Shown: in pieces, positions 1-64,000 of the stretch
Layout of the letters: each line of letters starts with the position of its first letter
Position numbering within the stretch: the first letter of the stretch is position 1
Origin: Clostridia bacterium
GTDB lineage: Bacteria > Bacillota > Clostridia > Monoglobales > Firm-18
Reading direction: 5' to 3'
Assembly: GCA_045654805.1 (NCBI GenBank)
Contig: JAZOOD010000063.1
Coordinates: 45,793 to 109,792, forward strand
DNA: 64,000 nt
Notes under the pieces: generated by a model
Told to the model about the DNA's origin: nothing
Databases searched by the model: none
Seen by the model: only the letters and a program-made list of their open reading frames with translations
Position numbers and translations under genes: made by a program

Positions 1-1
1 C

Positions 2-1051
2 GAATTTTGCGGAAAAATACTGGAAGTTGGCGATAACTGGAAGGATAAATTTAAGGCAGGGCAGATGTTTGCGGTACAGCCTGCACTTAATTACAAAGGC
101 AGCCCGGAAGCTTTGGGCTATTCCTATAAATATTGCGGTGGCTGTGCTACATATGTTGTTATGCCTGCAGAGGTTATGATTCAGGATTGTTTGCTTGACT
201 ACAACGGCGAAGCATTTTTCTATGGGTCTGTTGCAGAGCCTATGTCATGTATAGTTGCAGCATATCATGCATTCTATCACACAAAACCCGGTTCAGTAGA
301 GCACGAAATGGGCATAAAGGAGGGTGGCAACCTTATCCTTCTTGCAGGTGCAGGACCAATGGGACTCGGTGCGGTTGATTATGCTGTACATTGTGACAGA
401 AAACCAAAACTTATGGTTGTTACTGATATTGACGATGCCCGTCTTGAACGCGCAGCTGAGGTTCTTACAGTAGAAGAAGCTGCTAAAAACGGTGTAAAGC
501 TTATGTATGTAAATACAGGCAAATATGAAAATCCTGAAGAATATCTTATGAGCCTTACAGACGGACACGGCTACGATGATGCAATAGTAATGGCTCCTGT
601 AAAACCTGTTGTAGAAACTGCGGACAAAGTTTTAGCTCATGATGGTTGTCTTAATTTCTTTGCTGGTCCTAATGACCATGCATTTAGTGCAAATATTAAT
701 TTTTATAATGTTCATTACGCAGCTACACATATTGTCGGCACATCAGGAGGCAGCACAGATGATATGCGTGAATCCTTGGAAATGATGGAACAGGGCAAGC
801 TTAATCCGTCAGTTATGATTACTCATGTAGGTGGTATAAACAGTGCGGCAGATACTACTATGAATCTTCCAAATATTAAGGGTGGCAAAAAGCTTATATA
901 TACCCATATTGAAATGCCACTTACTGCAATTGCGGATTTTGAAGAGCTTGGCAAGACAGACCCGTTCTTCAAAGAGTTGGATGAAATCGTAAAACGCAAC
1001 AACGGACTATGGTGTCCAGAAGCGGAAAAATATCTTCTTGCAAACAAATAA
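2..1051 (+). CDS. Zn-dependent alcohol/polyol dehydrogenase family protein (sorbose-1-P reductase-like); 5' end lies outside the window
   Basis: The frame is open from base 2 (EFCGKILEVGDNWKDKFKAGQMF...). A Rossmann motif LLAGAGPMGLGAVDYA is present. It sits next to mtlD. Confidence 0.75.
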   Translation, partial: EFCGKILEVGDNWKDKFKAGQMFAVQPALNYKGSPEALGYSYKYCGGCATYVVMPAEVMIQDCLLDYNGEAFFYGSVAEPMSCIVAAYHAFYHTKPGSVEHEMGIKEGGNLILLAGAGPMGLGAVDYAVHCDRKPKLMVVTDIDDARLERAAEVLTVEEAAKNGVKLMYVNTGKYENPEEYLMSLTDGHGYDDAIVMAPVKPVVETADKVLAHDGCLNFFAGPNDHAFSANINFYNVHYAATHIVGTSGGSTDDMRESLEMMEQGKLNPSVMITHVGGINSAADTTMNLPNIKGGKKLIYTHIEMPLTAIADFEELGKTDPFFKELDEIVKRNNGLWCPEAEKYLLANK

Positions 1052-1073
1052 TTCATATATGAGGTGATATATA

Positions 1074-2264
1074 ATGAAAGCGGTAATGTATGGCGCGGGC
1101 AATATTGGACGTGGATTTATCGGTCAGTTGCTCAGTGAATCAGGTTATGAAGTATCTTTTATAGATGTGAATATGCAGGTTATCGATGCTTTGAATCAGC
1201 GCGGTGAATATACTGTAGAAATTCTGGAAAATGAATCAAATCGCGAGATACAGGTAAAAAATGTTTGTGGAGTAAACGGTATGGATGCAGATGCAGTAGC
1301 GGAGGCTATTGCTCAGGCAGACGTTATGGCTACGGCAGTAGGTGTAAATGTATTACCTCGTATCGCAGGGAATATTGCAAACGGATTGAAAAGAAGATGG
1401 GAAAAGGGAAATACGGCGCCTTTTAACGTTATTATTTGCGAAAATCTTATTGGGGCAGATGCGTTTCTTACTGAAAAGGTAAAGGAATATCTTTCTCCGG
1501 AAGAATGTGCACAGTTTGATAAGTCTATCGGTATGGTAGAAGCATCAATCGGCAGAATGGTTCCACTACAGACTGAGGAAATGACAAAGGGCGACATCCT
1601 TCGCGTGTGTGTTGAGCCATATTGTAATCTTATTGTAGACAAGGATGCATTCAAGGGAGAAATACCCCCTGTAGAAAATATGTCAGCTTATCCAAAGTTT
1701 GGTCTGTATATTGAACGAAAGTTGTTTATCCATAATATGGGGCATTCAATGGCCGCATATTTTGGAAATTTAAAAGGCTATGAGTATATATGGCAGGCAA
1801 TAGAGGATGCCGAAATACGTGCTATGGTATTACATGGTATGATGTCTTCTGCAGTTGCATTGGCTGAAAAGTACGATGTACCTGTGGACTCACTTTATGA
1901 CCACGTAGGCGACCTTATTTATCGTTTTACAAATCGCAAGCTTGGTGATACGGTGTTCCGTGTAGGAAGGGATTTGAATCGCAAGCTTTCATCGGATGAC
2001 CGTCTTGTTGGTGCAATGCGTACTTGTAAGGAAATGGGGATTAAACCAGTGTTCCAGTATGCTGCCATAGCGTCGGCAATGCAGTTTGCTATGGATGATG
2101 TGTCAAAGCTTTCGCCGGAGGAAATTCTTACTAATATTTCCGGTTTGGAAAAGGGTTCTGATGACTATAATGCAATTATGGAATTTGTACCTCTTGCAAC
2201 TGAAAAAGATGCTTTGAGCAAGATGTCTGCAAAGGCTCTTAAGATGATTAGCGTTAAATATTAA
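1074..2264 (+). CDS. mtlD: Mannitol-1-phosphate 5-dehydrogenase
   Basis: N-terminus MKAVMYGAGNIGRGFIGQLL, ERKLFIHNMGH, and RVGRDLNRKLSSDDRLVG are colinear with E. coli MtlD as I remember it. RBS GAGGTGA lies upstream. Confidence 0.85.
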   Translation: MKAVMYGAGNIGRGFIGQLLSESGYEVSFIDVNMQVIDALNQRGEYTVEILENESNREIQVKNVCGVNGMDADAVAEAIAQADVMATAVGVNVLPRIAGNIANGLKRRWEKGNTAPFNVIICENLIGADAFLTEKVKEYLSPEECAQFDKSIGMVEASIGRMVPLQTEEMTKGDILRVCVEPYCNLIVDKDAFKGEIPPVENMSAYPKFGLYIERKLFIHNMGHSMAAYFGNLKGYEYIWQAIEDAEIRAMVLHGMMSSAVALAEKYDVPVDSLYDHVGDLIYRFTNRKLGDTVFRVGRDLNRKLSSDDRLVGAMRTCKEMGIKPVFQYAAIASAMQFAMDDVSKLSPEEILTNISGLEKGSDDYNAIMEFVPLATEKDALSKMSAKALKMISVKY

Positions 2265-2271
2265 CAAAATT

Positions 2272-2306
2272 AAACCACTGAAATTTTATATATTTCAGTG
2301 GTTTTT
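2272..2306. terminator. Bidirectional intrinsic terminator between convergent mtlD and spo0A
   Basis: Hairpin AAACCACTGAAAT / ATTTCAGTGGTTT with A- and T-tracts on the flanks. Confidence 0.6.
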
Positions 2307-2308
2307 AG

Positions 2309-3055
2309 TTATTTTATAATGTTATTGTTTTTCATTTCCAATCTTAATTTATCTGCAACCTTTGCAATAAATTTGCTGTTTGTGGGTTTTGTGTTGAATA
2401 ATTGTTCGAAAACATGTCTGTCACCTTTGTTCCACGCGATTTCTATAGCGTTTCTTATATTTCTTTCCACTTTGCTTGGGGTGGTATTATGTATTTCGGC
2501 CACTTTTGGATACAGCCTTGCAGTTACAGAATGAAGCCAGTCAGGATTTTCTGTTATCATAATTATAGATGTCCGAACATATTGGTAACCGATAATATTT
2601 TCGGGCATACCTATTTGATTTAAGTTTGATGTTACCATACTTTCCAAATCTACGTTTAAGGGGACCATGGTTTTTGGAGAATTTCTTACAACAAGTATGC
2701 ATCTGTCTATTATTTCATCAATATCCATATTGCGTGATATAATGTAGTCAGCACCCAGACGGTTTGTTTCCGATACATATGTAGAAGATGGTGCTGCAGT
2801 TATTGCAACAACCTTTGGTTTTAAGTGTTCTTCAAACCCCCGAAGCCTCATCAAAACACCTATGCCGTCTAATTGAGGCATAATATTATCCAATATAATA
2901 ACATCAGGTTGCCTTTCTTTGATAAGGGTTAATGCCGATATTCCGTCATAGGCTGCACCGCAGAAGTCCACTTCGTCCACCATTGCCGCATATTCCCTTA
3001 CAAGCAGACAAAATTCCTTGTTATCGTCTACAACCATTAGCCTGATTTTTTCCAT
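2309..3055 (-). CDS. spo0A: Sporulation master response regulator Spo0A
   Basis: It has a receiver domain (MVVDDN...IILDNIMPQLDG). The Spo0A-specific C-terminal DNA-binding signature SKVERNIRNAIEIAWNKG is also present. Confidence 0.93.
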   Translation of the reverse strand: MEKIRLMVVDDNKEFCLLVREYAAMVDEVDFCGAAYDGISALTLIKERQPDVIILDNIMPQLDGIGVLMRLRGFEEHLKPKVVAITAAPSSTYVSETNRLGADYIISRNMDIDEIIDRCILVVRNSPKTMVPLNVDLESMVTSNLNQIGMPENIIGYQYVRTSIIMITENPDWLHSVTARLYPKVAEIHNTTPSKVERNIRNAIEIAWNKGDRHVFEQLFNTKPTNSKFIAKVADKLRLEMKNNNIIK

Positions 3056-3159
3056 TCCTTATCCCCTTTGATTTATTGTAAATTATCTTTCTTGATTGTA
3101 TCATATAAAATTAAATCTGTCCATAAAATACATTGTATATTGGATTTTACAAAAATTTA

Positions 3160-3187
3160 AAGCACCGAATTTGTATCGGTGCTTTTT
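3160..3187 (-). terminator. Terminator hairpin just 3' of tRNA-Arg(CCT)
   Basis: Stem GCACCGA / TCGGTGC; the minus-strand tail is TTTAAATTTTT. Confidence 0.5.
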
Positions 3188-3262
3188 TGGCACCCCCGAC
3201 CGGAATCGAACCGATGACTAACCCTTAGGAGGGGCTTGTAATATCCTCTTTACTACGGGGGC
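3188..3262 (-). tRNA. tRNA-Arg (anticodon CCT), CCA encoded
   Basis: I folded a 75-nt cloverleaf by hand. Acceptor is GCCCCCG/CGGGGGT, anticodon loop CTCCTAA, T-arm ATCGG-TTCGATT-CCGGT. Confidence 0.9.
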
Positions 3263-3317
3263 ATATTATGGCGATTAATACCGCCACTAGATATTTTAAT
3301 ATTATTTTGCCTATATG

Positions 3318-4433
3318 TCAAGAAAGAAATGTCAGGGTTTTACGCCTCATATATACGTTGAGTACTAATCCCAAAGCCATACAGTTTGTCATAACTGATG
3401 ACCCTCCATAGCTTATAAAGGGAAGAGGAATACCCGTAACAGGCATAATACCTATTGTCATACCGATATTTTCAAAGGTGTGGAAAAGCCACATAGCCGC
3501 AACGCCCATACATATAAAACTACCTAGTTCGTCCTTGGCTTCTCTTGCAATTTTGATGCATCTTAAAATCATACCCATAAGTATCAGGGTAGTAATCATA
3601 CACATTATAATACCGCCTTCTTCACCAATTACGGAGAAAATAAAGTCAGTGTGTTTCTCGGGTAGGTAGCCAAGCTGTGTCTGTATTCCGTTAAAAAGAC
3701 CCTTTCCCGTCACTTGACCGGAGCCTATAGCGATCTTACTTTGCACTACGTGATACCCGTATGATTCGGCTGCACTTTCGGGATTAAAAAGTGCGTAAAT
3801 GCGATTTTTCTGATATGAATCCAGAAAGAAAACCCAGGAAACAATCGCCACAACACCGCCTGTTATACCGCCGGCAAGAATATATCTCCAGTCTATATTT
3901 GCTACAAAAACCATAACTATAAATATAAATACAAATACCATTGCACTACCGAAGTCAGGTTGTGCAAGTATAAGTACAAGAGGTACTGCAAGATGCAACA
4001 ACAGTAAAAATACATTCTTTATATAGTTTATATCGTGCTTTATTGTGTTCAGATGCTTTGCAAAAGTGATAATAAAACATATTTTTACAATTTCAGCAGG
4101 TTGAATACCAATGCTTCCAAAACGGATCCACCCCTTTGTGCCTGTAGATTCTGCACCTATACCTATTATCAGCACCAATACAAGCAAAAACAGGGATAAT
4201 CCCGCAAAAAATTTCCACAAATCAGTTAAATCTTCGTAATCAATATAAGTGATTATAAACATAAGTATAAGACCTATGAAAATACCAACACCCTGTACAA
4301 CAATGAATTTAAGGTTGCCGTCCATAGACCTTGTAGCGCTGTATATGAAAATAAGACCTATGATTATTGCGAAAAAAAACAAAATCATAAGTACTTTATC
4401 ATATTTTTTTATTTTTTCTGTAAATATACTCAA
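3318..4433 (-). CDS. SEDS-family peptidoglycan polymerase (FtsW/RodA/SpoVE)
   Basis: It is a polytopic membrane protein with the family C-terminal motif GIPLPFISYGGSS. Subfamily cannot be assigned from sequence alone. Confidence 0.85.
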   Translation of the reverse strand: MSIFTEKIKKYDKVLMILFFFAIIIGLIFIYSATRSMDGNLKFIVVQGVGIFIGLILMFIITYIDYEDLTDLWKFFAGLSLFLLVLVLIIGIGAESTGTKGWIRFGSIGIQPAEIVKICFIITFAKHLNTIKHDINYIKNVFLLLLHLAVPLVLILAQPDFGSAMVFVFIFIVMVFVANIDWRYILAGGITGGVVAIVSWVFFLDSYQKNRIYALFNPESAAESYGYHVVQSKIAIGSGQVTGKGLFNGIQTQLGYLPEKHTDFIFSVIGEEGGIIMCMITTLILMGMILRCIKIAREAKDELGSFICMGVAAMWLFHTFENIGMTIGIMPVTGIPLPFISYGGSSVMTNCMALGLVLNVYMRRKTLTFLS

Positions 4434-4552
4434 ATAATCTACCTCGTAAATTTATTATACACTAAGTATACCACAAAATTTGTAAAAAACAATAGACGAA
4501 ATTAAAAATATATTATATAATATATGTAAGTAAGTGTAAGAGGTGATTTATA

Positions 4553-4966
4553 ATGGCTAAACTATTCCGTGGCGCATTATTCGGTTATAACAAAAAGGAT
4601 GTTAAAAAGTATGTAGAGGAAATTAGTGCAAATTTTGCCGTACAGCTTGATGAATGTAAGGCAGAGATTGAACGGCTTAACGGACAACGGGCGGAGCTTG
4701 ATGCTAAAAGGGCTGAAATTGAAAGCAAAAAATCCGCGATTTCAGAGGCTATAATTTCCGCACAGGAAAAAGGAGAAAAGATTGTTACCGAAGCTCGGGA
4801 AAAGGCGGAAAAGGAGCGTGCGGATATGCAACGCAGAATTGCGGCGGAAAACCAAAAGCTTGTGAAAATACGCCGTGATATTATAAATATCAGACGTAAC
4901 GCAATAAAGGCTCTTAATAACATAAGCATAGATAATGACGAAGCAGAAAATTTTGACGAAATATAA
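4553..4966 (+). CDS. DivIVA-domain coiled-coil protein
   Basis: N-terminal F..GYNKKDVKKYVEEI resembles the DivIVA N-domain motif F..GYD..EV..FL. The rest is a charged coiled coil. RBS GAGGTGA. Confidence 0.6.
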   Translation: MAKLFRGALFGYNKKDVKKYVEEISANFAVQLDECKAEIERLNGQRAELDAKRAEIESKKSAISEAIISAQEKGEKIVTEAREKAEKERADMQRRIAAENQKLVKIRRDIINIRRNAIKALNNISIDNDEAENFDEI

Positions 4967-5039
4967 TACCATATGTAACCTTTGACGGAAAATATGAGTA
5001 CAATGTAGTGTAGTTATATTTTTTTAGGAGGTGCCTTTT

Positions 5040-5276
5040 ATGTATGATGAAAGATGTTGTATCAAAACATGTTGCTTTGATATAGTTATAGCCATAGTTG
5101 CGGCATTTTTGACTTTTTCAGTGGGCTTACTTCTTGGTGCAATATTTGGCGCAACTTTGATTGCGTTTGTTGCTTCAATAGTTGTGTTCCTTGTTGTAAT
5201 GCTTGTACTACTTGTTGTTTTGCTTATACTAAGACGTTGCCGCAGAGGTAAGGACGAAGGTTGTCTTGAAAGATAG
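5040..5276 (+). CDS. Small Cys-rich membrane protein, unknown function
   Basis: RBS AGGAGGTG lies 6 nt before the ATG at 5040. N-terminus has CCIKTCC, followed by a long hydrophobic stretch of about 50 residues (enough for two TM helices) and then RRCRRGKDEGC. Confidence 0.4.
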   Translation: MYDERCCIKTCCFDIVIAIVAAFLTFSVGLLLGAIFGATLIAFVASIVVFLVVMLVLLVVLLILRRCRRGKDEGCLER

Positions 5277-5339
5277 TGATTGACAAAGTCGGCGTAGCTT
5301 TTGCTGCGCCGATAATAATATAACCTGAGAGGACAAATT

Positions 5340-5912
5340 ATGAACGTATATGATTTTGATAAAACAATTTATGATGGGGACTGTACGGTGGATTTTTATT
5401 TTTACTGCCTTAAAAATTACCCCGTCATTTATAAAAAAATTCCCGAGGTTTTGTGGTACGGACTGCTTTTTAAAATGGGGATTGTGAAAAAGAAGGACTT
5501 TAAAAGCAGATTTTTTAAATTTGCTTTATTACTGCCTGACCTTAAAGGTGCAGTGGCAGATTTTTGGAGCGTAAATAAAAATAAGATTAAGAATTTCTAT
5601 AAGGAAACACAAAGGGAGGACGATATTATAATTTCCGCATCCCCTGTGTTTATACTTGATGAAATCTGCAAAATTCAGGGCATAAACCACCTTTATGCTA
5701 CAAATGTGGACTTGCAAACAGGCAAAATTATCGGCGAAAATTGCTACGGTGAAGAAAAAGTAAAGCGTTTTTACCAAGCAGGGTATGAAAAGGACAGTAT
5801 TGACGAATTTTATTCCGACTCCCTTTCCGATTCACCATTAGCAGATATTTCAAAAAAAGCCTTTATCGTTATTGGGGAAAAACTAATTCCGTGGAATGAA
5901 TATAAAAAATAA
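5340..5912 (+). CDS. HAD-superfamily hydrolase (HAD-IB-like)
   Basis: It has the N-terminal catalytic motif DFDKTIYDGD. Size and the SASP motif fit a HAD fold. Confidence 0.65.
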   Translation: MNVYDFDKTIYDGDCTVDFYFYCLKNYPVIYKKIPEVLWYGLLFKMGIVKKKDFKSRFFKFALLLPDLKGAVADFWSVNKNKIKNFYKETQREDDIIISASPVFILDEICKIQGINHLYATNVDLQTGKIIGENCYGEEKVKRFYQAGYEKDSIDEFYSDSLSDSPLADISKKAFIVIGEKLIPWNEYKK

Positions 5913-5935
5913 AACTGCTCATTTGAGCAGTTTTT
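5911..5935 (+). terminator. Intrinsic terminator of the HAD gene
   Basis: CTGCTCA-TT-TGAGCAG followed by TTTTT. Confidence 0.7.
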
Positions 5936-5936
5936 A

Positions 5937-6104
5937 TTATATCGAAGCAAATATTTTATATCCGCTTATTTCTTTATAAGCTTTCAATGTTTCGATGAAT
6001 TTTTCATAATCTTCATCATCTTCAAATATAACTTGTTGATTAATCCCTCTCAACATTATATGATAAATTCCGCTTTCACTTTTCTGTCTTGGACTTCTTG
6101 GCAT
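5937..6104 (-). pseudogene. Truncated IS200/RAYT-type Y1 (HUH) transposase stub (55 codons)
   Basis: Hand translation gives MPRSPRQKSESGIYHIMLRGINQQVIFEDDEDYEKFIETLKAYKEISGYKIFASI*. This matches the N-terminus of the COG1943/Y1_Tnp family but stops before the HxH motif and the catalytic Tyr. It is absent from the ORF track because it is under 60 aa. Confidence 0.7.
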
Positions 6105-6147
6105 ACTTTTCACCTCAACAGAATTTTATCATATCATCATTGAGCGG

Positions 6148-6293
6148 TCAAGACAGTAGAACCGTCCCCCTGTCTTTTGAACCGTCCCCTTGTCTTTCGG
6201 TTCTCTTGTCTACCTATTTCAGGACAGTAGAACCGTCCCCTTGTCTTCTTTATCGATGCATTTACAGGACAGTAGGACCGTCCCCTTGTCTTG
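6148..6293. repeat. Cluster of four REP-like palindromic units (about 26 nt, GGACAGTAGAACCGTCCCCTTGTCTT)
   Basis: Copies lie at 6152-6176, 6179-6197 (partial), 6222-6247 and 6267-6292. Each contains GGAC...GTCC and GACA...TGTC inverted segments. Confidence 0.8.
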
Positions 6294-6329
6294 AAATCAT
6301 TGGTTGTTGTTTTAAATTTTCAAATAATT

Positions 6330-6746
6330 CTATTCACTTGTACTATACCGATATGAATTACCACCAAGACGCTCCATAGACTTTATTCCATCCAGCACAG
6401 CATTCGAACTATCATTTATAAAAACAATCCCTTGTTCATCATCCACAGTGCCACTTATAGCAAAATAGACTTTAGCTCCATCTTTGCGTATTACGGTGAT
6501 TTTTTTGTTGATTTCATATTCTTCAAATGTTATTTGTCGTATTTCGACATTTTTATTGTCATATAAAACAATTTTACTTCCTTTTATCTTTGCCGTATGA
6601 AAATCAACATCTTTGATAACGGAATTTATTTTATAACAATATTCCTCCATTACGCTATAATTATTATTCTGGCAACCTGAAAATATAAACAATCCTGACA
6701 TAACGAAGCATAAAATTGAATATTTAATTAATCTATTCATACTCAT
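6330..6746 (-). CDS. Small lipoprotein, candidate immunity protein for the adjacent RHS toxin tip
   Basis: It has a signal peptide with lipobox LFIFSGC. It starts 11 nt downstream of the RHS-CT ORF, the usual toxin-immunity arrangement. Confidence 0.55.
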   Translation of the reverse strand: MSMNRLIKYSILCFVMSGLFIFSGCQNNNYSVMEEYCYKINSVIKDVDFHTAKIKGSKIVLYDNKNVEIRQITFEEYEINKKITVIRKDGAKVYFAISGTVDDEQGIVFINDSSNAVLDGIKSMERLGGNSYRYSTSE

Positions 6747-6757
6747 TCTCCCCTATA

Positions 6758-7720
6758 TTAGTATTTTGTTCTGCCACCATATAAAGCATAATAAATCCAC
6801 CATTGATTATTTCTGTCATAATAATACTTTATTCCTGACCAACGAGCTTTTCTATCCCATTCTTCGTCCAATCTCGGTAATCCATCCATATTTGCTAATG
6901 GAGGAATAAGACTTCCCCCTTGAGCAAGAGCTCCACTTATATATCCAGATACATTTTGTGACTCTAAATAGTAAGCCCAAACATAATTCCCTGCTTCGTT
7001 TCTGTTATATAAAACTCCATTCGCAAGATATAATGTTTCCTTTTCCATTTGTAATTTAAAATCCAAATCACCACCAACAGATTCACTTAAAATGCGTTTA
7101 ATACCTGTGGCCTTCTCATTCGCTTTATCAACTAATGAATCTAGTGTTTCATTTAAGAATTTAGTGTCAAATGAACTCCAATCGTACAACGTTACCGTCT
7201 CTTTACTATTAGCTTGATAGCGACTACCTTCAATTTCAGCATAATAACGATCAGTGTTAAGAAATTCCCAAAATCCCCAATCGTTTTCAACATAATATTC
7301 GGTTTGAGATGTATAGATATAATCTTTTAACCCACTTGGATCGATTCTGTTAATTGGATTATTGGAACAATACACATACCAATTCAATCCATCCCTTGCA
7401 GGGTCTTCTGTTATGAATCGCCCAATACTTGGATCATAGTACCTATTACGCAGGTAAATGAGTCCACTACACAAATCCTGATAATCCCCGCAGTATGCAA
7501 ATGGATTTTCGTCTGTTCCTGTTTGGTTAATCAAATTGCCATAAGCGTCATATTCATAGCTTTGGTTAACTGTGCCTGTGGTTGAAGTAATTGAGCTTAC
7601 ATCTCCGTGCTGATTGGTGCGGAAGTAGTTTGTTACATCATCTGCATCCGTTCGGTAGATTATTCCCGTAAGTCCCCGTACATAATCATTCTGATTACCA
7701 CCTGTAAAGACCCTGTTCAA
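6758..7720 (-). CDS. Orphan 5'-truncated RHS/YD-repeat protein fragment with a C-terminal toxin domain
   Basis: YD repeat YEYDAYGNLI and the RHS core LRNRYYDPSIGRFITEDP...YVYCSNNPINRIDPSGL are followed by about 190 aa of unrecognised C-terminal domain. The only start is a TTG that overlaps the upstream gene. Confidence 0.8.
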   Translation of the reverse strand: MNRVFTGGNQNDYVRGLTGIIYRTDADDVTNYFRTNQHGDVSSITSTTGTVNQSYEYDAYGNLINQTGTDENPFAYCGDYQDLCSGLIYLRNRYYDPSIGRFITEDPARDGLNWYVYCSNNPINRIDPSGLKDYIYTSQTEYYVENDWGFWEFLNTDRYYAEIEGSRYQANSKETVTLYDWSSFDTKFLNETLDSLVDKANEKATGIKRILSESVGGDLDFKLQMEKETLYLANGVLYNRNEAGNYVWAYYLESQNVSGYISGALAQGGSLIPPLANMDGLPRLDEEWDRKARWSGIKYYYDRNNQWWIYYALYGGRTKY

Positions 7721-8537
7721 TAAGCTTAGTCAAGGCTTTTCTTACCATTGGGGTATCTTCCTTATATGTTACTCCGTACCATTTGTCGGGAGTGTCCAAT
7801 ACCTTGATTTTTGCATTATTTTCCTTAATCATTTTTTCTATTACATCTGTTAGTATGTATTCACCCTTTAATGGGTCTTTTATATCTTTCAAAAAGCCGT
7901 GGAATGAACTTTCCAAAGTTTCAAAAATATCGGGATTAAATCCCCACATATTCATTGAAACTGTAGAATCAAGGGGAATACCGCTGTTTTTATCAATTTC
8001 CTTACATTCCACAATATCTGTAAGGTAGCCGTTTTCAACCTTGCACACACCGCGGGAGACTGTGCCGTTTTCCGTAATTGTGTTGCCCAGCTTAAAGCCC
8101 GCCATACACATGGATTTGTTTTGCGAAAGATATTGGTTTACAATCCTCAATGTATTTGGCCCGTAGTAGTCATCTGCATTTATAACCACAAAAGGGGTTT
8201 TAACAGCGTCCTTTGCACACAAAACTGCGTGTACCGTGCCATATGGCTTTGTACGTTCCTGAGGGATTTCAAACCAATCAGGCAATGAATCATAACCCTG
8301 AAAAACATATTCTGTATCAATTAGTTTTTCGATTCGTTTGCCGCATACATCGCGGAAGTCCTTTTCAATTTCCTTTTTGATTATAAATACAGCCTTTGAA
8401 AAACCGCTTTTTACAGCATCGTGTACGGAAAAATCAATTATAATTTCCCCATTAGGGCCCATAGGGGCAATTTGCTTTACTCCCCCGTATCTGCTGCCCA
8501 TACCTGCTGCCATAACAACCAAAGTCGAGTTATTCAT
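7695..8537 (-). CDS. Sugar-phosphate nucleotidyltransferase (NTP_transferase fold)
   Basis: It has the N-terminal motif LVVMAAGMGSRYGGVKQ. RBS GGGAGATG favours the ATG at 8537 (MNNSTL). Confidence 0.7.
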   Translation of the reverse strand: MNNSTLVVMAAGMGSRYGGVKQIAPMGPNGEIIIDFSVHDAVKSGFSKAVFIIKKEIEKDFRDVCGKRIEKLIDTEYVFQGYDSLPDWFEIPQERTKPYGTVHAVLCAKDAVKTPFVVINADDYYGPNTLRIVNQYLSQNKSMCMAGFKLGNTITENGTVSRGVCKVENGYLTDIVECKEIDKNSGIPLDSTVSMNMWGFNPDIFETLESSFHGFLKDIKDPLKGEYILTDVIEKMIKENNAKIKVLDTPDKWYGVTYKEDTPMVRKALTKLIEQGLYRW

Positions 8538-8635
8538 ATATAACATCTCCCATTATTTGTTAATTTTATTATACCTAAATGCACAAGTAAAATCAAGTGT
8601 AATATTACAATTATGTTATATGTAAGATATTTCTA

Positions 8636-8665
8636 TTGTCAAATTATACGATATTTTGTTATAAT
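8636..8665 (+). promoter_or_regulatory. Putative sigma-A promoter of the SLH-GH18 gene
   Basis: TTGTCA, 18-nt spacer, extended -10 TGtTATAAT. Confidence 0.45.
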
Positions 8666-8698
8666 GTATGTATATTTGTAAAAAGGAGGGGTGCGTGG

Positions 8699-10411
8699 TT
8701 GAAAAAAGCAATTCTTAGTTTAGTACTTATTTTAATATTTTTAATACAAATTCCCGCCTTTGGTGTCAGTGCATCGAAAATGGGTGCTGATATGGAGGGC
8801 CATTGGGCAGAAGATTATGGCCGCAGGCTTATGAAACTTGGGATAATGAACGGTTATGAAGACGGAACGTTTAAGTTAACCGGAACTATTACAAGGGCAG
8901 AGTTTACCAAATTACTTGTAACTTTGCGTTACGGTAATTATCAGACATATACGGAAGAAATTTTTGAGGATGTTCCATCATCCGCGTGGTATTACAACTA
9001 TGTTTGTACTGCATATGCGGAAAAAATTCTGGAGGAGCAGGAGGGTGAAAAATTCAGACCATCCGATCTTATTACAAGGGAAGAAATGGTGGTTATGATT
9101 GTCAAATCCCTTGAACTTTCCGGCGGGCGCGCATCATTTGGTGATGTAAACAGCGGAAATGAGCATTATAAGGAAATTTGTGCCGCAGTAAACAGCGGTA
9201 TTATAACGGGTTATGAGGACGGGACTTTCAAGCCCGACAACACGGCAACCCGTGGGGAAACTGCCGCTATGGTGTGCAGGATTTTAAACCATATAACGGA
9301 CAAGGAACTGGTTGGAGAACCAAATCCGGAAGTGGAGCTTGAGGAAGATGAATATCCTGAAGATGAACCTGTGGAAATACCGGATATAGAATATGTTCCC
9401 GGTGATGTTGATGACGAAATATCAGGCAAAATTAACCTTACCTGGCACCAGATATATAATACTGGGGTAACAAAGACAGGGAACCATATGGATGGGGTAA
9501 ATGTAATTTCTCCAACGTGGTTTACACTTGTTGACAACACAGGGTTAACACCTTATTCATATGAATATGAATTTTACAGCGACCTTAACCTTTATATTGC
9601 AGACCTTGGCAACAAGGAATACATAAAGGATTGCAAAGAGGAAGGTTATAAGGTATGGGCGATGTTTAACACAGAGGGCAGCCCCGCTAAGGCAAGCAAG
9701 TTTTTAAACAGCGCACCTGCAAGAGCAGCCTGTGTTAAAATGATGAAAGAGTTTATTTTGAAATATGACCTTGACGGCATAAATCTGGACTTTGAAAATA
9801 TGTATCAGTCCGACCGTGACCTATATACAAAATTTGTGAAGGAAATGGCGGATATGTGCCACAGCGTAGGAGCAATATTAAGCGTTGACGTTACAAAGTA
9901 CGAGCCTACAAGCTCTACATACTCTATGTGCTACGACCGTACAGCTATTGCCAAGTATGCGGATTATGTAGCATTAATGGCTTATGACCAGAATGGAACC
10001 TGGAGCAAAGAGGCAGGTTCTGTGGCGGACCTCGAATGGACAGAAAAAGCAGTTATAAAAACACTTGAGGAAGTTCCTAATGAAAAATTGCTTTTAGGCA
10101 TACCTTTTTATGCAAGAATATGGGAAACTGTTAACGGCAAGGTTGTAAAGACCTCCGCCGTGGGTATGACTACTGTTGCAAATAAGATTGCGGAAAATAA
10201 CGCTACTGTTTATTATGATGAAAAAACGGGGCAAAATTATGCAGAATGGACCTCGGGCAACAGCGTTTTCAAGGTATGGATAGAGGATAAGACATCAATC
10301 AAGGCAAGACTTGATTTAGTTGAGCAATATGACCTTGCGGGAGTTGCCTCCTGGAGTAAAACCTTTGAAACTCCGGATATATGGGAATTTATTGAGGAGA
10401 ATTTGAGATGA
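8699..10411 (+). CDS. SLH-anchored glycoside hydrolase family 18 (YaaH/YdhD-like)
   Basis: A signal peptide is followed by three SLH-like repeats (GYEDGTFK.. twice). The GH18 catalytic motif LDGINLDFE is present. A TTG start after RBS AGGAGGGG is preferred over the track start at 8636. Confidence 0.8.
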   Translation: MKKAILSLVLILIFLIQIPAFGVSASKMGADMEGHWAEDYGRRLMKLGIMNGYEDGTFKLTGTITRAEFTKLLVTLRYGNYQTYTEEIFEDVPSSAWYYNYVCTAYAEKILEEQEGEKFRPSDLITREEMVVMIVKSLELSGGRASFGDVNSGNEHYKEICAAVNSGIITGYEDGTFKPDNTATRGETAAMVCRILNHITDKELVGEPNPEVELEEDEYPEDEPVEIPDIEYVPGDVDDEISGKINLTWHQIYNTGVTKTGNHMDGVNVISPTWFTLVDNTGLTPYSYEYEFYSDLNLYIADLGNKEYIKDCKEEGYKVWAMFNTEGSPAKASKFLNSAPARAACVKMMKEFILKYDLDGINLDFENMYQSDRDLYTKFVKEMADMCHSVGAILSVDVTKYEPTSSTYSMCYDRTAIAKYADYVALMAYDQNGTWSKEAGSVADLEWTEKAVIKTLEEVPNEKLLLGIPFYARIWETVNGKVVKTSAVGMTTVANKIAENNATVYYDEKTGQNYAEWTSGNSVFKVWIEDKTSIKARLDLVEQYDLAGVASWSKTFETPDIWEFIEENLR

Positions 10412-10656
10412 ACGAAAAGTTAAAGGAAATACTTTTGGGTATCACATACGGCATTGTAACAATGCTGTTTATAATCGGACTTTTGCCATGGTCTTTGGTT
10501 TCCAGTATTTTAGGATGTGTTATTGCGGTGCTTGCAATATGGCGTATAAGAAAAAGAATGAACGCAGAAGAAAGTGTTAAGCATTTTACAATAAGCTATA
10601 TGGTAGTGGTTATAGTAATTATGTTGCTTATTAATTCACTATCAACCGGAGCATAA
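10408..10656 (+). CDS. Small two-TM membrane protein, unknown
   Basis: ATGA overlap with the GH18 stop; hydrophobic profile. Confidence 0.35.
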   Translation: MNEKLKEILLGITYGIVTMLFIIGLLPWSLVSSILGCVIAVLAIWRIRKRMNAEESVKHFTISYMVVVIVIMLLINSLSTGA

Positions 10657-10891
10657 GCAACATAATAAATCCCGGTATGCCCAATATACCTATAGTAAAA
10701 GCTGTAAGGGCATTTACACCTATGAAAAACCCGAATAGTTGGGATATGAAGTTAAATGCTACTATACATATTCCCCCTAATGCGGAATTGACAATTAATC
10801 TGAACAATGCTCTTATGGGCTTTGAAAAAACAACTATTAGTATACAGCCTAAAATAATACCTATAATATAAATGAATAATGTACTATTCAT
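10631..10891 (-). CDS. bofA: Pro-sigma-K processing inhibitor BofA
   Basis: It is 86 aa with the family pattern NSALGG...GVNALTAFTIGILGIPG. Confidence 0.75.
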   Translation of the reverse strand: MNSTLFIYIIGIILGCILIVVFSKPIRALFRLIVNSALGGICIVAFNFISQLFGFFIGVNALTAFTIGILGIPGFIMLLMLRLIVN

Positions 10892-10936
10892 AAAAACACC
10901 TCCGTATATACCTAAGATATGCGGAGGTTGTACTAT

Positions 10937-11164
10937 TTATGCCTGGTGTTTTCCCCGACCGAAAAAGCCACGTTTTTTCTTTACGGGACGTGAAAGATAC
11001 CTGTTGCTTTGGTTAACATACTGGTATATTATGTGATTTGCCTCATCCAGTACATTATAGTCTTCAATAGCCTTAATTTTGTCTTTTAAAATAAAGATTG
11101 CCTGTTGGATATTACTGCTCTTTATATTATCTATTATGATGACTCTCTTGCTGTTGTCAAACAT
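10937..11164 (-). CDS. Small basic-tailed protein, unknown; overlaps the spoIIE stop by 8 nt
   Basis: The ORF is translationally coupled to spoIIE. I recognise no family. Confidence 0.35.
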   Translation of the reverse strand: MFDNSKRVIIIDNIKSSNIQQAIFILKDKIKAIEDYNVLDEANHIIYQYVNQSNRYLSRPVKKKRGFFGRGKHQA

Positions 11165-13490
11165 ATAGTCCCTCCTCGTTTTTAGTTATTTTAAGTACAA
11201 CTACGGTCATATCGTCCTCTTGGTTTTTACGCCGTTCTGCTTCGTCGGTTAATAATTTTGCAATTATTTTGGGATTTTCTTCGTGCATATTTAAAATGTA
11301 TTCTTCAAACCAATTGTCCGTTGCATTATGAATGCCGTCGCTTATAAGGATAATTATGTCACCGTTTTTTGCCTGATATTCAATATTTTCTGCTATTGTG
11401 TTGTTAATTATTCCTATTGGTAGCGTGTCTGAGGAAATTTTTTTAACGCAGTTATCAGTTTTTATGAATGTTGTGTTTGCTCCTGCTTTTATTAATTCAA
11501 TATTTGCAGTAAACATATCTATTACTACGGCATCCAGTGTGGCAAAGGTTTCGGGATTTTTTAACATTAATGCGGAATTTATCATTTCAACAGAAATTTT
11601 TTTGTCAAAACCGGCGTTTAAAAACTGTTGCATAAGTTCTATTGCAGTAATGGATTGTTCTGCAGCTTTTTTACCGCACCCCATACCATCGCTTAATATT
11701 ACGGCGTATTTCCCGTTGGAAATTTTTCCGTGAACTACATTGTCTCCACATTTTTCTTCCCCTTTTTTTGGTATACTTATGTAACTGCATTCTACTGCAA
11801 ATCTTTCGGATTCTCTTAACTTTATGGAGAACTTGTTTTTGTTACAAATATAATTTTCCACTCTCATATTTTTGTTCAGTGTTTCCGATGTTATTACTTC
11901 GATTTTTTTACACATTTCTGTAAAATCGTCTCTTTTATTTCTTACAACTAACGTTACGGATGCTGCATCTATGTGATCCTTTACTACTGTTATGTCACTG
12001 CATTTTATATCTGCCTGTTCCATGTTGTGCATTATACGGCTTTCTTCAAGCTTGTCAAAGGTTATGTCTTTATCAAGATTTTCTGAAAATTCATTCATTA
12101 TTCCCGACATCCCCTTTAACTGTACAGACAGCATTTTCTGGCTTTGTTCAACACGTTCCTGCCATTGACTATTTACTTTATGCTTAAAATATATTCTGTT
12201 CATCTCACTTGCAAAACTGTCATATTTTATGCATTTTTGCTTGAATTCCATTGGAATATTTTCATTACTTAAATGACCATTTTCGTTCAGTATAAAGACA
12301 GTTTTGTTGAGTATATCTCTTGTGTCAAAAGACTCTTTGTCCCAGCATATAAATTTAAGTCCGCAGGATTTACAAACCTTGCCCGCGGCAATATCATAAA
12401 TTGTGCTTAAATCATTTATGTTTTCGGGTATATTACCTAAAATTCTTTGTGAAAGCTCCGCAAGAGATTCAAAAGATTTGGAGGTAACTTTTATTTTGGA
12501 GTTTACCATATCCAGGTATTTTTTGAACTCCGTGTTTCGGGTTAAGCTTGCAGAAAAGCAGGCCTTTATCCTTAGGAGCATAGATTGGGGGACAAGGCAG
12601 AATAAACATATGGATATTAAGGTTTCAAACTCGGAAAATACGGAGTCCGACCATCCTCCAAAATATGCGGAGAGTAATCGAGTAGACATTATAAATGCAA
12701 GTATTATCCCCGGTCTCTTATATCGGTTGGCTATTCCAGTAACCAATCCGCAAAACCCGAATATTCCCGCATATTCGTTGTATTCAAATGAATATAATGA
12801 AAATAATATTCCGGCACCTATACCGCAAGTTGAAGAAAAAGCACATCCTCCTGCGTAAGCAATAATCATTATAAGTGTTCCGCATATAGCTTTGCCAATG
12901 GCTATATTACCTATATTAATTCCGCAAAATCCACTTATTGAAACTACTGTCAGAGCACATATTCCTGCTATGTCATGAGATTTTATTTCCTCAAAAACAT
13001 CCCCGTCACATATAATATGAGCTGATGATTTTAGTATATACGGAAAAATAAAGCAAATGGCACATTCAAATCCCAGCAGCATCATATTGCTAAAAGTATT
13101 GCCAAGCTGTGCATAATATATTATGCCTGAAATTGCAAGGGCGGAAACAGATGCAACTGAAACCAGATGTTTACTTGATTTGGTCCATATTGTGGACACG
13201 GATATGTATATTAGTCCGAACAAAACGTACGCCAACAGATACCTTAGCGCAGTATATGAATATTGTGTTGTCAGGGTACCTGTCAAGGCAGATAATACGG
13301 TAATAATTATTTTTGTAGTTGTCTTATTTTCTGAGCGCATATATGAGCACAAATATGAAATGGCAAATGGGGATATAGCTCCCATTATAAAAACTCTACC
13401 TGTCATAAATGATATAAGGTAATGTATTAAATATCTTTTATTAAACGCAAGTACTTTTTGAAATCTCTTTTTTGCAGTTGTAAATTCCAT
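11157..13490 (-). CDS. spoIIE: Stage II sporulation protein E (PP2C phosphatase, polytopic N-terminus)
   Basis: About 10 TM segments are followed by a C-terminal PP2C domain (ILSDGMGCG...LISDGI...DDMTVVVLK). RBS AAAGGAG favours the ATG at 13490 (MEFTTAKK). Confidence 0.9.
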   Translation of the reverse strand: MEFTTAKKRFQKVLAFNKRYLIHYLISFMTGRVFIMGAISPFAISYLCSYMRSENKTTTKIIITVLSALTGTLTTQYSYTALRYLLAYVLFGLIYISVSTIWTKSSKHLVSVASVSALAISGIIYYAQLGNTFSNMMLLGFECAICFIFPYILKSSAHIICDGDVFEEIKSHDIAGICALTVVSISGFCGINIGNIAIGKAICGTLIMIIAYAGGCAFSSTCGIGAGILFSLYSFEYNEYAGIFGFCGLVTGIANRYKRPGIILAFIMSTRLLSAYFGGWSDSVFSEFETLISICLFCLVPQSMLLRIKACFSASLTRNTEFKKYLDMVNSKIKVTSKSFESLAELSQRILGNIPENINDLSTIYDIAAGKVCKSCGLKFICWDKESFDTRDILNKTVFILNENGHLSNENIPMEFKQKCIKYDSFASEMNRIYFKHKVNSQWQERVEQSQKMLSVQLKGMSGIMNEFSENLDKDITFDKLEESRIMHNMEQADIKCSDITVVKDHIDAASVTLVVRNKRDDFTEMCKKIEVITSETLNKNMRVENYICNKNKFSIKLRESERFAVECSYISIPKKGEEKCGDNVVHGKISNGKYAVILSDGMGCGKKAAEQSITAIELMQQFLNAGFDKKISVEMINSALMLKNPETFATLDAVVIDMFTANIELIKAGANTTFIKTDNCVKKISSDTLPIGIINNTIAENIEYQAKNGDIIILISDGIHNATDNWFEEYILNMHEENPKIIAKLLTDEAERRKNQEDDMTVVVLKITKNEEGLYV

Positions 13491-13627
13491 AAAATTTCTC
13501 CTTTGTGTAAAATCCATATGGTGCAAATTTAATTATACTATTCATAAGGAATAATAAATGTCGCAAAATGTAGCGTATTCATTAAAATTTTTTTGCAAAA
13601 AACCCCAAATTTATGCACTTGTTTTGG

Positions 13628-13656
13628 TTGACTTATTTTGTTGCAAATGTTATAAT
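13628..13656 (+). promoter_or_regulatory. Putative sigma-A promoter of the yybS-gdpP-rplI-dnaB block
   Basis: TTGACT, 17 nt, TATAAT. Confidence 0.5.
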
Positions 13657-13683
13657 ATACATTAATATATTGGGGAGTTATGT

Positions 13684-14439
13684 ATGATTGGTAATATATT
13701 AAGTGTTTTTTCAACATTGTTAGTATTTTGTATCATACCAACGGTCTGGTTGGTGTACAAAAAGAAATTAGCTTTTTTAAACGGGGTGTTTTTAGGAACA
13801 TTCCTGTTTTTGGTGTCTTTCGGTTGTTCTGTGTACGGCACGTATCTTATCTACGGATATAGCCCTATTGATTATATGGTAAACGGGTATTTTGATGAGG
13901 TTACCAAGGCATATAATTCAATATCTGGAATTACAGCGGATGAAATTCAAATACTTAATGTAATAATTGAAAAGCTAAGGGTTTATTATTTCACATTTAT
14001 GCCCACTCTAGTTGTTACATTAGGGCTTGCAGGGTCATATGTAATATTTATGATTTTCAAGGGGGCATTTGCATTATTCCGCAAGGATGTATCCGTATTT
14101 AGTAAATTTTGTGATTTTAAAATGCCCAAATCAGCGGTATTTTTCGCAATTATCGCCTATGTGATTTCGCTTGCTTTAAGCGGGAAACAGACCGGTTATG
14201 CATTTTTGAATTTTTCATCAATAATATTTACTTTAACTACTGTGTGCGGGCTATCGGTTATAGACTACGGTGTCAGGAAAAAGATTAAATTTTCCGTACT
14301 AAGAGCGTTGATATATATTTTAATAATTAGTGTTTTGACGGTATTTATGGGGATGGGAACAAACCTGCTCACCTTTGTAGGAATGTTCGATGCTTTTTTC
14401 GATATCCGCAACGGCGGAGTAAAGTTCCATAAATCCTGA
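13684..14439 (+). CDS. YybS-like (DUF2232) membrane protein
   Basis: It is a polytopic membrane protein immediately upstream of gdpP, as in Bacillus yybS-yybT. Confidence 0.6.
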   Translation: MIGNILSVFSTLLVFCIIPTVWLVYKKKLAFLNGVFLGTFLFLVSFGCSVYGTYLIYGYSPIDYMVNGYFDEVTKAYNSISGITADEIQILNVIIEKLRVYYFTFMPTLVVTLGLAGSYVIFMIFKGAFALFRKDVSVFSKFCDFKMPKSAVFFAIIAYVISLALSGKQTGYAFLNFSSIIFTLTTVCGLSVIDYGVRKKIKFSVLRALIYILIISVLTVFMGMGTNLLTFVGMFDAFFDIRNGGVKFHKS

Positions 14440-14471
14440 TAAAGTGGCTCTTATGAAAGGAGCGTAATTTT

Positions 14472-16454
14472 ATGAATGATAAACGTTTCGTATCTAAACT
14501 CTTAACAGAAACAAAAATATATTTTATGGCAATTCTTGTTGCTGCGATTATTTCTATAGTATATAAGAATTACGGATTTGCAACATTTCAGCTTGTTATT
14601 TTGGCAGGTATGTTTGCATATCATATGTATTACACTAAAAAGAAGACAAGCGAAATTACGGAATATGTTGAAAATCTGGCAATCCATACAGCTAATGCCG
14701 CAAAGGATTCTATGGTTAATATACCTGTTCCCCTTACAGTTTTGGACCTTACAGGGAATATTGTGTGGCATAATGAGGTCTTCGCTGAAATAGCGGGCGG
14801 GAATTATTTTGAAAATCATATTTCAACCGTTGTTCCTGATATTGAGATATTAAAAATACTTGAAAACAGACATAATATTAATCTTAATATCAAGTATAAT
14901 GAAAAGGACTATCAAATAACCGGAAATGTTGTTGAGTTCAACAATGACGAAAACAAATTTTACTCACTTGTACTATATTGGATAGACCGTACCAGAGAAG
15001 TTGAATATGTAAAAAAGTATCACGACAGCAGAGTTTTAAACAGTATAGTGCTTATAGATAACTATGATGATATTACAAAGGGACTTACCCAACAAGCGGT
15101 GAGCAAGCTTTCTTCTTCAATAGATCAGCTTATCAACAATTGGGTAAGTGAAAACGAGGGTACTTACAGAAAACTGGAAAAAGACAGATACTATATATTG
15201 TTTGAAAACAGAAATATCTGTAAAATTATTGATAGAAAGTTTGCAATATTGAGTGAAATGAAGAAAATTGAGTCTGAAAACTCTATGCAGGCAACAATGA
15301 GTATTGGCATCGGTGACGCTGATACTGTACAAAAAAGTGAGGAATACGCAAAGATTGCCCTTGATATGGCATTGGGACGCGGTGGTGACCAGGCGGTTAT
15401 AAAAAACGAGGAGGGCTTCAATTTCTTTGGAGGTAATTCTGAAAGCTCTGGACGTAATACAAAGGTTAAGTCCAGAGTTGTTGCTCACGCTTTGAGGGAA
15501 TTAATAGAAACAGCTTCAACAGTGTTTATTACAGGACATAAAAATTGTGATGCCGATAGTCTTGGAGCATCTGTTGCAGTGTGTAAAATGGCATCCTTAT
15601 TTGGGAAAAAGGCATACATTGTAGTTGGAGAACTTTCCAGCACAACAAAAAAACTGGTTGACGAGCTTAAGATAGAGGAAGCGTATAAAGATGTATTTAT
15701 ATCCGAGCAGGCTGCCTTACAAATGGAACTTGGCAACGCGCTTATGGTAGTAGTTGATACCCATAATCCGGCATATGTCGAGGCAGGGAAATTAATTAGC
15801 GAGATAGAAGATATAGTTCTCATTGACCACCACAGACGTGGACAGAACTATATTGAAAAACCGGTTTTGACATATCATGAGCCATATGCTTCATCGGCTT
15901 GTGAAATAGTTACCGAAATATTCCAGTATATTAAAGACGATGCAAAGCTTAGCCCGAAGGAAGCACAGGCTGTTTATGCAGGTATGGTGCTTGATACCAA
16001 AAACTTCAGCATGAAGACGGGGGTACGAACTTTTGAGGCGGCATCTTTCTTAAGACGTATGGGTGTGGATACAGTTAATGTGAAACGTATCTTCCAGAAC
16101 GATATGTCTATGTATGTAAAACGTGCTAAGATTGTGTCAAATGCAGAAAATTATCTTGGCAAAATTGTTATTTCATATTGGGATGAGATTGAGGACGGTG
16201 CCAATATAATTGCCAGTCAGGCGGCGGATGAAATGCTTAATATTACGGATATAAAGGCTTCGTTTGTGTTATGCAGAGCCGAAGACAGCATAGTAATCAG
16301 CGGACGTTCCCTGGGTGAATATAATGTCCAGCTTGTTTTGGAAAAAATCGGTGGCGGCGGACATATGACTATAGCAGGGGCACAGCTTAAAGACAAGACA
16401 ATGGTTGAAGCTCTTGATATTTTGAAACACGCAATTGATGAAATGGAAGAATAG
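14472..16454 (+). CDS. gdpP: Cyclic-di-AMP phosphodiesterase GdpP (YybT)
   Basis: It has two N-terminal TM segments, a degenerate GGDEF region, and DHH (ITGHKNCDADSLG, VDHHRR) and DHHA1 (GGGGH) motifs. Confidence 0.88.
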   Translation: MNDKRFVSKLLTETKIYFMAILVAAIISIVYKNYGFATFQLVILAGMFAYHMYYTKKKTSEITEYVENLAIHTANAAKDSMVNIPVPLTVLDLTGNIVWHNEVFAEIAGGNYFENHISTVVPDIEILKILENRHNINLNIKYNEKDYQITGNVVEFNNDENKFYSLVLYWIDRTREVEYVKKYHDSRVLNSIVLIDNYDDITKGLTQQAVSKLSSSIDQLINNWVSENEGTYRKLEKDRYYILFENRNICKIIDRKFAILSEMKKIESENSMQATMSIGIGDADTVQKSEEYAKIALDMALGRGGDQAVIKNEEGFNFFGGNSESSGRNTKVKSRVVAHALRELIETASTVFITGHKNCDADSLGASVAVCKMASLFGKKAYIVVGELSSTTKKLVDELKIEEAYKDVFISEQAALQMELGNALMVVVDTHNPAYVEAGKLISEIEDIVLIDHHRRGQNYIEKPVLTYHEPYASSACEIVTEIFQYIKDDAKLSPKEAQAVYAGMVLDTKNFSMKTGVRTFEAASFLRRMGVDTVNVKRIFQNDMSMYVKRAKIVSNAENYLGKIVISYWDEIEDGANIIASQAADEMLNITDIKASFVLCRAEDSIVISGRSLGEYNVQLVLEKIGGGGHMTIAGAQLKDKTMVEALDILKHAIDEMEE

Positions 16455-16466
16455 GAGGAGTTATAG

Positions 16467-16913
16467 ATGAAAGTTATTTTATTAAAGGACGTAAAAGGCT
16501 CCGGCAAAAAGGGACAGGTTATAAATGTTGCGGATGGTTTTGCAAGAAATGCACTACTTCCAAAGGGTCTTGCTTTGGAGGCTACTCCTGCAAATATGAA
16601 TATACTTAAGGGAAAGGAAGAGTCAATAGCTCATAAAAAAGAGGTTGCTTACGATACAGCTGTTGATTTAGCAAAGCGTCTAGGTGACATCAGCGTTACT
16701 ATCAAGACTAAAGCGGGCGCCAATGGCAAAATTTTCGGTTCTGTAACATCCAAGGATATTGCAGAAGAAATTGAAAAGAAATATAAAATCAAATTGGATA
16801 AAAGATGGATTGACCTTAAGGATGGTATTAAGGTTGTAGGTACACAGGATGTTAACATTTGGCTGCATTCTAAGGTTAATGCAAAGGTAAAAGTTGTAGT
16901 AGAGGCGGAGTAA
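16467..16913 (+). CDS. rplI: 50S ribosomal protein L9
   Basis: N-terminus [28 protein letters not shown] is typical of L9. Confidence 0.93.
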
Positions 16914-16945
16914 TCCGTTAAGTTTATTGAAGGGAAGTTGTGGTT

Positions 16946-18286
16946 ATGGACGAAGTAACAAGCAGAATAACCCCATACAATGCTGCGGCAGAACAATCTG
17001 TCATAGGCTCCATATTTATGGACCGTGAATGTCTGGCCAATGTTATAGAATATGTCCGTGCTGATGATTTTTACGACCCCAGAAATAAGGAACTCTTTGA
17101 AGCAATAATGGACCTTTTCAATTATGACAAGCCCATTGATGTTATTACTGTTGCGGAACAGTTAAGACAAAGAGGCACTTTTGAAAAGGTTGGAGGGGAA
17201 ATATATCTTGCAGATATTGCAAGTGCTGTTTCCACAAGCGCCAATGTAAAGTATTATGCAAAAATTGTTTCCGAATATGCTATCAGAAGACGGCTTATAA
17301 ATGTGTCAAACGACATTTCCAGTCTTGCATATGAGGGCAATGAAGATATTCGAAAAATTCTTGATATATCGGAACAAAAGGTTTTTGACGTATCAGAAAA
17401 TAAAAATATGACGGGATTTATAAGTATTCGCGATTTACTTTCCTCAAGCTTTGCCCATATTTCAGAGATTGCTTCAAATCCAAGCAATATAACGGGCATT
17501 CCTACGGGATTTACAAAGCTTGACGATATGATATCCGGACTTAATAAGGCAAATCTCGTACTTATAGCCGCAAGACCGGCTATGGGGAAAACATCCTTTG
17601 CTCTTAATATTGCTCATTATGCGGCAGTAAAAGCAGGGGCAAAGGTCGGTATATTCAGTCTGGAAATGAGTAATGAGGAGATAATAAACAGAATCTGGTT
17701 TTCAGAGGCTATGGTAGAATCTAGTAAAATCCGTAGTGGAAATATGAAACCCAATGATTGGGAAAGGCTTACTATGGCACTTTCCAAGCTGTCGGCAGCC
17801 AATATTTATGTTGACGATACTGCTGCGGTTTCTCCTATGGATATGAGAGCAAAGTGCAGAAGATTAATGGCGGAAAAAGGTCTTGATTTAATTATTGTGG
17901 ACCATATTCAGCTGATGCAGTCCTCAAGGCGTACGGAAAACAGACAACAGGAAATCACAGAAATTTCCCGTTCGCTCAAGATGTTGGCAAAGGATCTTAA
18001 TATACCTGTTGTTGCACTTTCACAGCTTAGCCGTGCGAGTGATTCACGTACGGACAAGCGACCTATGCTTTCCGACCTTCGTGAATCCGGCGCTATTGAG
18101 CAGGATGCAGATATTGTAATGATGCTTTATCGTGATGACTATTATAATAAGGATACAGAGCATCCGGGTGAGGCGGAGGTTATTGTTGCCAAAAACCGTA
18201 GCGGAAGTACAGGTACTGTACGTTTAAGCTGGCAGGGTGAATTTACAAAATTCAGCAATATTGATTATCAACACGAGGAATATTAA
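16946..18286 (+). CDS. dnaB: Replicative DNA helicase DnaB (DnaC in Bacillus nomenclature)
   Basis: Motifs include P.N..AEQSVIGS, Walker A ARPAMGKTSFALN, and SQLSR...RPMLSDLRESGAIEQDAD. Confidence 0.93.
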   Translation: MDEVTSRITPYNAAAEQSVIGSIFMDRECLANVIEYVRADDFYDPRNKELFEAIMDLFNYDKPIDVITVAEQLRQRGTFEKVGGEIYLADIASAVSTSANVKYYAKIVSEYAIRRRLINVSNDISSLAYEGNEDIRKILDISEQKVFDVSENKNMTGFISIRDLLSSSFAHISEIASNPSNITGIPTGFTKLDDMISGLNKANLVLIAARPAMGKTSFALNIAHYAAVKAGAKVGIFSLEMSNEEIINRIWFSEAMVESSKIRSGNMKPNDWERLTMALSKLSAANIYVDDTAAVSPMDMRAKCRRLMAEKGLDLIIVDHIQLMQSSRRTENRQQEITEISRSLKMLAKDLNIPVVALSQLSRASDSRTDKRPMLSDLRESGAIEQDADIVMMLYRDDYYNKDTEHPGEAEVIVAKNRSGSTGTVRLSWQGEFTKFSNIDYQHEEY

Positions 18287-18287
18287 C

Positions 18288-19247
18288 ATGAATGCTTTTG
18301 AAAGGCATATATTGGAAACAGTTGACAAATATAATATGATTGGAAGGGGACAGACTGTTATAGCGGCAGTATCCGGTGGATATGATTCCCTTTGTATGCT
18401 AAGCGTATTGTGTAATCTTCGCAGATTAAGGGGATTTGATGTATGTGTGGCACATATAAACCATATGTTGCGCGATGAGGCTGACTCCGATGAAGATTAT
18501 GTACGCAATGAAGCGGAAAAACTGGGACTTGATGTATATACGAAAAAAGTTAATGTAACAGAATATGCACGGATAAATAAGGTTTCATTTGAAACAGCAG
18601 GCAGAATTTTAAGATACGCTTTTTTCGAAGAAATTGCTAAAAAATATGACAGCTGCGTAATTGCAACTGCACATAATGCAAACGACAGTGCAGAAAGTAT
18701 GCTTATGCACCTTATGAGGGGTAGCGGGCTTACTGGTCTTGTGGGTATCAGACCAAAGAAAAATAATCTTATAAGGCCTTTGATTGAAGCGGACCGTATT
18801 GATATAGAAAAGTACTGTGATGATATGGGTATTGTACCAAGGCACGACTTTACAAATGATAGCGATGATTACCACAGAAATGATATAAGACATAATATTC
18901 TTTCACCTATGCTCGAAAGATGTAGTTTGTCAAGTCTGTGCAGAACTATGGATGTTTTGACTGCGGAAGAAGATTTTCTGGAGCAATATACAAAAGAAAT
19001 TCTTGATAAATATGTAAAAACCATTGACGGACATAAACACATTTCCGTTCGTGATTTTAATAAACTATCTTTAGGAATAAGAAGGCGTCTTTTAAGAATG
19101 GTAATTGATGACACACCAGAAAATCAGCTTTGTCTTGTGCATATAGATGATATCATAGGAATGGCGGATAAAAATTATGGCGGCAAGCAAATATGCCTGC
19201 CCGGAGGTATCGTTGTTAAAATGGAAAAAGGAGAAATTATAATATGA
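18288..19247 (+). CDS. tilS: tRNA(Ile)-lysidine synthetase TilS (short form)
   Basis: It has the PP-loop SGGYDS. The ATG at 18288 directly follows the dnaB stop, whereas the track start at 18237 lies inside dnaB. Confidence 0.85.
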   Translation: MNAFERHILETVDKYNMIGRGQTVIAAVSGGYDSLCMLSVLCNLRRLRGFDVCVAHINHMLRDEADSDEDYVRNEAEKLGLDVYTKKVNVTEYARINKVSFETAGRILRYAFFEEIAKKYDSCVIATAHNANDSAESMLMHLMRGSGLTGLVGIRPKKNNLIRPLIEADRIDIEKYCDDMGIVPRHDFTNDSDDYHRNDIRHNILSPMLERCSLSSLCRTMDVLTAEEDFLEQYTKEILDKYVKTIDGHKHISVRDFNKLSLGIRRRLLRMVIDDTPENQLCLVHIDDIIGMADKNYGGKQICLPGGIVVKMEKGEIII

Positions 19248-19786
19248 ATACTAATGATTTGGAAAAGGTGCTCTTTACCGAGGAAGAAATACAAAAGAGA
19301 GTATCGGAGCTTGCGATGGAAATTGATAACACATATGACGGCTCACCTATATTTCTTGTGTGTATCCTGAAGGGGAGTACACCCTTTACGGTAGATTTGA
19401 TGAAAAGATTAAAATCCGATGTGTATCTGGACTTCATGGCTGCTTCAAGCTATGGCTCGGGAACTACATCTATGGGGCAGCTTACTATGACAAAAGACCT
19501 TACTGTTGATATTACCGGAAAAGATGTTATTATCGTAGAAGATATTATTGATTCCGGATTTACCCTTTCTAAAATTAAGGAAATGTTGATGGGCAGAGGT
19601 GCAAAAAGTGTTCGCATTGCTACGCTTTTAAGCAAGCCTTCAAGACGAGTAGTTGAAGTTCCTGTAGATTTTCTTGGATTTGAAATTCCCGACGAATTTG
19701 TAGTAGGTTACGGGCTTGACTATGCTGAAAAATACAGAAATCTTCCTTTTGTAGGTGTGCTTGCAAGACATGTTTACGAAAAATAA
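19244..19786 (+). CDS. hpt: Hypoxanthine phosphoribosyltransferase
   Basis: It has the PRPP-binding motif VIIVEDIIDSGFTL and sits in the tilS-hpt-ftsH synteny. Confidence 0.9.
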   Translation: MNTNDLEKVLFTEEEIQKRVSELAMEIDNTYDGSPIFLVCILKGSTPFTVDLMKRLKSDVYLDFMAASSYGSGTTSMGQLTMTKDLTVDITGKDVIIVEDIIDSGFTLSKIKEMLMGRGAKSVRIATLLSKPSRRVVEVPVDFLGFEIPDEFVVGYGLDYAEKYRNLPFVGVLARHVYEK

Positions 19787-19845
19787 TTTTATCTTTTAAA
19801 ATACATATTTTGTGTTAATAATATAATAGAGTCAGAGGTGATGGA

Positions 19846-21720
19846 ATGAAAAAATATATGAAAAATTTTGGATTTTATATCCTTTTGTTTGCAATTATAA
19901 TGGTAATTTTTACAATGTATACGTCTTTGCCTACTGAAGATGTTAAAACATATAATGATTTATATGCGGAAATTGTTGCAGGTAATGTAAAAAGTCTTAC
20001 TATTGTAGAACAAAATGCAACAGCAATACTTCAGAACGAAACAAGTATGGAGGTAACAATACCGCCTGTTGACCAATTTTATTCCGATTTGGGGGATACG
20101 TTGCGTAAACAGATGGATGAAGGTAAATTGAAATTGGACTATCAGCCACCTGCTGAAACACCGTGGTGGTTAAGCATATTGCCTACACTTATTATGGTTG
20201 TGGTATTTGCATTCTTCTGGATGTTTTTCCTAAATCAGTCCGGTGGAGGCGGCAAGGCAATGTCCTTTGGTAAAACAAAGGCAAAACAGCTTAGCGACAG
20301 TGATAAAAAATACACTTTTGCCGATGTTGCCGGTGCGGAGGAAGAAAAGGCAGAGTTAGTGGAAATTGTAGAATTTTTGAAAGATCCTGCAAAATTCACA
20401 CAGCTTGGAGCAAGAATTCCACGAGGAGTATTACTTGTGGGACCTCCGGGAACAGGTAAAACTCTTCTCGCAAAGGCGGTTGCAGGTGAAGCAGGGGTAC
20501 CATTCTTCAGTATTTCCGGTTCTGACTTTGTAGAAATGTTTGTTGGTGTGGGTGCGTCCCGTGTAAGAGATTTGTTTGAACAGGCTAAAAAACATACGGC
20601 ATCCATTGTATTTATAGACGAAATCGACGCAGTTGGCCGTCACAGAGGTGCAGGTCTTGGTGGCGGACATGATGAACGTGAACAGACACTTAATCAGTTG
20701 CTTGTGGAAATGGACGGCTTTGGTGATAATCAGGGTACAATCATTATTGCGGCAACTAACAGACCTGATATTTTAGACCCTGCGTTGTTAAGACCGGGAC
20801 GTTTTGACAGACAGGTTGTAGTTGGCTCCCCCGATGTAAAGGGCAGAGAGGATATTTTAAAGGTTCATACACGCAAAAAACCAATTGACAGCGATGTTAA
20901 ACTTGATGTTTTGGCAAAATCTACCGCCGGCTTCTCAGGTGCGGACCTTGAAAATCTTGCCAATGAAGCGGCGTTGCTTGCTGCAAAACGCAATAAAAAA
21001 TCTATCGGTATGAATGAATTTGAAGAATCTATAATTAAGGTTGTTATGGGACCTGAAAAGAAAACCAGAGTTATTACAGAGCATGAACGTAAGCTTACTG
21101 CATATCATGAGGCAGGGCATGCTATTACCACAAGGCTTTTACCGTCACAGGACCGTGTTCATCAGGTTTCCATTATTCCTCGCGGAATGGCAGGCGGTTA
21201 TACCTTGCACTTGCCTGAAAAGGATAAGTCTTATGCTTCTAAAAATGAAATGATTGATAAAATCGTAGTATTGCTTGGTGGCCGTGCTGCAGAAGCTCTT
21301 ACAATGGATGATATTTCAACAGGGGCATCTAACGATATCGAGCGTGCAACAAGCATTGCAAAAAATATGGTTGTTAAATATGGTATGAGTGAAAAGCTTG
21401 GTCCTATGGCATTCGGTTCATCAAATTCCGAGGTGTTTATCGGTAGAGATTATGGCAGAACTCAGGATTACAGTGAAAATGTTGCTGCACAGATAGACGA
21501 AGAAATAAAGAAGATTATAGACAGTGCATACGAACGTTGCACACAGCTTTTGGAAGATAATATGGATAAGCTGAAAGCCGTTGCAGAAGACTTGCTTGAA
21601 AAAGAAACAATTGATGCACAAAGGTTTGAAGAGCTTTTTACAGGTAGTGTAAAAGAAAATGAGGTTGAAACCGAAACAGCAAATACAGAAGTTGTAGAGG
21701 AAGAAAAAACCAAAGAATAG
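19846..21720 (+). CDS. ftsH: ATP-dependent zinc metalloprotease FtsH
   Basis: It has Walker A GPPGTGKT, an SRH region, the zinc site HEAGHA, and two N-terminal TM segments. Confidence 0.95.
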
Positions 21721-21805
21721 TCATAATAAAATGTTGATATTGCGGTTAAAATAAAATCGCAATATCAAATATTTTGCAAAAAAGAGAAAAATTTTTAAAA
21801 AAGTG

Positions 21806-21834
21806 TTGACAAAAGCAAATTTTTATTATATAAT
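21806..21834 (+). promoter_or_regulatory. Consensus sigma-A promoter of the tRNA cluster
   Basis: Perfect TTGACA, 17 nt, TATAAT, located 30 nt before tRNA-Met. Confidence 0.65.
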
Positions 21835-21864
21835 AAATCTCGTCGCTGAATGCGACATGCATAT

Positions 21865-21941
21865 GGCGGCATAGCTCAGCTGGCTAGAGCAAACGGTTCA
21901 TACCCGTTAGGTCAGTGGTTCAAATCCACTTGCCGCTACCA
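21865..21941 (+). tRNA. tRNA-Met (CAT), elongator type
   Basis: It folds as a 77-nt cloverleaf with anticodon loop TTCATAC. The anticodon stem lacks the GGG/CCC of initiators. It resembles the Bacillus elongator Met. Confidence 0.9.
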
Positions 21942-21946
21942 GTTGC

Positions 21947-22021
21947 GGCCCGTTGGTCAAGCGGTTAAGACACCGCCCTTTCACGGCGGAAACACGAGTT
22001 CGATTCTCGTACGGGTCACCA
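21947..22021 (+). tRNA. tRNA-Glu (TTC)
   Basis: GGCCCGTTGGTCAAGCGGTTAAGACACCGCCCTTTCACGGCGG...; 75 nt with CCA encoded. Confidence 0.93.
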
Positions 22022-22025
22022 TTTT

Positions 22026-22101
22026 GGGAGCATAGCTCAGCTGGGAGAGCATCTGCCTTACAAGCAGAGGGTCATAGGTTCGATCCCTATTGTTCCCACC
22101 A
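22026..22101 (+). tRNA. tRNA-Val (TAC)
   Basis: GGGAGCATAGCTCAGCTGGGAGAGCATCTGCCTTACAAGCAGAGG...; 76 nt with CCA encoded. Confidence 0.93.
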
Positions 22102-22103
22102 AA

Positions 22104-22135
22104 AACCTCGTTCTTTGGAACGAGGTTTTTTCTTT
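22104..22135 (+). terminator. Intrinsic terminator of the tRNA cluster
   Basis: AACCTCGTTC-TTTG-GAACGAGGTT followed by a T-run. Confidence 0.75.
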
Positions 22136-22238
22136 TGCTTTTTATGTAAAATTTGTTTTTTTTATTGTTTATATTCTATTGCTTTTAAATTTTCATAGTG
22201 CTATAATGTAGTGAATAGACATACTAGGAGGTTTTATT

Positions 22239-23600
22239 ATGCCAAGCAGACGGTATGAAATTGATATGAATAAAGGGTCAATTTTGAGAAACATTTTACT
22301 TTTTGCCCTACCGTTAATGTTGTCTAATATTCTACAGCTTTTATACAATGCGGCAGATACTGTTGTAGTTGGCAGATGGGCAGGTACTGAGGCCTTGTCT
22401 GCAGTAGGGGCAACCAGTACATTGTCCGGATTAATCACAAACGTGTTCATAGGCTTCTCTGTAGGTGCCAGTGTTGCGGTTTCCAAACGCTATGGTGCAG
22501 GTGATACTTATGGTTTAAGCAAGGTTGCACATACTACAATTGCTCTTAGTATTGTGGCGGGTATTGCGGCAATGTGTATAGGAATGTTTTTTTGCAGACC
22601 ATTACTTATCCTTATGGAAACTCCGTCGGATATTATTGATCTTGCGGTATTGTATATGAGAATTATATTTATAGGTGTTCCTGCGTCTTTGGTATATAAT
22701 TTTGGTGCAGCTATTTTAAGGGCAGTAGGTGATACCAGACGACCTCTTTACATATTGGCAGTAACAGGTATTGTGAATGTAGTTTTAAATCTTTTATTGG
22801 TAATAGGATTCCATATGAGCGTTGCGGGAGTTGCTATTGCTACTGTAGTGGCAAATTATTTATCCGCCGCTGCAATTATATATTCTCTTATGTATTCAGA
22901 TGCACCTTATAAAACAGATTTGAAAAAGCTGAAAATCCGAAGGGAAGAGACCAAGGATATAATGTCAGTAGGTTTGCCGGCAGGATTGCAAAGCTCTGTA
23001 TTTGGTTTGGGAAATACAGTTGTACAATCTGCAGTAAATTCATTTGGAACTGCTGCTATTGCAGGCAATACTGCATCAGGTAGTATTGAGGGGTTCGTAT
23101 ATGTTGCAATGAATGCATTTTATCAGGCGGCAATGACTTCAGTAGGACAAAACTACGGTGCAAAAAATGAAAGAAGAATATATCAATCAATAAAAACATC
23201 TATAATATGCACTAGTGTAGTGGGTATTCTGCTGGGATGGTTATCGGTATTTTTTGCTCCTCAACTTTTGAGCATATATATTATAGATTCTCCTGCTGCA
23301 ATGGAGGTTGGAGTTATACGTACATCTATAGTAGGGTTAATGTATTTTATGTGCGGTATTATGGACGTTATGTCAGGTGCTCTACGAGGTCTTGGACATT
23401 CTAAGACACCGGCAATATGTTCATTGATTGGAGCTTGCGGATTTAGACTTTTATGGGTGTTTGTAGTACTTCCGTTTAATCATCAGCCCTGGTTCTTATA
23501 TTTATGTTGGCCTATTTCGTGGGCTGTTGTAATTATAATGCACACTATTACGTTTTTCGCAGTAAGGAAGAAGTCTATGCAGAAGATGGTGGAGCAATAA
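22239..23600 (+). CDS. MATE-family efflux transporter
   Basis: It is 12-TM with N-terminus ILRNILLFALPLMLSNILQLLYNAADTVVVGR. RBS AGGAGG. Confidence 0.85.
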   Translation: MPSRRYEIDMNKGSILRNILLFALPLMLSNILQLLYNAADTVVVGRWAGTEALSAVGATSTLSGLITNVFIGFSVGASVAVSKRYGAGDTYGLSKVAHTTIALSIVAGIAAMCIGMFFCRPLLILMETPSDIIDLAVLYMRIIFIGVPASLVYNFGAAILRAVGDTRRPLYILAVTGIVNVVLNLLLVIGFHMSVAGVAIATVVANYLSAAAIIYSLMYSDAPYKTDLKKLKIRREETKDIMSVGLPAGLQSSVFGLGNTVVQSAVNSFGTAAIAGNTASGSIEGFVYVAMNAFYQAAMTSVGQNYGAKNERRIYQSIKTSIICTSVVGILLGWLSVFFAPQLLSIYIIDSPAAMEVGVIRTSIVGLMYFMCGIMDVMSGALRGLGHSKTPAICSLIGACGFRLLWVFVVLPFNHQPWFLYLCWPISWAVVIIMHTITFFAVRKKSMQKMVEQ

Positions 23601-23601
23601 T

Positions 23602-24567
23602 ATGAAAAAATATGTGATTTTAATTTTAGTTTTTTGCATTATTTTTACAGTAGCCTATGTAAGTGATTTACGTGATACATCAAAAACACAATTTGTACTT
23701 AACACAATTTCTTCCATTACCGTAAAGGGTAATAAAGACGAGGCGGTAAATAAAGCCTTTGACAGAGTACGTGAAATTGAGGAGCATATGTCGTCATACA
23801 GTAAAACTTCCGACCTTGCAACTGGTGTAATACACAAGGATACATTATTCGTAATAAAAAAAGGAATATATTACGGAGAAATTTCAAGGGGAGGCTTTGA
23901 TATTACAATAAAACCGATATGCGCATTGTGGGACATCACCGGAAATAATCCAAGGGTTCCGGATGAAATGGAAATACAGGAAGTATTAAAGCTTGTGAAC
24001 TATAAAAAAATTATAATTGACGGCGATAATCTTATGTTACCCAAGGGGATGGCAATAGAACTTGGGGGTATTGCAAAGGGGTATGCAGCAGATGAGGCTT
24101 GCCGTATATTGAGGGAAGCCGGTATTGGTGACGGATTTGTAGATTTGGGCGGTAATGTAGTTGCCATTGGAGAAAAGACTATAGGTATCCGTAATCCATT
24201 ATCCCAAAATGATGGAGATTATTTTGGAACTATTACGGTAAGTGATTGTGCCGTAGCCACTTCCGGAGGATATGAGAGATATTTTGAACAGGATGGTATA
24301 AAATATCATCACATATTCGACCCATTTACCGGACATCCTTCAAAAACGGATATTTTAAGTGCAACGGTTATATGTGACGATGCTATTGATGCGGATTGTT
24401 GGTCAACCATACTGTTCTCTGCAGGACTGGATAGAGCAGAGGAATATATAGAGGAATATAATCTTAAAGCAATAATTGTGGACAGCAATAAAATTGTACA
24501 TATATATGGGAATACGGATTTTACTATGAGGGATGACATTGACTTCACATTATTTGACAAAAAATAA
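23602..24567 (+). CDS. apbE: FAD:protein FMN transferase (ApbE family)
   Basis: It has ApbE motifs GGIAKGYAAD and ATSGGYERYF...YHHIFDPFTG, plus an N-terminal signal/anchor. Confidence 0.85.
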   Translation: MKKYVILILVFCIIFTVAYVSDLRDTSKTQFVLNTISSITVKGNKDEAVNKAFDRVREIEEHMSSYSKTSDLATGVIHKDTLFVIKKGIYYGEISRGGFDITIKPICALWDITGNNPRVPDEMEIQEVLKLVNYKKIIIDGDNLMLPKGMAIELGGIAKGYAADEACRILREAGIGDGFVDLGGNVVAIGEKTIGIRNPLSQNDGDYFGTITVSDCAVATSGGYERYFEQDGIKYHHIFDPFTGHPSKTDILSATVICDDAIDADCWSTILFSAGLDRAEEYIEEYNLKAIIVDSNKIVHIYGNTDFTMRDDIDFTLFDKK

Positions 24568-24686
24568 TTGATTTTATATAGATTTTATGTTATATTATTA
24601 TATAGTAAGAGAGTGTGAGATATTACCCACATATTTTTTACAAAAGATAGTTAAAATTTCAATTATATAAAAGGGAGGACATTCAA

Positions 24687-25928
24687 ATGTCAACATTGAA
24701 AGGTGCATGTATTATAGGTCAGTCAGGAGGACCCACATCGGTTATTAATGCAAGTGCTTACGGTGCTATTAAAGCGGCTTTGGACAGTGAAGAAATTACT
24801 GCAGTTTATGGTGCTTTAAACGGGATTAAAGGTGTGTTGGATGATAATTTGATTGATATGGGTAAGGAAGATCCTGAAGAATTGGCGTTGATGAAATATA
24901 CACCATCTTCAGCGTTGGGCTCATGCCGCTATAAGCTCAAAGATGCTGATGTAGATGATACAGATTATAAGAGAATTCTTGAAATTTTCAAAAAATACAA
25001 TGTTCGATACTTTTTTTACAACGGCGGTAATGATTCAATGGATACCTGTAACAAAATTTCTAAGTTTATGTTACAAAATGGCTATGAATGTCGTGTAATG
25101 GGTATTCCTAAAACAATTGATAATGACCTTGCAGGAACAGACCATTGCCCTGGTTTTGCATCAGCTGCTAAATATATTGCTACATCAGTAATGGAAATTT
25201 ACCACGATGCAAGAGTTTATGACACGGGTATGATTACTATTATTGAGGCTATGGGCAGAAACGCAGGATGGTTAACAGCTTCTGCTGCTTTGGCAGGGGC
25301 AAAGGGGAATGGCCCGGACCTGATATATCTTCCTGAGGTTGATTTTGATATAGATTCTTTTGTTGCTAAGGTTAAAAAGATTTATGATGAAAAGAAGAAA
25401 TGTATCGTAGTTGTTTCTGAAGGCATAAAGGATAAGAATGGTAAGTATATTTCAGAATACGGCTCATCCCTTGCTAAAGATGGTTTTGGACACGCCCAGT
25501 TGGGAGGGTTGGCTTCATATCTTGCAAATACTTTAAAGGGTGTTACAGACGCTAAGGTACGCGGTATTGAGCTTTCACTTCTTCAAAGATGTGCTGCACA
25601 CTGTGCTTCACAGACAGATATTGATGAATCTTTCGCTTCAGGTCAGGCTGCTGTAACTAATGCTATTGCAGGTATTACAGATAAAATGGTTGGCTTTGAA
25701 AGAGAAATGGTTGACGGTAAGTATAAATGTAACATCAAATTGTTTGACCTTAACATTGTTGCAAATACAGAAAAGAAAGTTCCTCTTGAATGGCTAAATG
25801 AAACAAAAGACGGCCTTACACAGGAGTTTATCGATTATGCTTTGCCACTAATTCAAGGTGAAACACAGATGGTTAAGGAAGACGGTTTGCCACGTTTTGT
25901 AAATCTTAAAAAAGTTAAGGCAAACTAA
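24687..25928 (+). CDS. 6-phosphofructokinase, long clade, probably PPi-dependent
   Basis: It has PFK motifs GGPTSVINAS, GGNDSMDT and MGIPKTIDNDL. Lys rather than Gly in PKTIDND is the residue classically linked to PPi use. Confidence 0.85.
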   Translation: MSTLKGACIIGQSGGPTSVINASAYGAIKAALDSEEITAVYGALNGIKGVLDDNLIDMGKEDPEELALMKYTPSSALGSCRYKLKDADVDDTDYKRILEIFKKYNVRYFFYNGGNDSMDTCNKISKFMLQNGYECRVMGIPKTIDNDLAGTDHCPGFASAAKYIATSVMEIYHDARVYDTGMITIIEAMGRNAGWLTASAALAGAKGNGPDLIYLPEVDFDIDSFVAKVKKIYDEKKKCIVVVSEGIKDKNGKYISEYGSSLAKDGFGHAQLGGLASYLANTLKGVTDAKVRGIELSLLQRCAAHCASQTDIDESFASGQAAVTNAIAGITDKMVGFEREMVDGKYKCNIKLFDLNIVANTEKKVPLEWLNETKDGLTQEFIDYALPLIQGETQMVKEDGLPRFVNLKKVKAN

Positions 25929-25932
25929 TATA

Positions 25933-25967
25933 AAAAAATGATGCAACGGAAGTTGCATCATTTTTTT
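25933..25967. terminator. Bidirectional terminator between pfk and the minus-strand operon
   Basis: AAAAAAATGATGCAAC-GGAA-GTTGCATCATTTTTTT. Confidence 0.75.
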
Positions 25968-25984
25968 ATGTGGATTATTTTGAT

Positions 25985-27082
25985 TCAAATAAAATAGAAT
26001 AACAGTAATATCACAAGGAATATTATGTTCCATAAAGTGAATTTGACAATGTATCTTCCCTTTGAATTCGGCATAGATTCAACAAAAAATTTATATGAAA
26101 TTAGACTCGCCATAGAAGCAATCAGTGTACCTAACCCACCAATATTTACACCCACTATAAGGTTGTTGTAATCGGTTGTAAATCCCGAAAGCAGTACTGC
26201 TGCCGGAACATTACTGATAACCTGGCTTGCCACTACAGATACAATCATTTCTTTTCCTTTTAAAAGGGCAAGTATGAGATTTTTAAATTCCTCAATATTA
26301 CCCATATTTCCAACAAATATAAAAAAGAATACAAATGTCAGCAAAAGACTGTAATCAACACGTAGAAGCATTTTGCGATTAAATATAATTATTGCAACTG
26401 TTGTTATGATAAGGCACATTTTATAATCAATAATATTTATTACCGTCAGTATACAAACAAAAAACATTACTGTATAAAATATAGCTGCTTTAATTGGGAA
26501 ATGCAATTTTTCCATTTTGTATTCAATATGTGAAGGGTTTACGGAAAAATTAAATATTATCAGCAAAACAAATGATATTACAGTATACGGCAAAACCACA
26601 ATAATAAAATCAGTCAAAGACATTCCTGAAAGGGAATAAAGATATAAATTTTGTGGATTACCCATAGGGGTGAGCATACTTCCTAAATTTGCCGCAATAG
26701 TTTGCAATATAACTATGGGTACCATAAATTCATTTTTGCCTGATTTTTTTACCACTTCAATAGCAAACGGAACAAATGTTATCAGTGCCACATCATTTGT
26801 TATAAGCATAGATGTAAAAAAGCAAAGCATTATCAGTATAAGTGATATAATTCTGAAGTTTTTTGATTTTTCAAGCAGAGAATTTGCCAATGCAGAAAAT
26901 ACTCCTATTTCCCTGAACCCTGCCATAACTGCCATAAGGCAGAATAATAATGCTAAAGTGCGAAAGTCTATGTATGACAAATAATCTGCTGACGGCATCA
27001 CAAAAAACATTGATATCACCGCAAGTATTGCAGATATGCAAAGCACAGTATCTCTTTTTATAAAGTTTATAATTTTCTTCAT
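25985..27082 (-). CDS. Anion/citrate-type permease (ArsB/NhaD or CitMHS-like superfamily)
   Basis: It is a polytopic membrane protein with a pattern like the family motif (MLTPMGNPQNLYL). Its ATG directly abuts the upstream TGA (TGAATG). Confidence 0.6.
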   Translation of the reverse strand: MKKIINFIKRDTVLCISAILAVISMFFVMPSADYLSYIDFRTLALLFCLMAVMAGFREIGVFSALANSLLEKSKNFRIISLILIMLCFFTSMLITNDVALITFVPFAIEVVKKSGKNEFMVPIVILQTIAANLGSMLTPMGNPQNLYLYSLSGMSLTDFIIVVLPYTVISFVLLIIFNFSVNPSHIEYKMEKLHFPIKAAIFYTVMFFVCILTVINIIDYKMCLIITTVAIIIFNRKMLLRVDYSLLLTFVFFFIFVGNMGNIEEFKNLILALLKGKEMIVSVVASQVISNVPAAVLLSGFTTDYNNLIVGVNIGGLGTLIASMASLISYKFFVESMPNSKGRYIVKFTLWNIIFLVILLLFYFI

Positions 27083-27760
27083 TCATTTATCCTCTTTTTT
27101 AGTCATATCAGCTTTTTTAAGGAAGTTCTTTCTAAAGCATAAAATACAAACCGCAGTCAAAGTGATTAAAACACATATTATTAAACTTGTTTTTAACACC
27201 GATAATTCACTATGAATACCAACAGTATTTGAATTATCAGTAAAATCAATAGATGCAATCTGTTCTTTGTGATTCTGGCGTTCCTTTTCTGCAAGTTCAA
27301 AAGCGCCTTCGTTAAGTAGTTTTTGCATACCGCCTGAAATGGTATCATTATGTCTTTCCTTTAAAATTATGCTGTCCTTGGTGTAGTCATCAAGTTCCCA
27401 ATCAAATAACCCTTCGTAATATTCAAGTTCCCATATATATAATTCATCTGACATATATCCAAAAAGATAGTTTGTATTCTTTTGGAGTTTTAACTTTCCT
27501 GTCCGGACCTTATCAAAGTTCATAGCTTTATCAGTTACTACATTTCCTTTGATTTTTTTACACGGGGTTATTTTTACCGAATATTCCGTGTTTGGGTAAT
27601 CTTCTTCCTCATCTGTAATTGTATAATCATCAACTGACCCAATAAATACCAAGGCATCATCATTGTTGATTAAATCTATGTCTATTGAGCCTGCAAATGC
27701 TGTCAATGAAATAATATGTATAATAAGTAATGAAAAAATTATATATATTATTTTTTTCAT
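27083..27760 (-). CDS. Secreted, C-terminally TM-anchored protein, unknown
   Basis: It has a signal peptide (..SLTAFAGS), an acidic ectodomain, and a C-terminal TM followed by a basic tail. RBS AGAGGAG. Confidence 0.4.
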   Translation of the reverse strand: MKKIIYIIFSLLIIHIISLTAFAGSIDIDLINNDDALVFIGSVDDYTITDEEEDYPNTEYSVKITPCKKIKGNVVTDKAMNFDKVRTGKLKLQKNTNYLFGYMSDELYIWELEYYEGLFDWELDDYTKDSIILKERHNDTISGGMQKLLNEGAFELAEKERQNHKEQIASIDFTDNSNTVGIHSELSVLKTSLIICVLITLTAVCILCFRKNFLKKADMTKKEDK

Positions 27761-27775
27761 TATGTATCACTCCTC

Positions 27776-29410
27776 TTAATGTTCTACCAAAACATTACAC
27801 AAATTTGATTCAACCTTAGTTCCGTCTTTGTATTCATACACAAACTGCAAATGACCTCTAGTATCCTTTTTTTCAAAAGTAAGTGCTATGGAGATAGGTA
27901 TTTGCGGAAACGGAGGTTTGGCAAAACCAACCTGTTTTTTATATTGTTCCATATTGGTTCCTGTGGGAGTAAAATATGCGGTTACAGAATCAGGGACTGA
28001 ACCGTCAAAGTTTATAAATGAGCCTACAACTGAAGGCAATTTATACCATCCGTCATCCTGCTTTTTTATTTCGCTATTTAAAGTATTGTCTTTTGGGTTT
28101 ATATTGTAAAATGTAATTTCATTTATTTCTGCAGGAATTATCATTTTGTAGCTCCGCACTATCCAAATACCTTTTTCACTTTTATCTATTGGCTTATATA
28201 ATTCTATTTCCATATTACCATCCGTATATGTTAATGTGGTAGCTGTAGTTTTGGGCATTCTTATATTACTAACTTCTTTTCCCTGGGTTGTCAAAAATGT
28301 CATTATAACCTGTTTGGGGTCTAATCTCCAGGGGAAATGCCCTTGGTTTACCTGATACTGCAATGCTTTAACTTGAGTATATGTCATATTTTCAGCATTT
28401 GGAATAACCATACCATCAGTCTTTTCCATTAATTTTTGAATTAGTATTTTAATCTCCTCAGCCTTTTTATCTTCATCAATAATCTTTTGGCTTATTATTA
28501 TAGTTTTGTCCCCCTCAAGATAATATAGGGATATGAGCTTTTTATACTCGTTGGTTTTAAAGTTCCTGATAGTTGTTTTGTTCAGATTAACTGCAAAGCC
28601 TATATGGTTTTTAATATCAACATCAAACAGATTGTTTATCTCTTTGCATTCGGGTGAATTCAAAAAATCTTCATCAACCAAAAATTCTGCTCCAATTCCG
28701 CTATTTGCTACAAATTCATAATCTTTCCCTATAAAATCATACTGTTGCTTTAAATAATCACTCATATCATAGGAAGAAGCTATTGAAGAAATATTTGAAT
28801 AATATTCTTTAAAGTTTTCTAATGATAAAGTTGAATTATTTATATATTCTTCGTTAAATTTTTCAAAACCATCTCTTGTGTAAAAATCTTTTCTCGAAGC
28901 ATAGGTACCGTAAAAGCTTGTGTCCCAATTATTTATATCCTCGGAATATTTATCAAATATTAAACAACTCACTGCTTCAGCTTCAGGCACAAGGGATAAA
29001 ATTACTGCAGATTGTTTTCTTAAAGAAATGTCATCAGCTATTCTATGCATCGCTCTGTCTTCAATCGTAAATTTGATTGCTATCCTCTTTTCATATTCGT
29101 TAGTGCGAATTTCCACTGAATGAAAATCATAAGGAGTAAAATTTGCTGTATGTACTATTTTCCCAATACTGTCTGTATCTTGTAATTCTGTGTTTTTTAG
29201 TGCGTACAAAGTTTCAATTTTATTAATATTCTCTGCATTGTTTACTGCAATATAAACGGAAATGCAGATTATCCCTAAAAGAATAATAGCGAATAAAGAT
29301 ATTGCTATAATTTTTGATGCTTTACTATTATTGGAACGGATTTTTGAAAATCTGGTTTGTAATTTCTTTTTATTTGCACTCATTTTGGTTGTAAACATTT
29401 TTTCTAACAT
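27776..29410 (-). CDS. Membrane-anchored ectodomain protein, paralog B (DUF4825-like N-terminal ectodomain plus shared unknown C-terminal module)
   Basis: RBS GCGGAGGTG favours the ATG at 29410 (MLEKMFTTKMSANKKKLQTRFSKIRS, then a TM). The C-terminal half aligns with the ORF at 30767-32398. Shared motifs are GHFPWRLD, KPIDKSEKGIWIVRS, VTAYFTPTGT and GHLQFVYEYKDGT. Confidence 0.5.
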   Translation of the reverse strand: MLEKMFTTKMSANKKKLQTRFSKIRSNNSKASKIIAISLFAIILLGIICISVYIAVNNAENINKIETLYALKNTELQDTDSIGKIVHTANFTPYDFHSVEIRTNEYEKRIAIKFTIEDRAMHRIADDISLRKQSAVILSLVPEAEAVSCLIFDKYSEDINNWDTSFYGTYASRKDFYTRDGFEKFNEEYINNSTLSLENFKEYYSNISSIASSYDMSDYLKQQYDFIGKDYEFVANSGIGAEFLVDEDFLNSPECKEINNLFDVDIKNHIGFAVNLNKTTIRNFKTNEYKKLISLYYLEGDKTIIISQKIIDEDKKAEEIKILIQKLMEKTDGMVIPNAENMTYTQVKALQYQVNQGHFPWRLDPKQVIMTFLTTQGKEVSNIRMPKTTATTLTYTDGNMEIELYKPIDKSEKGIWIVRSYKMIIPAEINEITFYNINPKDNTLNSEIKKQDDGWYKLPSVVGSFINFDGSVPDSVTAYFTPTGTNMEQYKKQVGFAKPPFPQIPISIALTFEKKDTRGHLQFVYEYKDGTKVESNLCNVLVEH

Positions 29411-29447
29411 ATAACACCTCCGCAATTTTTTGTATGGAGTTTTATTT

Positions 29448-30317
29448 TTATAGTGAATTCAATGTTTCTGATAAAGCAAGGTATACTTTAACCAAATCAT
29501 TTACATCTAAATTGTCTAATGTATCCTCAGTAGTATGCAAATTTTCACCCTCCTGCCCAATAGATAAAGAGGGTATTCCGACCCTGTTAAACGGAATTTC
29601 ATCACCACTTGAATAAGGAGGATTTAGATTCACCGAAAAATATTTTTCAAAGGTTTTTTCAAACAAAAAATATGCCGGTGTATAATCTTGCTCTGCAAAA
29701 GATATTTCAGGGGTGGAATTTCCACTCAAGGTATCCAGGTTTATAACAGCTGCAATATTGTTTTTTTCTGTTTCGGATAATTTATTTACAAAATGTTCTG
29801 ATCCTAACAAAAAGTTTTCTTCCCCCGAAAACAGAACATATATTAAATTAAATTTATCTGTTTTTTCAAAGTTTTTTGCTAATTCAATCAAAACTGCAAC
29901 ACCGGAAGCATTATCATTTACACCGGGAAATGAAGTTGTATCATAATGAGCCACTATTAGAATATCTTTTTTTGAAGAGTCATTTTTTTGTCTGGCAATT
30001 ATATTGTGTGTCTCTCCATCTTTAATTTTTTTCAAATTTATTGGAAACGGCTTGCCTGACTCTACAGCAATGCCATTTTCAGAAAGAGAGTATTTTATTT
30101 TTTGTAGTTTAACATTATAACCAAATTTCTCCAATTCATTTCGTAAAAATAAAGCTGTTTCCTTTTCTTCTTCAGTCCCCAAGTTTCTTGTTTCAGGCAA
30201 TAATTTTATGGTTGATAATAAAGTTTCTGAAACAGATACATCTTCAGAATTATTGCTACATCCTGCTACAAGTAATATTAAGGCAAATATCACAAATATA
30301 TATTTAATTCTATACAT
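29448..30317 (-). CDS. M28-family metallo-aminopeptidase lipoprotein
   Basis: It has lipobox LLVAGC and M28 motifs HYDT, NDNASGVAVLIELA and SGEENFLLGSEHF. RBS GGGAGAA favours the ATG at 30317. Confidence 0.8.
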   Translation of the reverse strand: MYRIKYIFVIFALILLVAGCSNNSEDVSVSETLLSTIKLLPETRNLGTEEEKETALFLRNELEKFGYNVKLQKIKYSLSENGIAVESGKPFPINLKKIKDGETHNIIARQKNDSSKKDILIVAHYDTTSFPGVNDNASGVAVLIELAKNFEKTDKFNLIYVLFSGEENFLLGSEHFVNKLSETEKNNIAAVINLDTLSGNSTPEISFAEQDYTPAYFLFEKTFEKYFSVNLNPPYSSGDEIPFNRVGIPSLSIGQEGENLHTTEDTLDNLDVNDLVKVYLALSETLNSL

Positions 30318-30352
30318 AGCAATTCTCCCATACATATCCGATAATCATAATA

Positions 30353-30730
30353 TCATTTAAGTTTAAATTGAATGTTTCTTAACTCAACCCACTTAGATTC
30401 CTTGCCTGCAGGAAATCCACATAGTGCAAATCCGTATTTCCTCTCAAGAATTTCAACAACTTCGCTAAATTCCTGAACAGAATGCTTGCTATTTGACGAT
30501 GCTGAGTTGTACAGATAAGAACCACTTGCTACTTTCCCGTAATTAGCAGCTGAAAAAAGTTTTTCATCAAACGACACACTGTCTAATTTTATATATCCCT
30601 CTGTGGGCGGAATACTCATAACCGGCAACTGAACATAATAACTACCTTTCGATTCATAGAAAATATAAACCAAATCATTTCTTTTAACATTGATAATTTT
30701 TTCTTTATAATCTGCATCACCGTAAAGCAC
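30353..30730 (-). CDS. Tandem SH3b-like domain ORF with no signal peptide and no convincing start
   Basis: It lies in the same frame as the upstream ORF, separated by one TAA. The only start is a GTG without an SD. The domain-like sequence (GILTKDAVLYG..) begins before that GTG. Confidence 0.4.
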   Translation of the reverse strand: MLYGDADYKEKIINVKRNDLVYIFYESKGSYYVQLPVMSIPPTEGYIKLDSVSFDEKLFSAANYGKVASGSYLYNSASSNSKHSVQEFSEVVEILERKYGFALCGFPAGKESKWVELRNIQFKLK

Positions 30731-30766
30731 CGCATCTTTGGTAAGAATTCCTGTTTGACCATTATA

Positions 30767-32398
30767 TTATACTTGTTTATCCACAAGTATATTATAATAC
30801 TCAGAAGTTTCACTTGTTCCGTCCTTATAGTTAAATATAAACTGCAAATGTCCCGTTGTTGCATCATCCGGAAATTGAATCCTCATTCCTAAAACCTGTG
30901 CCATAGTACGATATGAAAAAGGTGCTTTGATTTTTCCTATTTCTTTTTTGTGCTCATCCATTCCTGTGCCTGTAGGAGTAAAATATGCTGTCACAGCAGT
31001 TGGATAAGGCTCTTTACCAGCCTCAAACCATGAAAAACTTGCGGTTATTACTTGTGGAACCCTATACCAGTTACCTAATCTTTCAATTATCTTCTCATAA
31101 GGTGTACAGTCATAAAAGAATATTTCCTTTAAAATGTCATTGCTAACTTCCTTAACGGAACGCACAATCCAAATCCCATGCTCACTTTTATCTACAGGTT
31201 TAAAAAGTTCTAAAGTATATCGCTTATCGCCTATCGTGTATGTTCCTGTACATTTTTCCCCATCACCCGCAAAATAAGTCAATTTTCCGTTCTCAACAGA
31301 TTCTCCCAAACCGGAAAGGTACATCTGTATAACTTGCTCATAATCTATTCTCCATGGAAAATGTCCATTATCTGCCTGTCTTTGCAAGTCTCTCATTTGA
31401 ACATAGGATAAATTTTCAGCATTGGTTATAACAGGAATATCAACATCATTTATCAGCGAAAATGTAGTTTCAATATGAGTTATACCTTTTGCCATTCTTT
31501 CATATTCTGCAGCAAGGTCAATATCTTCTTTATCTCTATCAGCCCAAATTGGATACTGAACATCTGTCGGTCTGCCTACAATATAAGCATAATCATGATT
31601 TTGCCATACAATCGTCTGATTTTCTACTGTATTTATAAAAGAATTAATTTCTTTGTCCGCTTTTTTTCTAAGCGAAAACAGCATACCTTCGCCATCGTAT
31701 TTATCAGCAATTGCCTTATGCTTGAATATAATATAACCTTTATCAACCTCTGTCTCGTCAGCAATGTATTTTCCAAGCCAATACATAGGTAGTTCAAACT
31801 GTACATTCATCTTTTTATTTTTATATAATGTACTTCCGAAAATATCATAATTATTTGCATCTATGAAAATGTATTCTATAAACTCATATGGAATATAGAG
31901 TGTGCTGTTTTTAGCTTCAGGTGCAAACTTTGTTTTTCTTGATGCACTTGCACCAATCAACGATTCATAATAAACTTCATTTTTTCCAAGAGTAATTCTA
32001 TAGTTATCACCAGCACCAGGAATTTTAATAATTGCTTCATTTAAGTTTATTTCACATTCTGCCCCAAGTTTCTTGCATAGTTCGTCTAACGGGAAGAATG
32101 CCATTTCATAACTTGTATATCCCGTTGATCTTGATTCAGATAAAACATAAGGGTCATTGTTGAATTCGAGATATTCTCCATTTAACGTAAGCTTTATGTC
32201 ACTATTAACTGATGTGTCATCTCCTCTGTTAACTGCAACCCAAATAGATACGCAGATTATCGACACTATTATAACAGCAAAAACAGCCATTGAGATAAAA
32301 CTTGAGGTTTTGCCGGTTTCAGAGCGAATCTTTGAAAATCTGGTTTGCAATTTCTTTTTATCTGCACTCATTTTGGTTGTATACATCTTTCCCAACAT
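30767..32398 (-). CDS. Membrane-anchored ectodomain protein, paralog A (Cu-amine-oxidase-N-like stalk plus shared unknown C-terminal module)
   Basis: RBS AAGGAGG. It begins MLGKMYTTKMSADKKKLQTRFSKIRS, then a TM. A stalk-like segment IKLTLNGEYLEFNNDPYV...LYIPYEF follows. The C-terminal module is shared with paralog B. Confidence 0.5.
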   Translation of the reverse strand: MLGKMYTTKMSADKKKLQTRFSKIRSETGKTSSFISMAVFAVIIVSIICVSIWVAVNRGDDTSVNSDIKLTLNGEYLEFNNDPYVLSESRSTGYTSYEMAFFPLDELCKKLGAECEINLNEAIIKIPGAGDNYRITLGKNEVYYESLIGASASRKTKFAPEAKNSTLYIPYEFIEYIFIDANNYDIFGSTLYKNKKMNVQFELPMYWLGKYIADETEVDKGYIIFKHKAIADKYDGEGMLFSLRKKADKEINSFINTVENQTIVWQNHDYAYIVGRPTDVQYPIWADRDKEDIDLAAEYERMAKGITHIETTFSLINDVDIPVITNAENLSYVQMRDLQRQADNGHFPWRIDYEQVIQMYLSGLGESVENGKLTYFAGDGEKCTGTYTIGDKRYTLELFKPVDKSEHGIWIVRSVKEVSNDILKEIFFYDCTPYEKIIERLGNWYRVPQVITASFSWFEAGKEPYPTAVTAYFTPTGTGMDEHKKEIGKIKAPFSYRTMAQVLGMRIQFPDDATTGHLQFIFNYKDGTSETSEYYNILVDKQV

Positions 32399-32412
32399 AT
32401 AAATTCGCCTCC

Positions 32413-33243
32413 TTACTTTTCTACTAATTCAAGAATGGTTTTCATATATATTTTTTGTTCTCCATCATTCATATTCTTTGTAACTTCCATATCGCATGAA
32501 ACTTCACATGCCTCACTTAGGTTTGAACTGATTATATACGAAAGAGGATTAAACCAGTGTACGGCGTTAACAAATAATGCAAACCACTTTATAATTAAAT
32601 CTTTTCTTTTATAGTGGGTCAGTTCATGAAGAAAAACTAATCTCATCATATCCTGTGATAATTCTTTACAAGGTAAATATACTACGGGAAAAAACACTCC
32701 AACAAGCATAGGCGAGCCAAAATTTGGAGACATTCTTATTCTTATGTTTCTTCGTATTCCCAATTCTTTTTTCGTCTCAAGCAACACAGAATTATCTTCT
32801 ATTAAAATTGAGTTTTTTCTTTTCCTCAGTATATAAATCACATAACTCGCTATAACTGTTAGAAGAAAAATTTCGGCCCCGCATATCCAGATAATTGAAA
32901 TCAATTCAAACACATTTATCTTGATACTTGGTGTAACGCTAATTTCTCTTTCGGTAATTGGTGGATTTTGTGAAATATCGGTAACTGTTTCTGTATATTC
33001 AACAACTTCTGTTTCTGCTTTTTGAGTTTCTGTATATGTTATATATTGAATTTTTTGAACTTCGCGTTCGGGAATAAATTTATATGTAGGAACAATCATT
33101 GTTAAAAGTACCGCTATCCATACATAATACTGCCATTTGGCAGGAAATTTTTTTGTGGTAATGGGTTTTAAACATAACAACACAGCGGTTATACAAAATC
33201 CTAACAAACTGAGAATCAGCACAGTTTCAAATAATTCGCTCAT
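32413..33243 (-). CDS. BlaR1/MecR1-like M56 zinc metalloprotease, short form lacking an extracellular sensor domain
   Basis: It has TM helices and the HEXXH motif FLHELTHYKRKD. The ORF ends about 80 aa after the zinc site. RBS GGAGTGA favours the ATG at 33243. Confidence 0.8.
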   Translation of the reverse strand: MSELFETVLILSLLGFCITAVLLCLKPITTKKFPAKWQYYVWIAVLLTMIVPTYKFIPEREVQKIQYITYTETQKAETEVVEYTETVTDISQNPPITEREISVTPSIKINVFELISIIWICGAEIFLLTVIASYVIYILRKRKNSILIEDNSVLLETKKELGIRRNIRIRMSPNFGSPMLVGVFFPVVYLPCKELSQDMMRLVFLHELTHYKRKDLIIKWFALFVNAVHWFNPLSYIISSNLSEACEVSCDMEVTKNMNDGEQKIYMKTILELVEK

Positions 33244-33247
33244 ATTC

Positions 33248-33619
33248 TCACTCCAATTCAAACATTTTTTTCAGGTCGGATACTTCCTCGTTTGAAAGTT
33301 TTTTGTTTTCATAGAGTGTAGCAACAAGATTTTTTACAGAGCCTTTATAAATTTTTGATAAAAGATTTTCTGTTTCATCAATGGCATATTCACTTTCTTT
33401 TAAAACAGGAAAATAATAATTTATTTTTCCTTTTTTATCACAAGATATAACTCCCTTTTTAAGAAGACGTGCCATAAATGTTGCAACGGTTGACGCAGAC
33501 CAGTCGCTATTATTAAGTTCTTTTATTATGTCTGAAACCGTCAGTTTATCTTTACTTTTCCATAAAATGCACATAATTTCATATTCTGCATCTGTTATTG
33601 TTTGCTTTATAACTGCCAT
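33248..33619 (-). CDS. BlaI/MecI/CopY-family winged-helix repressor
   Basis: It is 123 aa. N-terminus ITDAEYEIMCILW...LTVSDIIKEL...WSASTVATFMARLLKKG is typical of the family. Confidence 0.85.
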   Translation of the reverse strand: MAVIKQTITDAEYEIMCILWKSKDKLTVSDIIKELNNSDWSASTVATFMARLLKKGVISCDKKGKINYYFPVLKESEYAIDETENLLSKIYKGSVKNLVATLYENKKLSNEEVSDLKKMFELE

Positions 33620-33642
33620 AATATCCCTCCAACAATTACATC

Positions 33643-33690
33643 TACACTTGTAGCTATATTTAGTATATCAAGTATATCTACATTTGTCAA
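33643..33690 (-). promoter_or_regulatory. blaI promoter with two TACAnnTGTA-type operator boxes
   Basis: On the minus strand: TTGACA (33690-33685), 17 nt, TATACT (33667-33662). Box TACATTTGTC (33679-33688) overlaps the -35. Box TACACTTGTA (33643-33652) lies just downstream of the -10. Confidence 0.6.
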
Positions 33691-33716
33691 TATAAATTTT
33701 GGGTTGTTAAATATAA

Positions 33717-33976
33717 TTTAATTATGCAATAAAAAAACTCCCTGAGGGAGCATTTTTATTGGTGCGCTTGACAGGAGAGCATATTGCAAGCAATCTGCCT
33801 TGCTTGCCGACCCAAGCCTGTGGCTTCGGTACCCGTCTGCGCAACACTCGGCTACGAAACAATTCACAGAATTGTTTTGTTAAACGCCTCGTGCCTTCTC
33901 AAGGTTCGACTCCTTTTTAATAATGCAATAAAAAAACTCCCTGAGGGAGCATTTTTATTGGTGCGCTTGACAGGAG
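33717..33976. repeat. 61-bp direct repeat (60/61 identical, period 199 bp) duplicating the tRNA-Arg(CCG) 3' end plus its terminator
   Basis: Copy L is 33717-33777 and copy R is 33916-33976. Both end in TGGTGCGCTTGACAGGAG, the reverse complement of the last 18 nt of the tRNA. Only copy R continues into the tRNA body. Confidence 0.85.
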
Positions 33977-34035
33977 TCGAACCTGCGACAACCCGGCGTC
34001 GGAGGCCGGTGCTCTATCCACTGAGCTACAAACGC
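33959..34035 (-). tRNA. tRNA-Arg (anticodon CCG), CCA encoded
   Basis: It folds as a 77-nt cloverleaf: acceptor GCGTTTG/CAAGCGC, anticodon loop CTCCGAC, T-loop TTCGACT. Confidence 0.9.
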
Positions 34036-34071
34036 TTATAATAATAAGGCGGGTTAAACCGCCTTACTAGT

Positions 34072-35310
34072 TTATTTTATTGTAATCTTATGATATGTCT
34101 TTTTACCCTTTTTAATGATTATTTCATCATTTTCAAACATATCCAAAGTGATATTTGCAAATGGGTCAGTAATCTTTTCATTATTTACTGACACACCGCC
34201 TTGTTGTACAAGACGTCTGCCCTCGCCCTTTGATGGGATAAGGCCCGCTGCAAGCATAACGTCAAGTATAGACATACCTGATTCAAAGTCTGTCTTTGCC
34301 ATTTCTGTTGCAGGCATATCAGCAGTGTTTCCGCCGTTGGCAAAAAGTGCTTGTGCAGCCTCTTTTGCTTTGTTTGCCTCATCTTCACCATGCACCATTT
34401 TTGTGAGTTCGTAAGCCAAAGTAGTCTTTGCATTGTTGACATCTGCTGCATTACCGCTTGTTTTGAAGGTTTCCTCCATAGCCTCGATATCCTCAACAGG
34501 AATGAATGTAAGCATTTTAAGGCATCTGTACACGTCAGCATCATCAACGTTTCTCCAATACTGGTAGAAGTCGAAAGGTGAAGTCTTGTCGGGGTCAAGC
34601 CATACTGCACCGCCCTGAGTTTTACCCATTTTAACACCTGCACTTGTAGTAAGCAATGCAAACGTCATACCGTAAACTTCTTCAGCGTCCTTTCTGCGGA
34701 CAAGTTCCATACCTGCAAGGATGTTTGACCACTGGTCATCACCGCCAAGCTCTATTTTGCATCCGTAATCCTTGTGCAATTTATAGAAGTCATAACCCTG
34801 CATAAGCATATAGTTAAATTCAAGGAATGAAAGACCTTTTTCAAGTCTTTTCTTAAAACATTCTGCACGAAGCATGTTGTTTACTGAAAAATGTACGCCT
34901 ATGTCACGCAAAAACTCTACGTAGTTAAGGTCTAAAAGCCAATCGCCGTTGTTAACCATTAATGCTTTGCCTTCGGAAAAATCAATCATACCCTGAAACT
35001 GCTTTTTGAAACAGCTTACATTGTGGTCAATATCTTCCTTTGTAAGCATTTTACGCATATCAGTTCTGCCCGATGGGTCACCAATCATAGCAGTACCGCC
35101 ACCCATAAGGGCAATAGGTCTGTGACCTGCCTTCTGCATATGTGCCATAATAACCATCTGCAAAAAGTGTCCAACGTGCAAACTGTCTGCTGTAGGGTCG
35201 AATCCTATATATAAAGATATTTTGTCATTTTCAAGTAAATCCTTAACCTTTTCAGGATGTGTAACCTGAGCGATAAGACCGCGTCTTTCAAGTTCTGTAT
35301 ATACTCCCAT
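34072..35310 (-). CDS. tyrS: Tyrosyl-tRNA synthetase
   Basis: It has a HIGH-type motif (DSLHVGH), a KMSKS-type motif (KMGKT) and a C-terminal S4-like domain. Confidence 0.93.
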
Positions 35311-35347
35311 TTTTAAAACCTCTGTTTCTTTAAATAATCTACATATA

Positions 35348-35376
35348 AATATACTATTTTTCCCTTAATTTGTCAA
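35348..35376 (-). promoter_or_regulatory. Putative sigma-A promoter of tyrS
   Basis: On the minus strand: TTGACA, 17 nt, TATATT. It lies only about 40 nt upstream of the ATG. Confidence 0.45.
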
Positions 35377-35381
35377 GAAAA

Positions 35382-37751
35382 TCAACGTTTTTTTAGTTCT
35401 ACTATTGTTACACCTGTTTCACCTTCGCCATATATACCCAGGCGATAGCTTTTAACACAGGGATTAACCTTCAACATATCGTGTATGCCTTTGCGCAGTA
35501 CGCCCGTACCCTTACCGTGGATTATTGTAACGGTTACAAGTCCGCCCAAAAATGCCTCGTCAATGTATTTTTCTGCAGCAAATACTGCGTCTTCAAGCAT
35601 CTGTCCACGTAAATCAATTTCCGTTTTGATATTTGCCATTCTGAGTCCGCCGGATTTTTGTTTTGAAATATGCTTGTCTGCTGAAGAATCTTTGATAAGT
35701 CGGAGATTGGCAATATGGGAAGTTATTTTCATTATACCTACCTGCAAATTAACCATACCATCAGCATTGGGAGGTGCAATAACAATACCCTTTTGTCCAA
35801 TGTCCAGAATTTCCACAGTGTTGCCTGGAATAAGTTTTTTGGGAATGTTGTTGTTTATAACAGGTTTTACAAGTTGTGCTTTGTCACGATTTTTAATATT
35901 TTTATTAATGTTGGTTTTTGCCTCGTTAAGTGCCCTGTTCATTTCTTGCTCGGACTTTAATTTACGAGCCTTTTTGATTTCCTCAATAACTGCGTCAGCT
36001 TCTTTTTTTGCTTGTTCAAGTATTTTTTTAGCCTCTTTGTTGGCGTTTTCTGTAAGTTTTTGTCTTGTGCGTTGAATTTTTTCTTTTTCAGCCTCAAGCT
36101 CAGCCTTTAAGTTTTCGGCATCACGTTTGTATTTTTCTACAAGTTGTTTTTCTTTTTCAGCTTCCTGACGGCTTTTTTCAAGGTTGGATATTACATCCTC
36201 GAACTTAATATTTTCCTCACTTAAACGCTCTGCCGCTTTTTCTATAATGTATTCCGGTAAACCAAGTCGTCTTGAAATTGCAAAGGCATTACTTTTTCCT
36301 GGTACTCCTATAAGTAATCTATAGGTGGGTCGGAGGGAATTAACATCAAATTCACACGAGGCATTTTCCACACCCTCTGTTGTAAGTGCATAAAACTTAA
36401 TTTCGCTGTAATGTGTTGTTGCTACGGTAAGTGCACCAAAGTCCTTTACATATTGTAACACGGACGTAGCAAGTGCAGCGCCCTCTGTTGGGTCAGTGCC
36501 TGCACCTAATTCATCAAACAGTACCAAAGAATTAGGTGTTATGTTGTTTAAAATATTAACAATATTTGTCATATGGGAGGAAAATGTACTCAAGCTTTGT
36601 TCGATACTTTGTTCATCACCGATATCTGCAAATATATTATCGAATACACAAATGTCTGTTCCGTCTGCTGCAGGCACTGCAAGTCCGCAGGCGGCCATAA
36701 GGCAAAACAATCCCACAGTCTTAAGTGTTACGGTTTTACCGCCTGTATTGGGGCCTGTTACCACCAATGTTTTAAAGCCCTTTCCTAGCTGTAGCGATAT
36801 TGGGACAACGGTTTTTGCATCAAGCAGAGGATGACGTCCCTTTTCTATAACAACGTAATTTTTATCATTTATCTTTGGAGTTATTGCATTTTGCTTAAGT
36901 GCAAGCTTAGCTTTGGCAATAATAAAGTCTATTTGACAAATTGTGCGTTGGTTAACAAACAGCTCGTGAGATTTTTCCACAGCCATGGCAGTAAGGTTAT
37001 AAAGTATACGTTCTATTTCAGCCTTTTCCTTTGCCATAAGCTCACGAATGTTGTTGTTTTCATTAACAACAGCGTTGGGCTCTACAAATATTGTGGAACC
37101 TGTTGCGGACATATCGTGTACTATACCTCCGATGTCGGACCTGTGCTCCGCCTTGACAGGGACAACATATCTTCCGTCTCGGATGGTAATGATAGATTCC
37201 TGAAGATATTTCTGGTATTTTGTACTGTGTATTAGATTATTTAAATGTTCACGTATTTTAGAGTGTGTATTTACTATTTTCCGTCTTATGTCATAAAGTT
37301 CCGGACTTGCATTGTCAGAAATTTCGTCTTCTGAAATAATGGCGGAATATATTTCATTTTCCAATTTTCTGTCTGCTGTAAGGCAATCAAAAAGGTATGA
37401 AATAACGGAAGGTTCATCGTGGTATGCAATAAGACTTCGTGCAATTTTTAAAACCCTTGCAATCTGCAAAAGCTCCTTTGCACTCATCATACCGCCTTTT
37501 TCCCCGCGTTTTATGGATGCGGTAATATCAGAAAGACCTGATATATCCGGATTACCTTTTTTAAGTAAGAGCTGAATGGCATATGCAAGCTCGTCCTGTA
37601 ACCTTGTAACCTCATCAATATCTGCAGATGGTTCCAGTTTGAATACCATTTCCCGACTTATGTCATTGGTGGCACAGTCAGCCAGCATTTTTTGTATTTT
37701 ATTAAATTCAAGTATATTTTTGTATTTTTGTTCCAAGTTTTCTTCCCTCAT
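35382..37751 (-). CDS. mutS2: Endonuclease MutS2 (MutS domain plus C-terminal Smr)
   Basis: It has Walker A GPNTGGKT, DELGAGTDP, a long coiled coil, and a Smr domain (IDLRG...IIHGKGTGVLR). Confidence 0.92.
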   Translation of the reverse strand: MREENLEQKYKNILEFNKIQKMLADCATNDISREMVFKLEPSADIDEVTRLQDELAYAIQLLLKKGNPDISGLSDITASIKRGEKGGMMSAKELLQIARVLKIARSLIAYHDEPSVISYLFDCLTADRKLENEIYSAIISEDEISDNASPELYDIRRKIVNTHSKIREHLNNLIHSTKYQKYLQESIITIRDGRYVVPVKAEHRSDIGGIVHDMSATGSTIFVEPNAVVNENNNIRELMAKEKAEIERILYNLTAMAVEKSHELFVNQRTICQIDFIIAKAKLALKQNAITPKINDKNYVVIEKGRHPLLDAKTVVPISLQLGKGFKTLVVTGPNTGGKTVTLKTVGLFCLMAACGLAVPAADGTDICVFDNIFADIGDEQSIEQSLSTFSSHMTNIVNILNNITPNSLVLFDELGAGTDPTEGAALATSVLQYVKDFGALTVATTHYSEIKFYALTTEGVENASCEFDVNSLRPTYRLLIGVPGKSNAFAISRRLGLPEYIIEKAAERLSEENIKFEDVISNLEKSRQEAEKEKQLVEKYKRDAENLKAELEAEKEKIQRTRQKLTENANKEAKKILEQAKKEADAVIEEIKKARKLKSEQEMNRALNEAKTNINKNIKNRDKAQLVKPVINNNIPKKLIPGNTVEILDIGQKGIVIAPPNADGMVNLQVGIMKITSHIANLRLIKDSSADKHISKQKSGGLRMANIKTEIDLRGQMLEDAVFAAEKYIDEAFLGGLVTVTIIHGKGTGVLRKGIHDMLKVNPCVKSYRLGIYGEGETGVTIVELKKR

Positions 37752-37863
37752 TTCGAACTTATAACTATATAATACATATTATTTGCGGAAAATTCAAGCA
37801 AAATAATGAAAATGTCTTTTAAGTTTACATAATATCAAAAAAATGGATGTTTTCATGCAAAAT

Positions 37864-37921
37864 TGTGGATAAACAATTCAATAATAGTAGGTTATCCCAA
37901 GATTTATCCAAGTTATCCACA
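37864..37921. promoter_or_regulatory. Cluster of four DnaA boxes
   Basis: TGTGGATAA (37864-37872) is a perfect consensus in reverse orientation. TTATCCCAA (37892-37900) and TTATCCAAG (37904-37912) have 2 mismatches each. TTATCCACA (37913-37921) is perfect. Confidence 0.65.
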
Positions 37922-37950
37922 GGAGAATTATGTATACCTAAATTGAAATT

Positions 37951-37993
37951 TAAAAAAATAACGGCAAATATTTATTGAAATAATTACCGTTAT
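37951..37993 (-). terminator. Possible terminator of the ribU-cobO-DUF624 operon
   Basis: Stem ATAACGG/CCGTTAT is followed by T7 on the minus strand. The long 22-nt loop weakens the call. Confidence 0.45.
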
Positions 37994-38001
37994 TTATTAA
38001 A

Positions 38002-38826
38002 TTATTCGTTATTTTCTACGGCTTCATTTTCTGCAAGAACCTCTGCAGGAATATAAAGATGTTTATCGATTATAGGATCCACCATAAAATTGACTATAAA
38101 GTTTATAAGGACAATTCCTATTGTGGCAGCTATCAAAAGACCTATTGTTATATTTAATACATAAAGTACAAATGATATGACAGATATGATAATTAGAATA
38201 AGTAAATTCCAAGGTAAATGAGCCAACGTAAGCAAAAGAGCATCTTTTAAAACATCTTTGAGTCCAAGTTCAAAGGTTATCATTATAGGATAAATGTAAA
38301 AATGCATCATAAAATAAATCAAAAGACCCGCTGTCAGTATAATCAACGGCACAAACATTATGTTATTCGTAAGGGCGAGCTCGCCGTAGAGTGCGTAGGC
38401 AACAATAGACAAATATAATATCAAACTGTCAGCAATAAATAACACAACGCTTTTTTTGAAATTTATAGAAATTTGTTCAAAAAAATCACTTAAAAGCCAT
38501 ACGTGTCTTTGACGGGCAAAATACCTTGTTAAAAAAGTAAGTCCCGGCATAATAAATCCTATACCGATAACTGACAAATATACAGTAGCTGCCGCAAGAA
38601 AGGCGGCACCCTTTAATGTGGCAAGTATACCATTTGTTACAGTAGCATAACCAAACCATATAAATATAAGGGCAATAATACTTGTTACAAGATAAAGGGC
38701 GTTGGATTTTACCATCATCCAGCCTTTACGCCAAAGTAAATCCCAAAAAAGTTCAAATCTTGGAACGTATTCCCTTTTTTCAACCCCCTTGCCGGGCTTT
38801 TGTATATTAAAAAAATCAAATGCCAT
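38002..38826 (-). CDS. DUF624 (YesL-like) membrane protein
   Basis: It has an N-terminal F..FWDLLWRKGWMMVKSNALYL pattern and multiple TM segments. Confidence 0.6.
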   Translation of the reverse strand: MAFDFFNIQKPGKGVEKREYVPRFELFWDLLWRKGWMMVKSNALYLVTSIIALIFIWFGYATVTNGILATLKGAAFLAAATVYLSVIGIGFIMPGLTFLTRYFARQRHVWLLSDFFEQISINFKKSVVLFIADSLILYLSIVAYALYGELALTNNIMFVPLIILTAGLLIYFMMHFYIYPIMITFELGLKDVLKDALLLTLAHLPWNLLILIIISVISFVLYVLNITIGLLIAATIGIVLINFIVNFMVDPIIDKHLYIPAEVLAENEAVENNE

Positions 38827-38835
38827 TTTTTCCTC

Positions 38836-39348
38836 CTAAAAATCTATGCCGCATCTTGCGTCAATTCCTTTGTTATAAGGGTGTTTTATGCATTTTACTT
38901 CTGACACATAATCCGTATGTTCCAAAAGCTCCTCGGGCATATTCCTGCCGGTCATTATAAGTTCGGTCTCTGAAGGTTTGCTCTTTATAATATTGATGAG
39001 TGTTTCAGTATCAATTATGCCCAAATCAACCGCACAGATAATTTCGTCCATTATTATCAAGTCGTAGGAATTGGAAAACAATAAGTTTAAATTTTTCAAA
39101 ATTTCCTCACGAGTAAGCTTCTTTTCATCCTCTGTCATATGAGGATAAAACTTTCGGGACGAATTTACACGTACAATATCAATGTTCAGTTGGTTAAGAG
39201 ATGCAAGCTCACCTGTAGGCAATGCCTTTAAAAATTGATATATGCACACTTTGTTTCCGTGGCCTGCACAACGTACAGCCACACCAATAGCGGCAGTTGT
39301 TTTACCCTTACCGTCACCTGTGTATATGTGTACCAAACCCCTGCTCAT
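38836..39348 (-). CDS. cobO: Cob(I)yrinic acid a,c-diamide / corrinoid adenosyltransferase (CobO/BtuR type)
   Basis: It has the P-loop YTGDGKGKTTAAIGVAVRCAGHG, then DEI and VSEVKCIKHPYNKGIDARCGIDF, colinear with E. coli BtuR. RBS AAGGAG favours the ATG at 39348. Confidence 0.85.
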   Translation of the reverse strand: MSRGLVHIYTGDGKGKTTAAIGVAVRCAGHGNKVCIYQFLKALPTGELASLNQLNIDIVRVNSSRKFYPHMTEDEKKLTREEILKNLNLLFSNSYDLIIMDEIICAVDLGIIDTETLINIIKSKPSETELIMTGRNMPEELLEHTDYVSEVKCIKHPYNKGIDARCGIDF

Positions 39349-39392
39349 ACACCACACTCCTTAATAAGAACATTTTAGCATATTATTCGTAG

Positions 39393-39917
39393 TTAGTCAA
39401 TCAAGGTGTATTTTTCGATACGTTTAAATAAAAATCCTGCAACAGCGGAATTTATACCGGCTTTTAAAATGTTGAAGGGGATTATTGCGGGGATAAGCAT
39501 TTTTACAACAGTCATTACACCTGTTCCCATAAAAATACCTGTAAATACAAGGTTTACCGGTATCATAACCAATACCATAGCTATTGTGCCAAAAACAAGA
39601 GAAGGTATATGTTTAGATGTTCTTTTATGAACTTCTGAAACCGTAAGTACAAATACGCTTGTAGATATTATATGCATAACAATACCTATCCAGCCGCTTG
39701 CAGAACTTACTGTTATTCCCTGAATTACAGATACAATAATTGTTGCAAGTATTCCCCATCCCGTACCGTAGGAGAGTCCAATAAGTATAATGCTTATATC
39801 TGCAGGATCATATTCCAAAAACGGTGCGGAGGGAATAAGGGGAAAGTGTATAAAATACACCAATACCACAGATATTGCACATAATAACGATACTCTTACT
39901 AACTTTTTTGTGTTCAT
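39393..39917 (-). CDS. ribU: ECF-transporter S component, riboflavin-specific by context (RibU-like)
   Basis: It is a small protein of about 175 aa with 5-6 TM segments, directly downstream of an FMN riboswitch. RBS AAAGGAG favours the ATG at 39917. Confidence 0.75.
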   Translation of the reverse strand: MNTKKLVRVSLLCAISVVLVYFIHFPLIPSAPFLEYDPADISIILIGLSYGTGWGILATIIVSVIQGITVSSASGWIGIVMHIISTSVFVLTVSEVHKRTSKHIPSLVFGTIAMVLVMIPVNLVFTGIFMGTGVMTVVKMLIPAIIPFNILKAGINSAVAGFLFKRIEKYTLID

Positions 39918-39942
39918 ATTCGATTTCTCCTTTTTTCGGAGT

Positions 39943-40139
39943 AAAAAAATACCCCGATATTTTAAAATCGGGGTATATGTATACAAAAATAACATAAAAT
40001 TGCAAAAAAGCAAATATGCAGTTATCTTCTCTCATCCAGACTGTACTGTCGGTTTTGGAATTTCACCAAATCAGCCGTTTTGTATAAAACGGGTCGCGGA
40101 CTATACCGCCGGTAAGGAATTTCACCTTGCCCCGAAGAT
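39943..40139 (-). promoter_or_regulatory. FMN riboswitch (RFN element) with terminator expression platform
   Basis: The minus strand reads ..CTTCGGGGCAAGGTGAAATTCCTTACCGGCGGTATAGTCCGCGA..GATTTGGTGAAATTCCAAAACCGACAGT.CAGTCTGGATGAGAGAAG, matching RFN conserved cores. Terminator ATACCCCGAT..ATCGGGGTAT followed by T7 lies at 39943-39978. Confidence 0.9.
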
Positions 40140-40145
40140 ATTTAT

Positions 40146-40174
40146 ATTATACAATAACATAATATGTTTGTCAA
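40146..40174 (-). promoter_or_regulatory. Consensus sigma-A promoter driving the FMN riboswitch
   Basis: On the minus strand: TTGACA, 17 nt, TATAAT, ending 6 nt before the aptamer. Confidence 0.6.
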
Positions 40175-40254
40175 ATCTATAAATTGCCATTATTATATGA
40201 ATTTTTTTGCAAATAATATATTTGTAAATATTATTTGTGTGAAAGGGTGATTTT

Positions 40255-40431
40255 ATGTCTAAAGGCGGTTTTGTTGCAGGTATAGTTACAGGCATGGCAG
40301 TTGGCGTAGGAGCAAGCATGCTTGTTAACCCGATGGATGAAAAGGATAAAAAGAAAATAAAAAAAAACGCGTCGCAAATGTTCACCACAATAGGTGCAGT
40401 TGCAGACCACGTCATAGATATGTACAAATAA
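40255..40431 (+). CDS. 58-aa glycine-rich small membrane protein (YtxH-like?), not in the ORF track
   Basis: Hand translation gives MSKGGFVAGIVTGMAVGVGASMLVNPMDEKDKKKIKKNASQMFTTIGAVADHVIDMYK*. RBS AAGGGTGA is present and a terminator follows. Confidence 0.5.
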   Translation: MSKGGFVAGIVTGMAVGVGASMLVNPMDEKDKKKIKKNASQMFTTIGAVADHVIDMYK

Positions 40432-40442
40432 ATTAACAGGGG

Positions 40443-40480
40443 AGCTGTGAGAAAAGTTAAATTTTCTTACAGCTTTTTTT
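40443..40480 (+). terminator. Intrinsic terminator of the 58-aa gene
   Basis: AGCTGTGAGAAAA-GTTAA-ATTTTCTTACAGCT followed by T7. Confidence 0.65.
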
Positions 40481-40551
40481 AATAATGTTGCATATGATAC
40501 CATTAATGTAATGAAATTAACAAAAAAATTTGCATAAGATTAAAAACTTGC

Positions 40552-40580
40552 TTGACAATATGGTCAAAAAATATTAAAAT
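40552..40580 (+). promoter_or_regulatory. Putative sigma-A promoter of rny
   Basis: TTGACA, 17 nt, TAAAAT. Confidence 0.45.
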
Positions 40581-40673
40581 AATATGAGGTAGTTGTATTA
40601 TGTACAGCTTATAAAATTTTTTAACCAAATATGATTCATAAGAGTTTTAAAAAATTACAATTTAACAGAGGAG

Positions 40674-42236
40674 GTGTTTGAGATAGAACTCTATATTACT
40701 ATTGCAGTTGCATTTTTATTAATTGTTATTGTGGGTGTTATTGCGTTCCGTATGGGGATTTCTTATAGAAAGAAAATTGCAGAGGCTGAAATCGGCGGTG
40801 CAGAGCAAGAGGCTAAAAAAATAGTCAGTGAGGCTGCCGTTGCTGCTGAAAACAAAAAGAGAGAAGTTCTTATTGAAGCAAAAGAAGAAGCCCATAAAAT
40901 GCGAATAGAATTTGATAAAGAAATGAAGGAACAGCGTGCCGAACATCAAAGAGCGGAACGCAGACTTCAGCAAAAAGAAGAATCATTGGACAAAAAAGTT
41001 GAACAGTTGGAAAAAAAGGATGAAGATCTTAACGTTAAAAACAAGCAGGTTGAAGCAAAGCTTGTAGAACTTGACAAAGTTCGCGAACAGCAGATGGACG
41101 AATTAAGAAAAATATCCGGTATGTCACAGGAGGAAGCAAAAGCACAGCTTCTTAATAATCTTGAAAGTGAAATTAAGCACGAGGCGGCTATTATGGCCAA
41201 GGAAATTCAGGATAAGGCCAAGGAAGAAGCTGATAAAAAAGCTCGTGAAATCGTTGCAGGCGCTATACAGAGATGTGCAGCAGACCATTCTGCAGAAACA
41301 ACAGTTTCTGTCGTTAATCTGCCAAATGACGATATGAAGGGCCGTATCATTGGTCGTGAAGGTCGTAACATACGTGCACTTGAAACTTTGACAGGTATTG
41401 ACCTTATTATTGACGATACTCCGGAAGCTGTTATTCTCTCCGGTTTTGACCCTGTAAGAAGAGAAATTGCAAGACTTACATTGGAAAAACTTATTACAGA
41501 CGGACGTATTCATCCGGCAAGAATTGAAGAAACTGTTGAAAGATGCCGTAAGGATGTTGAGGCAATTATCAAACAGGAGGGTGAACACGCTACCTTTGAA
41601 ACAGGGGTTCACGGTTTGCATCCCGAGATTATAAGACTTATCGGCCGTTTGAGATATCGTACAAGCTATGGACAGAATGTTCTTAAGCATTCTATCGAGG
41701 TTGCTCACTTGGCAGGTATTATGGCGGGTGAACTTGGGGAAGATATTGCTGTTGCAAAACGTGCTGGTTTGCTACATGACCTTGGTAAGTCAATTGACCA
41801 CGAGGTTGAAGGCTCACATGCTGTTATCGGTGCTGATTTTGCTAAGAAGTATAAGGAAAGTGACGTTATAGTTCACGCTATTGCAGCACATCACGGTGAC
41901 GTACAGGCAACATCTGTTATAGATTGCCTTGTTCAGGCAGCGGACTCTATTTCTGCAGCCCGTCCCGGTGCAAGAAGAGAAAATCTTGAAACATATATCA
42001 AGCGTCTTGAGAAGCTTGAGGAAATTGCCAACTCATTTGAAGGGGTTGAGAAATCCTTTGCCATCCAGGCAGGACGTGAGGTTAGAATCATGGTTAAGCC
42101 TGATGTTATCAATGACGAAACAACAGTACTTATGGCAAGAGATATTGTTAAAAAGATTGAAAGCGAAATGGAATATCCCGGACAGATTAAGGTTAATGTT
42201 ATCAGGGAAGTACGTTCCGTTGATTTCGCAAAATAA
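40674..42236 (+). CDS. rny: Ribonuclease Y
   Basis: It has an N-terminal TM, a coiled coil, a KH domain ([15 protein letters not shown]) and an HD domain ([10 protein letters not shown]...LLHDLGK). The exact start (GTG at 40674) is uncertain. Confidence 0.93.
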
Positions 42237-42252
42237 TTTGGTTAAAAATATT

Positions 42253-42283
42253 AAAACTCCGTTGGGTTCCCAACGGAGTTTTT
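42253..42283 (+). terminator. Intrinsic terminator of rny
   Basis: AAAACTCCGTTGGG-TTCC-CAACGGAGTTTTT. Confidence 0.8.
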
Positions 42284-42306
42284 GTTATTTGTTTTTAAAA
42301 AACATC

Positions 42307-42335
42307 TTGATAAAAGATTTGATATATGATATGAT
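42307..42335 (+). promoter_or_regulatory. Putative sigma-A promoter of the SLH-protein leader
   Basis: TTGATA, 17 nt, extended -10 TGaTATGAT. The predicted start is about 42342. Confidence 0.5.
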
Positions 42336-42341
42336 GATTAT

Positions 42342-42494
42342 GCCAAACTAATTTAATATGCTTACAGTGGGTTATTTTATTTTTAGGATAATTATAATCT
42401 TTTTTTGCCATACTCATATTGTAGAATTTGATAAAAATGCAAATTCCGTCTGTGTGAGTATGTGTTAACCCATTATGCATAGAATTAGTTTGGC
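42342..42494 (+). other. 153-nt nested inverted-repeat (rod-like hairpin) element
   Basis: Paired segments are GCCAAACTAATT/AATTAGTTTGGC (12 bp), ATGC/GCAT, TGGGTTA/TAACCCA, CATACTCA/TGAGTATG and GAATTTG/CAAATTC. Confidence 0.6.
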
Positions 42495-42518
42495 GACTAT
42501 CGGAGTTTGCGTTTTTTA

Positions 42519-42550
42519 TGCGTCTGCTTCGGTAGGCGCATTTTTTATTT
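42519..42550 (+). terminator. Leader terminator upstream of the SLH protein gene
   Basis: TGCGTCTGC-TTCG-GTAGGCGCA (includes G-U pairs) followed by TTTTTTATTTT, 30 nt before the RBS. Confidence 0.55.
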
Positions 42551-42581
42551 TATTGGTAAAAAACCGGAAAGGAAGATTAAT

Positions 42582-44798
42582 ATGAAAAAACTTATTGCAC
42601 TTTTATTGACTGTTGTACTTATGATACCCGGTGTATCAGCTTTTGCTCTGCATAGTACTGATAAAGCGATTAATGGAAAGTATGTTAATTATATTGCTGA
42701 GTCAATAGAAAAAACGTCATACGGAGAGTATGAAATAGATAAAGAAAATATTTATATTATCGAAAAAACCAATGTGGATAAGTACATGGCAGGCAGTGAA
42801 CCAATTGAGTTTTATGTTGCTGTTCCTGTACTTGGGACAGATGATATTGCCTACAGCATATTTAGTAATGGTAAATACTATCGGGAAACACTTAACGCAG
42901 CATCTATGCTTCATGTTGAAAATTATATGAATACAAAGATTGACGAATATATCGATAACAATAATCTTAAAAACATCACAGAGGTTGTAAGCACAATATT
43001 CTACGGACGTACAGGAATAAATACATACCGTGTTGTAGCAGATAATGAAATATATTTTATTCCCTATTATTTTGAAGCTAAATATAATTTGGCGAATGAT
43101 GAAGAATGTTCAATAGAGCTTGGAAAGGCGTATAGGGACACGGATTTTGTCAAACGGTTGAAAAAAGAAGAAGTTTCCTTTGCGGAATATAAAGAGGCAC
43201 AGAAAAAAGCCGAAGAAGAAAAAATTGCCGCCGAGGAAGCTGCAGAGGAGGCTAAATACCGTCCTGTTGTGTCGTTGGGAGAAGATGGGGAAGAGAACAT
43301 AACCGTTAACGGATATAATTTGAAAGATGTATTAAGCGAACTTAATGAAAGCATTTCAGCTATGGGATTTGGCTCTAATATTGAAATTGGTGTAAAAACA
43401 GATGATAAGGAATATATTACAAATTATTATTGGCAAAATGGTTGTGAAGTTGAAAATGTAAGCAACTTTGCCAAGGGGTTATTTGCAGAAATAACTACTC
43501 AGGCAATGTCTGGTAAACCAAACTATTCAAAAAATATAACATATTGCAAATTTAATTTAAAACATAATGAAGGGCTTAAGAGTATTAAACATTCCGTAAA
43601 TGTAAGCGTATGGAACAATGGTGTAAAAATAATCATTAACAGAGATAATATTATAGAGTTAAAGGTTAAAAATTCCAAAGAAATTGTGAAGTACATTGAC
43701 AGTTACGGAAATAATAAATTTGATGGTTTTAAATATGAAAAGAATGATGAAAATACACCCTCTTACAGAGGTAATCTTGAGGGACTTACGAAAACAGATG
43801 TTATTGAATTCGAATTTAAACTAACTGATGATGTAGGGGGAAGTATTGAAAACGAGGTAGGCTCCGTTGGAGAAACCATAAAGGGTGTGTTTGAAAAATA
43901 TAAGGAAAATAAATATAAATCCACATACATTCTTACTCTTTCGGGAAGTAAGGGTAAAACGGCGGTTTATGACCAAAAGCAATCATCACTTGATGGAACA
44001 AAGGAAATATTTTCAAATAATATAACTCTTTATTTTTTAGATAAATTAAGGTTTGAAAATCAGCAGTTGGTGGAATATACCGTTGGAGAAGCAAATAAAA
44101 CCTATAAATTAAAAATGATTTTTAAAGACAGAGATATATCACAGGTCTTTTTTGGGGATGTTAAGTGTACGGATTTAAAATATATACGACTTACTGAGGA
44201 TACAAAGCTTTCTGATGAGTATACAGAAAAGGGCAAGGAGCCGGTAATTAAAGAAGCAAAGGAGTGTGCAGATACTCTTTACAATATGGGCTTGTTTAAG
44301 GGGACTAACGATGGTTACGAACTTGAAAAAAGTCTTACAAGGGAAGAAAGTGCAACTATTTTAACAAGATTGCTCGGTGATGAAGACAAAATAAATAATA
44401 TTAATTATAATGAAGTATTCAGCGATGTGGATAAGAACAGATGGTCATATACTTATGTAATGTACTGTTATCATAATAATATTACAAAAGGAACAAGTGA
44501 AAGTACATTTTCACCTGATGTTCAGATTGACGCAGAGCAGTTTGTAACATTGCTTATGAGACTGTTAGGTTATAATGATGTGGAACCGGACACAGCATTG
44601 ACTAATGGTGTAAAATACGGACTTTTTACTGAAGAGATGGCTGAGGATATAAAAAAAGCTGATGTATTTACAAGAAGCTTAATGGTACAAATAGTATATA
44701 ACGGACTTAAAACAACAATGTCAGATGGAACAACTTTAGCACAAATTCTGGTAGATGAAAATGTTATAACACAAGAACAAGCAAACGAGCTTGAATAA
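42582..44798 (+). CDS. Secreted cell-surface protein with C-terminal SLH domains
   Basis: The ATG at 42582 follows RBS GGAAAGGAAG. It has signal peptide MKKLIALLLTVVLMIPGVSAFA. The C-terminus has SLH-like repeats (TREESATILTRLLG, FSDVDKNRWSYTYV, AEQFVTLLMRLLG). Confidence 0.7.
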   Translation: MKKLIALLLTVVLMIPGVSAFALHSTDKAINGKYVNYIAESIEKTSYGEYEIDKENIYIIEKTNVDKYMAGSEPIEFYVAVPVLGTDDIAYSIFSNGKYYRETLNAASMLHVENYMNTKIDEYIDNNNLKNITEVVSTIFYGRTGINTYRVVADNEIYFIPYYFEAKYNLANDEECSIELGKAYRDTDFVKRLKKEEVSFAEYKEAQKKAEEEKIAAEEAAEEAKYRPVVSLGEDGEENITVNGYNLKDVLSELNESISAMGFGSNIEIGVKTDDKEYITNYYWQNGCEVENVSNFAKGLFAEITTQAMSGKPNYSKNITYCKFNLKHNEGLKSIKHSVNVSVWNNGVKIIINRDNIIELKVKNSKEIVKYIDSYGNNKFDGFKYEKNDENTPSYRGNLEGLTKTDVIEFEFKLTDDVGGSIENEVGSVGETIKGVFEKYKENKYKSTYILTLSGSKGKTAVYDQKQSSLDGTKEIFSNNITLYFLDKLRFENQQLVEYTVGEANKTYKLKMIFKDRDISQVFFGDVKCTDLKYIRLTEDTKLSDEYTEKGKEPVIKEAKECADTLYNMGLFKGTNDGYELEKSLTREESATILTRLLGDEDKINNINYNEVFSDVDKNRWSYTYVMYCYHNNITKGTSESTFSPDVQIDAEQFVTLLMRLLGYNDVEPDTALTNGVKYGLFTEEMAEDIKKADVFTRSLMVQIVYNGLKTTMSDGTTLAQILVDENVITQEQANELE

Positions 44799-44836
44799 AA
44801 AAGATTGCCTCGATTAAACCCGAGGCAATCTTTTTT
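44797..44836. terminator. Bidirectional terminator between the SLH gene and pgcA
   Basis: AAAAAAGATTGCCTCG-ATTAAAC-CCGAGGCAATCTTTTTT. Confidence 0.8.
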
Positions 44837-46562
44837 AATTACTCATATATTGTTCAACAGCTTTTTTAACTTTATCTAAAATTTTCTTTGCATTATCTTC
44901 CGTATCTGACTGTATCAGATAATACATCTTTATTTTTGGTTCTGTTCCGGACGGACGTGCCACAAAGCTTGCACCGTCTGTAAGTTCAAAGTACAACACG
45001 TCGGATTTTGGCAAAGACAGGGATTCTTCCGTATCACTTTCAAGGTTATACTTTACACCTGTCTTGTAATCGCGGATTGCAGTAACCTTAAATTCACCAA
45101 ATTGTTTTGGATTATTATTACGCATATCGTTCATAATCTCTTGAATTTTTGCAATACCTTCGCTGCCTTCCATAGTGATGCTTACAGTTTCTTCTGCAAA
45201 ACCGCCATAGGTTTTGTACAGTTCCTGCATTACATCGTACAATGTTTTACCTTTTTTGCTGTAATATGCAGCCATTTCTGCAATAAGCATACTTGCTACA
45301 ACTGCATCCTTATCCCTTGCGTGTGTTCCTACAAGGTAGCCGTAGCTTTCTTCAAAGCCAAGCAAGAACTCATTACTTCCCGTTGTTTCAAACTCGTGTA
45401 TTTTTTCGCCGATAAACTTAAAGCCTGTAAGAGTTTCGATATATTCCATCCCGTGGCTTTCTGTTAGTACTTTTGCCATTTTAGTAGAAACTATTGTTGA
45501 TATTACAGCACCATTTTCGGGTAGTGTTCCACGTTCTTTTTTTGCAGATATAATGTAGTCTACAAGTAATGCACCTACTTGGTTGCCGGACATAGGGATA
45601 TATTCGCCTTGGTCATTACGAAGCATTATACCCATACGGTCTGCGTCGGGGTCTGTACCGATAATAAGGCTTACGTCATTTTGCTTTGCAAGTTCCACAG
45701 CCTTTGTAAAGCATTCTTTGTTTTCTGGATTCGGTGCAGAAACTGTTGGGAATGAGCCGTCGGGGTCTTCCTGTTCCTTTACAACAATTACGTGTTTAAA
45801 ACCTGATTTTTCAAGTATTGCACGTACCGGCTTGTTGCCACTGCCGTGGATAGGTGTGTATACCAGTTTGAAGGTATCTGCAACTTCCTTTACAACATCC
45901 GGATTAATTGCCTGGGTATAAACTGCGTCGATATATGCATCGTCAACTTCCTTGCCGATTATTGTAAGCAAGCCAGATTTTTCCGCATCCTCTTTAGACA
46001 TAGTTTTAGCATCAAACATATCAAGGGCATTTATTTCCTCCAAAACCTTGTCAGAAACTGCAGGAGGCAACTGTCCCCCATCTTCCCAATATGCTTTGTA
46101 GCCGTTATATTTTGCAGGGTTGTGGGATGCTGTAATTGCAATACCTGCGATACAGTTTAAATGCCTGATTGTAAAGGAAATTTCCGGTACAGGACGCAGG
46201 GATTCAAAAAGATAAGTTTTAATACCGTTTGCACAAAGTGTAAGAGCTGTTTCAAGAGCAAATTCACTGGAAAAATGTCTGGAATCATAGCCTATGGTTA
46301 CACCACGGGCTTTAAGCTCTTCACCGTGTTTTGAAATATAGTTTGATATTCCCTGAGTGGCACGGCGTACAACGTATTTGTTCATACGGTTTGTACCCAT
46401 ACCAAGGACACCTCTTAGACCGGCTGTACCAAATGCTAGGCTTTGATAAAAAGAGTCCTTGATTTCAGCATCATTGTCTTCAATTTCCTTTAATTTAATT
46501 TTGTCTGCTTCGTCAACAGATGATGAATTAAGCCATTTTATATAAGTTTCCCTATAGTTCAT
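44835..46562 (-). CDS. pgcA: Phosphoglucomutase / phosphomannomutase (alpha-D-phosphohexomutase)
   Basis: It has the active-site loop TASHNPAKYNGYK and the metal loop GTDPDADR. RBS AGGGGGGG favours the ATG at 46562. Confidence 0.88.
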   Translation of the reverse strand: MNYRETYIKWLNSSSVDEADKIKLKEIEDNDAEIKDSFYQSLAFGTAGLRGVLGMGTNRMNKYVVRRATQGISNYISKHGEELKARGVTIGYDSRHFSSEFALETALTLCANGIKTYLFESLRPVPEISFTIRHLNCIAGIAITASHNPAKYNGYKAYWEDGGQLPPAVSDKVLEEINALDMFDAKTMSKEDAEKSGLLTIIGKEVDDAYIDAVYTQAINPDVVKEVADTFKLVYTPIHGSGNKPVRAILEKSGFKHVIVVKEQEDPDGSFPTVSAPNPENKECFTKAVELAKQNDVSLIIGTDPDADRMGIMLRNDQGEYIPMSGNQVGALLVDYIISAKKERGTLPENGAVISTIVSTKMAKVLTESHGMEYIETLTGFKFIGEKIHEFETTGSNEFLLGFEESYGYLVGTHARDKDAVVASMLIAEMAAYYSKKGKTLYDVMQELYKTYGGFAEETVSITMEGSEGIAKIQEIMNDMRNNNPKQFGEFKVTAIRDYKTGVKYNLESDTEESLSLPKSDVLYFELTDGASFVARPSGTEPKIKMYYLIQSDTEDNAKKILDKVKKAVEQYMSN

Positions 46563-46648
46563 ATTGGTCCCCCCCTGTGTAATCATTGTATATAAATATT
46601 ATATAATAAATATATTGTAAGGTCAATCAATTTATTTAAGAAAATTAG

Positions 46649-46677
46649 TTGCAAATGTTTTTCCTATATGCTATAAT
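46649..46677 (+). promoter_or_regulatory. Putative sigma-A promoter of the wzz/BY-kinase/phosphatase operon
   Basis: TTGCAA, 17 nt, TATAAT. Confidence 0.5.
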
Positions 46678-46731
46678 TAAAAAAGATGTGGGCATGGCTA
46701 ATTTATTACTTTAGTAAAGGGGTATGTTGAG

Positions 46732-47457
46732 TTGGAAAAAGAAATTAATATTCAGGAAATAATTTCTGAAGCTTTAAAAAAATGGTGGCTTATACTAATA
46801 AGTGTTATAGTATGCGGAGCAATTTTCTTTACTTACAGCAATTTCGTTGTGGATGAGTTGTTTACATCAAATGGCTCAGTTTATGTAGATAATAAGGCAC
46901 AGAAAATTATATCTACTGAAAATGTTAACAATACAGCTAACCTTTATGACCTTACTACTGCTGAGATGCTTGTTGATACATATATAGAAATTTTAAGCAG
47001 TAACGGATTTTTTGAATTAATCAAGAATAATATAGATACTGTTTATGAAGCTGAGCAGATGAGAAGAATGGTTAGATATTCAAGAGTTGAGGAAACGGGA
47101 GTTATTTATATAAGTGTTACAGCACCTTCTCCGGAGGATGCGAATATGATATGCTCTGCAGTTTTGGAATATGCTAATTATCAGATTATGACAATTATGG
47201 AGGTAGGCTCTGTAAGGACAATTGACAAGGCATCTATGCCGGAATACCGTTCATACCCTAATGTTACAACCAATACACTCTTAGGTATGATTTTTGGTGG
47301 ATTGCTTGCTTTGGTAATTATTTTCCTTATGAATTATTTAGACGTCCGTATTAAGGGTGTTGAAGATATTGAGAGCAAGTATGACCTTGTTGTTTTGGGT
47401 ACGATTCCCAATATGTTTGTAAGCAATACTTCCAATGGAGGTGGCGATTATGAGTAA
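46732..47457 (+). CDS. Wzz/CpsC-type chain-length determinant, BY-kinase transmembrane modulator
   Basis: It has two TM segments flanking an extracellular domain, an N-terminal IDL.E....LKKWW-like motif, and a TTG start. Confidence 0.75.
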   Translation: MEKEINIQEIISEALKKWWLILISVIVCGAIFFTYSNFVVDELFTSNGSVYVDNKAQKIISTENVNNTANLYDLTTAEMLVDTYIEILSSNGFFELIKNNIDTVYEAEQMRRMVRYSRVEETGVIYISVTAPSPEDANMICSAVLEYANYQIMTIMEVGSVRTIDKASMPEYRSYPNVTTNTLLGMIFGGLLALVIIFLMNYLDVRIKGVEDIESKYDLVVLGTIPNMFVSNTSNGGGDYE

Positions 47458-48214
47458 GCTTAAGAACAAAGATAGTAAAAAAACGATGAAATACGATGGT
47501 TTACGCAATAGGGAAAATACAATATTGAGTGATAACAGCAAGTTTTTTGTTTCTGAGGCATATAAGACGTTGAGAACAAATATACTTTTTTCTGCCGGAG
47601 ATTCAGGGAGCAAATCATTTGTTATTACAAGTGCAATTCCCGGCGAGGGAAAGACTACTAATGCGATAAATCTTGCAATTTCCTTCGCACAAACTGAAAA
47701 AAAGGTTGTTTTGATTGATGGGGATTTGAGAAAACCGAAGTTGCACAAATATTTTGATTTGGAAAATAAAACAGGGGTTTCAAATGTAATTTCAGGAGTT
47801 TATGACGGAACAAATAAGGATTTTATTCAAAATACACATATTGAAAATCTTGATTTGATAACTTCCGGACATATTCCTCCAAATCCGATTGAGCTTATGG
47901 CATCTGATAATATGTGTAAGTTTATAAAGAAACTTGAGGAAATTTATGATTTCATAATTATAGACACTCCTCCCGTTAACGTAGTTTCTGACGCTTTGGT
48001 GCTTTCTAAATATGTAACAGGATATATTATGGTTGCAAGAAGTGATTATACCGAATATCAGTCACTTAATAGTGCAATGTCCAATTTTGAGCTTGCTAAT
48101 ATTAAGCCTCTTGGTATTATTTTAAACGATGTTGCAAACAAGAGGTCAAGATATTCCAGCAAGAGAAAATATGGGTACAAATCCTACTATAACTATTATC
48201 GTTATGGGAATTAA
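47450..48214 (+). CDS. CpsD/CapB-type bacterial tyrosine kinase (BY-kinase)
   Basis: It has Walker A SAIPGEGKTT, a Walker A' region VLIDGDLRKP, DTPP, and a C-terminal Tyr cluster YGYKSYYNYYRYG. Its ATGA overlaps the upstream stop. Confidence 0.85.
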   Translation: MSKLKNKDSKKTMKYDGLRNRENTILSDNSKFFVSEAYKTLRTNILFSAGDSGSKSFVITSAIPGEGKTTNAINLAISFAQTEKKVVLIDGDLRKPKLHKYFDLENKTGVSNVISGVYDGTNKDFIQNTHIENLDLITSGHIPPNPIELMASDNMCKFIKKLEEIYDFIIIDTPPVNVVSDALVLSKYVTGYIMVARSDYTEYQSLNSAMSNFELANIKPLGIILNDVANKRSRYSSKRKYGYKSYYNYYRYGN

Positions 48215-48229
48215 TTAAAGGATTTATTT

Positions 48230-48928
48230 ATGATAGAAATACATACGCATATTTTACCTGGTATTGATGACGGAAGCCAAAGTGTTGATGAAAGTATCGA
48301 AATGCTTAACAGAATGGCAAAAACTGGCATAAAAAAGGTTGTTGCTACTCCACATTTCTATTATGGAATGTATTCATCAATAGATGAATTTTTGGAAAAG
48401 CGACAGTTTGCATATGAAAAAATCAAAGATAAAAAACCCGAAAATATTGATGTTCTTTTGGGGTCAGAGGTTATGCTTGAATATAACTTGCATAAAGAGG
48501 ACCTACAGAAACTTACCATAGAGGGTACGGATTATATATTGGTTGAAATGCCATATAATAAGTGGGACCCGTGGGTTTTTGATGAAATTTTTAAAATTTC
48601 TGCCAAACACGGATTATATGTCATAATAGCTCATATTGACAGGTACGTCAAAATTGTAAAGGATGAGCATATTCGCTCACTTATGGAGATGAATCTTAAG
48701 TTTCAGGTGAACGTGGATAATTTGGGCAGTTTATTCCGCAAATCTAATGCTATGAAGTTTATTGAAGACGGAGTAGCAGACTTTGCAAGTTCGGATTGCC
48801 ACAATATGACTACCAGACCTCCTTGTCTGGCGGAGGCTATGAAAAAAATCAAATCACGGGCAGGGAATAATTCTGTGGAACAGCTTATGTATAATGCAGA
48901 GAGGATGCTACAGAATAAAAATCTTTAA
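48230..48928 (+). CDS. CpsB/YwqE-type PHP-family protein-tyrosine phosphatase
   Basis: It has the N-terminal motif IEIHTHILPGIDDGS and an internal ATPH. Confidence 0.85.
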   Translation: MIEIHTHILPGIDDGSQSVDESIEMLNRMAKTGIKKVVATPHFYYGMYSSIDEFLEKRQFAYEKIKDKKPENIDVLLGSEVMLEYNLHKEDLQKLTIEGTDYILVEMPYNKWDPWVFDEIFKISAKHGLYVIIAHIDRYVKIVKDEHIRSLMEMNLKFQVNVDNLGSLFRKSNAMKFIEDGVADFASSDCHNMTTRPPCLAEAMKKIKSRAGNNSVEQLMYNAERMLQNKNL

Positions 48929-49024
48929 TATTTGTACAAATGCGGCTTGGGAGTTTACTTCCATGCCGTAAATTTTGTTTTAAGGTATGGAAATTTTGTC
49001 CATAATACTGTTGGGGGTGAAATA

Positions 49025-51427
49025 ATGTTCCAGGAAACAAATTTTACTAAAAGTGCTGAAAGGGTATTGATATACTCAAAAGAATATGTTTTGGAACTTG
49101 GACAGAGTGCAGTGGGGACTGAACATATTTTGCTGGGGATGCTGAAGGAACAGGATTGTATAGCAGCTAAAATATTGCAGAGTATGGGTATAACGGAGGA
49201 ACTTGTGTATTCAGCCATAGAAGATATGGTGGCAAAGGATTATGCGGAAGAATATTCGGTAGTAGGGATTACGCCTAAGACAAGAGAAGTTTTGGAAAAT
49301 TCATATAAAATTGCCACACGTATGAAGCAAAAAAATGTAGGTACGGAACATATATTTCTTGCAATACTTGATGATGAGTTTAATATAGCCACCCAAGTGT
49401 TGAAAAAACTAAATGTAAATTTCAGCAGACTTCGTGATAAAGCATTAATGGCGTGCACATCTATGAACAGTGAAGTAAAACAGCCTAAAAAAACTCCAAC
49501 ACTGGATAAATTTTCCCGAGACCTTACAAAGCTTGCGTCAGAGGGAAAGCTTGATAACGTTATAGGAAGACAAAAGGAAATAGAACGTGCAGTGCAAATT
49601 TTATCCAGACGCTCTAAAAACAACCCTTGTCTTATAGGGGAGCCGGGGGTTGGCAAAACAGCTATAGTAGAGGGTATTGCCTGTAAAATATTCAACCGTC
49701 AGTTAGGAGGTAATCTGTTGGGAAAAAGACTGATTTCAATGGATTTGTCTTCTATGGTTGCAGGAACAAAATACCGTGGGGAATTTGAAGAACGATTAAA
49801 GAAAATACTTGATGAGGTAATAGAGGCAGGAAATATTATTTTATTTATAGATGAATTGCATACAATAATCGGTGCAGGTGCAGCAGAGGGGTCAATTGAT
49901 GCGGCAAATATACTAAAGCCTTTGCTTGCAAGAGGGGAAATACAGCTTATCGGTGCCACAACCATTGAAGAATATCGTAAGCACATTGAAAAAGATGCAG
50001 CTTTGGAACGCCGTTTTCAGCCTGTAATGATAGAGCCTCCGGATGAGAATGAATGCTATAATATATTAATGGGATTAAGAAGTTACTATGAAAAGCATCA
50101 CGGGGTAAAGATTACTGACGAAAGCCTCCTTGCTGCTGTAAAGCTATCGTCAAGATATATACAGGATAGATTTTTACCCGACAAGGCAATAGACCTTGTG
50201 GATGAGGCAGCTTCAAGGCTAAAAATAAGTTCCGGAGCAGAAAATTCTGAGATTGCATATATCAAGGGGCAGATTAAACAGACAGAGGATGAATTGGATG
50301 CCAATCTTAAAATGTCACGCTATGATGATGCATCTATATGCCGCACAAGACTGTTGAATCTAAAAGACCAACTTACTGAAATACGAAGTAACAGTAATTT
50401 GTTACAACCTGAACTGGAGCTTACTGCTGAACATATTGCGGAAATTCTTTCTACGTGGACCGGTATTCCTGTAACAAGATTAACTGCCGGGGAGGAAAGC
50501 TCCTTGGTTAATATGGAGGAGGAATTAAAACAGAGTATCATTGGGCAAGATGAGGCAATATCACTGGTTTCTAAGGCTATCAAGCGAGGGAGAACAGGTA
50601 TCAAAAATCCTGACAGACCCATAGGTTCATTTATATTTGCAGGTCCTACAGGCGTTGGCAAAACAGAGCTTGCAAAGTTGTTGGCATCAACAGTTTTTGG
50701 TGACGAAAGAGCTTTAATAAGAATTGATATGAGCGAATATATGGAACAACATTCCGTATCAAAGCTTATGGGAGCCCCTCCGGGATATGTGGGATACGAT
50801 AATGGAGGAAAGCTCACGGAAATGGTAAGAAGAAGGCCTTATAGCGTAGTGCTGTTTGATGAAATTGAAAAGGCACATCCGGATGTGTTAAATGTTCTCT
50901 TACAGGTGCTGGAGGACGGGTTTATGACCGATTCCCAAAGCCGAAGGGTGGATTTTAAAAATGCGGTTATAATTATGACAACTAACGTGGGAGCTTCCGA
51001 GATTCTTACTAAAAAGACTGTGGGATTTGATAATTCAAACGGTAAGGCAACTATAAAAAAGGATATTAAATCTTCTCTTAAACGCAGTCTTAAGCCGGAG
51101 TTTATAAACAGGGTTGATGACATAGTTGTATTTAATGTATTATCCGAAGAAGATATTTTAAAAATAGCAGCCAAAATGCTTGGTGAGCTTTCTGCAAGGC
51201 TTAAGGAAAATGATGTTTATGTTGAATTTTCTGAAAGGGTAGTACAGGAAATTGCAGATAAAGCATACGATGTAAAATACGGTGCAAGGCCGCTAAGGCG
51301 GAAAATACAGAATATGATTGAAGATTTTATGGCAGAAGCTGTGATAAACGGAGAAATAAAGAAATTTAAGGAATATACAGTTGATTTTGAAGATGGAATA
51401 AAAATCAGAGAGAAAATAACTGCATAA
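49025..51427 (+). CDS. clpC: ATP-dependent Clp protease ATP-binding subunit ClpC-type (Clp_N plus two AAA+ modules)
   Basis: It has Clp_N repeats, Walker [10 protein letters not shown] and GPTGVGKTE, and GARPLRR. RBS GGGGGTGA favours the ATG at 49025. Confidence 0.9.
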
Positions 51428-51431
51428 TTAT

Positions 51432-51466
51432 AGGGTGTGGCAAAAATATGTTTGCTACACCCTTTT
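51432..51466 (+). terminator. Intrinsic terminator of clpC
   Basis: GGGTGTGGCAAA..TTTGCTACACCC followed by TTTT. Confidence 0.7.
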
Positions 51467-51550
51467 CCATATATTGAATGTTGATTGGGTTTACATAATA
51501 TGATATAATTGTGAAGTGAATTAACATAAAATACAGGAAAGGAGAAGATT

Positions 51551-52387
51551 ATGTTTTACAAGCTTTTGGCTGTTGTTGCGACTGTTTTTACAGTCTGTGG
51601 AATGTTGGCATTTAACACATATGCAGACAACAGTGTACCAATCAGTATTTATGTTAATGAAAGGGAGATTTGCACTGATGAAAGTGCATATATTGAAAAG
51701 GGAACAACCTTTGTTCCTGTACGTGCAATATGTAATGCAATGGGTGTTACCGATATAGATTGGGATAATACTCAAAAAAAGGCAACTGTAAAGGGTTATA
51801 GTAAAATTGAATTTTATATAGGTAAACTGTATGCCTATGTAAATGGTGAAAAAAAGATTATGTCCCGTGCAGCGGAGCTGAAAAACGGAAGGACTATGGT
51901 GCCGGTGAGATTTTTTGCAGAGGCGTCAGATGCTGTAGTACAATGGGACAATACCCTGCATTCCGTAAAAATAGCCAAGGATGGAGTATATGTGCCTTCT
52001 AAGTATACAGCAAATGGATATTCGCCGGATGATATTCTGTGGCTTTCACGTATAGTAGAGGCGGAGAGTGCAGGAGAGCCTGTAGCGGGGCAGATTGCGG
52101 TAGCAAATGTGATTTTGAACAGGGTTAGAGATGTAAATTATCCAAATACAATTTACGGAGTAATATTTGACCGAAATTACGGGGTGCAGTTTCAACCCAT
52201 TGCTAACGGGACTATTTATAATACACCTTCCAAAAGATGTGTTTCTGCTGCCAAGCGTGCCGTGAAGGGCGAGAATTACGTAGGCGGATGCCTGTATTTT
52301 CTTAACGAAAGATTAGCAACTAATATGTGGATTGTGAATAATCGTAGCTATTATACAACTATAAATAATCATTCATTTTATTTGTAA
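51551..52387 (+). CDS. SleB/CwlJ-type cell-wall hydrolase with Cu-amine-oxidase-N-like stalk domain
   Basis: It has a signal peptide and stalk repeats (FVPVRAICNAMG, MVPVRFFAEA). The Hydrolase_2 core is RIVEAESAGEPVAGQIAVANVILNRV...YGVQFQP. Confidence 0.8.
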   Translation: MFYKLLAVVATVFTVCGMLAFNTYADNSVPISIYVNEREICTDESAYIEKGTTFVPVRAICNAMGVTDIDWDNTQKKATVKGYSKIEFYIGKLYAYVNGEKKIMSRAAELKNGRTMVPVRFFAEASDAVVQWDNTLHSVKIAKDGVYVPSKYTANGYSPDDILWLSRIVEAESAGEPVAGQIAVANVILNRVRDVNYPNTIYGVIFDRNYGVQFQPIANGTIYNTPSKRCVSAAKRAVKGENYVGGCLYFLNERLATNMWIVNNRSYYTTINNHSFYL

Positions 52388-52389
52388 AT

Positions 52390-52430
52390 AAAACAAATGC
52401 TCATTCGTATTATGAATGAGCATTTGTTTT
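52390..52430. terminator. Bidirectional terminator between the sleB-like gene and tmcAL
   Basis: AAAACAAATGCTCATTC-GTATTAT-GAATGAGCATTTGTTTT. Confidence 0.8.
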
Positions 52431-53538
52431 AAAATATTATTGGAGAAGTTGTAAAATCCATCATTGATGGCTTACCTGTCAATACGGAATATATGTTTGT
52501 CGCATTGATATCAAGCTGTAGCATTCTTGACGCCTTTGCGTCTGCAACCTTTGTGATAATGGGAATATTTGTATTGTCACGGAGTTGACTTAATATCTCC
52601 ATACCATTTTTATTCATTCCCAAAACCCTGATGTATTCAGGCAGTTTTGATACATCCTCTTTTGTAATATCTAAAAGAGCATTGGTCATAATCCGCCTTA
52701 TGCGGGCCATAGTATAGCGTTTGGTTTTTACAGAGTTACATAATTCTTCAAAGGATGTACATTTATGTGCTATCTGTAATATTCTGTTTTCTAACCCTTC
52801 GGTAACATCAGGCACTTTTCTAAGCTGTTCCGGATTTATCGTGCGCAACTTATATAGTAATAAGCTTCCAAAAGTTTTGCGGTCTGTCAAGGTGGTGTTT
52901 TGCAAAATTTCATAACTTGACTCTGGCATAAGATGGTTTGTATCTTCCTTGTTTGAAATTTTTTCTCTTATGTCTGATGCACTTCCCGTACCATCGTGTA
53001 ACGAACCTTCACGTTTGATTCCGACAGGCTTCATACTTTTAATATGTTTTACATATTCTATGGCAAGTACATTATTTGGAGTATTTACTGTATCTTTGCC
53101 AATTGCCTTACTCAAGGCCCTTGGGTAGCTCATTCCCTTTTGGAGATTACCATCAAGTATTTTTTTGAAATTATCATCTGGATTTTTCAAAAATTCTGCA
53201 ATTTCTATAATTTCATCTATATTGTCAATTTCTGTACCAAAGGACAAAAAGTTGCATTTTAAGTTTTCTAAAATGGAAACTGCCCCTTTTGCAAAATATT
53301 CTGCAGATTGGCAGGAATATACACAGGGGAGCTCTACAATAAGATCTGCACCCCCCATAAGTGCCATTTTTGCCCTTGACCACTTATCACATATTGCAGC
53401 GTCGCCTCTTTGTACAAAGTTTCCGCTCATTGCCACCACAATACCATCTGCACCTGTAATTTCTCTTGTTTTTTCTATATGGTATTTATGACCGTTGTGA
53501 AAAGGGTTATATTCAGCAATTATACCGGCAGTTGTCAT
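52429..53538 (-). CDS. tmcAL: tRNA(Met) cytidine acetate ligase TmcAL (YlbM/DUF795 nucleotidyltransferase)
   Basis: N-terminus GIIAEYNPFHNGHKYHI matches the family signature as I remember it. Confidence 0.8.
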   Translation of the reverse strand: MTTAGIIAEYNPFHNGHKYHIEKTREITGADGIVVAMSGNFVQRGDAAICDKWSRAKMALMGGADLIVELPCVYSCQSAEYFAKGAVSILENLKCNFLSFGTEIDNIDEIIEIAEFLKNPDDNFKKILDGNLQKGMSYPRALSKAIGKDTVNTPNNVLAIEYVKHIKSMKPVGIKREGSLHDGTGSASDIREKISNKEDTNHLMPESSYEILQNTTLTDRKTFGSLLLYKLRTINPEQLRKVPDVTEGLENRILQIAHKCTSFEELCNSVKTKRYTMARIRRIMTNALLDITKEDVSKLPEYIRVLGMNKNGMEILSQLRDNTNIPIITKVADAKASRMLQLDINATNIYSVLTGKPSMMDFTTSPIIF

Positions 53539-53627
53539 TTTTTCACCTCTTTTGCTTGAAAAATTACCAAAAATTATTATTTTTTATGAAATTATTATAA
53601 CACAATATGAAAAATTTTCAAATATTA

Positions 53628-53656
53628 TTTACAAATCAGGAAATATTATGTATAAT
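53628..53656 (+). promoter_or_regulatory. Putative sigma-A promoter of pta
   Basis: TTTACA, 17 nt, extended -10 TGTATAAT. Confidence 0.5.
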
Positions 53657-53704
53657 ATTTAATTGGGTAGATATGATTATATTTGTATTAGGAGGTTTTT
53701 ATAA

Positions 53705-54703
53705 ATGGCATTTTTGGACAGAATTAAAGAAAGAGCAAAGGCAGACAAAAAAACTATCGTTCTTCCTGAATCTATGGACAGAAGAACTTTTGAAGCTGCT
53801 GAAAAGGTACTTAAAGAGGATATCGCAGATATTATTATTATCGGTACTCCTGAAGAGGTTGAGGCTAACAGCAAGGGTCTTGATATTTCCAAGGCTACTA
53901 TTATCAACCCTTTCACATACGAAAAGACAGAAGAATATTTGAATCTTTTTGTTGAACTTAGAAAGAGCAAAGGCTTGACATATGAAGAAGCTAAGAAGAC
54001 AGCTTTGGGAGACTATATGTATTATGCATGTCTTATGGTTAAAGCAGGGGACGCTGACGGCGTAGTTTCCGGTGCTTGCCATTCTACTGCAAACACACTT
54101 CGTCCAAGCTTGCAGATTATTAAAACAAAGCCGGGCGTAAAGCTTGTTTCTGCTTTCTTTGTAATGGTTGTTCCTGATTGTGAATACGGTGCAAATGGAA
54201 CATTCATTTTTGCAGACAGTGGTCTTGAACAGAATCCGGATCCTGAAAAGCTTGCTGCAATCGCTGCTTGTTCTGCAGAATCATTTGAACTTTTGGCAGA
54301 AGAACCTGCTAAGGTTGCTATGCTTTCACACACAACAATGGGTAGTGCAAAGCACGCTGATGTTGACAAGGTTGTAGAAGCTACAAGAATTTGTAAGGAG
54401 CAGAATCCTGACCTTGCAGTAGACGGCGAACTTCAGCTTGATGCGGCTATCGTTCCTGAAATTGGTGCTTCAAAAGCTCCAAACAGCCCTGTTGCAGGTA
54501 AGGCAAATGTTTTGGTATTCCCTGACCTTGATGCAGGCAATATTGGTTACAAGCTTGTTCAGAGACTTGCAAAGGCAGAAGCTTATGGTCCTGTAACTCA
54601 GGGTATTGCAATGCCTATTAACGACCTTTCAAGAGGTTGCTCTGCTGACGATATCGTTGGTGTTGTGGCTATAACTTGTGTACAGGCACAGGCTAATAAA
54701 TAA
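53705..54703 (+). CDS. pta: Phosphate acetyltransferase
   Basis: Pta-family motifs include KKTIVLPES.D.R and GADGVVSGA.HST. It is adjacent to ackA. Confidence 0.93.
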   Translation: MAFLDRIKERAKADKKTIVLPESMDRRTFEAAEKVLKEDIADIIIIGTPEEVEANSKGLDISKATIINPFTYEKTEEYLNLFVELRKSKGLTYEEAKKTALGDYMYYACLMVKAGDADGVVSGACHSTANTLRPSLQIIKTKPGVKLVSAFFVMVVPDCEYGANGTFIFADSGLEQNPDPEKLAAIAACSAESFELLAEEPAKVAMLSHTTMGSAKHADVDKVVEATRICKEQNPDLAVDGELQLDAAIVPEIGASKAPNSPVAGKANVLVFPDLDAGNIGYKLVQRLAKAEAYGPVTQGIAMPINDLSRGCSADDIVGVVAITCVQAQANK

Positions 54704-54846
54704 AACCGATAAAAATTCCACAGACTGTGCCGATGGCACTTTGAATAAACTTCGCCTCGGAGTATCTTACACCGTTGTCTCAGTTTGTTCAATCTGTAAA
54801 ATTTTCCACGGCTTTCAACTATAAAACAAAAAGGAGTTTATTTAGA

Positions 54847-56040
54847 ATGAAAATCTTAGTTATAAACGCAGGTAGTTCATCTCTTAAATATCAGCTTATT
54901 GATATGGATACTGAAAATGTAATGGCAAAAGGTCTTTGCGAAAGAATTGGCATCGACGGTTCAAAACTTAATCACACACCTGGTGATGCTGATAAAGTTG
55001 TTATCGAAAAGCCTATGAAAGACCATGCAGATGCAATCAATATGGTTATTGCTGCATTGGTTGATAAGGACCACGGAGTTATTGCTGATATGGGTGAAAT
55101 TTCTGCAGTAGGTCACCGTGTTGTACATGGTGGGGAATTGTTCAGCAAGTCTGTTGTTATTACAGACGAGGTTAAAAAAGCAATTGAAAGCTGTAACGAT
55201 TTGGCACCCCTTCATAATCCAGCAAACCTTATTGGTATCACAGCTTGTGAAAAGGTTATGCCGGGCGTTCCTCAGGTTGCTGTTTTTGATACAGCTTTCC
55301 ATCAGACAATGCCTAAGGAAGCATATATGTATGCTATCCCATACAAGTATTATGAAAACTACAAGGTAAGAAGATACGGCTTCCACGGTACTTCTCACCG
55401 TTATGTTACTCAGCGTGCTGCAGCAATGCTTGGTAAAAAAGCTGAAGACTTGAAGATTATCACTTGCCACCTAGGTAACGGTTCAAGTATTACAGCTGTC
55501 AAAAATGGTGAATCTGTTGATACAACAATGGGCTTTACTCCTCTTGCAGGTGTGCCTATGGGAACACGAAGCGGTGATATTGACCCTGCTATTTTGCAGT
55601 TCATTATGAACAAGGAAAATATTGATATCGACAAAATGAACAGCATTCTTAACAAGGAATCAGGCGTTTTGGGTGTATCTGAACTAAGTTCTGACTTCCG
55701 TGACCTTAGTGCTGCAACTGAAGCAGGTAACAAAAAGACTGAACTTGCTGAAGAAATGTTTATTTATAATGTTAAAAAGTTTATCGGTGCTTACGCTGTT
55801 GCTATGGGCGGTGTTGGCGCTATCGTATTTACAGCAGGTATCGGTGAAAATAACGGTGCATACCGTAAGGCTATGACAGCAGGTCTTGAATTTATGGGTG
55901 TTGGTATTGATGATGAAAAGAATTCAATCCGCGGTTGTGAAGTTGATGTAAGTTCTGCTGATGCAAAGGTTAAAACTCTTGTTATTCCTACAAACGAGGA
56001 GCTTATGATTGCCCTTGATACAAAGGAATTGTTGGCCTAA
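54847..56040 (+). CDS. ackA: Acetate kinase
   Basis: N-terminus [17 protein letters not shown] follows [17 protein letters not shown] and FHGTSH are also present. Confidence 0.95.
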
Positions 56041-56097
56041 TTTTGTTATATAAAAAAACTATTGACAAAATAAAGGAATTTAGATATAATACTGATT

Positions 56098-56568
56098 ATG
56101 AATGTTGATTTGTTAACTATTATAAACAATACTGAAAAAGAGATTAACTTTGATGGGAAAACGTCTTTTTCCGATAATGATTGCGTTATTGATTGTGTTG
56201 TACGCGGTAAAGCGATTAACTTCTCCGGAAGGATTGAAGTTGAAGCACACGTTGACGCAGTTGTTAATACAAAATGTGCGAGGTGTTTAAAACCATTGCA
56301 GTTTCCTGTAAATGTGGATGTTAAGGAAACAGTAGGTGAAGACGGAGTTATCCTTGAGGGGACAATCTTGAATGTTGACAACATTGTAAAAAACAATATT
56401 GTGGTGGAATTACCGATTAGATTTCTCTGCAATGATGACTGCAAGGGTATTTGCAGTGTTTGCGGAGCTGATTTAAATATTACTGAATGTAATTGCAAGC
56501 ACGAACAATTCGATGAAAGATTTGCTGTGCTTAAAAAATTGTTGGATTCCGGTAACAAACCTGAATGA
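56098..56568 (+). CDS. yceD: YceD/DUF177 family protein (23S rRNA accumulation protein)
   Basis: It has the C-terminal Cys cluster CNDDCKGICSVCGADLN..C.C and lies immediately upstream of rpmF. Confidence 0.8.
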   Translation: MNVDLLTIINNTEKEINFDGKTSFSDNDCVIDCVVRGKAINFSGRIEVEAHVDAVVNTKCARCLKPLQFPVNVDVKETVGEDGVILEGTILNVDNIVKNNIVVELPIRFLCNDDCKGICSVCGADLNITECNCKHEQFDERFAVLKKLLDSGNKPE

Positions 56569-56586
56569 TTTGAGGAGGTGTAGCAA

Positions 56587-56766
56587 ATGGCAGTACCAAA
56601 GAGAAAAGTTTCTAACGCAAGAAGAGATAGTAGACGAGCACACTGGAAGTTAGCTCTACCAGGTATGGTTAAGTGCCCTAACTGTCAGGAATTTAAATTG
56701 CCTCATAGAGTATGCGGTAATTGCGGTTTCTATAAGGGGAAAGAAATTATTAAGAAAGACGCGTAA
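56587..56766 (+). CDS. rpmF: 50S ribosomal protein L32 (not in the ORF track, 59 aa)
   Basis: Hand translation gives [71 protein letters not shown]. Confidence 0.93.
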
Positions 56767-56832
56767 AGCTATTGGTGTGTGTGCAAGTATATGCACACAC
56801 ACTTTTTCGTTGTATGGAAAGGGTTTTGGAGT

Positions 56833-58110
56833 ATGGATGCAGTTGTAAAAAAAGTTTATAAAAATTCTATTGCTGATGAAATCGGTATGGAGCAGGGTGA
56901 TATTATTGTATCCATAGATGGTCAAAAGCTTAAGGATATTCTTGATTTTAAATTTCTGTCAGCTTCCGATGAGTACGAGCTTGAAATATTAAAAAAAGAC
57001 GGTTCTACTGAAATTGTGGAGATAATAAATGAGGATTATGAGGAATTGGGCGTTGAGTTTGAAAACGGCTTACTTGACAGACCTCAGGTTTGCAAAAACA
57101 AGTGTATGTTTTGTTTTGTAGACCAGTTACCACGTAATTGTATGAGAAAAACTCTGTACTTTAAGGATGATGATTATAGATTGTCAGCACTTATGGGTAA
57201 CTATATTACACTTACCAACCTTGATGAAGAAGATATTGACAGGATTGTGAGAATGCATCTTCCAAGGATAAATATTTCAATTCATTCTGTTAATCCGGAT
57301 ATAAGAAGCAAGCTCTTAAACCACGAAAATGCAGACGTTATGCCTTATGTAAAAAGGTTTGCAGAGGCAGGAATCTTAATGGATTGTCAGGTGGTGTGCT
57401 GTCCGGGCATTAATGACGGTGATGACCTTGATAATACTATTTCTACCTTGGTAGAATTTTATCCACAGGTGCAGAGCTTATCTATTGTTCCTGTAGGTCT
57501 TACAAAATACAGAGAACACTTGCCAAAATTGGAAAGATTTGATAAAATTAAAGCAGAGCAGCTCATCAAACAGGTGGAGGAGCATCAAAGAAAGTGCCTT
57601 GAGAAATTCGGCAGTCATTTTGTATATGCTTCTGACGAATTTTATGTAAAGGCAGACCACCAAATTCCATCAATTGATGTTTACGAAAGCTTTTTGCAGA
57701 TAGAAAATGGTGTAGGTCTTTTGGCATCTTTAAAAGATGAATTTGAACAAGCTAAGGACAATTTCAAAAAGCCGGACATAAAGAAGACTATTGCAACCGG
57801 TGTTTCCGCAGCTCCTTTTATAAGAGGGCTTGTGAACAGCGTTACAGATAACATAGAGGTTGTTGCGATAAAAAATAATTTTTTAGGTGAAACTATAACT
57901 GTGGCAGGGCTTATTACTGCAGGTGATTTGATAGAGCAGTTGAAGGGAATGGACCTTGGGGACCAGCTTTTGATACCACGGGTTATGCTCAACCACGATA
58001 TGATATTTTTGGATGATAAAACAATTGATGATGTTGAAAAAGCATTGAATATAAAGGTAGTAACCGTCGAAAATGACGGATTTGACTTGATTGAAAAAAT
58101 AGGCAGATAA
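56833..58110 (+). CDS. PDZ plus radical-SAM-like DUF512 protein
   Basis: It has an N-terminal PDZ-like segment (SIADEIGMEQGDIIVSIDG), the Cys motif C.NKCMFCF, and the conserved position upstream of der in Clostridia. Confidence 0.7.
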   Translation: MDAVVKKVYKNSIADEIGMEQGDIIVSIDGQKLKDILDFKFLSASDEYELEILKKDGSTEIVEIINEDYEELGVEFENGLLDRPQVCKNKCMFCFVDQLPRNCMRKTLYFKDDDYRLSALMGNYITLTNLDEEDIDRIVRMHLPRINISIHSVNPDIRSKLLNHENADVMPYVKRFAEAGILMDCQVVCCPGINDGDDLDNTISTLVEFYPQVQSLSIVPVGLTKYREHLPKLERFDKIKAEQLIKQVEEHQRKCLEKFGSHFVYASDEFYVKADHQIPSIDVYESFLQIENGVGLLASLKDEFEQAKDNFKKPDIKKTIATGVSAAPFIRGLVNSVTDNIEVVAIKNNFLGETITVAGLITAGDLIEQLKGMDLGDQLLIPRVMLNHDMIFLDDKTIDDVEKALNIKVVTVENDGFDLIEKIGR

Positions 58111-58121
58111 GAGGTGTTAAA

Positions 58122-59447
58122 ATGGCAAAGCCGGTTGTTGCAATTGTGGGCAGACCTAATGTTGGTAAGTCTACACTCTTTAATAAAATAGTAGGTAAGC
58201 GTATTGCTATAGTAGAGGATACTCCCGGAGTAACCCGAGACAGATTGTACGCGGAGGCAGAATGGAATGGTATAACCTTTACTCTTATTGACACAGGAGG
58301 TATTGAGCCTGTATCTACGGACCATATACTTTCAGAAATGCGTAATCAGGCACAGGTTGCCATAGATACATCTGACGTAATAGTATTGGTGGTTGATGTA
58401 CGCGAAGGGATGACGGCTACGGATAAGGACGTGGCAAATATGCTTATTCGTTCCGGAAAGGAAATAGTAATCGCGTGCAATAAGTGTGATACTCCCGGTG
58501 ACCCTCCGCTACAGATGTACGATTTTTATAATCTTGCACTTGGTGAACCTATCCCAGTATCAGGTGTACACGGTAGCGGTGTTGGTGATTTACTTGACGA
58601 GGTATGCAAGCATTTTCCGGAAAATACCGAGGATGAAGAGGAAGAAGATGTTATCAAAATAGCTGTTGTAGGCAAGCCTAATGCAGGAAAATCTTCTTTG
58701 ATAAACCGAATTCTGGGGGAAAACAGAGTTATCGTTAGTCCAATAGCAGGAACCACCCGTGACTCTATCGACACTCGTTATGAAAAAAACGGGGACAAGT
58801 TCCTCATTATAGATACAGCAGGTATGAGAAAACGCAGTAAGGTTGAAGAAAATATTGAACGTTTCAGCGTTATTCGTGCTTTGAATGCAGTTGACAGAGC
58901 TGATGTTGTGCTTATAATGATAGATGCAACAGAAGGTGTTACTGAACAGGATACAAAGATTGCAGGGTACGCTCATGAACAGGGTAAGGCGGCACTTATT
59001 TGTGTAAATAAATGGGATTTGATTGAAAAAGATACAAAAACTATGAACAACTTCCGCCTAGATGTTCAGGATGGTCTTTCATATATGTTGTATGCACCTA
59101 TTTTGTTTATTTCTGCAAAGACAGGTCAGAGAGTTGACAAAATATTTGAAATGGCAAAGTATGTTGCTAATCAAAATGCTATGCGTATATCAACAGGTAT
59201 GCTTAACGATGTTATAAATGATGCAACATCGAGGGTACAGCCCCCGTCTGATAAGGGCAAGAGGCTTAAAATACTATACATTACACAGGCATCTGTTAAG
59301 CCGCCGACGTTTGTTATTTTTGTTAATGATAAAAAATTGGCACATTTTTCATATATAAGATACCTGGAAAATCAGCTTAGAAACACATTTGGATTTGAGG
59401 GTACTCCTATAAGATTTATTATTAGGGAAAGAGGCAAGGAGGATTAA
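58122..59447 (+). CDS. der: Ribosome-biogenesis GTPase Der (EngA), two G domains
   Basis: It has two P-loops, GRPNVGKST and GKPNAGKSS, plus DTGG/DTAG and a KH-like C-terminus. Confidence 0.95.
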   Translation: MAKPVVAIVGRPNVGKSTLFNKIVGKRIAIVEDTPGVTRDRLYAEAEWNGITFTLIDTGGIEPVSTDHILSEMRNQAQVAIDTSDVIVLVVDVREGMTATDKDVANMLIRSGKEIVIACNKCDTPGDPPLQMYDFYNLALGEPIPVSGVHGSGVGDLLDEVCKHFPENTEDEEEEDVIKIAVVGKPNAGKSSLINRILGENRVIVSPIAGTTRDSIDTRYEKNGDKFLIIDTAGMRKRSKVEENIERFSVIRALNAVDRADVVLIMIDATEGVTEQDTKIAGYAHEQGKAALICVNKWDLIEKDTKTMNNFRLDVQDGLSYMLYAPILFISAKTGQRVDKIFEMAKYVANQNAMRISTGMLNDVINDATSRVQPPSDKGKRLKILYITQASVKPPTFVIFVNDKKLAHFSYIRYLENQLRNTFGFEGTPIRFIIRERGKED

Positions 59448-59448
59448 T

Positions 59449-60078
59449 ATGTCGGTTTTGTTTATGTTAATAGTTGGTTATTTACTTGGAAGCCTTAACT
59501 TTTCAATTATTTTCACAAAAATATTTGCAAAGACCGATGTGCGTGACCACGGAAGCGGTAATGCAGGTTTTACAAATACAATAAGAACAGCCGGTAAGGG
59601 TGTTGGTATTTTAGTTTTTATATGCGATGCGCTAAAGGCAGTTGTTGCTATTTTAATTGCCATAGCATTTGAAAGGTACTTCCAATTTGACGGATTGGTT
59701 CATTATGGTAAATATGCAGCGGCACTTGGTGCAGTATTGGGACACAATTTCCCGCTTTACTATGGATTTAGGGGTGGTAAGGGTATTGTAGTTTCCATAG
59801 CTATTATATACTCCTTAAATTGGATTACAGGATGCCTTACACTTGGTATGTTCCTGTTGGTATTTCTTGTGACGGGTATTGTTTCCCTAAGTTCATTGAC
59901 CGGTGCCGTAACAGTAGTTGTTTCTACATTTGTTATGTACATTTTTGGTTGGGCAGGTGTTGATGCTGTACAGCTTGCACTTATGCTGGTTATGGGGATT
60001 CTGGCATTTTATATGCACAGAGCAAATATTAAAAGATTGTTAAACGGTACAGAAAGCAGTTTTAAAAAGAAAAAATAA
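59449..60078 (+). CDS. plsY: Glycerol-3-phosphate acyltransferase PlsY
   Basis: Motifs are GSGN.G.TN and GHNFP...GF.GGKG; small polytopic protein. Confidence 0.9.
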   Translation: MSVLFMLIVGYLLGSLNFSIIFTKIFAKTDVRDHGSGNAGFTNTIRTAGKGVGILVFICDALKAVVAILIAIAFERYFQFDGLVHYGKYAAALGAVLGHNFPLYYGFRGGKGIVVSIAIIYSLNWITGCLTLGMFLLVFLVTGIVSLSSLTGAVTVVVSTFVMYIFGWAGVDAVQLALMLVMGILAFYMHRANIKRLLNGTESSFKKKK

Positions 60079-60093
60079 TTTCAGGAGGCAAGT

Positions 60094-61101
60094 ATGGCTA
60101 AGGTTTCGGTATTAGGTTCAGGCAGTTGGGGTACTGCAATGGCTATGTGCCTTGCAGAAAATGGACATAAAATTATTTTGTGGTCCAGAAGTATTGAAAC
60201 AACAGAAAAACTTGCTGCAACACATATTAACGACAGATATTTACCGGGCGTGATGTTGCCGGATAATATATCATATACCAGCGACATTTCTGAATGTGCA
60301 AAGGTTGATGTTATTGTTGTTGCAACGCCTTCACATACCGTTAGGGAGGTATGTGCAAAAATTGCTCCTTGCGTAAAGGACGGGCAGATTATTGTGAGTA
60401 TTTCCAAGGGATTTGATATGGAAAAATACAACCGTCTTTCGCAGGTAATAAAGGATGAAATACCAAACTGCGTAATTGCGGCAATGTCAGGACCTTCCCA
60501 CGCAGAGGAGGTTGTAAGAAGATTGCCTACTACTAACGTTGTGGGATGCGAGGATATAAATGTTGCAAAGTATATCCAAAAAATATTTATGTCAGAACAT
60601 TTCAGAATATATACCACGGAGGATATAATCGGCGTGGAGCTTGGCGGTTCTCTTAAGAATGTTATTGCTCTTTGTGCCGGTATAAGCGACGGACTTGGGT
60701 TTGGGGATAATACAAAGGCTGCACTTATGACAAGAGGTATGGCAGAAATTATACGTCTTGGGATTGCTATGGGGGCTAAGTATGAGACGTTCATTGGGCT
60801 TTCCGGCATCGGAGATTTGATAGTTACCTGTACCAGTATGCATTCTCGTAACAGACGTGCAGGAATATTGATAGGACAGGGAAAAACTCCTGAGGAGGCT
60901 CAGGCAGAGGTTAATATGGTAGTAGAGGGTGTTAAAACTGCAAAGGCGGTTAGATACCTTTCGGAAAAATATAATGTTGAAATGCCTATTTCCCACACAG
61001 CATACGAAGTATTATTTAACAATATGCCTGTAAAGGAATGTGCCCCTGCTTTAATGCAGCGTGCAATGAGGAGCGAAACTGAAACATATGTTGTAGGGTG
61101 A
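60094..61101 (+). CDS. gpsA: NAD(P)H-dependent glycerol-3-phosphate dehydrogenase
   Basis: Motifs are VLGSGSWGTAMA, GPSHAEEV, GSLKNVIA and SRNRRAG. Confidence 0.93.
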   Translation: MAKVSVLGSGSWGTAMAMCLAENGHKIILWSRSIETTEKLAATHINDRYLPGVMLPDNISYTSDISECAKVDVIVVATPSHTVREVCAKIAPCVKDGQIIVSISKGFDMEKYNRLSQVIKDEIPNCVIAAMSGPSHAEEVVRRLPTTNVVGCEDINVAKYIQKIFMSEHFRIYTTEDIIGVELGGSLKNVIALCAGISDGLGFGDNTKAALMTRGMAEIIRLGIAMGAKYETFIGLSGIGDLIVTCTSMHSRNRRAGILIGQGKTPEEAQAEVNMVVEGVKTAKAVRYLSEKYNVEMPISHTAYEVLFNNMPVKECAPALMQRAMRSETETYVVG

Positions 61102-61628
61102 TTAAGTTGAATATTTTGGACAAATGCAGATATGATGAGGTTTATAAAATAATGGAGGATAATTTTCCTCCTGATGAACGCCGTACCTATGAACAGCAAA
61201 AAGCTTTGATAAATACCGAAAATTATCGTATTTATACAGTGGAAAATGATGGTGAAATAATTGCTTTTTTTGCAGTATGGATATTGGATGGGATTGTTTT
61301 TGGCGAGCATCTGGCCGTGGACAAGAGGTACCATAACGGAGGCATAGGGTCCAGACTTCTGATGGAGGTTGTCAAATCCTTTAATATTCCCTTTGTGTTG
61401 GAAATAGAGCTTGAGAATTCTTCGGAAATGGCAAAAAGGCGTGCAGGATTTTACAGGCGCCATGGGTTTAACATTAATAATTATGAATATGCTCAGCCAT
61501 CCTACGGAGAGGGCAAAAGTACAATCCCTATGCACTTGGTTTCATATCCAGATGTACTTAGTAAAGAAGAATTCGAAAAATACAAAAAAATTATTTATAA
61601 AAAAATATATAAAATAAAAGGCATCTGA
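61098..61628 (+). CDS. GNAT-family N-acetyltransferase
   Basis: It has an acetyl-CoA-binding pattern (HLAVDKRYHNGGIGSRLL) and FY.RHGF. Confidence 0.7.
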   Translation: MIKLNILDKCRYDEVYKIMEDNFPPDERRTYEQQKALINTENYRIYTVENDGEIIAFFAVWILDGIVFGEHLAVDKRYHNGGIGSRLLMEVVKSFNIPFVLEIELENSSEMAKRRAGFYRRHGFNINNYEYAQPSYGEGKSTIPMHLVSYPDVLSKEEFEKYKKIIYKKIYKIKGI

Positions 61629-61661
61629 CCGATGTCTTTTGTTATGTAAGGAGCTGTAGTA

Positions 61662-62816
61662 ATGAAAGAAAAAACATTTTCAAAAGACGCTATATTGGTG
61701 CTTGTAGGGGCATTTTGTTACATATCCTGTTCCATAATGGCGATGCCCGTAATGTCAGGATTTACGGAAACTCTTGGCGGTGGAGGTGTACTTATGGGAC
61801 TTATGAGTGGTATGATGTACTTTGTATCCCTTTGTATGCGTCCTGTTGCCGGTAATCTTGCGGATAAGATGAAAAAGGCAAATCTCACATTTGGCGGAGC
61901 TTTTTTGATGCTTGTATCAAATATTGCCTATGTTTTTGCACCAAATATTATTTTCCTTACTGTTGCAAGGGTGGTTAATGGTATAGGTTATGCGTGCTGT
62001 ACAGTTAGTATGTCTACGTGGCTTTCTATGCTTGTTCCAAAGGACAGGGTAGGCAAGGCGATGGGGATTTATGGCACTATGCAAGCTATAAGTATGGCAA
62101 TTTCAGGGAAAATAGCTTTATCAATTTCAAATGCTGTGGATTACAGAATGGTGTTTGTGGTATCATCCGCATTCGCACTTATAACCCTTATTACAAGCCT
62201 TATGGTAGGTGACAAGGGAACTCCTGTTTTAAAGGAAAAAGGAGAAAAAAGAAAGATACGTATTTTTGATATGAATGTTTTGCCTATTGCTCTTATAATT
62301 ATGCTGTTTACTATACCATATAATGCCACACAGGCGTTTATAGAAAAGTATGTTGAACGTGCTGATATCGGTCTTGATGCAGGTTGGTTTATAACTATGT
62401 ATGCAATATGTCTTATCGCATTGCGTCTTGGATTCAGAAATTATTTCGACAAGGTTCCTTACAAAAGATTTTTGTTCATAAGTCTTGCATCATCTGTGGT
62501 TTCAATATTAAGTCTTAACTTTATGAATACATATTTAGTAATGGGCATTGGTGCTATTTGTATGGCGGGTGGTTACGGAATAATGTGCTCCGTTTCACAG
62601 GCTACTGCAATTTCTTTGGTAGGCCCTGAAAACAGAGGGGTAGCTAACGGTACATACTATATGGGATTTGACCTTGGTATGGCTATGGGGCCTTTTATAG
62701 GCGGTGTATTGTATGATAATCTAAATATACATATGTTCTACCCTATGCTGTTGCTATGCTCTGCACTTGCCCTTGTTATATACATAATAAACAGAAAAAA
62801 ACTTTCAAAGGTGTAA
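61662..62816 (+). CDS. MFS transporter
   Basis: It has about 12 TM segments and the MFS loop motif MRPVAGNLADK. Confidence 0.75.
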   Translation: MKEKTFSKDAILVLVGAFCYISCSIMAMPVMSGFTETLGGGGVLMGLMSGMMYFVSLCMRPVAGNLADKMKKANLTFGGAFLMLVSNIAYVFAPNIIFLTVARVVNGIGYACCTVSMSTWLSMLVPKDRVGKAMGIYGTMQAISMAISGKIALSISNAVDYRMVFVVSSAFALITLITSLMVGDKGTPVLKEKGEKRKIRIFDMNVLPIALIIMLFTIPYNATQAFIEKYVERADIGLDAGWFITMYAICLIALRLGFRNYFDKVPYKRFLFISLASSVVSILSLNFMNTYLVMGIGAICMAGGYGIMCSVSQATAISLVGPENRGVANGTYYMGFDLGMAMGPFIGGVLYDNLNIHMFYPMLLLCSALALVIYIINRKKLSKV

Positions 62817-62817
62817 T

Positions 62818-63342
62818 TTGATGAGGACAAAAAAATTAGTATATTGTGCGTTGTTCGCCGCTATTATAGCCGTTGCATCACAAATATCTGTTCCTGTTCA
62901 GCCGATTCCATTGAATATGGGTATGTTTGCCGTATTGTTGTGCGGAGGAATGTTGGGCAAAAAATTCGGCACAATCAGCGTTGCGGTATATATACTTTTG
63001 GGAATTATAGGCGCACCTGTTTTTGCAGGCTTCCGTGGAGGCTTGGGAGTATTAGCAGGCCCTACGGGCGGTTATATTGCGGGGTATGTTATAATTGCCT
63101 TTGTTACGGGTGCAGTATGTGAAAAAACACATAAACTTAAGTTTACAATACCTTTTATGTTGTTGGCGGTTGTTTTGTGTTATATATTGGGAACAATGTG
63201 GTTTTGTGCTACAACGGGGAATGATTTTGTTTCCGCACTTTCAATGTGTGTAATTCCATTTGTGCCGTGGGATGTTTTAAAGGTGGTTTTGGCGTTGATG
63301 GTGATAAAAAACAAGAAAAGTAATATTGTAGTACTACAATAA
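62818..63342 (+). CDS. bioY: Biotin ECF-transporter S component BioY
   Basis: BioY pattern PVQPIPLNMGMFAVLL...GPTGGYIAGY. Confidence 0.8.
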   Translation: MMRTKKLVYCALFAAIIAVASQISVPVQPIPLNMGMFAVLLCGGMLGKKFGTISVAVYILLGIIGAPVFAGFRGGLGVLAGPTGGYIAGYVIIAFVTGAVCEKTHKLKFTIPFMLLAVVLCYILGTMWFCATTGNDFVSALSMCVIPFVPWDVLKVVLALMVIKNKKSNIVVLQ

Positions 63343-63357
63343 TGGGAGATGAAAGAG

Positions 63358-64000
63358 ATGAAGTGTGGCAAATTTTTCACAAAAAGAAAAATAACAGCTC
63401 TGATTATAATTTTTGTAATTGTACTTTTATTGTTTGCTTTATTTACCCGAAAAACTTTGGATGCAAAATTAGTTACTGTTGATGCTGATATTGTGAAAAT
63501 TTATGATTTTTCAAAAGGTAAAGTTCTAAAAACAGATGTTGAAAAATATTGTTTTCAAACTGGTGAAAGTTTTCTTGTTGCAGATAAAAACGATATTTTA
63601 CGTATTACAGCTGATGGCAGAGAATTAGTGTATAGTATGAATACAAGAATTATATCTAACATAATCGAATATGATGATACACTGTATTTTGTAGCAGAAG
63701 AAAATAGTAATGATATGTTTGCAAAGAAGTATTTGTATTCATTGAAAAATAATAATTTGAAAAAAATTCATGAAAATGAAGTTTCGTTTTCACTTTTGCA
63801 ATACGATAATACGATACTTTTTGCTGACAAGAAAAATAATGAGATTTTGTCATATTATCCTGAAACAGAAAACATTAAAAAACTATGTGATGGTAACTTT
63901 CCATGTTGGAAAGAATATGGAAAAACATTGTTTTTGAATTTGGATACGGAAGCAGGGCATCAATTAGGAATCTTGGATATAAAGTCCGGGGAAATTACAA
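63358..64000 (+). CDS. N-terminally anchored protein of unknown function (3' end outside the window)
   Basis: ATG after RBS GGGAGATGAAAGAG, a TM, and a repetitive beta-rich ectodomain. The ORF is open to the window edge. Confidence 0.4.
   Translation, partial: MKCGKFFTKRKITALIIIFVIVLLLFALFTRKTLDAKLVTVDADIVKIYDFSKGKVLKTDVEKYCFQTGESFLVADKNDILRITADGRELVYSMNTRIISNIIEYDDTLYFVAEENSNDMFAKKYLYSLKNNNLKKIHENEVSFSLLQYDNTILFADKKNNEILSYYPETENIKKLCDGNFPCWKEYGKTLFLNLDTEAGHQLGILDIKSGEIT

Follow-up and report, generated by a model that had tools for sequence, protein, structure and literature searches.

The closest analogue of the locus analysed here, and the nearest architecture that has been described, is found at tyrT/tyrV of Escherichia coli (RtT RNA, RF00391; rttR/tpr). 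When this locus was checked in E. coli K-12, it was found to have a period of 178 bp, with three tandem units after tyrV and one more between tyrT and tyrV. The unit next to tyrV overlaps the 3' end of that gene and the RtT model matched all four units at 133–138 bits. One E. coli unit encodes RttR, an experimentally observed RNA (PMC3318445). Decayed cis-mobilizable elements (CIMEs) and tandem accretion have also been described (PMC5704250), and serine recombinases were found to insert at the T-loop of ssrA (PMC3146451).

The window, by which we mean the whole 64,000-nt stretch of DNA that was analysed, is core chromosome of an uncultured Clostridia lineage, a host unlike E. coli, and its 55 ORFs include acetate kinase, Pta, DnaB, FtsW, RNase Y and PFK. 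Directly 3' of its tRNA-Arg(CCG) gene we found a repeat unit of ~199 bp, composed of an insert of 138 nt (B) and a repeat of 61 nt (A). One such unit is present in the window (tRNA-A-B-A), and in the related contig L101 the units stand in tandem (A-B-A-B-A'). With the E. coli tyrT units they share the size of ~180–200 bp, the position directly 3' of a tRNA and the presence, in each unit, of the last ~18–19 nt of that tRNA. They have no homology to E. coli RtT in sequence or structure, and RF00391 gave no match in the window region at E≤10 or in L101 at E≤1. Unlike the E. coli units, each unit in the window and its relatives has an inverted T-arm box and brings its own intrinsic terminator. The locus is a second, phylogenetically remote case of the tyrT/RtT architecture, and the analogy suggests that repeat units carrying a tRNA 3' end may arise recurrently. 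We take the unit to be genuine and, most likely, a fairly ordinary outcome of recombination at a hot spot linked to a tRNA.

Layout of the repeat behind tRNA-Arg(CCG)

The tRNA-Arg(CCG) gene lies 36 nt 3' of tyrS (35310-34072), which codes for a tyrosyl-tRNA synthetase of 412 aa, and it was found downstream of tyrS in every relative looked at. The features of the locus are the following, all on the minus strand, which is the strand of the tRNA.

33959-34035, minus strand: tRNA-Arg(CCG), functional gene (ARAGORN; Rfam tRNA, 62.8 bits)
33916-33976, minus strand: proximal A, the last 18 nt of the tRNA (33959-33976) followed by a 43-nt trailer with intrinsic terminator
33778-33915, minus strand: insert B, 138 nt, hairpin-rich (four hairpins), apparently rearranged tRNA-locus sequence
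33717-33777, minus strand: distal A, an orphan 18-nt tRNA 3' fragment (33760-33777) followed by a second copy of the terminator
33662-33690, minus strand: promoter-like site of blaI, TTGACA-17-TATACT (11/12 match), outside the unit

The repeat search returned A as a direct repeat with a spacing of 199, the two copies being 60/61 identical (98%). Together with ARAGORN and Rfam it confirmed what the initial annotation had described, namely a 61-bp duplication of the tRNA 3' end and its terminator in which the right copy alone is joined to a tRNA body and the 18 tRNA nucleotides of the left copy are an orphan. A terminator-like hairpin with a U-tract was present on the tRNA strand in both copies (33950-33936 and 33751-33737). 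The 18 tRNA nucleotides of A run from the final two bases of the T-loop to CCA, and the identity starts at CT|CCTG, exactly at these two bases. The T-loop is the classic crossover position of integrases and is used by tRNA-targeting recombinases. When the 64 kb were searched for the tRNA 18-mer, only the two sites were detected even at 3 mismatches, where ~0.02 chance matches were expected. The B+A unit ends in ...GCGCACCA and is then followed by the terminator.

The G+C content of B is 51%, compared with 36.6% for the window, and its folding was better than that of 200/200 shuffles on either strand (z -3.05 and -3.30). The three hairpins noted earlier in the insert were recovered, ACCCAAGCC/GGCTTCGGT with one mismatch, and the inverted T-arm copy said to end the insert proved exact over 13 nt (33902-33914 against 33972-33984). 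A blaI/blaR1-type pair follows downstream of the unit; the placement of the unit upstream of the blaI promoter agrees with the strong promoter-like site at 33690-33662, and homology among paralogous blaI modules begins at ~33694.

Composition of insert B

Within B, and at its edge with the proximal A, the features below were distinguished.

33899-33923, minus strand: 25-nt box TTATTAAAAAGGAGTCGAACCTTGA, also written TTATTMAAAAGGAGTCGAACCTTGA, at the tRNA-proximal edge of B, holding the exact 13-nt inverted T-arm copy (33902-33914)
33883-33914, plus strand: putative inverted, diverged copy of tRNA ~37-64 (3' side of the anticodon stem, variable loop, T-arm)
33864-33902, minus strand: possible, doubtful mini-ORF of 12 codons (L/M-RRHEAFNKTIL*) with a TTG start, 7 nt after the SD-like AAAGGAG
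33854-33880, minus strand: hairpin AAACAATTC-TGT-GAATTGTTT
33810-33830, minus strand: hairpin ACCGAAGCC-ACA-GGCTTGGGT, 8 pairs and one G.G mismatch, at the aligned anticodon-arm region
33808-33889 (B27-108), minus strand: putative diverged direct copy, collinear with the locus, of the upstream hairpin motif AGGCG(G)TTTAAC and tRNA 3-50
33786-33807, minus strand: perfect 8-bp hairpin GCAAGCAA/TTGCTTGC (loop GGCAGA), the same in all five B copies

The inverted copy makes up the first ~32 nt of B and covers the variable and T-arm region of the tRNA. When the reverse complement of B was compared with tRNA 37-64, the local alignment score was 27, against a shuffle mean of 17.3, and this score was reached by 6/500 shuffles; the other four tRNAs of the window scored 17–22 in the same comparison. 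In the direct orientation B56-108 was collinear with tRNA positions 3-50 (score 26, p=0.006, dinucleotide shuffles), and the other four tRNAs scored 12–16.5. Extending this alignment upstream added AGGCG(G)TTTAAC, which belongs to the tyrS-terminator hairpin preceding the real tRNA, and raised the score to 34 (p=0.004). After the direct copy, A (tRNA positions 60-77 and trailer) continues in register. The direct match singles out tRNA-Arg(CCG) and runs collinearly with A, and the likeness between B and the tRNA is modest (~60% identity, p ~0.004–0.01). In the place of the T-stem 5' half and the T-loop of the pseudo-tRNA stand GCAAGCAA-GGCAGA-TTGCTTGC and AATATGCT.

These alignments suggest that B consists largely of rearranged copies of the tRNA locus and is not foreign cargo, and such an origin would explain its high G+C. 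Because an inverted 3' fragment is followed by a direct copy of leader and tRNA, and this in turn by A in register, B+A is probably best described as a pseudo-tRNA-Arg gene with its own terminator. With a tRNA pseudogene it shares the collinear likeness to its parent, from the upstream hairpin through tRNA 3-50 to the exact 3' end, and the lack of a detectable cloverleaf: neither ARAGORN (default) nor Rfam reported one in B+A, the real tRNA being the sole one. Unlike in a tRNA pseudogene, the T-arm is replaced by a perfect hairpin and an inverted tRNA fragment precedes the direct copy. Unlike a neutral pseudogene, B is far better conserved between lineages than expected. A parallel for the duplication of the tRNA exists in the relative L088, where a second intact tRNA-Arg(CCG) is present with its leader duplicated.

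Three other candidates were tried for B and rejected. At 70% thresholds ARAGORN offered a plus-strand 'tRNA-Thr with 84-nt intron' at 33756-33924, which has an AT-rich acceptor and no CCA and was considered spurious as a cryptic tRNA or tmRNA. A plus-strand ORF through B (53 aa, ...QGSTPF*) was discarded as a gene remnant; both substitutions in B are non-synonymous in this frame, and the relative L125 shares only the last residues. An origin of the anti-T-arm by palindrome extension was discarded as well, as the mirror-image arrangement about the terminator, exact in the window (31/47 complementary), is displaced by 2 nt in L124 and by 5 nt in L125.

Copy number and conservation among relatives

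Relatives were found via homologues of TyrS, of which a large protein collection contained ~70 variants at 88–96% identity. Their contigs keep the order mutS2-tyrS-tRNA-Arg(CCG), and the gene content after the tRNA is wholly different in each lineage, as given here by contig.

L100: terminator, then DUF1294-CitMHS
L092/L103 type: PGA_cap
L082 type: an array of TGCACCCCA motifs, YpsA, an HTH protein and a large serine recombinase (Resolvase, Recombinase, Zn_ribbon)
L088 type: AraC-MatE, bracketed by a 390-nt duplication of the leader and the whole tRNA
L107: another terminator and an unknown gene
L101, L102 and L124 (P0006 TyrS group): B and the blaI context of the window

The serine recombinase of L082 is located 1.2 kb from the tRNA, and the whole-tRNA duplication of L088 brackets 3.1 kb. 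From these two cases and the lineage-specific gene sets we concluded that the tRNA-Arg(CCG) locus is an island hot spot. No B was present behind the same tyrS-tRNA (tRNA and terminator) in L100, L092, L082, L088 and L107. Most lineages have the tRNA and terminator without B, and nhmmer detected B in L101, L102 and L124 only, among 140 loci. Metagenomes with the unit include ERZ27316016 and ERZ28593775. L124 carries one unit (tRNA-A-B-A'-blaI) and L101 two (tRNA-A-B-A-B-A'-blaI), while their TyrS proteins differ in 1/412 residues; copy number therefore changes fast. With zero, one and two units seen, an identical arrangement in all relatives, which the initial annotation had named as part of a refutation, does not exist. 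The comparison of related strains yielded the anticipated empty sites (L100, L092, L107 and others), but not a full-length element.

Among the species representatives of GTDB the best TyrS match was 69% identical (Clostridia, Oscillospiraceae MAGs), so the organism of the window has no close representative there by TyrS, and 0/80 of these loci had the tRNA or B downstream of tyrS. Look-ups based on BlaI (P0123, P0128) returned paralogous blaI-blaR modules from elsewhere in the genome, without B.

The distal copy of A is decayed in L101 and L124 (A'). The sequence of its tRNA fragment is CAAGCACACCAAC; the trailer behind it is 71–76% identical to the proximal type, and the first 15 bases of this trailer, A(C/T)AAAAGAGTTCCCG, match the native trailer at the unoccupied site of L100. 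In L101 the middle A is pieced together from proximal-type and distal-type stretches. The distal A of the window is of the proximal type up to ...ATTGCAT (switch GCAT|AAT), from where it continues in the flank seen beside A' in L124. By their sequence these mosaics would fit unequal homologous crossovers or conversion within A. L125 and L126 have the same TyrS protein (P0003) and different trailers. In L125 the 25-nt box at the start of B is present save for one base, TTATTcAAAAGGAGTCGAACCTTGA, followed by a different sequence up to the end of the contig; the L126 contig stops at the start of the unit. Contigs L102, L125 and L126 all stop within or at the edge of the unit, and contig breaks of this kind are typical of repeats.

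Conservation was followed between the window and L124. The tyrS genes are 90.2% identical, with 76.5% at third codon positions, and the tyrS-tRNA spacer could not be aligned (36 nt in the window, ~234 nt in L124). Thereafter the identity amounts to 97.4% in the tRNA, 93% in the proximal trailer and 98.6% in B (2 differences), and decreases to 71% in the distal trailer and 79% in the spacer to blaI. B of the window is identical to that of L124 and L102 at 136/138 positions and to both units of L101 at 134/138, and these full B sequences come from two lineages only. Of the four variable positions, three are in or next to the hairpin at 33854-33880 and the fourth is ~6 nt beyond it. They show no compensatory pattern and one of them breaks a hairpin pair. 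The proximal trailer is 77% identical to that of L100, whose tyrS is as distant as that of L124, so the trailer sequence is not strongly constrained. Set against neutral evolution, the 98.6% of B contrasts with the 76.5% of tyrS third positions, and the adjacent trailer is high as well, at 93%. The simplest reading of these identities is that the common ancestor of the tRNA-A-B block is younger than that of the flanks, presumably owing to exchange by recombination. The conservation of B could instead be due to purifying selection, with B acting as a functional RNA or as a DNA site.

Explanations for the unit

The explanation that we prefer, to which we give about an even chance of being correct, is a pseudo-tRNA unit made by recombination at the T-loop hot spot, resized by unequal crossing-over and recently shared between lineages, without a demonstrated function beyond the extra terminator. 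Recombination at the T-loop would have duplicated and rearranged the 3' region of the gene. B would have been made in this way: first the T-arm and variable region in inverted orientation, then a diverged direct copy of the leader hairpin and the 5' two-thirds of the tRNA, a GC hairpin replacing the 5' half of the T-arm. Unequal homologous recombination between the 61-bp repeats would then add or remove units, and the transfer of the tRNA-A-B block between lineages would postdate the divergence of the flanking genes. We infer this mechanism from the anatomy of the unit, its polymorphism, its tRNA-derived composition and the unusual similarity between lineages. The unit is most likely without autonomous function, and the extra terminator would at most insulate the blaI promoter further from tRNA read-through. 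If this ordinary explanation holds, the locus is a clean, dated example of a tRNA-linked hot spot that makes and resizes small repeats; such repeats could be mistaken for the att scars of lost islands and break metagenome assemblies.

Several observations speak against the preferred explanation, among them the modest likeness of B to the tRNA. B differs at 2–4 of 138 positions while third codon positions of tyrS have diverged by 24%. It also keeps three or four near-perfect hairpins and a fold better than that of its shuffles (z about -3), which the neutral decay of a tRNA copy would not predict. The 25-nt anti-T-arm box is only one base off in the otherwise different L125 variant, and this near-invariance hints that the box may be a functional site.

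We considered whether A+B could be a gene-less miniature integrative element, an att-bounded relic of the CIME kind that is excised, integrated and tandemly accreted by a tRNA-Arg-specific recombinase encoded elsewhere. This would account for the spread of A+B across lineages and for the arrays. The locus has much in common with attL/attR repeats: direct repeats of the tRNA 3' end flank B and begin in the T-loop, the tRNA is left intact, the distal copy is an orphan, presence varies between strains with unoccupied sites in several of them, and the units form tandem arrays (L101) at an island hot spot, where L082 carries a recombinase-bearing element at the same tRNA. Further in favour are the tRNA-A-B block, far more alike between lineages than its flanks, the conserved T-arm-like box at the proximal edge of two different variants, and the decayed distal A' of L101 and L124, the start of whose trailer resembles the unoccupied site. 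CIMEs and tandem accretion are moreover on record (PMC5704250; PMC3146451). Unlike an element between attachment sites, the 138 bp encode nothing and seem to be derived from the tRNA locus, not from an element, and the repeat runs 43 nt past the tRNA through the terminator. No integrase was seen near the unit, and no recombinase was present among the 25 of 99 Pfam families listed for the 55 window ORFs, all 25 of which were housekeeping. A full-length integrase element sharing the ends of A+B was not found among the relatives; L125 shares the 25-nt box only. The distal trailer taken as a whole is 77% identical to that of L100 and 76% to its own proximal copy, and is thus no closer to L100. A circle of 199 bp is an unlikely recombination substrate, and unequal crossing-over is enough to explain the changes in copy number.

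The initial annotation had proposed a collapsed integrative element among its options, and had suggested comparing the insert with phage and integrative-element databases. A blastn comparison of B with 50,697 phage and 72,556 plasmid records brought up no match beyond the generic T-arm sequence of tRNAs. Pattern scans of IMG/VR and the JGI metagenomes with a 22-mer of B, the 18-mer box and the tRNA 3' end with trailer returned nothing, or chance matches in unrelated contexts. The signs of MITE or REP elements were absent too, with one locus in the 64-kb window and no terminal inverted repeats. The part of the proposal that stands is the start of the repeat in the T-loop, the polymorphic site, the island hot spot and a distal copy in L101 and L124 that looks, with its decayed tRNA fragment and diverged trailer, as a displaced original 3' end would. 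The part that falls is the cargo, as the insert appears to be derived from the tRNA locus, neither a full-length element nor an integrase was found and unequal recombination explains the copy number. We consider the CIME-like explanation unlikely. Slightly more doubtful is its extension to a non-autonomous element of ~199 bp, with a pseudo-tRNA scaffold and T-arm-like recombination sites, that would be mobilised in trans, spread in an uncultured Clostridia clade and accrete tandemly. If true, A+B would be the smallest integrase-mobilised element described and the integrase-world equivalent of a MITE.

A related explanation, which we likewise hold to be improbable, is that read-through yields a regulatory RNA of tRNA origin, a clostridial counterpart of RtT. 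In this model an RNA of ~200 nt would arise when transcription runs through the short first terminator. It would be freed by tRNA-processing enzymes, its end would consist of an acceptor/CCA helix like that of a tRNA together with the second terminator, and with its anti-T-arm box it might bind the T-arms of tRNAs by base pairing. The high G+C, the stable fold (z -3.05), the conservation of B and the ...GCGCACCA end followed by a terminator are consistent with such an RNA. The predicted fold of B+A ends in CCA, and two helices close it, UGCGC/GCGCA and GACGGG/CCUGUC; a G-U pair in the second of these is possible on the tRNA strand only. Thermodynamic prediction of the read-through transcript pairs the 13-nt box with the T-arm of the tRNA. 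The E. coli tyrT/tyrV units, which overlap the tRNA 3' end at a period of 178 bp, match the Rfam RtT family and include one that encodes rttR (PMC3318445), provide a precedent. Against this explanation, the promoter scan of B gave nothing promoter-like on the tRNA strand, and B is preceded by an intact terminator, so that a transcript of this strand would need read-through. Most sister lineages lack B, which is hence dispensable; the variable positions are non-compensatory, one of them breaking a hairpin pair; and the closing helix would be weakened in L124 by mutations of the distal acceptor fragment. The covariance-model scan that had been suggested earlier gave no family matching B: with Rfam 15, at gathering and permissive thresholds, the window and relatives yielded the tRNA only; RtT gave no hit, and the other hits were far below their gathering scores. 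A true RNA of this kind would be a new tRNA-derived small RNA in gut Clostridia.

Control of read-through into blaI-blaR by a leader peptide or attenuator, encoded by the 12-codon ORF, was judged very unlikely. The SD-like motif, its 7-nt spacing from the TTG start, a stop codon in a hairpin loop and the synonymous nature of both substitutions in the ORF (2/2) would fit a leader peptide. However, two substitutions are few (n=2), the SD-like AAAGGAG is merely the complement of the T-loop, the frame differs in L125 after the same TTG, paralogous blaI modules lack B, and blaI is set apart from the ORF by a full terminator and by a promoter of its own.

The possibility that the repeat was collapsed or expanded during assembly, which the initial annotation had warned of and for which the contig ends of L102, L125 and L126 might speak, since assemblers evidently struggle there, can be practically dismissed. 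The same architecture was found in three independent ENA assemblies (L101, L102, L124), and in the window, L124 and L101, which come from independent samples and assemblers, the assembly of the unit runs through both of its junctions. The A copies of L101 differ from each other, so they do not represent a duplicated read path.

Duplications and insertions at the tRNA-Arg(CCG) gene

In the sister lineage locus L088, two complete tRNA-Arg(CCG) genes were found 3.1 kb apart, an arrangement also present in L089. Each gene belongs to a direct repeat of approx. 390 nt that contains the entire tyrS-tRNA spacer together with the tRNA, and the two copies enclose an AraC and a MatE gene. Near-identity between the copies runs as far as the T-arm; thereafter the differences in the T-stem and the acceptor are paired substitutions, by which the base pairing is kept. 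The boundary of identity in this duplication lies, once more, at the T-arm.

Features at the tRNA-Arg(CCG) locus of relatives
L088, 7219-7606 and 10325-10710: direct repeat copies, approx. 390 nt each
L082, 7400-7660 and 8559-10079: features after the tRNA
L101, 4742-4975: insert in the tyrS-tRNA spacer
L124, 7240-7473: insert in the tyrS-tRNA spacer
L088/L092, 7240-7520: insert in the tyrS-tRNA spacer

In L082, a contig of the lineage carrying protein variant P0005, the terminator 3' of the tRNA is of another kind, and a TGCACCCCA-type motif occurs there nine times or more. Past this array follow the genes for YpsA, an HTH_3 protein and a large serine recombinase with Resolvase, Recombinase and Zn_ribbon domains, the last gene being interrupted by the contig end. 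The motif array and these genes probably represent an element integrated at the same tRNA.

In the window (34036-34071), in L082 and in L100, tyrS and the tRNA are separated by a spacer of 36 nt with one hairpin. In other lineages two unrelated inserts of approx. 230-290 nt take the place of this spacer, and neither insert had a match in Rfam.

The terminator following the tRNA

In the trailers of five relatives (L101, L126, L125, L100 and L092) the terminator stem carries paired changes between lineages that preserve the stem, as in CTCCC/GGGAG versus TTCCC/GGGAA; in L092 the loop is larger by approx. 18 nt. Such changes fit a terminator that is functional but can drift freely in sequence.

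The blaI-blaR1 modules and the downstream island

Modules of the blaI-blaR1 type are present in multiple copies in the clade (window 33620-33694 compared with L113-L123), and paralogous modules in other genomic contexts are approx. 80-85% identical to that of the window. The homology among them begins exactly at the -35 box, at window position approx. 33694. The blaI promoter is overlapped by TACA/TGTA-type palindromes, which by their sequence look like BlaI operators.

Downstream of the repeat unit the content of the island is likewise variable, as three extra genes, located in the window between blaR1 and the gene for a 549-aa protein, are absent from L101, a relative with the same blaI context.

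Extra genes in the window, 29448-32398
543-aa protein with a Cu_amine_oxidN1 domain
125-aa protein
M28 peptidase

Contig ends and other RNA candidates

Because several metagenome contigs end in or beside the repeat unit (the ends of L102, L125 and L126 and the start of L001), the data suggest that this locus regularly breaks short-read assemblies.

At a threshold of 70%, ARAGORN reported across the unit, on the plus strand (window 33756-33924), a "tRNA-Thr(TGT) with an 84-nt intron". Its T-arm is the inverted one, and its AT-rich acceptor is paired between the two A copies, the 61-nt tRNA 3' end plus terminator; the 7-bp acceptor pairing is retained in L124, using G-U pairs. We regard this candidate as probably spurious.

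Elsewhere in the window, an FMN riboswitch (40020-40143, minus strand, 124 bits) was detected upstream of an ECF-type transporter gene, and it is kept in the relatives L082, L088 and L124.
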